From positions 248,396-307,622 of the forward strand of contig NW_004797372.1 in NCBI RefSeq assembly GCF_000002075.1: a stretch of 59,227 nt of DNA, given 5' to 3'. Below are positions 1 to 59,227 of this stretch, piece after piece. The notes under the pieces are model-generated. The model was not told the origin of the DNA and did not search any database. It worked only from the letters and a program-made list of their open reading frames with translations. Positions within the stretch are counted from its first letter, which is position 1. Every line of letters starts with the position of its first letter. Made by a program: the position numbers and the translations under genes. Source of the stretch: Aplysia californica (lineage: Eukaryota).

Positions 1-52
<52 letters not shown>

Positions 53-270
53 GATTTCTACCGGGTCTGTATACTTCGTGACTTTGTTCCAGGTTGTCGG
101 GTCTGTATATACTTCGTTTTTAAAATCTGAGGCCGAGTTTAGCATGTTTTTAAAAATACGGAATGCTGAATCCTATCTTTGTCACGCAACCAATGCAGCC
201 AATTTTGTCATTCAACTTTTTCAGCTTGTCATTCACCTTGACAAACTCAAAACTATCCTGTAACTTCTGC

Positions 271-2231
271 GGTAGTGTCAATTGCCACCGAGTGACGCGG
301 TGGCAATTGACAAAAATTGATTTTTTGTCAATTGCCACAGAGTAAATTGATCTGGAGCTCTTTGGCATTGGTGGGTAGATCTAGCTTATTGTGCTTGAGT
401 GCTCGGTGTTGTGCGTTCGCCTCTCTGTCCCTCTGTGTGTGTGTGTGTGGTGTGTCTTTACTCTTTTCCTGACCCCCGTCTCCCGATTTTTGTTCCCCGA
501 TATAACGTGAATTTCTGCTGGAGTTCGTGTGCGTTTGTGACTTACTTCTCTAGAATTGCCTGTGTTGGTTCTACACCAACAAGGACAAAGTGTAGGCTAA
601 GGCTAGCCTAGATTAGATCTAGGCTTACGTCTCATTGAAAACACGCCAAGTTGGTACAGTAGCTCTAGACTAGATGCTCGTCCAATGAAATTAGTTGAGA
701 ACAAATTGACCCATTGGACACACATTATGTATTATAACGAAGTGTATACAGACCCGGTAACCGGGAACAAAGTCACGAAGTATACAGACCCGGTAGGGGA
801 ACTCTTTTGTGATTTCTGGAAGTTTCAACCCCCAGACCCGGTAGAAATCGTGTGTGTGTGTGTGAGAGAGAGAGAGAGGGAGAGAGAGAGAGAAAGAGAG
901 GAGGGGGGGTACTAGCAAAATGTATATGACATGCCCCAGTTGGCAGGAGGGAATGAGAGAAAGATAGAGTGGGAAATAGGTGGGGACAAAGAAAGACAGA
1001 GACAAACAAAGAAAAAGAGAAGGCGAGCGATACACAGAGGAGAGAGAGAAAGAGAGAGAGAGGGGGGGGGGCCTGCTCGATTGAAATTATGACCTTGTAA
1101 CTTGTTCTTTTCTTCAAATTGTGATTCCTCCAACTCCAAAACGGAGGAAAAACGATTGTTCATCGAAAAGACATCCACAATCTTCATTTGTCATTTAGAT
1201 CTAGGCTAGCCGTGTAACTAGATCAAAGATTTAAGTTTGTTTGCCTAGATCTAGATCTAGATCATAGATCTAGAAGAACCTAGGTTTACCCTGAGCCAAG
1301 AGGGCGCTGGAAACTCTCCGAAATCACAAAAGAGGGTAAATTTTTACTTTCACTCCCGCTCACAGATACACTGTTTCAGGGGTCAAACTTCAAGTCACAA
1401 TATTTCGCCTGCGAACACAACACATACCACTAAATTCCTACCTTAATAGGATCCACAAGGATACCCCACCCGACTGCCAGGATGAAACAGTACCACACCA
1501 CCTCTTTAACTGCCCAGCACTTTGTGACCTGCGTAGCACCTACCTACTTGCCTCCCCAGACATCGGAAACACTCTATACAGCGACAAAGCACAGCTGATT
1601 AAAACCTGTCAATTCTTTGCCATATCGACAGACCGAAGGGCTAGAATCCAAATGGCCCCTGGATCGGAAAAGTAAAGTAAAGTAAAGTAGGGGTCAAACT
1701 GCAGTACTGTTTGCTGCAGATCACACATAAAGCCACTAAAACTGTCGCAAATCAATTATTTTCAAGAAAATTTCAAATCTAACTGTAAAATAATAAATTT
1801 TGGGTAAAAACAGGGGGGCATGCCCCCCTGTAACCCCCCAGATTTTCTTTTACCTCAGCCCCCCTGGAACCCCCCGATTGGTCAAAAGCACGTCTATCTC
1901 GGTTAAGAACAATTATATATTTCGAAAACTATTAATTTGCGACGGAAATGAAGTTGACGTGTTCAGAGCATCAATATTTAGTAGAAATTGGACAACTGGT
2001 AGCTGAGTGTGAAATGGGAGAGAAAGTAAAAAAATACCCAAAAGAGTTCCCTTACCGGGTCTGTATACTTTGTGACTTAATTCCCGGTTACCGGGTCTGT
2101 ATACACCCCCTATGTCTGAAGCTAAAGATAGTGTTGTTTTCAAACTTGACACCGCTTCACTCGGTGGCAATTGACAAAAAGTCAATTTTTGTCAATTGTC
2201 ACCGCGTCACTCGGTGGCAATTGACGCTACC
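271..2231. mobile_element. Non-autonomous DNA transposon with long palindromic TIRs, Mutator-like
   Basis: TIR GGTAGTGTCAATTGCCACCGAGTGACGCGGTGGCAATTGAC at 271 and its inverse ending at 2231; flanks TAACTTCTGC / TAACTCTGC (about 9-bp TSD); a paralogous empty-site-like GTAACTCCGCTCCT at 50061. Confidence 0.8.
1390..1688 (+). mobile_element. 5'-truncated LINE (I-group, Ingi/Nimb-like) 3' end
   Basis: Translates [19 protein letters not shown]...[13 protein letters not shown] (CCHC region); (TAAAG)n tail; 12-bp TSD AGGGGTCAAACT at 1378-1389 and 1689-1700. Confidence 0.85.
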
Positions 2232-2417
2232 TAACTCTGCTCCTACTCCTGGTCAACATTATTTGAAATGGAATGTAGGCCTACACTTGTTGTGTGTGTG
2301 TGTATGGGGGTGGGGGTGTGTGCTAAACAAAGGACAAAAAGCTTATTTTTCTAAAGATGCTTTGATTGATCAACTAGTTAAACACTGATCCTGCCATTAG
2401 TGAAAGTGCTGATCTTT

Positions 2418-3700
2418 TAAGGCTAAGGCCGGCTCTATTTCTCAGAACGTTTGGGAAAATAAACTTGAACTCTTCTAGGCTATTTCTCCGAACGGTTTCC
2501 GTTCTCGAGATTTGTTGATAATAAGGGAATGGAGTGGCCCGTGTGTGTGAGTGTGCATGTGTGTGTAAGGTGTGAAGGGGGGGGGGGTATTTTTTTTTTA
2601 CAATAAGGATTTTAGTTTTTGCTGGGTGACTAAATGCAAAATAGGTTACTGCCAAGGTCGAGCTGTCTTGTTTTCTCGCAGTACCTTTTGAAGGTATTTT
2701 CAATTGAAGTATAGTCTGGGCACGTTGCCCCAACCACAACTGAAGTATCTGAATATTCAGACATTTAAAAATCTCTAGCTCTAGAAATTGCATTTGGTGC
2801 AAAAAATCCTTCTTCCCAGTCCTCGTAGAATGGCAGAATGATGCACGCTTAAATCTTGCAAATAACCAAAAAATCTCGAGATTGGAAACCGTTCGGAGAA
2901 ATACAGTTCAACTTTATTTTCCGAACGTTCGGAGAAATAGTCACTTCGTTTTGAAAGGCCACCTCTATTCTCAACCTGGATGAGAATAGCGCAGACGGGC
3001 CTTTTAGCTATTCTCACCCAGTGTGCCTTCTTCGTGATTGGCCAGCCAGCATAGCGTTCATCTTGAACAATGTTCCAGCGCTCTTGACCTTGTGTTGAAA
3101 GCGTGCAATTTTCTATTTTGTCTGTTGGCTGTGAGAGAAAGAGAGAGGTGTGGGGGGGGGGGAGAGACAGAGAGGAGTAGCGCGAGAACATTCGTGCAAA
3201 ACAAAATGGCGACCTAAGTAGTTCGGCTCGATTCGAAATGTTAAATAGCCGTTGTATCTTTGTAGACGACCAAATTAATTTACTTTTGTTTTTTAATATT
3301 AATATCATTTTTTTGTCTTTGTTTTTGTCAATTTGATAATCCACACTGATACACTGTATTCAGAAAGAGAGTGCGAGAGAGAGAGAGAGGAGTAGATCTT
3401 GCGAGAACTTCCAGGCAAAACAAAATGACGACCCGCGTAGTTCGGCTTGATTCGAAAAGTGACATAGCCCCATAGCATCTTTGTAGACGACCAAATTAGC
3501 TTAAACTACAAGTGCTATAACGTCATTTTTTCTTTGTTTTTGTCTATCTAATTATCCACACCAATAGACAGTATTCCGAGATTAGGAAGAACAGGTCTTG
3601 TTTCGCACCGGGTGAGAATAGCCAACGCTGGCAAGTCTCACCCGTGGTGAGAGGTCGATCGTATTTTTATTCTAACCCGGCGTGAGGATAGCCACTTCCT
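2418..3700. mobile_element. Palindromic MITE-like region with repeated CTATTCTC/GAGAATAG motifs and an internal duplication of about 220 bp
   Basis: 2430-2510 is inverted relative to 2872-2940; 3165-3365 is repeated at 3380-3580 (CAAAATGGCGACC...GTAGACGACCAAATTA). Boundaries approximate. Confidence 0.55.
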
Positions 3701-4672
3701 TTGTGAAATTTGCAGTTTGATGATCTGTCATCTGTGTGTTAAACCGTCGGTGTTCTTTTACTTTCACTATCGTCTCATGCTCGGGTTTTTATAATTTATT
3801 GTAGAACTCTTTACTTGCACAGAGACAAGCATAGAAAACTGTTTATTTTGTGAGACTGCTTCTCGCGCCGAACAAGGAGTGATGGAGAACGTTTTCGCAC
3901 CCAACTTTCCACAGACACAATAGGTCTAGCGGACTGGTCGGTGAAATGTTGGGGGTGCTGTATAGTATCTCTGCAGGGTTTTTGTTAAGTGTGTGTGCTT
4001 CAATATACAGTGGGGGTCTGCTTTTAAATGGAAATCTGTGGGACTGCTGGATTTTCGTTGGGTTTTTTTCAGGTTTTCAATTTAGAAAGTTTACTCAAGA
4101 AGAAAAAAAAATCCAGGGTTTTATTTTCTTTCAGCTTACTGCTGGTTTTGGACTTACTGTAAATATATAATTTGGTTTAATTGTACTACAATGTAATAAC
4201 ACTGTACTTTGTTTTTATTCAAGTTTCTTTCTGTGTGCATCAAAACGTTTTGTCGTTTTACAATGTGTAGCATTTGTTTAGATATATGCTATGATGTTCA
4301 TCCAATGAAATTTGAACAAAGGTCAGTCAGTGTCCTTGGTTTTGTTCTCTATAAATGTGGAACTTCGAAGGATATTTAAGAAACAACACTCCCATCTATT
4401 GTTATCACACCTTTAAAATGAGCTTGTTTTGAAGGTTTTTCAAAACCACTGGGAGGAGAAGGTGAAAATTGAGAGCGAATGATTGGAAAAATCTGGAAAC
4501 AACTTTTTTCCCTTCTAACTTTACAAGGAAGTCCCCCCCCTTGCAACTTTCAGGAATGTTATTTTAAACAATGATTTTTTTGCAACTTTAGTTTTGCTAG
4601 AATAGCTGGCCTATTTCTCATTGTGCTCAATACTTAGTCATCAATATTTCCCTGGCCTTCTGACCCTACCAG

Positions 4673-6496
4673 TCTACTGAGCGGGATACCAGCAACCCAG
4701 ACGCTTCGCAGTCGGACGATGCTTCAGGGTCAGACCACGACGAAATTTATGAGGAGGGGAGCGATGACGAACCCTTTCCAGAAACTGATGAAGATGGGGC
4801 CCCGGAGGAGGAAGAAGGTGGTTCAGATTCAGAAGCAGCCACAGATAGAGATGAGTGGAGAGAGGGTGCAGCATTGCTCGATGTCCTGCCCTTTGAACCC
4901 AGCAAACAGCCTGGCCCGCAGGTGGTGCTGCCTGCCACAGCCACACCTCTCCAGTTCTTGCGACTGCTCGTCACGGTCGATATGATGAAGGAGATTGCCA
5001 AGGAAACAAACCGCTACGCCAACCATTTTGTCAAGTCTACTCAACTCACGCAGGTCAGTTGCTTGTCGTCTTGGGAGGACACTGACGCAGACGAGTTGTG
5101 GGCCTTTTTTGGGTTGATAACTGGTATGGGCATCATTCGGGTCGCCTCCTTTCAGGACTACTGGTCGACGGATGCCGTGTACAGCCTGCCGTTCTTCCCG
5201 AGTATCATGACAAGGGAACGTTTCCAGAACCTGCTGACGTTTTTACATTTCAGCGACGAGAAGTTCATCCCGAGGGGAGAGGAGGGCCATGACCCACTCT
5301 TCAAGATCAGTTCTTTCCTGAACTGTCTTGCGGAGAATTTTTCGAAAAATTATTACCCCACCACAAACATCGCTATTGATGAAGCCATGATTTCATGGAA
5401 AGGTAGATGTAACGTCAGTGCCCCAGTGTACGGCCATAGAAATCAGGACAGGTTTGGACTTAAGATCTTTCAGCTGTGTGACTCCAGCAATGCCTATTGT
5501 TGCAGGTTCGAGGTATACACTGGGAAGAAGGAAGTCTCTCCAAAGGGAGTAGACTATGACATGGCCATGAGGCTGTTGTCGCCGTACCTTGGATGCGGTC
5601 ATCGGCTCTTCATTGACAGCTTCTTCACAGCCCCAGTCCTCTTCAAAGACCTGCTTGCAGCCAAGACCACAGCCTGCGGTACTGTTCGGCTGAACAGGAA
5701 AGGCCTGTCAAAGATGCCACAGAATCGGAAGAAGGTGGTGAAGAGGAAGGGAGATGTAATTTCAATGACAACAGGGTCCATGAACCATATCAGGATCATT
5801 GGTCAGCAGCAAGTCAACTTCCTCACGTCCATCCACACTGACAGTATGAGCGATACTGGAGGACAGGATAGAACTGGGGAGCAAGTAAACATGCTAGATG
5901 CAGTGAGGGAGCACAGCAAGCACATGGGAGCAGTCAGCAGGTCAGATCGTTTGGTAGAACTCAGCTACGTCAAATTGAGGAGGATGAAGTGGTGGAAAAA
6001 AGTCTTCTTCCACTTCTTCATGTTGGCGGAGCGGAACGCCTACCTTCTCTACAAGGAGTCGACACAACAGCCCATGAATTATGCTGTGTTCCGGCGCGAG
6101 CTGGCCAAGGAGATGGCGAGCCAGTCTCCTCCACGACTGCCCCCAAGACATGCCGCCCTCCAGACGGGAAGTTCCTCACTGCATCGACTGACGGCACGAC
6201 ACTTCCCCAGCAAAATCCTTCACCCTGCTGGCTTTGAGAAGCGCAGACCCCGTACCAGACTCTGCGTTGTCTGCAGCACCAGGACGGGGAAGAGAAAAGT
6301 TCCAGGCGATGGCAGGAGGAGGAAGGAGACCACAGTGGAGTGCGTCGACTGCAATGTTGGTCTCTGTGTCATTCCCTGTTTTGAGTTGTATCATACTCAA
6401 AAGGACTATAAGAGGAGCTATCGGAGACTTCAAGAAGTTCAAGTTCAAGGCCAGGACAACTCAGCAGAAGTCTCTTCTTCCTCCTCCTCCGAGTGA
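4673..6496 (+). CDS. Domesticated piggyBac transposase-derived (PGBD-like) terminal exon, 607 aa, start codon supplied by an upstream exon
   Basis: The ORF-track frame (4874-6496) stays open upstream to an in-frame TGA at 4661. A 3' splice site (CCTTCTGACCCTACCAG|TCT, AG at 4671-4672) precedes an acidic N-terminus STERDTSNPDASQSDDASGSDHDEIYEEGSDDE. piggyBac motifs: ETNRYA, DYWS, HDPLFKI, IAIDEAMI (D 5378), LFIDSFF (D 5615), CGTVRLNRKG, HMGAVSRSD, KWWKK and a C-terminal Cys/His domain. No stops or frameshifts. Confidence 0.9.
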   Translation, partial: STERDTSNPDASQSDDASGSDHDEIYEEGSDDEPFPETDEDGAPEEEEGGSDSEAATDRDEWREGAALLDVLPFEPSKQPGPQVVLPATATPLQFLRLLVTVDMMKEIAKETNRYANHFVKSTQLTQVSCLSSWEDTDADELWAFFGLITGMGIIRVASFQDYWSTDAVYSLPFFPSIMTRERFQNLLTFLHFSDEKFIPRGEEGHDPLFKISSFLNCLAENFSKNYYPTTNIAIDEAMISWKGRCNVSAPVYGHRNQDRFGLKIFQLCDSSNAYCCRFEVYTGKKEVSPKGVDYDMAMRLLSPYLGCGHRLFIDSFFTAPVLFKDLLAAKTTACGTVRLNRKGLSKMPQNRKKVVKRKGDVISMTTGSMNHIRIIGQQQVNFLTSIHTDSMSDTGGQDRTGEQVNMLDAVREHSKHMGAVSRSDRLVELSYVKLRRMKWWKKVFFHFFMLAERNAYLLYKESTQQPMNYAVFRRELAKEMASQSPPRLPPRHAALQTGSSSLHRLTARHFPSKILHPAGFEKRRPRTRLCVVCSTRTGKRKVPGDGRRRKETTVECVDCNVGLCVIPCFELYHTQKDYKRSYRRLQEVQVQGQDNSAEVSSSSSSE

Positions 6497-7628
6497 TGGT
6501 CCTTTGGAGTGAGGACCACCATCATCATGATCATCTGTCCTTTTGCCATTTGAGAATCATCATCTGTCCTTCATCAACTCTGTCCTTTTGAAGACCATTG
6601 ACTGTCCTTCCGCAGGTGTCATTTTTTTTAGGACTGCTGTCTGCTATTTTTTTTTAGGGCCATCTGTCTTTTGACTGTTCCTTTGAGGACTATCAATTGT
6701 CATTTTGAGGACTATCATCATCTTTCATTGTAATGTAAGCTCATCAACTGGCCTTTTTAGGACCATTATCTAACCAAATGGTGTCCATCATTATCTGGCC
6801 TTTTTGAAAGCCATTGGATGTCCTGCTGAGAAACTGTACTGTGTAATTACAGATGAAATGACAGTCAAACCTTGTTATAACACCAATCTTGGAGGAGCAA
6901 GCCTAAAGTTGTTAGTACTGTGGGGCCGGTTGTACAGTGGGGCCTTTATGATGTCCTCTGTTTAACAACTCCTACAGCCCACCATCTAGGGAAATCATTC
7001 TGCTGATGTATAAATCACTGCCTGAATTTGCATCAACACCAAGCTGAGTCCACTTTTCCTTCCTTCTTTCCACTGCACACACACTATAACCCATCATATC
7101 ATGTACAGTATAGAGGCAATCAACTTAGGCTTACTGTGGATCATGTTGGTCAGGTGCTATTCGCCATGTTGAATGTTATTTTGCTTCCTTTGCTTTTTTC
7201 TGAGTTCTTTAATTTCTTGTTTATGTTGGTCACTGTTATTAGTGTTATAGCCGAGTATCTATGATCTGTCCAAATGCCGGTCGTTACAGAACTTGTCAAC
7301 TAGACATGAGATCGGACTCTGGGGATTTATTGTAAGCTTCTACAGCTGTAATCCTTTTAACGGACACTTTTACAATTTTACAATTGGGGCCAACTGTATG
7401 CCCATTGAAGTATTCACGTTTGTACTGAGAATGGAGAACTATGTTGAAGAGATAATATAGCCAAAGATCTGTGAGTTAATTTTGATTGAATATTGTCAAT
7501 GGGACATCATGTCAATGATTTATGTGCGGTACCATTCTGTTTTGTGAACTGAGTAGATTGGGAATATATTATGTGTCTATTTTTAAATGAATGCTCATTG
7601 AAAGCGTTCATGTCATGGTTGTGGGAAC

Positions 7629-8020
7629 CCCCTGGGGCACTGCCACTGACTGTAGTGTCTTTAGGCCATTCCCAAAGGGGGGACATTTCTCGTTCAAGCA
7701 TTGTAGAATTGTAAATGGGCTGACTCATGTCACGCTCATAACTGTGCCTGATCTACAACAGGGAACTGCTTCTTTTTCTTTCTTAATCCTTACTATTGTC
7801 ATTTTCCTCTACTTCTTTTGTATGTTTGTCACTCTCTTGTGACTTGCTATTTCCGGGGTGCCTTGGATAGTCGAAGCAGACCTTGTGCTGTTGAAGCTAG
7901 AGAGGTGAGCAGAATGAGTCTGATTCCCTGTAAAGACTTCTCTGTTGACACCCACCCCTTGGGGCTCATATGACCTTATGCAGTTGCGAGCGCCGTAAAA
8001 CCCTCTGCTATAAAAAAAAA
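7629..8020 (+). mobile_element. Short retroposon family B (~390 bp); other copies near 8470, 11770 (partial), 15038, 26640, 29829 and 57915 (minus strand)
   Basis: Consensus across copies: CCCCTGGGGCAGTGCCACTGACTGTAGTGTCTTTAGGCC...GGCGCTCATATGACCTTATGCAGTTGCGAGCGCCGTAAAA plus A-rich tail. Confidence 0.88.
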
Positions 8021-9000
8021 GGTTGTGGGTGGTTGGCGGGTGCTGTGGTGGTATTTGCTTTTTCTTTCCTATCAAACATCTATCATCGTTTTCTCTCCTT
8101 CTTTATTGTTGCTCTCTAGTAACACCTCTAATCTCCGGCAGTTATATGACCTATTTCATTTGTGTTGCAATTTAAGTCTTTTGTCATCTTTTCAGTTTTC
8201 ATGTATCTATTATGATAAATTGCAATGCTCTACTAGTTTTATATAATCTAATACCCCTCTTCACAAATTATGTGGGTGGTTGACTTGTGCTCCTTTGTGG
8301 TTTACTCCTTCTTTCCTGTTAAACATCTATCATCCTTATATTATATCTCTCCTTTTTTGTGTTTGTTACTGTCTTGTAACACATCTATTCTTTTGGCACT
8401 TATAAATATGACCTTATTGTGTTGCAAGTGCCGTAAAACTAACTTACCCCCCCCCCCCCCCCCCCCTCCCGGGCAGTGCTAGTGACTGGAGTGTCTTTAG
8501 GCCACTCCCAAAGGTGGGGGGGGGGGGGGGGGGGGGACATTAACATCTCAAGTTCTTATGCACAGTGTAATTGTAAATGGGCTGATTCATGAATGTCACG
8601 CTCATAACTGTGCCTGAACTGCAACTGGGAACTGCTGCTTTTTCTTTCCTAACCCTTTCCTCTACTTCTTTTTTATGTTTGTCACACTCTTGTGTCCCTC
8701 TATTTCCGGGATGCCTTGATAGTGGAAGCAGACTTTATGCTGTTGAAGCTAAAGAGGTGAGCAGAGTAAGTCTTGATTCCCTGTAAGGACTGTTGACATC
8801 CATCCCTTGGCGCTCATGTGACCTTACGCAGTTGCGAACGCCGTAAAAGCTCTACTAAAACAAAACAAAAACTCTCACTAAAACGTAGCAAATTACAGTG
8901 TTTTTTAGAATCATGCTGCTAGTCTTTGTACTTAGAAAGAATAAGAATAAAAGGGATCATTTTGAGAACATTGCATTGACTCCCTGTGTCAGCTAAAATT

Positions 9001-9248
9001 GGTCGCTTTTAAGGACAAGGGGGCTATCCCGAGAAATGTAATGCTGTTTTGAGAAGATCGAAGTTAAAAGTTTTTGGATCCTTATTAAGTTTCTTTAAAA
9101 TACAAGGAGAGTTTTCTCTATAACCAAATATACACATCAATGAAACCGAAGCTCTCCCATAGGTAGGGTAATGCCCACTTTTGGTGTAGGTCAAGACTTC
9201 TGGAAAACCCCGAATCAGGGTTAGCCCGCTTGTCCTTAAGAGCGACCC
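9001..9248. mobile_element. MITE; other copies near 52110-53375 and 57430-57570
   Basis: TIR GGTCGCTTTTAAGGACAAG / CTTGTCCTTAAGAGCGACC; the body is shared with the two other copies. Confidence 0.8.
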
Positions 9249-10061
9249 TTTGTAGTACCGTATACTATTATGTGTAATGTCAATAAACAAACTCCTTTAT
9301 AATATCTTTATCTTACTGATCTCATCCAGCTTTATGTTTCATCTTGATCACTGAGATCAGGTGGTCAGTATCTTTTAAGAGGTCTTATGACAGGATGTAA
9401 AAGATTAGCTGAAATATCTGTTGCCCATCTTTGCTCCCTCCCTTCCCAAACCCCTGTGACATACAACTTCTGAATCTAAATTTAAAGTTTAAAACATACA
9501 TAAAAGACATATCATTTAATGAAATAATTTCTAACTCAGTACCTTCATTTTCCAGTAAAATAGTATGTAACTGTCTTTTTATGTATTTTTGTTACCAATG
9601 GATGGCATTATAATAATATATGTTATATATTACATTATGTAGGCATATTTTTGTGTGTTTTCACTTCATAACGAAATATGGTGTGTGTGTGTGCATGTAC
9701 GTATACATTCGTGTATGTGTGTGTGTGTGTGTAACTGTATGAGTGTGTGTGTGGATTGTGTATGTGGATGGTGTGCGCTTTCGTATGTATGTGAATGCTG
9801 TAAATGTGCGTCATTTCTTCAGTGTGCGCACATGAGCAAAAATTAAATGTTCATGTATACCATGTCAGTATTCAATTATATATGAATTTGCTATTGCATA
9901 TTTTTGTGCAAACACCAAAAGCTGTGTTCACACGGAAGCAGTGCTATAAAAATTATCTACAAAATTTATTATTTTTGTTTTAAAAGTGTCTTTTTGTTAG
10001 TGAGTTACAGTATTTAGAGCAGAGAGTCGTCTGTCTGGTCTGTTTGTTGAAAGTTTGTCTG

Positions 10062-10766
10062 TCTCTCTCTCTCCCTCCCTCCCCCCTCTTCTCACTCTCT
10101 CTCTTTCTCTCTGTCTCCCTCTCTGTTTATGATCTAATCTCTCCACTTTATGTCTCTTTGTTTGTGTGTGTACAGATTCAAATTGGTTGGCAGGTGCTCT
10201 GGTGTGGTTTGCTCCTTCTTTCCTATCAAACATGTATCATCCTGATCTCTCCTCCTTTTTAAAAATTATTTGTTACTCTCTTGTAACACCTCCAATCTTC
10301 GGCACATATATGACCTTATTGTGTTGCAAGTGCCGTAAAACTCTTACTTAAGCCAAAACAGGAGTGGGTGCTGCTAGTTTGCTGACAGTATTGCAGGGCT
10401 AATTTACATTACTCTCTCTCTCCCTCTCCCTCCCTCCCCCCTCCTCTCACTCTTTCTCTTTCTCTCTGTCTCCCTCTCTCTTTATAGTCTCTCTCCACTT
10501 TATGTCTCTTTGTTTGTGTGTGTACAGATTCAAATTGGTTGGCGGGTGCTCTGGTGTGGTTTGCTCCTTCTTTCCTATCAAACATGTATCGTCCTGATCT
10601 CTCCTCCCTTTTTTTAAAAATTAGTTACTCTCTTGTAACTCCTCTAATCTTCGGCACATATGACCTTATTGTGTTGCAAGTGCCGTAAAACTCTTGCTTA
10701 AGCTAAAACAGGAGTGGGTGCTGCTAGTTTGCTGACTGAGTATTGCAGGGCTAATTTACATTACTC
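10062..10766. repeat. Tandem duplication, 2 x ~350 bp, each copy containing a CT tract and a family A element
   Basis: Both units contain TGTACAGATTCAAATTGGTTGG and end GGGCTAATTTACATTACTCT. Confidence 0.88.
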
Positions 10767-11516
10767 TTCTTTTTGTAAGGACTGTACAGCTCAGGCAGTG
10801 GGTGGTTGGTGGGTTTTGTGGTGTGTTTGCTCCTTCTTTGCTATCAAACGCCTATGATATCATAATCAGTGTAACTTCCATTCTTTCTTTTTTAAACGTT
10901 TTTGTTACTCTCTTATTTCATTTCTAATCTTCAGCATTTGTAGGACTCGATTGTGTTACCAGTGCTGTAAAATTTTATTACTAAAACAACTTAAACAAAC
11001 AGAGTAGAATATTTGTTGGAGTTCCTTTTCGTGCATTGGCAAAACCTGTCAGTAAATGGGATGGTATAACAAATTTAATGATTCTAGTTACTTTACGAAT
11101 GGTTACTCAGGAGGGACCAAAAGTGTACAACTTTTATGGTTGTCTGGTTTATGATTTGCCTGTTCGTCTATTCCGATCATAACAACCTCCTGAGTGGGTG
11201 GTTGGCGGGTGCTCTGGTGTGGTTTGCTCCTTCTTTCCTAACAAACATCTATCGTCCTTATCTCTCCTCCTCCTTTTTTTATGTATGTTACTCTTTGTAA
11301 CTCCTCTATTCTTCGGCACATATATGACCTAATTGTGTTGCAAGTGCCGTAAAACCCTTACTAAAACTAAACTTCTTTTTTATGTTTGTTACTCTCTTGT
11401 AACACCTCTAATCTTTTGGCGCTCATATGACCTTATGCAGTCGCGAGTGCCGTAAAACCTCTTCTTAAACTAAAAAACGACTTGACAATAGAAAGATAAA
11501 TCACGCTCAACCCTAC

Positions 11517-11740
11517 CGATGTCTGTGGTGTAGCGGTTAGGCTCTTCACAGCTGCTGGCACGAGACGCGGATTCAACTCCTGAACTGAGTGGGGAGAATT
11601 TTTATTTGATCTCAGTCTTTCTGCTCGTATGTTGCAGTATCCCTCTCTGGTCAGGTTGGCCCTGATAGACAGGGTCAGTTAAGTAGCTCGTGTCCTAAAT
11701 TATCTAAATTGAGTGGATGGTGATGTTAAAAAACCTGTAT
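11517..11740 (+). mobile_element. tRNA-headed SINE with Meta/MESC-like core; related copies near 17265-17440, 27757-27935 and 28403-28625
   Basis: A-box-like TGGTGTAGCGG, B-box-like GGATTCAACTCC, and a shared core like TATCCCTCTC..CAGGTTGGCCCTGACAG..AGGGT. The core family name is from recall. Confidence 0.7.
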
Positions 11741-13739
11741 TTAAAAAAACCCCAAACAAACAAAAAAGTGAGCAGAGTAAGCCTGATTCTCCGTTTAGAC
11801 TTCTCTGTTGACATCCACCCCTTGGCGCTCATATGACTATTCAGTTGCGAGCGCTGTAAAACCTTACTTAAACTAAACTATAAAAAAAAGACAAAAGAAC
11901 ACGCTCTAACCTGACTTCCCTTGGCACCTTCCTGTGTGTCTGCTGTCTGGCCTCAGAGCTCCGTGGAGCAGTGTGCTTGATGGACGAGGTAGTGAGGCCA
12001 TCCATCAATAACACCACGAACCCCCGGCCCGTGGGTGGTTGGCAGGTGCTCTGGTGTGGTTTGCTCCTTCTTTCCTCTATCAAACATCTGTTGTCCTTCC
12101 TTATATCTCCTCGTTTTTTGTTTGTTACTCTCTTGTAACACCTCTAATCTTCGGCATTTATATGACCTAATTGTGTTGCAAGCACTGTTAAACTCTTACC
12201 AAGCAAACGGACCATGCAGAAGCAGTCAATTTGTGTTTAGTCACATCTGTAGGACAGAACCACGATGGATTTGTCACAAAGCTGATTGCCTTGATAAGCG
12301 TGCCCAGTTTTTCCGAGAGACACAGCGTGAAAGTTTGGATCAAGTGCTGGAGATTTTTATTAAGTTTGAACATCGCTGGTAATTGCTCCGCCTCATCCTT
12401 AGGCCCAGTGCACATTTATTGATACCTTTGATTCATTTGATAATGTGATACAGTCTGGATTATCCTTCATGGAGGGGCAATAGCTGCCATTTTGGCTCGG
12501 TTTGATAAAATCCGCCAAAAACAATGTTTGAATTGGAGGATTTGATAAATTTTCACCAAAATGGTAGTTTTTGCTCATCCAATGAGTGAATTCTAGCTGG
12601 CTCTTGACTCGATTTGACTGGATTCATTTGACAGTTTGCACTGGGTTTTTAGAACGAAAGCAAAGTCTAGGGCAGGTATATTCCTGCAAATGTTTATAGA
12701 GCCTAAAAGGTTCTAAGAAGACTGTTGCAACTTTACCTCTCATGGACAGAACAGGGGTGATGGATTAACCTGAACCTTCTTTTGCCACTTTTCGGGTCAA
12801 ATGCAGTGACAGTGACAGTCTTCATGGGAACAGCAAGATTGCTAAACCTCCTTGTGTCACATTATAGTGTCTTTGTTAATACATGTACTGTTGAACCTGC
12901 TTTTAATTTATGGTCACCGTCTTGTAGAGTCAATCACCTGTAGGAATGTGGGTGGCTGGCGAGTACTCTGGTGTGGTTTGCTCCTTCTTTCCTATAAAAA
13001 AACCTATTCTCTATCTCCCTTCCTTTTTTGTGTGTTATTCTCTTGTAACACTTCTTCGGCACTTATATGACTGTATTGTGTTGCAAGTGCCGTAAAACTC
13101 TTTCTAAAACTAAAAAATTGTAGGAGTGGCCTCTTCCCATCCCCTCTTTTGCGCTTTTGGTACACTATGATTATAATAATGACACTGTAAACTGTCCACC
13201 TCTGTCTAAGTTAAGAGTAAGACGGTTACTTTTCTCCCCAACAATGGGTGAGTGTCTAAAAGTAGGACAATTTTCGCTGTATTAACTCTTGAGAGCCTGA
13301 GCACATTCAACCTTTACTTTACCAAAACTGAATACAGGCCTTTGACTGGGGTCTGCACTGCCTTTGCTCTTCACATTGAATGCACGCTTGAGTACAAACT
13401 GATACCCTTCTGGGTAAAAGCCTGCCTACAGCCAGGCATATATTGCCTTTACTCTGATTTCACCATGTGCATGCTAGAATGTACATAAAATTGTCCATGT
13501 GGGTGGTTGGCGGGTACTGTGGCGTGGTTTGCTCAAACATCTATCGTCCTTATCTCCCCTCCTTCTTTTTTGTGTATTTTACTCTCTTGTAACACATCTA
13601 TTCTTCGGCACTTATATGACCTTATTGTGTTGAAGTGCAGTAAAATTCTTACTAAAACTAAACTAAAACTTAAATAATTGTCCATTGTGGTATGATGCAT
13701 GCTTACTTGTAATTGTTTCCTTTGATCTTTTTATCACAG

Positions 13740-16494
13740 AATCTTTTCAAGGTTGGAGGTCATCTGTTTTATCAGAATGCACGCCAAGATGAGAACGGGT
13801 GAGTGGTTGAAAGTATAGATTGTGCCTCTGTAACATAACCTTCACTTTAAAAAAAACCCCAACCTAATTTGGATCAGAAAATTATTCATGTCCGTTGTTG
13901 TGTCTCATTGATATCACGTTATTTTTAGTTGTGGTGTCAATATGACGCCAAAACATGAAAGTTTGGACCAAGAAGAATGCACGCTTTGGTGTTATGTGTA
14001 CAGTCTCCTATTTCAACTCTTCTGAGAGCATGCTTTAAAGATTTGACGTGGGTGGTTGGCGGGTGCTCTGTTGAGGTTTGCTCCTTCTTTCCTATCAAAC
14101 ATGTATCATCCTTATCTCTCCTCCTTCTATTTTATGTTTGTTACTCTCTTGTAACACCTCTAATCTTCTGGCGCTCATATGACCTTATGTAGTTGCGAGC
14201 GCCGTAAAACCTCCACTAAAACTAAAAACTAAAAAATTTGACAATGTTATATTTGGCAATGAAAAGTAATTTAACAAATTTGTTAGATTTACTTGTGCTG
14301 TTTGAGAGTAAACAGGATGAAAATTGTATCCTAGGTTATGGTTAGAAAGTAGCCTACAAACTAAATCTGTGCAAATACTGTTAAGTTGAGAATTAATATT
14401 ATCTTTTGTATTCTGGTGCTAATGTAATTATACACTTGCCAATTAGTATAACTTTATATAAAATTATATGATCATACCTTGGAACAGCTAAAAAGGAGGT
14501 TCAAGACTGGCTGACTTATTGACCTGGGCTAAAACTGTGTAGAGACTGCTGTCTTAAATTATTTTTATTCTATTTAAATTTAATCAAAGTTTTAGCATTT
14601 CAAGAAATGTTAAACGAAAAGAGGCAGGCTGTTTTCATGTTACCAAGTCATGTACTTGACATGCAAAAGTAGAGTCATAATATTAATATAGTGAAATGCC
14701 TTTGTTTCAGCGTTCAAATTGACAATGTGTCTGGCCGCTTTGAAAAGTGTCTGGAAGAGTTTTACGCCATTTGCGATCAGATTGAGATAAACCTGGTAAG
14801 TACAAGGCATTGTAAAGCTCTGTTTGCTGCTCTTTGGAAAGTGAAACCAGCATTTGGTTTAGATATAAGAACGTAGCACTTTTCTCGTTGTGCGATTTTG
14901 TAGCTGTGCCAGTAACGTTGGGGGCACATGTTGTGTCTGTTGTTTTCACCCAATGACTGCCAATCTGTCGATTTTGCTTTTCGTTTCTATCTCTGTCCCC
15001 ACCTGAGACTGAATAGTATAAGCTCAAATTTTACCTCCAGGGGCAGTGCCACTGACTGTAGTGTCTTTAGGCCATTCTCAAAGGGGGGGACATTTCTCGT
15101 TCAAGCACAGTAGAATTGCAAATGGGCTGATTCATCATGTCACGCTCATAACTGCCTGATCTACAACAGGGAACTGCTGCTTTTTCTTTCCTAATCCTTA
15201 CTATTGTAATTTTCCTCTACTTGTTTTGTATGTTTGTCACTCTCTTGTGACCTGCTATTTTTGGGGTGCCTTGATAGTCGAAGCAGACCTTGTGCTGTTG
15301 AAGCTAGAGAGGTGAGCAGAATAAGTCTGATTCCCTGTAAAGACTTCTCTGTTGACACCCACCCTTTGGCGCTCATATGACCTTATGCAGTTGCGAACGA
15401 CGTAAAACCCTCTACTATAAAAGAAAAAGCTCATATTTTTAGTCTTCTTCTCGTCTTGATCAATGTAATGTTTGTTAGTAAAACTGTAGATAGAGGAGGA
15501 GTGAAAAGATCACAATTCAAACTTTGTATTATTGCAAAGCTCATTTGTGCCTTTACTGGAGATGTGCTGTAAAAATGTTCTTGGTTAATGTTTCTCTGAC
15601 CCCCTCTATTCATCTTTTCGGAGGCCTGCCCCTTCCTGTGTTTCCATTTGATCCTTGGCTGTAGGCTCTCGCTGCTACCCTGTCTAGTCGTTGTCTTGAC
15701 ATTGACAGGCCTAAACCATTCAATTTGTTATAAAATTTGCTCTCATGTAATGCAAGCAGGGAGTTAAACCAGCTAATTCTTTGATAATGTTGATAGAGGT
15801 GTTAAACCCATACACTTATTTAGTGGGTGGTTAGCGGGTGCTCTGGTATGGTTTGCTCCTTCTTTCCTATCAAACATATATATTTATTGTCCTTATCGCT
15901 CCTTTTTTGTGTTTGTGCTACTCTCTTGTAACACCCCTAATCTTTGGCACTTTACATGACCTTATTGTGTTGCAAGTGCCGTAAAACGCTTACTAAAACA
16001 TGCTTAGTAAAACTAACTAATTCTCTGATTCTGATCGTCTCATTGGTAGTGTTAATATATGAACATTCAGCCCATACCCTTACTTTTGAAAAAGAAACAA
16101 ACTGAAAATAAGAGAAAAAGAAAAAGCCCCAAAAACTTAAAAAATGATTGCTTTGTTCCAGAGACTGATCGTCTCGTTGAAAGTTTTGATAAGGCATACA
16201 CTTAGATCTATTTAAAAAAAAACAAAAAACCCATCAAACCCCTTTAGAAAACTAACAAACGTGCTTGTGTTGTTCCAGAGACTGGCCCACGAAGTGATCC
16301 AGCAGGACCGCGACAGCTCCCGCAACACGCCCATCTCCGTGCTGCCGCCCAAGACGGAGCCCCAACAGCCCGAGGGCCAGCTGTACTCCCAGTACCTGTC
16401 CACTGTCAGGGCGCAGATCAACTGTGCCAAGGACATCCGGGACGTCCTTCACGACTGCCTCAAGAACTTCCCCGAGCACTCCTCCCATCCGTGA
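13740..16494 (+). CDS. MED29: Mediator of RNA polymerase II transcription subunit 29, partial; exons 13740-13798, 14711-14795, 16279-16494; first exon not found
   Basis: GT-AG spliced translation NLFKVGGHLFYQNARQDENG-VQIDNVSGRFEKCLEEFYAICDQIEINL-RLAHEVIQQDRDS...YSQYLSTVRAQINCAKDIRDVL matches recalled MED29 motifs (RFDKCLEEFYALCDQLELCLRLAHE; YxQYLxxIKAQISCAKDI). Exon phases are consistent (entered in phase 0, 2, 0). Confidence 0.93.
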
Positions 16495-17848
16495 TCCACC
16501 GCTGAGACTTTTTGTGTATTGAGTTGTGAGACAGCCGGTGTCTGGAATGTGGTGACTGAGAGGTTCTTTGCCGTGGGCCGCCTGAAGACAAGAGTTCTAT
16601 TCTCGAGTGGTGCTCTTTTTTTTAAAAGTTAAAATTAAAATTTTTTTTGGACATGCAGTGTCTCCATCTGTGTGCTGGGAGGTTGTATTTTTCTCAACCT
16701 GATCTGGCCCAGGGTTGAAGCAGCCTGCCTCTCAAATGATCTGAATTGTGTCAAAACTTAGTCACTCTGCACGACATCCCTTCTTTTGGTCCCACTCCTT
16801 GGGCCAAAAATATCACATACTGCTCGAATAAAACTCCCACGGCTGGTTCAGAGCTATTTCGAAATTTGAACTGGGTACTGCAATACTGTAGAACATTACT
16901 AAAGCTGAACTTTTAGTTTTAGTTCCAGAAAAAATATCCCGCTGTAGGCAAGTTCCCGTTATAGGAGTGCAATGGGGAATTACTGAAAAATCAAACACTA
17001 CACACTCTTCTCTTCTTTTACTTTTTGGCCAAGGGCTATGGCACATCACTTTTGGAGTGGCTCACGCAACGCGTCTCTCAGCACGATCTCTCTCTGCCTC
17101 TCCGTTAAACCCAAGCACAGGTAATTGAGTTGACATATATTAAAAAAAACAACTGGAAGGGGATTCTGATAAGGTCCCGCTGTAGGGATGGTGCGCTATA
17201 GTCATGTTCTACTGTATCTGCTAAGTTTACCATCACCTGCAGTAAATTGAGTGACAGACAGAACACCAACATTTGTGGTGAAGTGGCTAGGTGCTGCGCT
17301 GTCGCACGGAGGAGACCCAAGTTTGATTCCTGAGTGGGGAGAAAATTTTTGTCGAGTAGGCCTATCTCTTTCTGCTGAGATTTTGTATCCCTCTTAGCGC
17401 GGATTGACCCTGACAGGCAGGGTTGGAAGCCCAACCTGCCTATTTTTCATTCCCACAATGTTCTCATCAATAAATATGTGTGTGTGAGGGCGTGTAGACT
17501 ATTGTAAAAGTGTTTGAACTCTGCGTTGAGAGCATTTGGGACTGCATAAACTTTGTGCTAGGGATCAAATTTTTCATGACCTCTTGGCATTCCTTTCTTA
17601 AATTGTCGTTGACATGGAGTATCCGATGAATGAGCAGAAATGTTCTCTCTGGCATTTTCTGTGACAAAAAGTGGAGTTCCCTGTACACCTTCATGTTCCA
17701 ATAGACAGTAAGCTTCGACTTTTTAACGAGACCCATCAAGTTTATTGTGAGACCGAATAATGAGTTGAATAAAAGTGTTGATGCTGCCGTTGGTTGAAGA
17801 ATGATAGAGCACGAATGATGGTCTATGAGCACGAATGATGGTCTATGT

Positions 17849-18870
17849 TTAACTCACTGAGCACCTCGCCCCGATTTGCCTCCAAGCCCCAGGGGACCAC
17901 CCATTTCACCCACTTTTTAAAAAATTCATAAAAAATTGAGATGAAATGCTATTTCTTTGAAATTTTCTGTGCTTTTTAATAAGATATGGGTTCAATAGAC
18001 ACAATTAACACATTTTGTGAAGAATGAATGACAAAAAATGTATAGTATGAGACAGAAAGTTGGGTCAAATTTGCCCCAGAAAAAAATTTTTGAAAAAAAA
18101 AAAGGAAATGATGTGACAAAGCAGAAATCTAATAAACTTACACAACGTAGTTGTGGCAGTGTGTGTTTGTGTGTAGGAGAATGCAGCATGAGTGTGTACA
18201 GTGAAGTAGCATAAAAAAGTAAATGATAGGCTAATTATTTTTGACAAATAAAAATAAAAAGATCTAGATCTTCCTTGGTGCCTGGCTGAGAAGTGTTTTC
18301 ATTGTCAGTGCTGTTAATGCTAGGACTAGATCTGTCAATAGATGTTCCAGGTCTGGGTACATATATATATATATCTTCTCCACTTTGAGGGCTGGTTTGA
18401 ACTAGAGTTTAGTACTGGGGCTAGATAGATATCATCCCCAGCCGGACCAGGCTGCGTACTCGCTGACGAGTCAGATTCACGATTGAGAGACGATGTTGGT
18501 CTAGATTTAGGTCTAATGTAATTTTTTTCAGTCATCTTCATCCCTGCTAGGTGAATTCACATTTTGATTTATGAAGTTATCTATCTGATACTTCACTGTC
18601 ACTTAAATCTTCACCAAAATTATTGAGAGTTTCAATAAACCTCGACACTACTCGCCGTGCCATGCTTCGTGTACGAGAAACTACAACGAACTGCGCGGAA
18701 GTTCCTTACTTTCAGTTGTTCAGTCCGTTTGACAAATAACCCATTTATTCGCACTAAAAGTGGTGAATATACACAAACCACAAAGAACTAGCTTGTCGAT
18801 ATCCTGTTTAGACCACTAGGGCTATTTGCAAGCATTTTTAAACTAATGGGTTTACTTTATAGTCAGTTAT
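17849..18870. mobile_element. Probable non-autonomous piggyBac derivative; only one terminus recognisable
   Basis: TTAA+CTCACTGAGCACC...CCCCAGGGGACC resembles the terminus at 21851; the second TIR was not found and the right boundary is approximate. Confidence 0.45.
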
Positions 18871-18899
18871 AGTTAAACCTGCGTACGCTGCGGTCGCGG

Positions 18900-20210
18900 T
18901 CCGCGTTTTGTGGCTCCTTCTGGGGTGGGGTCTAGACGACTCACGAAAAATAATCCAGGAATTAATGAGGCACGCTTGGACCAAGCAGCGGTACAAGTAC
19001 CTCCTCCACTACTTCCCTCGACTTACGCCCGAAGTCGTAGTTGTAGCTGGACAACTGGTTGAACTGATGGACACCACCCATCCCTCCCACTGTTGTAGTT
19101 GCACAACTGGTCGAACTGATGGACACCACCCATCCCTCCCACTGTTGTAGTTGTGGACACTGGTCGAACTGATGGACAACACTTATCCCTCCCACTGTTG
19201 TAGCTGCACAACTGGTTGAACTGATCGACACCACCCATCCCTCCCACTGTTGTAGTTGCACAACTGGTTGAACTGATGGACACCACTTATCCCTCCCACT
19301 GTTGTAGCTGCACAACTGGTTGAACTGATGGACACCACCCATCCCTCCCACTGTTGTAGTTGTGGACACTGGAAGGAATAGTGGTATCGACACGGCCTCT
19401 GGGGGATGTTGCGGGTAACCGCGGTCTTTCTCGCTGAGGAATTTGTCGACAGTATGGAGACAAAGTGTTTGTCCCGCCATACCGTCCCGGCGAGGTGACC
19501 AGACTGCAGGCTCTTGATTTCACTTCACCCCGCGTCGGCGTTTTGGTCTGGTGTAGTCTCAATGGAGCAGGCCACCCCTTCCTATTTGTACGAATAGTTC
19601 CACACGAGTACGTGCTCATTTCTTCAAGCAGATGGTGTACTAGTTTCACCGATGTAAAAAACTGTCGAAATGAAAGTGGTGCCACTTGTGCAGATACCGC
19701 TTGGCGACTCTCGTGACCTCGTGGTATCCAGAGCCATGTGGCTGATCCTCGACGGTTTTGCAGGCGTAGATGTTGAAGTTATCGTTTTGGTCTGGTCTCT
19801 AAAGAGCTGGCCACCCCTTCCTATTTGTACGAATAGTTCCACACGAGTGCGTGCTCTTTTCTTTGAGCAGATGGTGTACTAGTTTCCTCGACGTAAAAGA
19901 ATTGTTGAAATAAAAGTGATGCCACTTGTGCAGATACTGCTTGGCGACTGTCATGACCACGTGGTAGCCAGAGCCATGGGGCTGATCTTAGGCGGTTTTG
20001 TCTGTGTAGATGTTGAACTCTAAAAGATACTCAAGTGACAGCATCAGCTGCATACCAGGCCTTGATACCGCAAGGGTTCGGCTTGCCTCGGATGTACTGT
20101 TTGAAGCTGTCTCCCGGTGAACGGTATCATAGCTTCATCTATGCTGATTTTCTTCGAAGGAAGGTAGTGGTCTTGAATGCTCTGTCATCGTCGTAGTTTT
20201 CTACATGGAA
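18900..20210 (-). pseudogene. Degenerate piggyBac transposase remnant with internal duplications
   Basis: Fragments ISIDEAMI, YSCGTIRTNRKGWP, MGGVDQFNQL and WRRYL...INSWII; a direct duplication of about 240 bp (starts near 19571 and 19810) and a 52-bp tandem array. Confidence 0.8.
19055..19372. repeat. Minisatellite, 6 x 52-53 bp
   Basis: Units start at 19055, 19107, 19160, 19212, 19264 and 19316 (CTGGTTGAACTGATGGACACCACCCATCCCTCCCACTGTTGTAGTTGCACAA). Confidence 0.93.
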
Positions 20211-20737
20211 AATTTCAAAATTTTGCGCAGAATTTTGCGACCATGTCTAAACTTCTTTTTCCATACTGTTTTAAAAATATAAGTACCAATTAATCACAAG
20301 CTGAGAAGTAGCACAAGAGACAGTAAATACCCCCCCCACCAACAATTAGCAACGTACAATCTGTATTTTCGTTTAGAAGCACAAGCTTGATAACATAGAA
20401 TACCAGCAAAAGGTGTGACCCCATAGAAATGAGACACCATTGTATTATTTCAAAATCAGGTGAGCTGTCAGTTTGAGCTATGTCATTGATACATTTGTAG
20501 CGGGTTACACAAACTTTGTACTCTGTTCTTTTGATAACAGGCTGCCAGTGAAGGTCTTTCTAGGATTGGCGTTACATGATCAAACTTTTTCTTTTGAACA
20601 ACCATGCTGCACAATTCTGAGTTATCAGAATTCGTTTGATGGGGAAAGCACTATATATAATGATTTTGTACATGTTTTTCATTAATTTGAAACAAATATC
20701 AAGAACATTTTTGTTTGAGAAAAATGCATTGTATACT

Positions 20738-21313
20738 TTACTTTTTATCAATGTTTAGGCGAACAGTTCCACATACATATATATGTGTGTTAAGCGTTGT
20801 GAGGTGTTGAAAGAGGGCTGGCAACAAGTAGTAGTTATCCATATACAAATGGTGTCCTTTACAAAAAACATCCATCCTTCTCCATAAGCCCACACACAAT
20901 CTTTTCTGTACATCCGGCTGTGTCAGGCTAGCAGCTTCATCCAGGGGTGAAGTTTGTGCACAATAAATATCGAAGTAATAACAGTACCCTGTCGAGGACT
21001 CACAGAGGGTATAAAGCTTTTTCCCCAAGCGATTTAGTTTAGCGGGATTGTAAACTTTGAAGCTCACACGCCCCTTGAAAGGGCAGGTCGCTTCATCAAC
21101 AGCGATGTCTCTTTGAGGAGAATAATCTGACGCAAAGACAGTCTGGTGAACCCATCCGTTTTCAACATCAGCCGGATGGTTGGCATCGTGTTCTGGAGCA
21201 AAATCTAACAAACTAACGTGTGCTGCATTCCGTCTTTCTCTTCCCAAATCTCCACTCTCAAATACTTCAGATTCATCATCAAAATCAGAACTGTCTTGAA
21301 ATACGTCTACCAA
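20738..21313 (-). pseudogene. Internally deleted piggyBac transposase remnant
   Basis: Acidic N-terminus fused directly to IAVDEATCPFKGR...KLYTLCESSTGY...LYMDNYY...CGTVRLN, then truncated. Confidence 0.85.
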
Positions 21314-21854
21314 CTCCGTTGAACTCCCGGTCGTGGAAATCCATCACGCACGAAACAGGTTGGCTGGCTTTGGTGCCCAAGTGGGTCGCAAAGGACATGA
21401 TGCTGCGCCTGATCTTGCCTTTCACGAGACACCGCGAGGGGGGAGCATCTATCCACCGGCTGCGTTGACGCCAGCAAGAATTATTATGTGCTCCTTTTAG
21501 TTTGAGTCACTGGTTCTTGAGAGAAGAGCTCTAGTGCCCTTTTTTTCGCTACAACTGCACTTGGCCTGTGGAAGAACGGTAGGCCAGTTTCGTCCATGTT
21601 CCAAATGGTGTGTGGCTTGTCCTGGAGTCCCACTTGTCATGGACCGTGGTCAGTAGAGAGTTAAAACTCTTGTCAATAACAGCAGTCTCGTTCAGCATAC
21701 AGAAGCGTCTGTTCTCACACGGTTCTTGCTTCCTAATTGTCAGCTCGGGATAACGCTTTTTAAAATCTCGCCAGTAGTCGTTTCCTTCCAGGAATAGCTT
21801 TAGGCCCAAATTGAGTTTTAAGGTTTAGTTTCTTGGCTAATCTCCTCGCTTTAA

Positions 21855-24800
21855 CTCACTCGGGACCAGCCCTATTTTCGGACACAAACCCTTGGGACCT
21901 GGGTTTTAGGAGGGTTTTCAAAAGATTATTTAGTGGTGTTGTTGTTGGGTTACAAAGCTGAAATTTGGCACACTTACAGATACAGCCTTTCTAAACACAG
22001 TGCATTTAACGAAAATCCTCTATGTTGGATACTTTTTTTCCCACGATTTTTCAAAAACACACCCTTTTTGAGAAATTCAAAAAAAAATTTTTCAGCATCC
22101 ATGATACAACCCTGGCTAGGTTGTTACCTATATTTGCTGTAAAAAGACCCTAAAAGTAAAGATTGATAACTGTTATTGTGCAAGGCATGTGTATGCTTGG
22201 AATTCTGGTGAAAAAGAGACTACATTTTGCATCAAAACCCACATGGTTAGCACAGACAGAGGTTGAGAGAAAATACGAGAAGCCTCGTGAAAAAGCAAAA
22301 CAAAACATACATGCAAAAACATGCAGTTTGACTCACCAAAGGCTTGTGTATCCAATAAGTATATACTCCAGTAATCCAGGGGGCAGGGGGTTTAGTTACA
22401 GTACTCCTTCTTTGTGTGGAAGTCCTGAAAGCAGGGGATCACACACAGGGGTACTTTGTGGTATGGGCACCAGAACGACGTCTCTTTCCGCTTCATTGTG
22501 GAGCCCGGTTGCTTCGCCTTCTCATAGCACACCTTGCAACTCCGGGTGGGACGTTTCTTCTTCTCAGTTGAAGGAATGTAGTCCGGGAAGCAACGTGAGT
22601 GAAGGCGGTCAAGCTGTGTGGGAGCTGGGTCCTCGGAATCTCCTGGACTCCTTCTTGCCAGCCCAAGAATTCCTCCGCCATGCCCTGTCCAAGCTTCTGG
22701 ATGAACTTGGAAATCGGCAGAGGCTTCCCACCTGTTGACGTCTGTTTCCTGTTGTACAGGATGGATGCCTGCACCATCATGAGGGTAAACAGATACCCAA
22801 ACAGTTTTTTCCACCATTTCATGGTGCGGCAATGGAAGGGCATATAGACCATGAGTTGGTCGCTGCGGTCTACACCCCTCATGTTGAGAGTGTAATCCTG
22901 GACCACCTGCGGTTTCTCCTTGGTCTGGGCCCTTGATCTCACTGTCACCCTTCTCCGTGGGTCATGCACCGTTGTCAGAAGGTTGACAGACTTTTTATCC
23001 TGCCACCAGTTTGTCTTGCCGTCGGTACGCACTCTCTTCAGTCCTTAGATTTAGCGCTGCCAAATCCTTCGGCATACCAACACGGTTGGCTCTTACCGTA
23101 CCAACAATCATGGTTCCGCCTGCGATCATCTCTTGGTACAAAGCTGGACAGGTGTAGTAGTTGTCCGTGTACAAAATGTACCCTTTGTTCATCAGCGGCA
23201 TCATCATTCGTCGGCACACATCCACGGGTTTGTTGCTGATGGTAGGGTCGCCGGCATAAATTTCAAAGGCACAGACGTACGCGGAGGCACTCTCGCACAG
23301 CATGTACAGCTTGATCCTCCACTTGCTGGGCTTGTCTTTCATGTACACCCTGAACCGCAGGTTTCCCCTCCATGGGCAGATGGCTTCATCGATGACGAGT
23401 TTCTGTTGAGGGGTCACGAGGTCTCGGAAAGTAGCAGAAAGGGGATCGATAATTGGTCGCAGCTTATGGAGAGGGTCATGACCAGTTTCTCGGAGGGGGA
23501 TGTACGTGGTGTTGTCGTTGAGATGCAGGAGGCCAAGAATCTGCATGAAACGGTTCCTTGACATTATTTTGGAGGCGAACGATGTGCGGATGATTTCTGC
23601 CGTACTCCAGTAGTCCTTCAGACAGGGTTTCTTGACCAGTGACATGTGCACCCAGATGGTGAAGAACCCCCACAACTCCTTCAGTGTCACTGTGCTCCAG
23701 TTCTTGTAGAGACTCTCAGGGGGCAGCTGTCTTCGACCCAGCTCTGAAGCAGCGCACCTGTTCGTCTCTGTCTTGATAACTCGTAGGATGTCTGCCGTGA
23801 AGAAGAGACGGAAAAAATCCAAAGGAGTCACGACATTATCTGGTACGTGCACGCCAGGCTGCCCAGTAAAGGGGACCCCAGGAGGAAACCCAGTCAGATC
23901 CTCAGTCCAGTCACCTGAGGTGCAGGCGCAGGTGCCACATCACCAGACGGTCGCATGCGTTTAGGAGGCGGTCCTGCAGACGTTGAAGGTCCTGGGTCGG
24001 CATCGTCGCTGTCCTCATCAGGACCTGAAAGTATAAACATGAATGTTCGAAAAATTTAGACGACTCAAAATAACAGAGCATCAATTTCAATTTTATAATG
24101 CTTGCCTGAGTTAGAAACAGAATCTAAAAATCTACATCTAGATGTAAATAAGAGCAATGATACAGGATCTTGGGCTGACAAAATAAATCTTAGTCTGGAC
24201 CTGACTTGGTACTACGGAATGACTTCAGTTCTAGATCTAGATCTAGTAGAAAATAGCTTGGTAGTGATTCACAAGCACAAAATAGCCTCCTAGATCTAAA
24301 TCTTGATTTTTAGATCTGTACTAAAACAAAATAAAATCTAATGTAGATCTAGATTGTTATCTTTGTCATGATGAAATGAGGTACAAGAAGTAAACACAAA
24401 AAGTAGGCGTGGCATTGTTTACTTCTCGAAAGTGATAGATCTAGATCTAAACTTGCTCCATCAAAAACAAAATTCTCTCCTCAGTCGTGATAGTCAGTCC
24501 CGAGATGCAGTGACAACACCCTATTATCGCCAAGATGTAAATATTTCTCACCTGAATCAAAAAATTCCCCATCAGAATCAGTTTCTTCAACATCGGAGTC
24601 GAGCGTCTGGAAGAACTCAATCACTTCAGTAGCCTTTTTTCGCTGGGGTCGAGACATGATTTGATGTCGATCGAAAAACAAACTTCGAAATCTCCCTCGT
24701 TCGTTGAGAGTCACTCTTCTTTAGGTCACCGGAAGAAGGAATGGATCGAGTACCCGGATATTACAATAAACATGGATAATATATGGGATTGGACGATTTT

Positions 24801-24899
24801 TCGGGTTTTTATTCTCATCACGAGTTCGAGTTAACTCGTGATCGGTCCTCAGGCGACGGGAAGCCATCACGAGATAACTCGTGATTGGTCCCCAGTGAG
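21855..24899 (-). mobile_element. Full-length piggyBac transposon, about 3.0 kb, frameshifted transposase
   Basis: TTAA at 21851-21854 and 24900-24903; TIRs CTCACTCGGGACCA / TGGTCCCCAGTGAG; transposase motifs VIDEAI, LYTDNYY, NMRGVDRSDQ, KWWKK and a Cys-rich C-terminus. Confidence 0.93.
22392..24657 (-). pseudogene. piggyBac transposase, two exons (24657-24552, 24024-22392), about 3 frameshifts
   Basis: Exon 1 MSRPQRKKATEVIEFFQTLDSDVEETDSDGEFFDS ends at G|GTGAGA; exon 2 starts at TTTCAG|GTCCTGATGAGGAC. Frame breaks near 23915, 23005 and 22590 (ORF pieces 22995-23852, 22493-23032, 22392-22832). Confidence 0.85.
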
Positions 24900-27369
24900 T
24901 TAATGAGGATCATCCTTTTGGTAAAGGAAAACCCTCTGGAGCTTCCTCTAAGATTTTCTTCACCATTTTTGATTCAATTTCTTTCGGAATGCTTTGCATC
25001 CGTCCAGGCGTCCTAGCCACGGTTGATCGGCCTGCTACATGGTCTATTAATGATTAACGTGGCTTTGGGGATGTTGTACTCATTTGAGGCCTTGATATTA
25101 CTAAGGCCGTTTTTGATGGCTTGGACAGCCTTCGTTTAGGTCGTCAGTTAAGTACTTTCTGTACAGCATTCTGTGAACAGAAATGAGTCTACGAAATTAT
25201 GTTTAGGGAAACGTGGTCAGGGATTTTAAGTGTTTTCAACATCAATTTTAAGTCTAAAATTGCATGGTGATTGCGTGGACGGACTTGAAGATCTTATTCA
25301 TTACTGCACTTTAAACTCCTGCTATATTATATACATGTATATTAATTCAAATAAAGAAAAGAAAAATATTTTAGGTTATCGATAGCTGAAATTAGGACTT
25401 GGGAAGACGAATTACAAAATTAAAAAAATATAAAAAATGAAGGTCGAAGTTGCCTCATCCTGGTCGAAGTTGTGCCAAGCCCGGGTCGAAATGAAACTTA
25501 CCCCAGGTCGAATTTAACTAATTTAGGCACACGAGTAAAATAACAGGGTGTTTAGGAAAACTGCCTGTCAGTAAATAAATAATGTTTATTTTTGTTAGCC
25601 AAAGAAATTTATTAATAATGAACGAAAGTGGGGTAAACGGATGAATTGGGTGGGCATGGTAGCGCACATCAGCGATTCGGGGGTCAGCGGTGACGCTGCA
25701 CATTGGCGCCTCCAAGTGGCAAATGGTTAAGAAGAGGCGATGCTTTGTGCATGTCTGTCTGAGTGACGTACTGCGTGCATGCACGCGCATGAGAGTGTGA
25801 GTACACAAGTCTGGTCACATTCCTGTGTTTGTATGTGTACGAGACGACAGCTTTTATGATCACTACCGTACATATTATTATATGTACCTTATTACATTGT
25901 ATATATTTTGTAAAATATACATGTTCATGCCCTTGACTCTTTTATGTTCTTGATTAATAAAAATGTTGTTACAATAAACTTAATAAAGTTTGTTTGATCT
26001 AATTTTGTTGAATGCCTAGTTTCAATAATATATCTCACTTTCTTTTGTGGGTGGTTAGTGGACGCTCGGGTCTAATTGATTTTTATTTCACGTCAAACTT
26101 CTCTATCGTCCTTTAACTCTTTCTTCCTTCTTTTGTTCTGTGTAATTACTCATTTGTAACACCTCTAGTCTTTGGCACAGTGGGTGGTGAGCGGGTGCTC
26201 TGGTGTGGTTTGCTTCTTCTTTCCTATCAAACATCTATTGTCCTTATCTCTCCTCCGTTTTTGTTACTCTCTTGTGACACCTCTAATCTTTGGCAGTTAG
26301 ATCTATATTATGAAATTATTGTGTTGCAAGTGCCGTAAAACACGTACTAAAACTAAAACTTTAAAAAATCTTTGACACTTAAAAGAGCAATGTTGCAAAT
26401 GCCCTAAAACTTAATAAAACTTAAAGGTAAACACTTTCTCACGCTAGTTTATGAAGCATGGCACTACATGTATCTTCTGTGATGTTCACTTGCCTTTTCC
26501 GAAAAAGGAAGTTTACCGACGGAAGGTTGAAAGATGTCACTTCCGACTTCTTTACTTTCCTCTGTTTCTGTCTGTCCTACCTTTTCTTAGCACTAAATTA
26601 CCATTATCGGGTCCTTGTGCTTCTCTTTACCCAAACAACCAAAGGGGGGATATTTATATGTTCTTTTGCACAGTAGAATTGTAAATGAGCTGATTTATCA
26701 ATGTCATGCTCCTACTGTGCCGGAACGACATAGGGGGAACTGCTGCTTTTTCTTTCCTCTTCCTTACTATCATCACTTCACCCCTACTTCATAGTACTTC
26801 TTTTGTGTGTTTGTCACTCTCTTGTGAACTGCTATTTCCGGGGTGCCTTGATAGTCGAAGCAGACTTTGTGCTGTTGAGGCTTGAGAGGTGAGCAGAGTA
26901 AGCCTGATTCCCCGTTTGGACTTCTCTGTTGACATCCACCCCTTGGCGCTCATATGACCTTATGCAGTTGCGAGTGCTGTAAAGCCTTACTAAAACTAAA
27001 ACTTTCCCTGTTTCTGTCTGTTCTACCTTTTCTTTGCACTAAACTACCATTATTGGGTCATTGTGCTTCGTTTTACTCAAACAAACAAACAAAGGAACTT
27101 TACTCTTGTCTCCTCACAATGCCTCCAGCCTCGTGCTGTTATTTACCGTACCTTTTACTTTGTCCGAATGATTGTGGTAGGGCTAACAGAACACACAGAT
27201 ATGAGTGGTTGGAGGGTGCCACTGGTTGGTCCTACTTCTTTTCTTTCCCTATTGTTCCTGCCTCTCTGCTTTTTTCCAGCTTTACGATTACTGTTCTGTG
27301 GCTTTTCTTTTTGCTTAAAAAATCCCATCCCAAAACCCAATAGATTACTACTTATTGCTGTGTGTCAAG

Positions 27370-27730
27370 GATCCTTTGGCATCTCATACAATGACCACGT
27401 CACAAATGAGGAAGAGCGCAGTAGAGAGAAACAACACATGAGTCACTATTTAGACTTGCTGTCTAGTGTGAAGGGAAGAAAAACAAATTGGTATGGTCAT
27501 GTAACAAGATCGTGTGGCCTATCTAAGACCATTCTTCAAGGAATTGCAGGGGGGGGGGGGGGGGGGTGGAGAAGGAGAGGAAGGCAAAGAAAGAGTTAGA
27601 CCGATACAATTGCAGAATGGACAGGGAAATCCTTCGCCCAAACTCAGGCGCTCGCAAAAGATTGAGAAAAGTGGCGACACCTGACAAGGCTCTCTATCAT
27701 ACAGAGCCCCTATGACCCTCGTGGATTACG
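27370..27730 (+). mobile_element. RTE-clade LINE 3' fragment
   Basis: GISYNDHVTNEE...KTNWYGHVTR...KTILQG...RRRGRQRKS.....EWTG is the typical RTE ORF C-terminus, here degraded. Confidence 0.85.
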
Positions 27731-27946
27731 GTATCCAGTAATCAGTAAGTATAGGAGACTGGCATCTGTGGTGTAGTGGTCAAGTGGTTCTCTGTCGCAT
27801 GAAGGAGACCTGATGTGAGAGACTATGCTGGGATGTTGTTTCCCTCTCAGCCTAGGTTGGCCCTGACAGTAGGCATGGTTGAGAAGTCGCCTCCTAAATG
27901 ATCTTGGTTGTGTTGATGGGGGCATAAAAACACCTGCTACATTTTA

Positions 27947-28126
27947 GTTTTAGTTTTAGTAAGAGTTTTACGGCGCTCGTAACTGCATAAGGTCATATGA
28001 GCGCCAGAAGATTAGAGGTGTTACAAGAGAGTAACAAACATAAAAGAGAAGAAGGGGAGATAAGGACGAAAGATGTTTGATAGGAAAGAAGAAGCAAACC
28101 ACACTAGAGCACCCGCCAACCACCCA
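27947..28126 (-). mobile_element. Short retroposon family A (~180 bp), representative copy; about 25 copies in the window (e.g. 8025, 8271, 10184, 10536, 10797, 11194, 12031, 12947, 13498, 14047, 15823, 26179, 28670, 41183, 43824, 44280, 51555, 54698, 58508)
   Basis: Starts GTGGGTGGTTGGCGGGTGCT, ends GGC(A/G)CT..ATGACCT..GTTGC(A/G)AG(T/C)GCCGTAAAA plus (ACTAAA)n; 13-bp TSD CTGCTACATTTTA at this copy and 12-bp TSD TGTTAGAATCTG at the 28670 copy. Confidence 0.9.
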
Positions 28127-28143
28127 CTGCTACATTTTAAAAA

Positions 28144-28389
28144 CTCCCAGCAGTTCATGCAGTGCTATATCGTATAAATATATACAATGTAAAAAATATA
28201 TATACGATGGCCGGTGATGTAGTTTTTCGCCCATAAAATACATTTACTTTTATAAATAATAAAGTTCCATTTGTATATGATATATATATATCTATCTGGA
28301 GCAGATAGATTATTGTATGAGGCTTGAGGGTATGGGGGACCCCTGAAACAAATGAAAAAGCCAAAAGAGGCAAAAGGGCTGGGAGTTAA
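28144..28389. mobile_element. Possible small TTAA-type MITE
   Basis: CTCCCAGC ... GCTGGGAG|TTAA short inverted ends; the left TTAA is imperfect. Confidence 0.4.
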
Positions 28390-28977
28390 TGGATGAGATG
28401 CTGACTGGTGTCAGTGGTGTAATGGTGGTAAAGCTTTTTGCTGGTGCATAATGCATCTGGAAGATTGTTCTAGAGTGCAGAAGTCATTTTGCCGAGTATT
28501 TCTATCTGTCTGCTGGGATATGGTATCCTTTCAGCCCAGGCTGGCCTTGACAGACCAGGGTAAAAGCAATCTGCTTCTCTACTTTCAAACCATCTAAATT
28601 GTGTCAATGAGGGCGTAAATGACTTAACATAAAGAGCTCTATTATATAAGGGATGTTAGAATCTGTTTTGGTAAGAGTTTTGCGGCACTTGCAACAAAAA
28701 ACAGGTCATATAAGTGCCAAAATTAGAGGTGTGACAAGATTAGAGAGTGACAAACATATATATAAAAAAAGGAGGGGAGATCAGGACGATAGATGTTAAA
28801 CAGAAAAGAAGAAGCAAGCTACACCAGAGCACCCGACAACCACCTACTGTTAGAATCTGAGGTAGACCAGTAGGCAACACAACTTTACTCAAAATGAAAG
28901 AATAAAACACCTACTATTTTTGGAGAAAAAAAAGCAACAAAAAACAGAAACAATTTTATATATATAAAAGGCTAGGC

Positions 28978-31616
28978 CTACTTGTCATTTATTTTCGTTT
29001 TCTTTTTCTTTTTCACTTTTTTCATGGGGCAGACAATAACAAAAGGCGCCATATCTTGTGTGATGTATTCAGCCAAAAGGGCGACAAGTTCCGTCACACT
29101 GCGCCTCTCTCTGTAAGCTGACACGACAGCTTCTTTGAGCCCAGGTACGAAGGTGTCGCTCTTGACCCCCACAGCGAGAGGTTGTGGACGTCCGACGCTG
29201 AGGAGAAAGCGCAAGATGTGAAGAGGAAATGTGAACTCCGTCAAAACTGAAATCGCTGAAAAAGAAACTTTAACATGATGTCACGGTCAGAGGCTACTGT
29301 GTGCACCTAACACTTGAGGAACTGATCGATGATGATGCCATCCGCAGAGAGTTTGAGGAACAGAATGAGAGAAGGGCTTTTTTGAGAGATGAAAGTCTCC
29401 TGCCCCTTTACTCGATAACAATCCCAAGTTTTAAGGAACAAAAGGTGCATTACAATACATTTTACGAATTTAGACTGATGTTGCGAATATAAAGTGAATA
29501 GCAATACTGCACAAATGGTGCTACATTTTGGTTTTCTGAGTGTTAGTGAGGGTTGCCGGATGAGTGTGACAATCAGGTTGAGCGAGTCAAACTGTATCCG
29601 CATTCTTCACTCCAACTTTTCTGACTAATTTTATCTCAACCACTTGGACTTGGACAACTTACACACTCTTCGGCCATTTGAACTTCTACTCAAAACTGAG
29701 CACTGGGAAAAATGATAAGGAAATACTTGTGGGTGTTTGGAGGTTGCCACTGTTGTCACTCTTTCTCCTGAGCATTTAATGACCATTATTGCTCCACATG
29801 CTTTTCTTTACACAACAAATTATTTTTACCCCCTGGGGCAGTGCCACTGACTGTAGTGTCTTTAGGCCATTCCCAAAGGGGGGACATTTCTCATTCAAGA
29901 ACAGTAGAATTGTAAATGGGCTGATTCATGTCACGCTCATAACCGTGCCTGATCTACAACAGGGAACTGCTGCTTTTTCTTTCCTAATTCTTACTATTGT
30001 CATTTTCCTCTACTTCTTTTGTATGTTTGTCACACTCTTGTGACCTGCTATTTCAGGGGTGCCTTGATAGTTGAAGCAGACCTTGTGCTGTTGAAGCTAG
30101 AGAGGTGAGCAGAATAAGTCTGATTCCCTGTAAAGACTACTCTGTTGACACCCACCCCTTGGCGCTCATATGACCTTATGCAGTTGCGAGCGCCGTAAAC
30201 CCCTCTACTATAAAAAAAATAAACAAAACAATTTATGGCCATTATTGTTTTGAAGTGCTTCTCTATACTCAAAGATTGATTGTTATTGTGTCAATGTGTT
30301 TCCCTTTACTAAAAAAATGCAGAAGAAAAAAATAAAAAGAGGAAAAGACTCACTGTACACAGGGCCACAAAGATGTAGCCTTGATCATCACTTGAATGTG
30401 CACGTGCTGACACAGGACTGTGAACCCCAGAAGTTCAAGGACGTTCTCTCCCTGACGCTCAAGAGAGTAGGTCACGTTACTGACGGTGCTGGACTCGGGA
30501 GTTGTTGAGCTTTTATCTGTGGACGACATGAAGGTTGAGCAGCAAGTTAAAATAAATGAGATTTAAGTTAGCTCAAAGAAGAAACATTAAAAGAACAAAA
30601 TGCAAAAGATGTTTCAATACCATACAGTGGAATCCACTTATAACGAGTCCTGAAATAACGAGAAGTCTGTTATAAAGACACTATTCTAAAACCCCGTTTT
30701 TTCCCCTTCTTTATCTTTGTAAATAAAATACTGCTATTTAACGCAATTAGACAAACATGTGAGTTGGTTATAGCGGAATATTGATGTTGCTGTGCACAGC
30801 AAAACCTCGCCAGTTGTTGGTGATCTTGCAAAACAAAGAATGGGAAAGCCCACGTGTGCTAACAATGAAGGCGGAGCGAATGAATGGGGAGGATGTGGTA
30901 TGCACAGACAAGCAGAACTCATCGCGTGATAGGCCAGCCTAGTCTAGATTATTTAGGCCTATCACGCCTCTCACTTCTCCGATGCGGAGATGGAGAGGTC
31001 ACAACGATGTGACTGTGATGGATGGAGCGAATGTGTGGCATGCACAGGAAGACGGAACGCACCACAGGGTGTGGTGGGGTGGGGGGACAACACAGCGGAC
31101 GAGTTAGCCTAGAGAACTTTATTTCTGATCGCCGACACTGAGCTGTCAACATCGCTAGCGCTAGAGAAAGAAACCTTATTCGATTTTTGATCAAATAAGA
31201 CCTAGAGATCATGTTGAACCAAATCATCATCAGGGGAGATTACAAAAAGAAATGAACAGACAACCAGACTCATAGATTCGGCCTACTGCACGTTTTCCCT
31301 TAAATTTATTACTGGATTCCTAATAACGAGAATCCCGCTATAACGGATGTTTTGCACTGGTCCCCTCCCTCTCGTTACAACTACAACAGGATTCCACTGT
31401 ATTACATTTCTGAATAGTACAAACGTTCCCCACTGATACTCTGTCTAAGAAGGTGAATATATTATGCTGTGACAAAAATCTAAATCTGAACCAACATGGA
31501 GCTCCTAAGGAACCGTAACATGTTGCTCAAGGGTCAAATTACAAAAGGGCTATTATGATCACAGAAGCAGGTTAATTTGTAAAAAAAATTGAGGCTTTAT
31601 TTCACTAGACAGGAAT

Positions 31617-31711
<95 letters not shown>

Positions 31712-34700
31712 GACCTTATTTAGGCCACACTGTGGCCTAAATAAGCTAAACCCCCCTCCCTTACCTTATTTAGGCCACACTGAGGCCCAAATAAGCTAAA
31801 CCCCCCTCCCTTATCTTATTTAGGCCACATCATATGGTAGGTTTCTTGAACTAACCATGGATTCGGAAGGTCGAGATTCTAATTCTACTGATCTTTTTAT
31901 TTAGTGCGGTGGATTATTTCAAAATAGAGGATGATACTAAATGATAAGTGGACCAAGAGTAAGAGTTGTGTGTCTGTGTGTGTGAGTATGTGTTTGTTTT
32001 GTGTGTGGTTGTGGTGAGAGAGAGAGAGATCTAGAGAGACAGAGTAAATGCAATAGTGTGTTTGTATGTGTGTAGGTGTGTAATGTGTGAATGTTATTGT
32101 GTACATGAGTGTCTATCTCAGTTGTACGGTCCAAATGTACATTATTTTGTTGAGAATTTTACATAGAACTCAACTACAAAGCACCTTTATACAAATTCAC
32201 AGAAATATTCTTTTTGTGCTTATTGAGGTGCAGTACATGGTGATTTTACCTGCAAGGATTTAATTGGACAAAATGGGCAATATCTTTATAATGCTAATAC
32301 TAATGGTCATATTTAGACAAATCCTATATCATTCTCTTTTTTTCTTAACAGCTCATGGTTATTAAAGAGTAAGCAAACTAGATCAAGGTAGTAATTTCGG
32401 ATTCCTAATATTATGGGCATTCTTTAAAATTGTTAACTTTTTAGCGCTTTTCTCAACATAAAACGGATTGGGTTAAAAAACAACAACAACAATGACCTTA
32501 TCTTTCTTTTTCAAGGTATTGTGCATACATCTGTGTGAAACTATTATATTCTATGCTTTCAAGTACATGAAAAAAGCTAATAAAGTCAAGTAAAATGTTC
32601 TTCAGAGACATAGATCTAGTAGTAGGCCCACTGGAACATTTTATAAACCGTGAAAAGATTACCAGAAAATAACAAAATTATCTTATGATCTTCACTTGCA
32701 CTTGCATTTTTTTGTACAAATTATAGTCTACCTCATTATCTTTTTTTCCCCACATTTTTCTTCACTATTCATGACAACTGGCATGTTTTTCAGTTATTAT
32801 CAAGGAAGTGGATAGGCGGACCACGGGGTCTATCTAGCCCCAAAAGGATAGGTGGACCCCGGGGTCTACATAACAAAATGCTGTTTTAGGATGTGAACCC
32901 CGGAGTCAGCGGAGTGAAATAAGTAGATCTAGGTTTAACTAAGGATCGGTGGACCCCGGCGTCAACATAGTGAAATAAGTAGATCTCAGTCTATTTTATA
33001 ATAGGACTGGCGGAGCCCGTGGTCAACGTAGTGAAATTATAAGTAGATCTAGGTTTAATAAGGATTGGTGGACCCCGGGTCAACGTAGTGAAATAAGTAC
33101 ACGTAGATCTAGGTTTAATTTTAAAGATTGGTGGACCCTAGAGTCAACGTAGTGAAATAGGTAGGTTTAAGGTGGACCCCAGGGTCTACCTAACGAAATA
33201 CTAGTTAGGTTTTAGAATAGGTGGACCATGCAGTCACCGTAGTAAAATAAGTAGGTTTAATCACGGTGTCCCGGGGGTCCACCAATCCTTAATTAAACCT
33301 TCTTATTCTTCTACGGCTATGGTGTCTCCGGGGTCCACCAATCCTTTTAAAATTAAACCTACTTATTTCACTACGATGACCCCGGGGTCCAACGATCTTT
33401 AAAGAAACCTAGAGAATCTACTTATTTCACTACGGTGACCCCGGGGTCCACCTGTCCTAAAACCTAGTATTTTGCTAGATAGACCCCGAGCCCCGGGGTC
33501 CACCTTAAACCTGCTTATTTATCACTACGTTGACCCCGGGGTCCACCAATCCTTACTTAAACCAAACCTTATTTCACTACGGTGACTCCGGTATTCACAC
33601 CCTAAAACCTAGTATTCCGCTATGCAGACCCCGGAGTCCACCTATCCTCTGCAGGACTATACTATTATCAATTTGCAATTTTCATTGATTAGCATATTTA
33701 AAAAAAAAATTGAATCAGAGACTCACTGTCTAAAAAGTCCACTGTTAATGCTATTCTTATCAAAGAAAAGGCACAATTTGACTTTATGACATGTTAAAAA
33801 AAAAAGAGTTTTAAAAATATCCAGAAAATAAAATAAAATGATTATATAGATCTAGATCTAAACGTATTTTATTATGTATATATATATACTTAAAAGTAAA
33901 AGACTGAGCAGAGGCTTACAATGCAAATTCTGTGCTCTACAAGTAGATTAGTAGAGAAAGTCTTAAGTTTGCGCAAAACAGATTTTAGAAAAAAAAGTTG
34001 GATCTAATTATTCTAATAATAGTAAAAGTGATTGTTATGGTGAGATTTGTTATTATTAACTCTAGAAATACAGATAGTTGCTGAATCTAAAATTAACTAG
34101 AACTGTACAATTCGTTTTATTTCAATTCCAAAGCCCAAAGGCATAGCAATGAGTTAGATCTAGATCTAGCAGTTGTAGGCTCTCTGGCTGCTTCTAGAAT
34201 AGGCCTGCTACTACTGATTCTAGACAGGGAATCTAGATCTAGCTATCACCTGCACTATTAAAGTCAAATATATGGTAAAATAAAAACAAAACTGTGAATC
34301 CCTTTATCAGTCAGTACATCCCAATTGCCATAGTCGCACGTATTAATAATTATACCGAAGCAACACGTTATCACAGTGTTCAGGGGAGAGTGGGGTGCCC
34401 GGGTCGCTGATCAGTCGATTCGGTGGTTTGGCTTTTGTAGATCTATGCATTCATTTATTATTTTTTTTGCGGAAAGCCCTATTACTAGATCTATTAGTGT
34501 TGTGAAAACTTTAACCTCTACAGCTAAGGCGTCAAAGGATGTTGGAAAATAATAATACGTCCTGAAGTTTCATAACTTATACAGAATAACACAGCCAGTA
34601 GTTTTTATTTCATCGAGTTTTAAAAATGGCCTTGTAACTTGTTAGTTTTCAGAAGCAAATTTTAATAGTTCCAGTTCTACCGAATCGATTTTCACGCAAA

Positions 34701-35241
34701 TTCAACCATTTTGATGACCTTTCTTTTCCTTTTAAAAAGATGTAGGCCTGTCGGATGTGGCAGTGCGATTAACACTAAGTTGTTTAGACCCATCAAAACA
34801 CGAGGCTTCGTGGCCGATCACAAAGGTCTACGGGGCTCATCGAGGCCGATTCGCCCTGCCGCGTGCACGTTCACTAAACTGCCTACTAGATAGAATCTAC
34901 TACCAAAGATTCTCTACACGATCTTTGCTACTACTACTACTAGATCTACATGTACTACTACGAGACTGTACGAGGGATGTACTAGTACGAGACAGTACGA
35001 GAGAGTGCCACCCAGCCAAAGATAGTGTAACTTTGACTCAGCCACGTTGTGTACACACTTTTTATACCCCAAATTTGACCCGGAAGTCCATTCGGAGGAT
35101 TTGACCTTTTCACTTGACCAAAGTGTGCCAAAATGGTAGCCTAGATTTTGTCCCTCCATAAAGGAAAAATCTGGCCCTCATTCAAACTTTTGGGGTTGAG
35201 CAAAATTTTGCGTATCATGCTTTGTTCTTACAATATCATTA

Positions 35242-35310
<69 letters not shown>

Positions 35311-35533
35311 TTGTACACTGAGACAAAACTGTACTAAATGAGAAGGGTGCACCATTATGAAAGTGGAACGAACTCAGTTGCCTGAAAAGGGTGTCCCCCG
35401 GTAGTTTGAGCATGTGTGGCCTAAATAAGCTAAACCCCCCTCCCTTACCTTATTTAGGCCACACTGAGGCCCAAATAAGCTAAACCCCCCTCCCTTACCT
35501 TATTTAGGCCATATGTGGCCTAAATAAGCACTC

Positions 35534-35612
<79 letters not shown>

Positions 35613-38600
35613 ATGATCCCAGACCTACTGCCCACACCCCAGGACAATGTCCAGCACCTACCTGTCTCTGAATGGGCTGCTCTCAGTTGTCTTAGGCTTT
35701 CTGACCACATTTTTAACGTGGAGTAACTTGCTGGTAGACAATCTGAAATACAGTACCGTACATGAATATATATTACAATGATAATTAGTCCCTACACAGA
35801 TCAGAAAGGCTAAAGAGACAGAGGTAAACCACAAATCACCTACTTAGAGTCAGAGAACGTGAACAGATGGTTGATGGGGAGAGAATATTAGACACAATAC
35901 AGGATTTTATATTTTGCATCCAAGTTGCGAACCAAGACTGCTGATACTTGTATCACATCTGGCAGTTGAGGGGGATAGCAGTCAATAATAGATACAACAT
36001 ATCTTTGACTAAACCGACTTGAGTTTGAGACAAGTGAGTCAAAAAAAGTCTCAACCATATCTGGGAATAAAATCATGACTTGCCTCAAATTGTGTTTAAA
36101 TGCCTCTTCATGGAGGAAAATCTGATCAACCCCCTGCATAATCCAACTGGACTTGATTAGCAGTGTATATTAGGCATTACGAATCTATTTGCTTTGACTT
36201 TGACAATATTCCTACATTATAATAATAACAACAAAAAGCATTTATGCTGCGCATTTCCATTTTCTAAAAAATGCTCAATGCGCATTGGAGTCTGTCACAT
36301 GCAAAAATATATTTGAAAATAAATTTCAGCCTAAAGGCAAAATCTTAATAACCACAAAATCATTTCTGCAAAATACTCCAGAGTGCTTCAAACTCAATAA
36401 AAACGCCTCACCAGTGAGAAGATCATTTTGTTCTTGAACAAATTGATTTTCCATCTTTCGTCTCTCGTATTCCTTTTGTTTGTCCTTGATCTTCAGCTCG
36501 ATGTGGTGGATCTCCTTTACCAGAGGCAGGATGTACCTGTAGCTGATCAAGACAAGCATTTGGATTGATCATTATACAAAAATGGAAATCAGTCATATCT
36601 ACTTTTAAAATTTGAAAAATCCTTTGTCCCTATCACCTTTCTTAAAATTAGAAAATTGAGATACAAAGACTTGAAAAGGTGTAGTTATTAAAAATATACA
36701 AACCTTCAGCATCTCCTTCTGTGCACGTTGGAATATGCGTTGACGTTACCTTTACCGTCCAGTAACAACTTTTACCATTTATGACTAACACTTTTCAATG
36801 TAATCTCACGCATTGGTCGTCTGTTTTATCCTTCGTCTTTTTTTCCCCACTTTCAGAATCTAAAAGAGCCACCAGGAACAATACACACGCTTAGTCATAA
36901 TATGACGATTTTTTACTATACCGTTCAGATGTACAAACACATATATGACTAACACCAATAGTTTCCTCTCATCTGTTTCTGAATATTAACGCACATTAGT
37001 GCAGTGAGTCGGTATTTCTGGGTTTTTTCACCACTCATTCAATGCCTTTGCAGTCATACCCCTGATCGGAGAATTCTTTACAAAACTGTGGTGTTTTGTT
37101 CTATTATCAGCGAAAGCCCCCCCACCCCCTTTTCCAAAGACAGACATAAAATATTATGGTTGCATCCCTTCCACCTTCAACAGGTTCACACAAACCCATG
37201 CTATGTGTAAACGCATGCCGAGCAGACCCCTTGATGAGCACTGTGCATTTAGGAGGAGAGTACTGTATTAGATTAACGCACATACACATAACATATGTTC
37301 AATAAGAACTGTAAAATGGCTGCCACATTCAAATGAAACAAATCCTGTTGATATGTCAAATCTTAAAAAGCCAAAGAAACCACTTACTGTTTCAATATAG
37401 CACCTGATGGCTGAATAGGTTCTTTGATCTGAAGTCTCTCAACAAGCTCTCCATGTTCTTGTGTAAAGTTTGACAATGATTCATCTGCTTCATTTTGATC
37501 AACTTTTATCTGTGAAATAATCACAATGTAATTATTAATTAATAGGCTAATATGGTGGCGTATCGAACAGAAATTTTCAGGATTGCTGATTTTCAGTTTA
37601 AGAGAGGTTGGGCATACAGAAGAGGGATGAACAGAATTTGGAAGTGAGAGAGACAAGAGAGTGGTGTTTGGGGGGGGGGGGGGGGGGGAGATGCAAGTGT
37701 CCACAGATTGCAAAACTGACACGAGTTAGCTCTCTCACTGCATTCCTAAGTACGAGTTAGCTACACTACAACTATCACTATTGATATTTTTGTTTATTCC
37801 CACATGTACAAAAGTGAAAATGTACGTTGTAAACAGGCTGTCATTTAACCCATATCCGTACGTCGTGTTTTACTAATCGTATCCATACGACGAGGGGAGC
37901 TCTGTGCCACCACTTTCCAAAGAGGAAATTAAATCTATTAAATCCTTTCCGTACGCTTTGCATAGCAGTCAGTCAAAATGATTTTTTGAGAAATACTGAA
38001 AGTATCACAAAGAGATCTTCGTATGAGAAGTATTCTAAAATGTGAAGAATACAAATACAACCCTGAGGGTACACAATAACGACAATGCACCCCGAGGTGT
38101 AGGCCTACGGATAGGGTTAAAAAATCCCTAGAGCCTGGATCAAGAAATAGAAAAGAAAACTGAAACATTAGGTTAATATTGACGCAGAATCTAGGGCAAT
38201 TGTTAAGATTCCCGCATTTAAATTCCGATGTGTGTTTTTCATAGCCTGAGTGCCTCAGGCATGTTTTGCTTTGGTCCCTAGCCCTAACCCTGACCCTAAA
38301 TCTAGATCTAACCCTAACCCTGAAAAACGCATATCGGAATTAAACGCGGTCTTAACAATCGCCGAATCTAGTTTAGTGAAAAGTGTTACAACAATGAATG
38401 GGTGCATCATATGTAATTTTTTGAAAGAATGACAGTGAGCATTTTTTTAAACTTCGAAATAGATCAACGGTAACATGTAACTACAATCCATCAATGATTC
38501 CATTTGATATTGTATCAAATAGATCTAGATCTAGATCTAGAAAAACTAGGTCTTGATCTACTATAGATCGCTACACCGGCACTGGCACCTGCCGTATCGC

Positions 38601-38765
38601 CGTTCTTCATCTTCATCACAAAAACTCACACTTGAGACTCGAGAGTCAAGAGTTCAAGTAGGAACCCCCAACAATTCATCAGTTAGCCAAAGTAATTAGA
38701 TCTACCTTAACAAGACGAGCTTGCAGTTGTGACAGCACTTCACCACAATCTTGTGGTGTTTCCAT
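28978..38765 (-). CDS. Uncharacterised protein, 256 aa, N-terminal coiled coil plus C-terminal alpha/beta domain; exons 38765-38706, 37509-37388, 36536-36412, 35742-35662, 30516-30354, 29197-28978
   Basis: Six GT-AG exons join with compatible phases (0,2,1,1,2) into a 771-nt ORF: METPQDCGEVLSQLQARLVK-IKVDQNE...AILKQ-YILPLVKEIHHIELKIKDKQKEYERRKMENQFVQEQNDLLT-DCLPASY...HSET-DKSS...SLWPCVH-VGRPQPL...KINDK*. The start lies 433 bp from the DRAP1 ATG. Confidence 0.8.
30625..31399. mobile_element. Tc1/mariner-pogo (Tigger-like) MITE
   Basis: TA|CAGTGGAATCC ... GGATTCCACTG|TA, with subterminal TAACGAG repeats. Confidence 0.85.
31624..31707. repeat. (TA)n microsatellite; also 35244-35308 and 35536-35610
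   Basis: Read directly. Confidence 0.97.
31708..35535. mobile_element. Composite non-autonomous element embedded in (TA)n
   Basis: (TA)n on both sides; ends GGGTGACCTTATTTAGGCCACA / TGTGGCCTAAATAAGCACTCCC; near-identical 50-bp-unit arrays at 31731-31830 and 35415-35510. Confidence 0.7.
32804..33662. mobile_element. Foldback palindrome of about 850 bp built from ~60-bp GGTGGACCCCGGGGTC units
   Basis: Units flip orientation near 33262; arms 32846- and -33647 are inverted; flanked by TATTATCAA at 32795-32803 and 33663-33671. Confidence 0.75.
38195..38363. mobile_element. MITE with internal telomere-like TAACCC repeats
   Basis: TIRs of about 45 bp (GGCAATTGTTAAGA... / ...TCTTAACAATCGCC); 8-bp TSD GAATCTAG at 38187-38194 and 38364-38371. 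Confidence 0.8.
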
Positions 38766-39198
38766 TGTTCATGTAGCATAGATGTTCTGAATTCAGTTTG
38801 TAAAATTCTGCAGGAAATATCCAGCAGTCGCTCGCACTCGCCGACTTGTTGACGTTATGGGACTGAAAGTGATTTCTTACCAAGAAAAGCTTGCAAAGAG
38901 AAAACATGATTCTATTGCTGGTATAGGAAGAGAAAATTAAAAAAAAAAAAATTATAATCCCAATTTACTTTTGTATCTTTGTATGTATTTCAAACAGAAC
39001 TTATTATATATCTTCTGTTTTCAAAATAATGAACATTTGAATTTTATGTCTTATCTTTTCAGAGAACAGTGTATTGTCATCCGTATCTAAACCATGTTTT
39101 AACGGTAGTCACAATACACTTCCGGATATTACCTCCTGGACAGTTTGCTCCCGGTTTGAGAACAGCAGTAACTGTTGTTGTTCAGTTTGTAAATAAAC
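38766..39198. promoter_or_regulatory. Probable bidirectional promoter between the uncharacterised gene and DRAP1
   Basis: Divergent ATGs only 433 bp apart; ETS-like CACTTCCGG near 39117-39125 and TGACGT near 38850. Confidence 0.7.
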
Positions 39199-42100
39199 AT
39201 GCCCAAATCGCCTTCCAAAACTTCCAAGAAAAAGAAATATAATGCACGTTTTCCGCCTGTAAGCATACAAACAGAAGATGTATTTGAATGTATTTTAGCT
39301 TTGATGTTTGATTTTTATGTTCAGTTTGTCACAGACGTAGATTAGAGTGACTGTTGTGAATCGAGTGAGAGTGAGTGTATCATATATTGAATATTGAAAT
39401 TGAATTATATTGGATTGTCAATATCGATGTCAGTGTATCACCCATGCCAGTGCTGTGGTCACCTGTTTCACTTTATCAGTTCAATTCGAAATTAATAATC
39501 TATACAAATTTGATAAGCCTCTAAAATACAACAATATGGGATATTTTTTTTCATATATTCTCAATTGTTGACATGTGTTATTTATCACATCATATCTCAG
39601 CCTTGCCCTTGTCACGCCTTGTGCCTTGCCCTCATCTGTCACTTACTTCTGTTGGTCAGTGACTGGCTTTTTTATATTGTAGAAACTTCTCAAGTTCATA
39701 GACTATCTGTATGCTAGAAAAGTAACTTCTAAATGGTGCTTGGAGAAACTTATAAAGAACATTTTGAGTGAACATGACGTAGAGGCTACTAGACTAGTAC
39801 TAGACCTTTTAAAAATCTATTTTAATAATAGATTGCTTTGTCGTTTCACTTTTAAGCCAATGATAACGTGACAGAATATTATACAGCAAGAAATATACTT
39901 GCCAATTTCGGTAAGCCCTGGTTTTCATGTTCAGAGTGTATGTATGTTCAAAGAAATGTTCCTTTCTTTTAAAATTTTAGATTAGCTATAAGATTTTCTG
40001 ACAATGCACTTTATTTTATGGTTGCTGAGCTACACATTTTATTATATATATATTCTGTTGGTTTTCTTTTACTCAGGCAAGGATCAAGAAAATCATGCAG
40101 ACGGATGAAGAAGTTGGAAAAGTGGCTGCTGCCGTACCGGTCATCATTTGTATCCTTTGACCTGTAGGAGAGTGGAGTGTTTTTGTCGTGCTTTTTGTCA
40201 ATTAATCTTTATTGCTAGACATTGGAACCTGTCTGAGTACACTACGACAGCCAACCATTTTTGAGGAGAAAAGAGCACGTCCTAGGCAGGACTGATTAAA
40301 ATGACGGAAGAAAGCAAAGCATTCCCTTCTAAGGCCCTAAGCAGAGGCGGTCTCAGGCTCAAGACTGCCATTAGGCTCGTTAAACTGTCAGGATTTTTTT
40401 GCTTTAGGAGGGAGGTTAGAAAGGGAGGTTTGGTGGCTGCTGTGATTATTTAATTTGATTCTTATACTATTATGATGTGAAATTTTATCATCGCTATGCA
40501 GAAGAAAATGACACAATTTCTCGCAATGTTACTTTTGCTGGTGTGATGTTAATTGTACATTTTATGAAAATATCACTAATTACTTGCCTAGTCATGACCT
40601 TGAAGATGAAAGAAGTAATTGTTGATTCTTGACTCCAGTGACTTGTTTAGAGGTGCCAGGTGCTGGCAACTTAGGCTCATTAGAGAGCATCAAGTGGGCT
40701 CCAGTTTTATCTGGTTAGATTAGTTTCATCAGTTTTTTGTTGCGTTGAACCCTTAACTCTGCCACCAGCTCGAGCCCTAGAGCTCTTCATTGAGTCTTTA
40801 ATTACAGAAACTTCCCAGACGACTATTGCTAAAAATGCTAAAACTCTCTCAACATCTCACATGTAAGTATGTATGTGTTTGAGGTTTACTTGCTGGATAT
40901 AATGACACAGTGGAGTCTGTTTAAACTGAAATCTGCGGGATTGCAAGGTTTTCTTCGGTATAGCCATGCTTTTGGTTTGGAGACATTGTTCAAATGGTGA
41001 AGGAAAATCGGGAATTCTATTTTTTTTTCGGTTTACTGATGTTTTCAGATGAGCTCCACTGTAGTTGTAAGTTTAAATGTATGGTCCATGGGGACAGTGA
41101 GAGCAGTACAGTGGAAGTGAAGTTTGTGCGCCATTTTGTGTTGACCTAAGATTTGACTTGTATGGCACTGATGTTGACTGACTGTGGGTGGTTGGTGGGT
41201 GCTCGGTGTGTTTTGCTCCTTCTTTCCTATCAAACATCTATTGTCCTTATCTTTGCTCCTTTTTTATGTTTGTTACTCTCTTGTTACACCCCTAATTTTC
41301 AGCACTTGTATGATCTAATTGTCTTGCAAGTGCTGTTAAATGTTAACTAAAACAAATTAGCTAAGCCTTGTGTGCCCCGGTTCTGAGAGCTAAAAGGAAC
41401 TGTAAACGACTTGTGTTGACTACTAAATTAACGTTGCAGTGTGCATTTGATGTTCAGAAGAGTTAAGGTACCGTAGTTTATGATCAGGTATGCGCTTGGG
41501 CCGATAGGCTTGACTATTTCACAAGTTGGAAGCTACTCTTTCTAGGCAGACGATTGATTGTTGATTGTTGCAACAGATAAATACTTTGATCTTCTGTTTA
41601 CCATTGATTTAAATTTGCCTGTTTGGTTTCTATTTTACTTCCAAGACAACAACTAATCATTATGATGTTCTTGCCAATCTTATACTTGTCTGATTCAGAC
41701 GGTCGTCTGAGATGGAGCCCTTCAGCCTGATTGCCAATATTATCAGTTGGCTATTCTTCAACTCAGTTGGACTTGGGAATGGATTGGGGGGGGGGGGGGG
41801 GGAGGAGAGGGCGTGCCGAGCCATTTCTATTTTTTGTTTGTTTTATTTTTACAGAAAGCAGACAATTGAATCAAAGAAACAGTTTGATTTCCTGCGAGAC
41901 TTGGTGTCCAACCTGCCAGATCATCAAAACGAGGAGAACAATGGAGAAGGTGTTCACACCGAGGCAGATGTCGTGGTGAAGAAAGGCCGGGGCAGGTATG
42001 CTTTGTTTCGAGAGGTTAAAGACTGTGGTTTTGCTTGCTCTGACATTTTTACACAGTCGGCAAGCTGTTCAATTGTTCCAAGCCAAAAAAGTAATATTTA

Positions 42101-45100
42101 TCAGGAGAGAGAAAAAACCAAAACAATTTTATTCTTTTAAAAACTACCTAAATTATGTATCCTTTGTTGATTTTTCCAATAATAAAATTCAACTTTCAAC
42201 AAAATTTCTTGAGCTCATGCAACTGATACCACAAAGAAAGAAAGTGTGATTTTTTTAAAATTCTCAATTTTGGGCATAGTACGTCTGAACAGCTGGATGA
42301 CAATATATGTCTTTTTGATAGTATTACTTCTTCTTTACTAATCTTGTAGGGCTTATTGTTAGTAAATATTACAAACTTGGTGCTCCTTTCCCTCTCCCAA
42401 TTCCTGTGTACATCATCCGTTAATTCTGGTCATAACTGAGCCAGTGTGCTTGCAAGTGGTTGGAGGACACCGCTGGTAGGTTCTACTTTTTCATTATTCC
42501 TCTTTCCCTCTTTCGTTTCTGTCTGCCTTTTCTTACTCTTTTCCTGTGCTACATGACCATTACTTTGTCACTTTTCTTCTCTGTATTGTAACATGTAACA
42601 TCGACACTTCTCTTTGGGTAAAAAAGATTTTGAATTTTAAAATAAAATTTGTCTTATATTTTGGTAAAAACGGGAGTGGGTGGGTCGAGGATGCCATTGG
42701 TAGGTCCTTTTTCTTTACTTTCCGTCCGTTGTTTTTGTCTGTCTCATTATCCCAGCACTAAATGACCATTGTTGTGTCGATGTGCTTCTCTTTACTCAAA
42801 CAAACAATACAAACTCTATGGGATCCTACTGAGATATGTAGTCTGAATGCTAAAAGTAAGATCCAGTTGAGATTTTGGATTACTACAGTCTTATGTGTGG
42901 ATTTTTTCAGACCCAGAAAGACCAAAGATCCCAACGATAGTAAGAGAGTGAAGGGAGAATCTTCCAAGGCTTCCACAGACAGCTCGGTGGGTGTTTGTGT
43001 TATCTCTTGTCTGACTGTCTGTGTGATTTCTCATAGGGCTGTCTGGTTAGTTCTTATTGCACCGTCTGTGTGACCTCTCATAGGGTCAGCTGTGTTTGAC
43101 ATCTTATAATAAAATATGCAGCCTTTTATATTATGCGGCTTCTAAGAAGGGTGTCTATTTGCAACTTCTTCCGGTGTTGTCTATGGGTGACCTCTAATTG
43201 GGTAATGTCTGTAGGACCTTGCGTAGTGCTGTTTTCATGTGGGTTTTTATAGCACTGTCAGTGGGGATGCTGGTTACTGAACGATGTTTAATAGAATGTT
43301 TGAACTAAATGGGATGAGGAAGTACATAGTTTGAGATAAGGAATGAAGAAAAATTGAAGGTGTTGGTGTAGCGTAGTTTTATCTACACCTTCTGTTGCTT
43401 TATAAAAATGTTTGTGTCAAAGAAAAACAGAATTAGTACTGTGCTGTCATATTGTAATTGATCTTAGTGGAGCCAAATGTTTTTGTTGAAGGGAAAGGTT
43501 GTAAACTGTTCAATGTGTTTTGGTCCTATTACCTTGCCTTGCAGAGCATGATTAGAACTTTTTAAAGATCACTGAGGGAGTAAGCCATGACTTTCATAAT
43601 GATTTCTGAAGCTGTCTGTTTTTACATGGAGATGCGTTACAGCTCACACACATATAAATCTTTTCTCGGGGGCTTGTGGTCCTGACAGGGTCTGTATTTC
43701 TGTCTGTCGTTTTTACCCTTCCTAGCACTAAATAACCATTATTGTGTCGCTGTGCTTACCATTATTGTGTCAATGTGCTTCTCTTTACTCAAACAAAACA
43801 AAAAAGATACAAAAACACTTTTGAGGGTGGTTGTCGGGCACCCTGGTGTGGTTTGCTCCTTTTTTCGTTTCAAACATCTATCATTGTTATCTCTCTTTCT
43901 TTTCTATGTACGTTACTCTCTAGTAACCTGTTTGATCTTCAGCTCTTGTATGACCTATTTGTGTTGCAAATGCTGTAAAACTCTTATTAGAACTTTTAAA
44001 AAAAAACCCTAAAAGCTTTGATGTTGTCTGACAGGAGGAAGAGGAAGATGAGGACGATGAAGGCACAGAGACAGATGAGGAGACGCACACTGTGCCCTCA
44101 GCCAGCGCCTCCGCCTCCTATCTCCCGCCCGCCCCCAGCAAGTCCCTTCAGCAGAACTCCTCCGGTAGCTCACAGGACAGACTGGCAGCTCCCCCTGGCT
44201 TGCCGGCACATGTCGCTCGTAAGGAGATGATTGATATATAATTGATGTTGGCAAATAGGATTCTTTTCATATTTAGGTAGTGGGTAGTTGGCGGGGGCTC
44301 TGATGTGGTTTGCTCCTTTTTCTTATATATCTATCATCATTATCTCTCTATACTTCTCCTCTTATTATGTTACTCCCTAGTAACACCTCTAATTTTCGGC
44401 ACTTATTTGACCTAATTGTGTTGTAGTTTCAGTTAGATTCTTTCTACAACTGAAAAAAAAAAAAAGATTGAGGTTGCTTTTTGCTGACATTTAAAAGAAT
44501 ATGTATTTTGGGACATTTGAGCTGCGCCTCTCAATCCAAGACCTGACATTAACATCACACTCTAGACCTAACATTAACATCACACTCTATGGAACATCAC
44601 AGCAACTGCAGCAAACCTGCACTCATCACTACATGGCATTGGCAAGGTAGGCTTGAGCCCAGCTGTTGCTGGATCGATAAAGACAACAACAACATAAATA
44701 TTATGCTATATCAGCTTTGTACTGGTGGTTGGAGGGTGCCACTGGTAGGTCCTCCTCCTTTTTTTACCCACTGTTGCTTCAGTCTGTCTGTGTTACTTTC
44801 TCCTTGCTATTTTGTTGATGAGGTTCTCTTTACTCAAAGTGACCAAACATCAACTTTGTGATGTAAAAGTCCAGTATCTATCGTCCTTATCTCCCCTACT
44901 TCTTTTTTTATGTTTGTTACTCTCTTGTAACTCCTCTAATCTTCTGGCACTCATATGACCTAATGCAGTTGCGAGCGCCGTAAAACTTCTACTTAAACAA
45001 ACAAACTAAAACAAAAGTCCAGTGTAAGGCAACCACCCGTTGTTGAGGAGGAAAGTGGCCATTTTGGGAGGGAGGAGGTCTTACAGTGTCAATAGAAAGT

Positions 45101-47180
45101 AAAAAAAAAAAAGAAAAAAAAAAGAAAAAAGAAATACAAGGGGGAAATGGGAAGTGGCCATTTGTACAGGTGTGAATGTCTTCTTGTACAGGTGGGCGGT
45201 AGAGCAGGTACAGTTGTATAATCTTTGAGACTCTCCGTGAAGCAAAAGTAGCTCAACTGTCAAGTTATTTAATTGAAAATGATAGAACTGTCTGTTCTTG
45301 TTGAAAGAATGATGCATAAGACTTCCAGGAATAACTGTAGTGTTGTTATGACTAAATGTTTTTGCTTTTGTTGGACTATGAGTAATGAATGAAGTGAAGG
45401 TGGGTACAGGGATGCCGTTTTTCCCCGTTACTTTGTGTAGAAGAACGGTGATTATTCTAAGTATTTGTTTTCTATTTAACCCCATATTAGATGTACTAGA
45501 TAACTATCTTTTTGTTTGCAAATGCAACTTGACAAATTTTAAAGTATTTTCACAAAATCCTAGTGGCATCCATGCTGGTATCACTGGTGGCGTTTTTGAA
45601 TTCGTTACTTCTTCAAAAGCTAAGTCTGAAACAAACATCAGTAATCATTGTTTGCCACTCATTTCGTTGCCCTGAAGCTTTCATTAATAAAACGCCTTTA
45701 TTTTCCTGGTCTTTTCTCGCCACACATTTCGTGGGTGGTTGGAGGACGTCACTGGTAGGTCCTACTTCTTTACTTTCCCTCTGCTGTTTCTGTCTGTCTT
45801 ACTTTCCCCCCAGCACTAAATGATCGTTATTTTGTCGATGTGCTTCTCTTTTCTCAAACAGACACACAAACAAGCAAACAATGGCCTCCCATTAATTTTT
45901 TTGTCCATATTTTCTATTTTCAGCTCCTGGATTGCTGCCGAACCAGCATGGGGGGTGAGTTGACGCTTTTTTTTTTTTTTCTCATTAAAAAAATGTTTTG
46001 GGTTTCGTCCCATGTCCTGATTTTGTTCTAGATATTTGTAAATTTTGTAGAAAATGTATGAACGTGGTAGTAATACCTATAGTTCTACTTCAAGAAGATA
46101 CAAGAACGGAAAAGGACAGTGTCGTTAGAATGTAGGAAAAAACAACACGCGGTGGAGTGGGAGGTGATCATTTTGTGAGTGATTGTCTTGGACAGGTGGC
46201 CATTAGAGCAGGTTTGACTGTATTTAGGATGAAAATATTGTAATTAATTTGGATGGAGGTTGGCTGTAAAGACTCAGTGTTATGTCGCAATAGATGCAAG
46301 ATACATACTCATGCTTTGACTTACACTTCTATGTTAGATTGACAAGATAAAATTTGTAATATATGTCTCCCTACGAAGCTCATCTAAACACTGCTCAACT
46401 TTCAAAGTGACTGATGAAATATTTTCATCCCTTAGAAGGAGATATGACAGTCACTCTTTATCACCCTCTGTGAGCACATGGGGATAGTCAATAAATAATG
46501 AATATGTTTCCGTCCTTTATTCACCCTCCATTTTTGGTGTGTAGTCTTATGCTGATAGATGTTAAGTCTAACTTTTAAAATATGATGGAGTCTGCTTAAT
46601 CTGAAATTTTCCGGAAGACCAGATTTTCTCAGGTTTAGTGGGGTTTTCGCTTTAGAGAGGTTGCTCGAAATATGAGCAAAGAATTGAGGATGTTATTTTC
46701 TTTGTCTTTTTATATTGGCTTGACCATGATCGGTTCAAGCGGACTCCACACTGTAGTGTTTGAGCAAATTGTGCATTGTCCAGTGGCGCGAAGTTCCTTG
46801 CTTCTGATATCCATGTTGTATTTGTGTGACAGGTGGCCGCCCCAGTTCATGAACCACCCGGCCTTGATGCCACTGCCGCCGCCCCTGCGGTTCGAGCCCA
46901 TGAACGACCAGCATTCCCCCCAGGCCTTCCACCATCCGGCCGGGCAGCCCCAGCAGCGCCCGCCTGTCCCCCCCCACGTGATGCCGGGCTATCCGGGGGC
47001 GGCCGGCTACGCAGCCATGTACCAGAGTCCCCACCCAGCCAGTGCCAGCCACCCGTATCCACTCCCTCCTGCCCCGATGCCGTCGCAGCAGCAGTACGCG
47101 CCGTTGTACCAGCCCATGATGCAGCCGCCTCACGCCCTGCCTCCTCACAGTTTACATGAGCCTGCTCACCAACAACAACC

Positions 47181-47212
<32 letters not shown>

Positions 47213-47322
47213 CGTTACCAAATGTACAGCAAGAACAGCAGCAGCAGCAACAGCCTATGAATTTATCGTACTCCGCACGAGCTCAGAGACATGCCACAGA
47301 GGACGACGACTACGACTCATGA
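39199..47322 (+). CDS. DRAP1: Dr1-associated corepressor (NC2 alpha), 382 aa; exons 39199-39258, 40077-40149, 40769-40862, 41855-41995, 42911-42986, 44035-44218, 45924-45954, 46833-47322
   Basis: Translation [55 protein letters not shown]...[26 protein letters not shown] is the DRAP1 histone fold; it ends in the conserved EDDDYDS*. The exons sum to 1149 nt with consistent phases. Confidence 0.96.
40150..40768 (+). other. U12-type (minor spliceosome) GT-AG intron in DRAP1
   Basis: 5' site GTATCCTTT; branch site CCTTAAC at 40751-40757, close to the AG at 40767-40768; no polypyrimidine tract. Confidence 0.92.
45730..45880 (+). mobile_element. Short dispersed repeat family C (~140 bp); other copies near 26520, 27200, 29728, 42455, 42675, 43690, 44720 and 55920
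   Basis: GTGGGTGGTTGGAGG..CACTGGTAGGTCCTACTTC...GCACTAAATGA..ATT..TGTGCTTCTCTTT.CTCAAACA(AAC)n. Confidence 0.75.
47169..47253 (+). repeat. Coding CAA/CAG polyglutamine tracts in the last DRAP1 exon
   Basis: Encodes [28 protein letters not shown]. Confidence 0.9.
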
Positions 47323-50300
47323 CGAAAGAAGGGAAGAAACGATTTAATTCAACACTAGATTAATGTTTCTTTTTTCTTGTTTTTTTTTCTTCTGAGTGTG
47401 TATGTTTGGTGTGTGGGCTGAACGCCAGAGGAAAGTCCTAGGATTTTAAAAGAATTTACAGTAGACCCGCGTCTAGTGAAACATAACATTTGTTATTGTG
47501 TTTTTATTTGTCAATCAAAGCAGAGAGAGTGAGAGAGGCACTAGTATTTGTGTTTGTTGAGGCAGCAGCAGGGAAATGTTTAGTTGTGTACAATACAGTA
47601 GTCTAGTATGTTTTGTCCTTTATTTTATGTTACTGAAGATCATAGCATTCCATTTTTTTTATTTTGTATGTTTTATTTCATTTTGTATTCAACATTTTTG
47701 CTAGTGTGCTCCTTATTTTCAAAGTCAAGAATGGTTTGTAGGTAGATTCTGTTGTTGGATTTGTTTTTTGACTTGGCTAATCAGAGCTTTCTTTGAGGTC
47801 AGCCACTGTGTTAGTTTTCTGGTTTTGCTTCAAGGAGTTTGTCGTGCGTCCTTGTAATAATAATAGAATAGTTCGTCCGTCAATGTCTGACGATGATCAA
47901 TGCAGTTGCATTCTAAAAGAAAAATGTAAGAGATAAAGATTAAGATGATTTGTGGCTTCAGTAAAAGCCAATGAGATAGATTCTGGCCGAAGAGTTTACC
48001 ACATTTTGAGAATATGAAGGCTTCATTTCCACTTGTGGGTGCGTGTAGTTTGGGGGGGCTTCTCTCTTGGCTTCTGAATTTCTAATTCGCGAAGCCTCAT
48101 ATGTTTTCTAATTCGTGAAGCCTCATATGTTTTGCTGCCCTCTGGTTTGCTGCTTTCTTACTGGGTCTGTCAGGAGCTAGACTCTTCCATGTCAATGGAT
48201 TAGTGCATGTTGAAGTCCTTCAGAGACATTTATTTACTGGGTGTCTTTGAAGTGTTTTTTTGTGTGCGTCAGCTGTGCGCTTCCCCGAGAACAGCTGTAA
48301 ATAGAATACAATAAATGTACTGCCTTTAAAATCAGGCATTCCCAAGAAATGGCAAGCCCAGCGCAGTTGAGTCCTTGGTATTTGCCCTTTTGAGAAGTTT
48401 GGTGTGTAGTATTTTGTCCTGCCATTTGATGCTGAAAATCCTTCATAAATAAATGTATAAAGATGAACTTCTGGTTTTAGTTTTGGGGGAACTTCCCCCC
48501 CCCCCCCTGTGTGTTTGTACACACTCACATGAATGCAGCACATGTTGCCAGGGTTGCTCTTCCTCTCTCTTTTTAGAGTGAAGACAATTTTGTAGGCCAT
48601 TTTGTCAGATTGTTCAGAACCTTTTCAATTAGGAAGGGCAATTTTTATCCTCAAAACTCGTCTCTTACTTGAAGGTAGAAATGGGAGGTAGTTTTTTTGA
48701 CTTCTCCTTGTCTATTTCTGTCATGGCATTTCTGTGGGAGCCACGAGCACCAGGAACAGTTTCTCGGCTTTGCTACAGATGAGAAAATCATTAGAGCTGC
48801 AATGTGTATGCAGTAAAAAGAAAGATTTATAGCAGAGAAATTGATGTCTTGTTGGCAATTTTTGTACCTGCAAACACAGCAGGTATTGCTTTCAGTGTCA
48901 GCTAAAGATTTGGGTAAATAAAAAGAATGGGATAGGAGAACGGTTGTGGGATGTTGTGCTCTGTCACTGTCCTTTGTACTTTGAGAAATTTGAGCTTTAT
49001 GAAGTTAACCTTTTTTTTGTCTCTTCTCCTCTCGCATATTGCCTTTGAGGTACTATCTATTATTGCAGATTTTTGTAGTCTCTAAAGTAACTGCGCTCTT
49101 GGAAAGGCTAAATGATGTCAATTAAATTATATCATTTTTAAATGTCTTTGGCCAATAGGATATAAGGAATTTTACAGCAGTAATAAAGATACATATATTT
49201 TCTAGTTTGTTCCAGAGGACAACAGATTTTCTCAGCCTGAATAGCCAGGTCTAGAAGTTATGTAAACTCAGAAGAAAAAAAAAAATGGAGTTACAAGATG
49301 CCAGCATGACGCGCAGGAATGCAGTTGTTTCTGTTTTATTTGTCTATGGAAGATCAAAGATCTTGTTCTGCTGATCGGATTAATTTGAATTTAAGACCTC
49401 CTGCCTCCAGGAAGTAATGAAAGTGTTGTAAAAGACTCTTTTGCACGAGCCACAAACTTATTGTTGTCTTATCATAGTTGTTTTTCATTAAGATTTTACC
49501 CTTTTTGTAATAAACAATTATTTTCTAGTTTTCCGAAATTGATTTTGAAAATTGTCAATTTATTTACTGATTTTACTTCTAAAGTTAGCGGTAAAACAAG
49601 TGTTTTGTGTTACATGTACACTATATACACACGCGCAGTGTTCTTGAGCTGGGCTTTTTTTTCAGTTTGCTGAGGGTGTGGTTGTTCAACTTCCTGCCTT
49701 TTGTCTGTGTGTACTTACTCGCTAGAGTTCATTCTTTGACCCGGGCCAAGGGGAAAAACCCCCCAAAAATACAGCAGGAGAGCACTCGGGACTCATGATC
49801 TGAGTGTGGCCCGGCCGCCTCAGAGTGTCGGGTAGTTAGGGACGAAACACTTGCTTGAAGGAAGCTCTTCTCTGAAGATCTCCTGCTGTCCGCTTGCCCG
49901 ACGAGTTTTCTCCCTCTTACTCTATTGCTCTAGTTATTTCCAAAGCATTGGAAGGAGCTGACTTGCTGTTTTTTTCACTCACAGTATAGGGAAGGCTATT
50001 CCTCATTTGTACGCAGCCAATTTTGTCATTATTAAAGTTTCCGGCGTCACAAACTTCCTTGTAACTCCGCTCCTGTGTAAACTATTTGCATAAAATAAAC
50101 ACTGAACTGGGTAGAAATTAATGATCCAAGCAATAAATATATCTTTTGATCATAGATAAGATGGATGGGCTGGTGTTTGGTAGAAATGAATGATTCGAGC
50201 AATAAAGGTACAGTTTGATGATAGATAAGATGGATGGGCCAGTGTTTGGTAGACTTTTGTTATGGCTGTACTGTAAACAATCGAGTGATGCTGGGGGCAG

Positions 50301-52160
50301 GCTGAACCGGTGCGCCGTATACTGAAAGTTGATATAATGTATGATGAGGTTGTTCTGGAAAAAAATGGGGAGACTTTAAACTGTTAAGTCAACGCGCTTG
50401 GTTTTGTTTTAGTTTTGTTTCTTTTCGTCGGTGAATGAACATATTTCTGTTTTGTTTTCATGTTAGAAAAACAAAAAGTTTTGGTTGTAAAGATTTTGTT
50501 ATTTGTTTTATGCAGGGTACCCAAAGTTCCGACTCAGAATGACAGCTTTAACTTTAAGATTTTATAACATCTGCCAATTTTCTCAGTGGTAATGCTAGTT
50601 TCAGTATTTTACCTAGGACGTAATGTATTTTGTTTTCAACAGCTATTAAGGGCATTATGTTGTTGACTTTGAAAATCTGTTGGTTTCATAAATATTTCAA
50701 TGTTTCTCGTGCAAATTGATAAAACTTCAAAAATCTTTTCTCTTCTGAATGGTACCGTGGGTAGTGGGGGTCGCGATAGACAAATAAAATGAGAAAAAGG
50801 TTTGGTCCTACTTTGTAAGTTCTACCTGCTGTGCTGTTATATATAGATATAACCCTCCAGGCACAACCTTTCATCTCCGCATGTGGGAAGTTGTTTTGTT
50901 GTTGTATTGAACCACAGCAAGGTCGGTAAATGTCCTGGGTAGGATGGGGCTCCCTGACTGACCTCTGTCTGGGCATTCAATATATGTGAAGCGTGCTGAC
51001 AAAACGAAGTAAGTTCTTCTCGGATTTTAGCCCTTTGGCCATAGATACATCAAATTTGTAGATTGAGTGAGTCACACTCGTACTATATAATGACATGGAA
51101 AAAAAAAGGCATGGGTTGAAAATCCTCTAATTTGATCCATTTTGCGGCTGATGTCTGCATTCGTGGATTAGATTGCAAGATGCAACTCATTTTGTCAGCG
51201 TGCTTCTCATATATATTTGTCCAAAACAGAAAGTTTTTGTATTCTTGGAGACTCTGCACGGGGTTTGGTTTAGGGGTGAGTGATGTGTTATGATGTTAAA
51301 ACTTCCTCATGCTAGATCCAGGCGTCAACTTCATGGTTTGTGTAATAGGCTGCATTACGATTTACGTGTATTGGGACGAAACACTTTGTACTAAGTAGTA
51401 GTTTTGATTGAGAAGTTACGTTATATATATATAATATGTACATTCATTTCTTGTTGATTGTTAATTGAAGCTTGTAAAAGTAAACTGGACTTAAATGTTC
51501 TGCCTTGTCTTTGTTTTCTTTTCTTTTTTGTACTGTTGTACATTGTTGTATCACAGTGGGTGGTTGGCGGGTGCTGTGGTGTGGTTTGCTCCTTTTTTCC
51601 TATCAAACATCTATCGTCCTTATCTTTCCTCCTTCTTTTTTGTGTATGTTACTCTCTTGTAACACCTCTAATCTTCGGCACGTATATGACCTTATTGTGT
51701 TGCAAGTGCCGTAAAACACTTACTAAAAAAACTAAAATAAAAACGTGTGTCACCGTCACTTCTGAACAAACCTAACCTGAGCACATGTCGTGTTGCGATG
51801 TGGTGGAATCTGGCGCTCGTCAATTTTTAGGCATGTGGAGTTACAATATATCTAAATCTGTCCCCGTCGTTTTATGCAAGAAAAATTCTGAAATTATGCA
51901 AACTGAGCTAAAAAATATGTGACATTATCATCATTATGCGATTTTGTTAATTTTAGTAAATAATCAGAAATTATGCAAAAAATGATCAAATTTTGCTAAA
52001 TTATTCGGGGTGCATAAAGCCATTGGGACAGCTAAATGGCTGTTCAGCTCATCAGGGAATGTGCCCAGCTCTCTGATCAGCCTGTTTTCGTTTGCTTTTA
52101 TATATATATGGTTGCTTTTAAGGACAAGCGGGCTTACCCAGATTTTGGGTTTTTCCAGAA

Positions 52161-53191
52161 CGGAGTGTCTACATACACAGTAACCGGGCACCTAGACTCA
52201 GTGTCTACGTACACGGTAACCGGCAAACGGGCACGTAATCTCAGTGTCATGTACACAGTAACCGGGCATGTAGCCTCAATATCTACGTACACGGTAACCG
52301 GCTACCGGGCATGTAGTCTCAGTGTCACCAGAGACTATAATATAATTAAATACTCTCTGGTGTCACGTACACGGTTACCGGGCAGTTCAGAACTCCAAGT
52401 TTCTGTCATCCGGTGTTGCCTTCATCCCCACCCCTCCCTCAACTGTATCTTTTTTAAAAATCAATAATCTCTCCCCCNNNNNNNNNNNNNNNNNNNNNNN
52501 NNNNNNNNNNNNNNNNNNNNNNNNNNNNNNNNNNNNNNNNNNNNNNNNNNNNNNNNNNNNNNNNNNNNNNNNNNNNNCCCCCCCCGTTCCGGAGCCCTAT
52601 ACTTCTCAACGCATAGACTTTGAATGAACTTTGGTGACCCCAACCGGTACTCACAATGTGATGCACACGCACAGGTTCACTGACCTGTCACGATGGCGAG
52701 CCCGACAAGACCCTTGTATGACTTTCTTTTTTTCAGCAATTGACAGCACAGGACAAATATTGATTTATTTTCATTCCGGTTACCGTGTACATAGAGATAC
52801 AAAGATTAGGTGAGACTAGGTGCCCGGTTATGTGTACGTAGATATACTGAGACTAGGTGCCCGGTTACCGTGTACGTAGATATACTGAGACTAGGTGCCC
52901 GGTTACCGTGTACGTAGATATACTGAGACTAGATGCCCGGTTACCGTGTACGTAGATATACTGAGACTAGATGCCCGGTTACCGTGGACGTAGATATACT
53001 GAGACTAGATGCCCGGTTACCGTGGACGTAGATATACTGAGACTAGATGCCCGGTTACCGTGGGCGTAGATATACTGAGACTAGATGCCCGGTTACCGTG
53101 TACGTAGATAAACTGAGACTAGATGCCCGGTTACCGTGGACGTAGATATACTGAGACTAGGTGCCCGGTTACCGTGTACGTAGACAATCCG
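52161..53191. mobile_element. Foldback-type element with 38-bp tandem repeats in inverted arms, nested in a MITE
   Basis: Termini CGGAGTGTCTAC / GTAGACAATCCG; perfect 9-bp TSD TTTCCAGAA (52152-52160, 53192-53200); about 10 copies of GACTAGATGCCCGGTTACCGTGTACGTAGATATACTGA in the right arm. Spans an N gap. Confidence 0.88.
52478..52577. other. Assembly gap; also 54165-54343 and 56353-56452
   Basis: Runs of N. Confidence 0.98.
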
Positions 53192-53961
53192 TTTCCAGAA
53201 ATCTTGACCTACACCAAAAGTGAGCGTTACCCTACCTATAGAAGTTCGGTTTCATTGGTGTGTATATTTGTTTAGTTATATAGAGAAAACTCTCCTCGAC
53301 TTTCAAAGAAACTGAACAAGGAGCAAAAACTTTACCTTCGATTTTTTCAAAACAGCATTTTTCGGGATAGCCGCCTCAGTGAGTTTGGGCACGTTTAGAC
53401 TTCGTGCATAATTCACTGGGACCGACGGAGTCCAGAGACGTACCATACACCTTACTTGTAACGTGGCTTAAGATTGGGAGCATGGGCAAGGATTTTTTTT
53501 TTCTTTGAAAAGATTTTGTGTGTTATCTAGGTTAACTTGACATTTCCCAGACAGCAAGGGAGATCAGGACTATTAATAGATATCTAGGACATGGCGTCAC
53601 CATAGCAACCGTGCTTATACGTTTTGACGTCTCACGTTTATATTCGGTCAAGAATTGTAATAATGTTTTGTTTCTTCTCTTCAGATTCTGAATTTTTTAA
53701 GGAGGCGAAGCGTAATTTTAAACTAGTACCTGACAAAATTATGAGCTGATCTGCGTGTTAGACTGAGATACATGTTAGACCTACTTGTAAATACCGTCGA
53801 AATTGTTCGAGACCGCTTATACTTATACACATTGAGTGGCTGTCTTACTCTTAGAGAGGTGGATGTCTTAGACTGTGTCGTTAAATATAGATCTAGTATT
53901 AAAAAAAAACAACCCTCAAAGGCCGGAGATTTTTTTTTTGTGGGGGGGGGGGTGTTGTTGT

Positions 53962-53995
<34 letters not shown>

Positions 53996-55459
53996 TTTTT
54001 TTGTGGGGGGGGGGGGTGGGGTGGTGGTAAGTGGGTGGTTTGCTCCTTCTTTCCCATCAAACATCTATCGTCCTGATCTCTCATCCTCCTTTAAAAAATG
54101 TTTGTTACGCCCTTGTAACAGCAACACCTCTAATCTTCGGCGCTTATAATATTATGTCTTTATTNNNNNNNNNNNNNNNNNNNNNNNNNNNNNNNNNNNN
54201 NNNNNNNNNNNNNNNNNNNNNNNNNNNNNNNNNNNNNNNNNNNNNNNNNNNNNNNNNNNNNNNNNNNNNNNNNNNNNNNNNNNNNNNNNNNNNNNNNNNN
54301 NNNNNNNNNNNNNNNNNNNNNNNNNNNNNNNNNNNNNNNNNNNTGTAGTCGTTTTTGCAAGTGGTTATGAGAACAGGTTTGACTGGATACTTGAAGACTG
54401 CAGCAAGGGGGAAAATGTAAGAGTAAATTATGTTCTATTTTCTTCCTTGTCTGTTGTGATCAATGATGTGGCTTAGTCCATTTTGTCCACCAAAACAGAG
54501 TTTGTTTGCTTCTTTCAAGAAAGGTCCAAAGTCACACGCTGACTGGTTGTACATATTATAGAGGCCGAACAGCAAAAGAACCGCAAAACCCCGAGAGAGA
54601 AAGACACATATTCATGATAATATACATGTAGTATCATTTTCTTTCTGATCATGAAGTGCATCAAATTGTTAGATATGTGCTGAAGATCAGGTTATATCGT
54701 GGGTGGTTGCTGGGTGTTCTGGTGTGATTCGTTCCTGCTTTTCTACTCAAATATTTATCGTTCCTTATCTTACCTCCTTCTTTTCGTTGTATATTACTCT
54801 CTTTATTTATTTATTTTTTATAGTGAGCGTTTTACGGCAACGGCGCTTGCAAAACAATTAGGTCATATAATAGAAGTGCCGAAGATTAAGTGTGTTACAG
54901 GAGAGTAACAAACACAGAAAGTAGGAAGAGAAATGAGGATAATACTTGTACAATGTTTAATACGAAAGAAGGAGCAAACCACACAAAAAGCGTACCAACT
55001 ACTACTACCAACTGATACTCTCTTGAAGCACTTCTAATCTTTGGCACGTATATATGAGTGTGACCTCATTGTGTTGCAAGTACCGAATAACTTTTACCTA
55101 AACTAAACTAAACTAAACTAAACTAAACTAAACTAAACTAAACTAAACTAAACTAAAGCTTTATCTTCAGCGTTTCACAGACAGGCGATTTTGCATAATA
55201 AAAAGCCTCCCTCTTATAAGTTCGCATCTTATTGCCGTTAATCGCGATCGATAGTTATTAAGGATGGCCCCCTTTATAAATTATAGTGGGACTTGTATCT
55301 TTCTATTTATAATGGGCAATCAGGCCATCAACTTCTTTTGTTAGTGAGAAGAATGAGAACTTTTCTTTTCTTTTCATTCTTCAGTTTACATCACCCATGG
55401 ACTATGGTTAGGATTAGGACATAATAGATACAACGTCTTAAGAAAAACAAAACAAAACA

Positions 55460-55498
<39 letters not shown>

Positions 55499-55526
55499 CG
55501 ACAAAACAACCAAAACAACAATAAAC

Positions 55527-55735
55527 AGGCCTTCATAGTGGTTAGGCTACCGGACTCGTAATCGTGAGATTGTGGGTTCGGGGGTTCGAGCCTCAGCTCG
55601 GCCCGACGTTGTGTCCTTGGGAAAGGCACTTTACACAAACTTCCCATTTGGCTCGGTCCTATCGGAGACGACGTTAAACTAGGAGGTCCCGCCCCTTTAA
55701 TAACCTAATAGTGTTGTTAAACCCATACCATTTCA
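55527..55735 (+). mobile_element. tRNA-headed CORE-SINE
   Basis: TAGTGGTTAGG A box, GGTTCGAGCC B box, then CORE-like TTGTGTCCTTGGGAAAGGCACTTTAC. Confidence 0.75.
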
Positions 55736-56160
55736 CCATTTTTTCACCAGGCCTTCCATTATTTTCATTTTCCATTCTAGCTAGATTTGCATTCACCTGG
55801 CAATGTTCACCCCACCGAGTTTGTTTTGCTCCACGAGCATTGCTTTAGCCCACCTCCTTGTGAAGTGAAGAAAGTTTTGGCTTTAGCGAAAATTTAAATA
55901 AAAAACAGGACCATGTTGTTTGTGGGTGGTTGGAGAGCGCCACTTGTAGGCTCTTCTTCTTCTCTCTCCCTTTCGTCGTCTCTTTCTGTCTGGCGTTTCG
56001 CCCTGCAGTTGCTGGATGTTGTTGTGGTGGTGTGCTTTTCTTCGCTCAGAGGGAATCAGTCAGGGTCAATATACACGGTCACAAAGGTTATCAAGGTCTC
56101 TCTTCCACTCCCTCTCTCTCTGTATCTCTCTCTCAGTGTCTGTCTGTCTGCCTCTCCCCC

Positions 56161-56194
<34 letters not shown>

Positions 56195-59130
56195 CTCTCT
56201 CACTCCATCTCCATCTCTGTCTCTTTCTCTGACTATGCCGTCTGTTTATCTATCTCTGTCTCTCTCCCCCTCTCTCTTCCTGCTCCCCCTTCCATCTCCT
56301 CCCCCTCTCTCCCTCACCCCCTCCCTCTCTCCCCCTCTCCCCCTCTCCCCCTNNNNNNNNNNNNNNNNNNNNNNNNNNNNNNNNNNNNNNNNNNNNNNNN
56401 NNNNNNNNNNNNNNNNNNNNNNNNNNNNNNNNNNNNNNNNNNNNNNNNNNNNCCCCCCCAAAACAAAACACCATCAAAAACGTTCATTATGTGGTGTAAG
56501 GGCATACCTCAGAATATAACAAGCGCTCACGAGATTTGAAAATAAAGAATAATAAAATAAGGTGTAAATGGCGAGGAATGAGTGATCATGCCAAGTACTC
56601 TAATGTGATTTGGTCTTCCTTTCCTATCGAACATCTATCATCCTTATCTTTGCCCCTTCTTTTCTTTATTTTTTGTTACCCCCTTATAAAACCTCCATTC
56701 TTCGGCACTTATACGACTCATATGTGTTGCAAGTGCCGTAAAACTACTACGAAAACTAAGCGCTAAGATCCAACGTGTAACTAGGAAAAGCGTAGTAGAA
56801 ATGAATAGTTCTGTGTGACCTTAATTATGACCAAACTCACTACGCAGGTTATTCACCTTACCTGCGGCATAGCAAGGTGTGGCAAGTGGTTTTTAATAAA
56901 AAATCAACAACAAGAAAAACAACCCAAAAAACAAACAAAAAAACAACCCAACAACAACAAAAACTACAATAGTCCAACAAAAAACGAACTTCAAAACTGA
57001 ATTAAGCAAAAGAAGAGAGATTGATTGATTGTAAATATTCTGCGTCCCTCCCTATCTACACAACTTAGATAATCTAGGAGGAAAGCCGTTTGCTTCGATT
57101 CTGTCTGTTTGGGATCACCAACAAGTGTCTGATATCTGCGACAGACATCAACTGTCAGGGTTCTCCATACATTCCTTTATTTGCTCGGATTATCCTCAAA
57201 ATCTACATTATCTCGATATTCCACAATATCCACCACTTGTTTAGGCCCTTGGCCTTGGGGCTCTCGCGGTCTAGGGGTTACCGTGTTTGCCTCTCATTCA
57301 GTAGGTCTCGGGTTTGAAACCTGATAGCCACGGAAAATGTTTCTCTCTGAAATGTTCTCCTTCCACCTCCTTTCCTGCTTGGGGATAAAACTCGCGTCTT
57401 TTGGTTGTAAATCGAGGGACCTAATAATTGGTCGCTTTTAAGGACAAGCGGGCTAACCCAGATTTTGGGGGTGTTCAGAAATCTTGACCTACACCAAAAG
57501 GTTGGCATTGACCTACGTATATGAGAAGTTTGGTTTCATTAGTATGTAATCTATATTTGTTTGGTATAACGCTCCTATCAACACTGTATGGTTAGAAGCT
57601 GGAGGCACTAATACACAAAAAGACAGAAAATGTCAACCGTTATGACAAAGCTATGAAAACCAATCCTCGATGTGATTCTGCGCAGTACATTGGACGAGAG
57701 AGTAAATTGTTATTAATAACAGCATTGTTTACACTTGTATGTTATGGCAATGCCAGGTTAAAAAACTATGGTCCTCTTTTGCGTGAACTCTGTCTACCTC
57801 TTTAGTCTGTGATGTGGTGTGATTTTCGACATTTCGGACCCGGAAAGAACGTATACTACTTTAACTCCTTGAGGTCGGCAGGGTTTTTGGCGAGATGCTT
57901 CATTATTGTTTTTTCAGTTTTAGTAGTTTTAGTAAGGTTTTTACGGCGCTTGCAACTGCATAATGTCATATGAGCGCCAAGGGGTGGATGTCAACAGAGA
58001 AGTCCAAACGGGGAATCAGGCTCACCCTGCTCACCTCTCTAGCCTCAAAGAGCACAAAGTCTGCTTCGACTATCAAGGCGCCTCTGAAATAGAGAGTGAC
58101 AAACATACACGAAAAGAAGATGAAAAAATGACGATAGTAAGGATGAGGAAAGAAAAAGCAACAGTTCTCCTTATGTTGTTGACGGGAGGATGAGGCCATA
58201 ACAGCACCAGGACGTTAGTAGCCGGTGCCTCTTTACATACATTACTGATGGTCAGGTCTGAGGTTTTTTTTTCATGTTTTCCTGATTAATCACACATATC
58301 TGCTTGACTGTGCTCGCTACAGTTGTATCCTCACATACCATATCCTCATTTTATTGTTCTTTAAATTTTTGTGAGTAATACCTGGTTACATGCTTGCAAT
58401 TTTAACCTTTTTTTCATGCTGAAAATGCGAACATTTCCATACTATTTTAAAGTAGACTCGCTGCGACAAAGGAGGGTGTTGGGTTTTGATTTGCGAGAGT
58501 TAAAAGATGGGTGGTTGACGGGTGCTCTGATGTGGCTTACTCCTTCTTACATATCAAACATCTATCGTCCCCATCTCCCGTCCTTCCTTTTTTATTTGTG
58601 TTTGTTACTCTCTTGTAACATCTCGAATGTTCTACACTCATATGACCTCATTGTGTTGCATGTGCGTAAAACTCTAACTAAAACTCTTACTAAAATCAAA
58701 CTAAGGGATTAGACTTTCAACTTGTAAGAGTTAAAAAATCTCGAAAAACAAAAGCATGGATTCTGAGAGTATGACAGCCTCAACATCTAACTGTCCAGGT
58801 CGCACAGAGCTAACGATCAGCTGCCAGGGTAACCAGTGAACTGTGAAACGCCCGCTTAACATTTAACTCACGTTGAATCTAATTGAGCTTTCTCATGGTA
58901 CATTAGCTTGTAAACTCAAGTCCGGAACATAATAGATAAGTGGAGTTTGTAAAACACCAGTGCCAGAGATCTGCTGTTTTGATGCAACGCCACTGGCAAA
59001 TACTGTGGATCACGTAGAAAGTTGTAGCAGTGAGTTCGAGTACTACTGAGGAAGAATGATGCGTCAGATATAAAAGGTCATAGGCAGACTCAGGCATTTC
59101 TTACAGCCTTAAACTAAATATCTCTTTCCT

Positions 59131-59227
59131 GAAGAAGAAGAAGAAGAAGAAGAAGAAGAAGAAGAAGAAGAAGAAGAAAAAGAAGAAGAAGAAGAAGAAG
59201 AAGAAGAAGAAGAAGAAGAAGAAGAAG
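59131..59227. repeat. (GAA)n microsatellite
   Basis: Read directly. Confidence 0.97.

What the first reader, a model, noticed from the sequence alone, without database searches (positions are those of the whole stretch)
4650..13798. Candidate MED29-piggyBac fusion: transposase captured as an alternative terminal exon in MED29 intron 1
Seen: the intact PGBD frame opens after an in-frame stop (4661), has a branch point and acceptor (CTGAC...TACCAG| at 4672) in phase 0, and has no Met until 4982. The 103 Met-less codons include the acidic tract and the F..PGP...PLQFL segment, which is also present in the mobile copy at 23.8 kb, so they look genuinely coding. Seen: MED29 exon 2 (13740) is on the same strand and is also entered in phase 0. 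I found no MED29 exon 1 (DPV...KESL-like) in 1-13739, so PGBD appears to sit in MED29 intron 1. Known: primate ERCC6/CSB-PGBD3 uses this exon-trap layout. Inference: one promoter yields full MED29 and a MED29(N-terminus)-transposase chimera. The chimera could link Mediator contacts to piggyBac TIR DNA or tune MED29 dosage through intronic polyadenylation (AATAAA near 8945 and 9282). I do not recall a described MED29-PGBD fusion.
Basis: partly seen in the sequence, partly recalled or inferred. Interest (0 to 1): 0.9.

Follow-up and report, generated by a model that had tools for sequence, protein, structure and literature searches.

The report
Sea-slug MED29–piggyBac fusion transcript
In the sea slug Aplysia, an old, probably inactive jumping-gene enzyme sits inside the first intron of a core transcription gene (MED29) and is spliced in frame onto that gene's first exon, giving a second, chimeric protein-coding transcript of the kind known from the human CSB-PGBD3 gene.

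Summary
Confirmed in the main. The window is Aplysia californica. A 607-codon piggyBac frame (4673-6496) lies 7 kb upstream of MED29 exons 2-4, same strand, no gap between. An assembled contig from one public run starts exactly at the 4672/4673 acceptor; its 5' overhang reads in frame as the end of MED29 exon 1 (10/10 residues identical to two other gastropod MED29s), with no depth in the intron. So the fusion junction exists. The copy has lost the family's own ATG, its TIRs and the third catalytic Asp, is single-copy, yet has no stop or frameshift (rough P 0.002-0.06 if neutral): probable domestication. Five other gastropods have no piggyBac in MED29. Limits: one contig in one run; exon 1 is not in the assembly; isoform ratio, 3' end, protein and cross-species selection untested. 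No MED29-transposase fusion was found in the literature; the kind is well known. The scan noted an unverified HCF-1/piggyBac candidate elsewhere in this genome.

The parts
4300..4659 (+). Remnant of the element's own 5' non-coding flank, now intronic; no TIR recognisable
   Evidence: Aligns loosely to the upstream flank of dead relative C139; zero depth 4093-4616 in the run that covers the ORF; no TTAA-TIR pair
4643..4672 (+). 3' splice site: pyrimidine-rich stretch, CTGAC branch-like motif, in-frame TGA 4661-4663, CAG 4670-4672
   Evidence: Sequence; contig of run X16 starts at 4672 with a 29-letter overhang not in the laid stretch
4673..6496 (+). piggyBac-derived terminal coding exon, 607 codons, entered in phase 0, no Met before codon 104
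   Evidence: covered without mismatch from 4672 to 6234 by one contig
4673..4981 (+). 103 Met-less codons: acidic disordered tract and start of the folded transposase
   Evidence: 48% identical to dead relative C139 over 75 codons, pN 0.33 vs pS 0.73; relatives C139 and C1325 have their own ATG at this place; helices from residue 92 in the model
5378..5938 (+). Catalytic triad positions: D236 (5378), D315 (5615), third Asp replaced by Ser422 (5936; AGC where relatives have GAC)
6239..6415 (+). C-terminal cysteine-rich domain, all invariant Cys/His kept
   Evidence: Pfam zf-Tnp_2 over cut-off; invariant columns; 77% identity to C139, pN 0.11 vs pS 0.79
6497..9287 (+). Probable long 3' UTR with inserted repeats; candidate poly(A) signals at 8946 and 9282 (use not shown)
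   Evidence: Contigs at about one third of the ORF depth up to 7600, the end of the laid stretch; AATAAA positions
13740..13798 (+). MED29 exon 2, phase-0 entry
   Evidence: 85% identical to exon 2 of other gastropods
14711..14795 (+). MED29 exon 3
16279..16494 (+). MED29 exon 4 to the stop codon

Best explanation
A piggyBac element inserted long ago in sense orientation into MED29 intron 1 in the Aplysia lineage. The MED29 promoter now yields two mRNAs: exon 1 to exons 2-4 (normal MED29; inferred) and exon 1 to the 4673 acceptor, ending in the intron (junction shown, 3' end inferred). The second encodes a roughly 670-740-residue chimera: MED29's low-complexity leader and half of helix 1, then a whole transposase fold that lacks the third catalytic Asp. 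The element lost its own start codon and ends, so the host exon mainly supplies promoter, start codon and a disordered leader. The frame has probably been kept by selection. Most likely role (inferred): a nuclease-dead DNA/chromatin-binding protein, for instance one that occupies piggyBac ends or poisons related transposases, acting outside the Mediator complex.
For: Junction contig in frame with the MED29 exon-1 end, and no intron depth; phase-0 exon-1 donor in Bulinus; contig begins 30 letters before the junction, as expected where a shared exon branches; family ATG present in two dead relatives and absent here, and no family AG is in an open phase-0 frame with that ATG; single copy, nearest relatives 65-69% identical and mostly broken; 12 private changes at 113 conserved positions including D422S, yet no stop or frameshift: P about 0.018 by calibration on dead copies, 0.065 for stops alone and 0.002-0.008 with frameshifts by simulation; fold still predicted as piggyBac transposase; no piggyBac in MED29 of five other gastropods.
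Against: Junction seen in one contig of one run whose library type is not on record; two raw poly(A) runs laid no read on the ORF (uninformative: almost nothing of this organism was laid either). No orthologue found in another species, so no cross-species dN/dS. The low dN/dS against relatives (0.16-0.22) may reflect the element's active past. No protein evidence. No evidence at all for the proposed binding role.
Confidence: 0.66

Rival explanations
1. Neutral exon trap: the junction is real but is low-level splicing into a decaying element whose frame is still open by luck; no function.
For: One contig only; zero reads in two raw runs; conserved-site changes concentrate in the catalytic core just as in dead copies; relative C432 also has 297 stop-free codons.
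Against: Four or so disruptions expected, none found; loss of the ATG with an in-frame junction instead; several putative RNA runs from different studies hold the ORF; contig depth 10.8 over the ORF.
Confidence: 0.2
2. The chimera works through Mediator: its MED29 part pairs with MED27/MED15 and tethers Mediator to piggyBac-derived DNA sites, or competes with MED29.
For: The exon-1 end is the conserved start of helix 1; host-transposase fusions favour transcription-regulatory host domains (bioRxiv 10.1101/2020.05.07.082677).
Against: Only about 17 of 36 residues of helix 1 and none of helices 2-3 are present; solved MED29 is ordered from about residue 59 of the snail homologue and assembles as a coiled coil plus third helix (PMC7921410).
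Confidence: 0.07
3. The selected effect is at RNA level: the trap diverts part of MED29 transcription and so sets MED29 dosage; the protein is incidental.
For: Any use of the acceptor with intronic 3' end formation removes MED29 output; AATAAA at 8946 and 9282.
Against: This would not need 607 open codons or an intact zinc finger.
Confidence: 0.04
4. Stand-alone nested PGBD gene with its own promoter, translated from Met104 (the 504-residue protein in the database); the junction contig is an assembly chimera or minor side product.
For: A 504-residue product from this contig is on record (P0001); PGBD3 also has a cryptic-promoter transcript (PMC2268245).
Against: No depth or joint from 3700-4616 into the ORF; coverage starts exactly at the acceptor with MED29 sequence in frame; a Met104 start would remove conserved W62/G65/F74 and helix 92-99.
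Confidence: 0.03

Closest known systems
Primate CSB(ERCC6)-PGBD3 fusion (PMC2268245)
   Same: piggyBac transposase as a single large alternative 3' terminal exon in a host intron, in-frame acceptor, host gene is a transcription-related factor, parental gene intact downstream.
   Different: PGBD3 keeps its own Met 7 nt after the acceptor, TIRs with TTAA duplication and a poly(A) site about 130 nt after the stop; the host part is 465 residues; conservation and protein are shown. Here the ATG and TIRs are gone, the first AATAAA is 2.4 kb downstream, the host part is only exon 1 (57-131 residues in homologues), and conservation and protein are untested.
Host-transposase fusion genes of tetrapods, e.g. 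KRABINER, SETMAR (bioRxiv 10.1101/2020.05.07.082677)
   Same: Birth by intronic insertion and alternative splicing; KRABINER needed a frame-setting deletion, which may also have happened here (alignment uncertain).
   Different: That survey covers tetrapods; host parts are mostly complete regulatory domains (KRAB, SET, SCAN). Here the host is a mollusc and the host part is an incomplete domain of a Mediator subunit.
PGBD1 / PGBD2 (PMC5381638)
   Same: Host-derived upstream exons joined to one transposase exon with an altered catalytic motif.
   Different: Mammal-wide, with measured purifying selection; PGBD1 carries a SCAN domain and lacks the cysteine-rich domain, which is intact here.
Active piggyBac transposases (piggyBat 9c0f, T. 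ni 6x67)
   Same: Sequence and predicted fold match; first two catalytic Asp and the fourth Asp (D425) kept.
   Different: Third catalytic Asp (T. ni D447, needed for excision, PMC2533014) is Ser; no TIRs, no start codon, no close copies.

Membership tests
Host-transposase fusion gene (exon-trap type, CSB-PGBD3-like) | Transposase ORF inserted in sense orientation in an intron of a pre-existing host gene | tested here: met
   Same strand, upstream of MED29 exon 2 with no gap between; exon 1 not between them; absent from MED29 in five other gastropods
Host-transposase fusion gene (exon-trap type, CSB-PGBD3-like) | Host coding exon spliced in frame to the transposase | tested here: met
   One contig of run X16; overhang read by eye matches the exon-1 end of P0131 and P0134 at 10 of 10 residues, P0078 at 8 of 10
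Host-transposase fusion gene (exon-trap type, CSB-PGBD3-like) | Parental transcript co-exists (same donor to exon 2) | tested here: inconclusive
   Exons 2-4 intact and in phase, single MED29 locus; the exon 1-exon 2 junction was outside the one stretch that could be laid
Host-transposase fusion gene (exon-trap type, CSB-PGBD3-like) | Splice acceptor supplied by the transposon | tested here: inconclusive
   The CAG aligns to a CAG 10 or 17 nt before the family ATG depending on gap settings; flank only about 60% alike
Host-transposase fusion gene (exon-trap type, CSB-PGBD3-like) | Polyadenylation within the intron after the transposase | not tested
   AATAAA at 8946 and 9282 lie beyond the laid stretch
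Host-transposase fusion gene (exon-trap type, CSB-PGBD3-like) | Purifying selection among orthologues (dN/dS < 1) | not testable with these tools
   No orthologue found; 'organism B' contigs differ by 0-1 letter in 150-250, so are no cross-species test. Indirect evidence only
Host-transposase fusion gene (exon-trap type, CSB-PGBD3-like) | Fusion protein detected | not testable with these tools
   No proteomic tool
Active piggyBac transposon | DDD catalytic triad | tested here: not met
   D236, D315, S422
Active piggyBac transposon | TIRs with TTAA target duplication | tested here: not met
   None found around the ORF, whereas relatives show a TTAA-CTCTAG end
Active piggyBac transposon | Own start codon and near-identical copies | tested here: not met
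Active piggyBac transposon | C-terminal cysteine-rich domain | tested here: met
MED29 (Mediator subunit), for the chimera | N-terminal two-helix coiled coil plus third helix | tested here: not met
   Exon 1 ends inside helix 1 (residue 72 of helix 56-91 in the P0131 model)

The most novel reading that the evidence does not exclude
A selected, translated MED29-piggyBac chimera in sea hares in which the MED29 leader and half-helix still contact Mediator tail subunits or activators, so that a dead transposase recruits or titrates Mediator at piggyBac-derived sites; possibly one of several such exon-trap fusions in this genome.
Probability: 0.1. Interest if true: 0.9.

Novelty: new member of a known kind. 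Interest (0 to 1): 0.66.

Why it matters
Host-transposase fusions are a documented route to new regulatory genes, but the systematic survey found covers tetrapods and the piggyBac exon-trap idea rests mainly on primate PGBD1-3. An RNA-supported case in a mollusc, in a standard neuroscience model, and inside a core Mediator gene shows the same route at work in a distant lineage. It also shows a step beyond PGBD3: the element has given up its own start codon and depends on the host exon. Practically, the database models are wrong on both genes (MED29 partial with an intronic start; PGBD 103 residues short), and anyone knocking down Aplysia MED29 through exon 1 would hit two products.

Tried and rejected
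Finding exon 1 in the assembly: motif scans and tblastn over the window and 100 kb upstream, and three whole-genome searches, all blank. The nine residues before exon 2 in the NCBI partial MED29 are just the translated intron end, so they do not test the shared donor. Using PAF1 as a landmark: head-to-head with MED29 in five gastropods, but here its exon 1 and other exons lie on two other scaffolds and no MED29 exon 1 is assembled within 40 kb of PAF1 exon 1. The look-up of encoding contigs had no record for the window's protein. Bias of changes towards the catalytic core (Fisher p 0.022) was dropped as evidence for selective retention of the zinc finger because dead copies show the same bias. 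Low pairwise dN/dS to relatives was not counted as domestication. GC3 (0.60) does not differ from relatives. 'Organism B' runs are not a second species at this locus.

Full report
Source. The window is G000:C102:248396-307622. A database MED29 named Aplysia californica, 'partial', lies on a contig of the same length as C102 and is 100% identical to the three exons in the window, so the organism is A. californica.

Observation. The frame 4673-6496 is open for 607 codons and matches the piggyBac family; the predicted fold matches piggyBat and T. ni transposases. It is preceded by an in-frame stop at 4661 and a CAG at 4670-4672, and has no Met until codon 104. MED29 exons 2, 3 and 4 lie at 13740-13798, 14711-14795 and 16279-16494 on the same strand, with no N gap between them and the transposase. 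In Bulinus the exon-1 donor is phase 0 and exon 2 begins at the same residue as here.

Exon 1 is not in the assembly. Motif scans, tblastn over the window plus 100 kb upstream, and whole-genome searches with two gastropod exon-1 queries found nothing. It is therefore not between the transposase and exon 2. A 4,276-N gap adjoins window position 1, but I cannot say exon 1 is in it: PAF1, head-to-head with MED29 in five other gastropods, has exon 1 on scaffold C549 and its other exons on C28, so scaffolding around this promoter is unreliable or the region is rearranged. The gaps were left alone.

The junction. Laid on 3700-7600, run X16 gave a 1,592-letter contig, depth 10.8, no mismatch, from 4672 to 6234, with 29 loose letters in front, and no depth at 4093-4616. 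Read by eye in the transposase frame, the loose letters plus the shared G make ten codons, identical at 10 of 10 residues to the end of exon 1 in gastropod MED29s P0131 and P0134 and at 8 of 10 to Bulinus (residues printed). That is an in-frame MED29 exon 1-transposase splice. The 30-letter overhang is what an assembler with 31-letter words leaves where one exon has two continuations, which fits (but does not prove) a second route to exon 2. The run's library type is not on record; the splice and the empty intron mark it as RNA. Twenty runs from six studies hold the ORF in part. Two raw poly(A) runs laid no read on it, but laid almost nothing even on a common repeat in the stretch, so they are no test. 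Only one laying was allowed, so the exon 1-exon 2 junction, isoform ratio and 3' end were not measured.

History of the element. It is single-copy: nearest relatives in the genome are 65-69% identical in DNA and mostly carry stops and frameshifts. Two of them keep an ATG two to four codons before the place of the junction; this copy does not. Their 5' flank aligns loosely to 4300-4660, and the acceptor aligns to a CAG 10 or 17 nt before their ATG, neither in phase, so a frame-setting change probably accompanied capture (alignment uncertain). No TIR-TTAA pair remains. MED29 of Bulinus, Biomphalaria, Lymnaea, Candidula and Elysia holds no piggyBac, and no protein closer than 44% was found among 5.8 billion: the insertion is lineage-restricted, age unknown.

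Selection. The third catalytic Asp is Ser (two base changes); the equivalent D447 is needed for excision (PMC2533014). Twelve of 113 family-conserved positions have changes private to this copy. Dead copies show about one disruption per three such changes, so four are expected and none is seen (P about 0.018); simulation gives P 0.065 for no stop and 0.002-0.008 when frameshifts are 3-5% of substitutions. This is suggestive, rough, and no substitute for orthologues. All zinc-finger ligands are kept, but the apparent sparing of that domain also occurs in dead copies and was not counted.

Mechanism. Shown: intronic position, in-frame junction (one contig), loss of ATG, TIRs and triad. Inferred: shared promoter and two isoforms, intronic 3' end, translation, selection. 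In a model of a gastropod MED29, residues 1-51 are disordered and helix 1 runs 56-91, across the exon 1/2 border at 72/73; in Mediator, MED29 works as a two-helix coiled coil plus a third helix (PMC7921410). The chimera is thus unlikely to be a Mediator subunit. I favour a nuclease-dead DNA-binding protein for which exon 1 provides promoter, start and leader; the binding role itself has no direct evidence.

Comparison and novelty. It works like CSB-PGBD3 (PMC2268245) and fits the host-transposase fusion class (bioRxiv 10.1101/2020.05.07.082677) on the two features testable here; selection and protein are open. It is not an active transposon. Literature searches found no MED29-transposase fusion and no molluscan case (PMC5381638 lists Aplysia only for mobile elements), within the limits of the library. 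Verdict: new member of a known kind; fusion transcript about 90% likely real, functional domestication about 65-70%; interest 0.66.

Noticed in passing
G000:C549:4507-4575 (-), C28:1624072-1637004 (+), C102: PAF1 and MED29 are head-to-head in five other gastropods; in this assembly PAF1 exon 1, the rest of PAF1, and MED29 exons 2-4 are on three scaffolds. Mis-scaffolding or rearrangement around the shared promoter.
   Followed up: partly
L033:4025-5758 (G000:C28:1638024-1639757): An intact 577-codon piggyBac ORF with its own ATG and all catalytic Asp lies on the same strand in a PAF1 intron, just after a small TTAA-bounded element (L033:3481-3762). Looks like a young autonomous copy; a possible second exon trap, not tested.
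   Followed up: partly
window:21851-24903 (-): TIR- and TTAA-bounded piggyBac with frameshifts and an apparently intron-split N-terminal coding part; further piggyBac fragments at 17.6-21.3 kb on the same strand, with another TIR-like end at 17849.
   Followed up: partly
window:41712-47322 (+): Exon-like frames resembling DRAP1 (NC2 alpha) with a Gln/Pro-rich last exon (from memory; Pfam gave no match on these pieces).
   Followed up: no
window:2950-3700 and 58-2231: High-copy repeats upstream of the ORF, including nested inverted-repeat elements (58-118/736-796, 271-346/2156-2231, 742-826/2022-2106).
   Followed up: no
L028:2273-3348 (G000:C1325): A dead relative carries three tandem 439-nt duplications of part of its coding sequence in front of its start codon.
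   Followed up: no
P0133 (NCBI Aplysia MED29, partial): Its first nine residues are the translated end of intron 1, an annotation artefact.
   Followed up: yes
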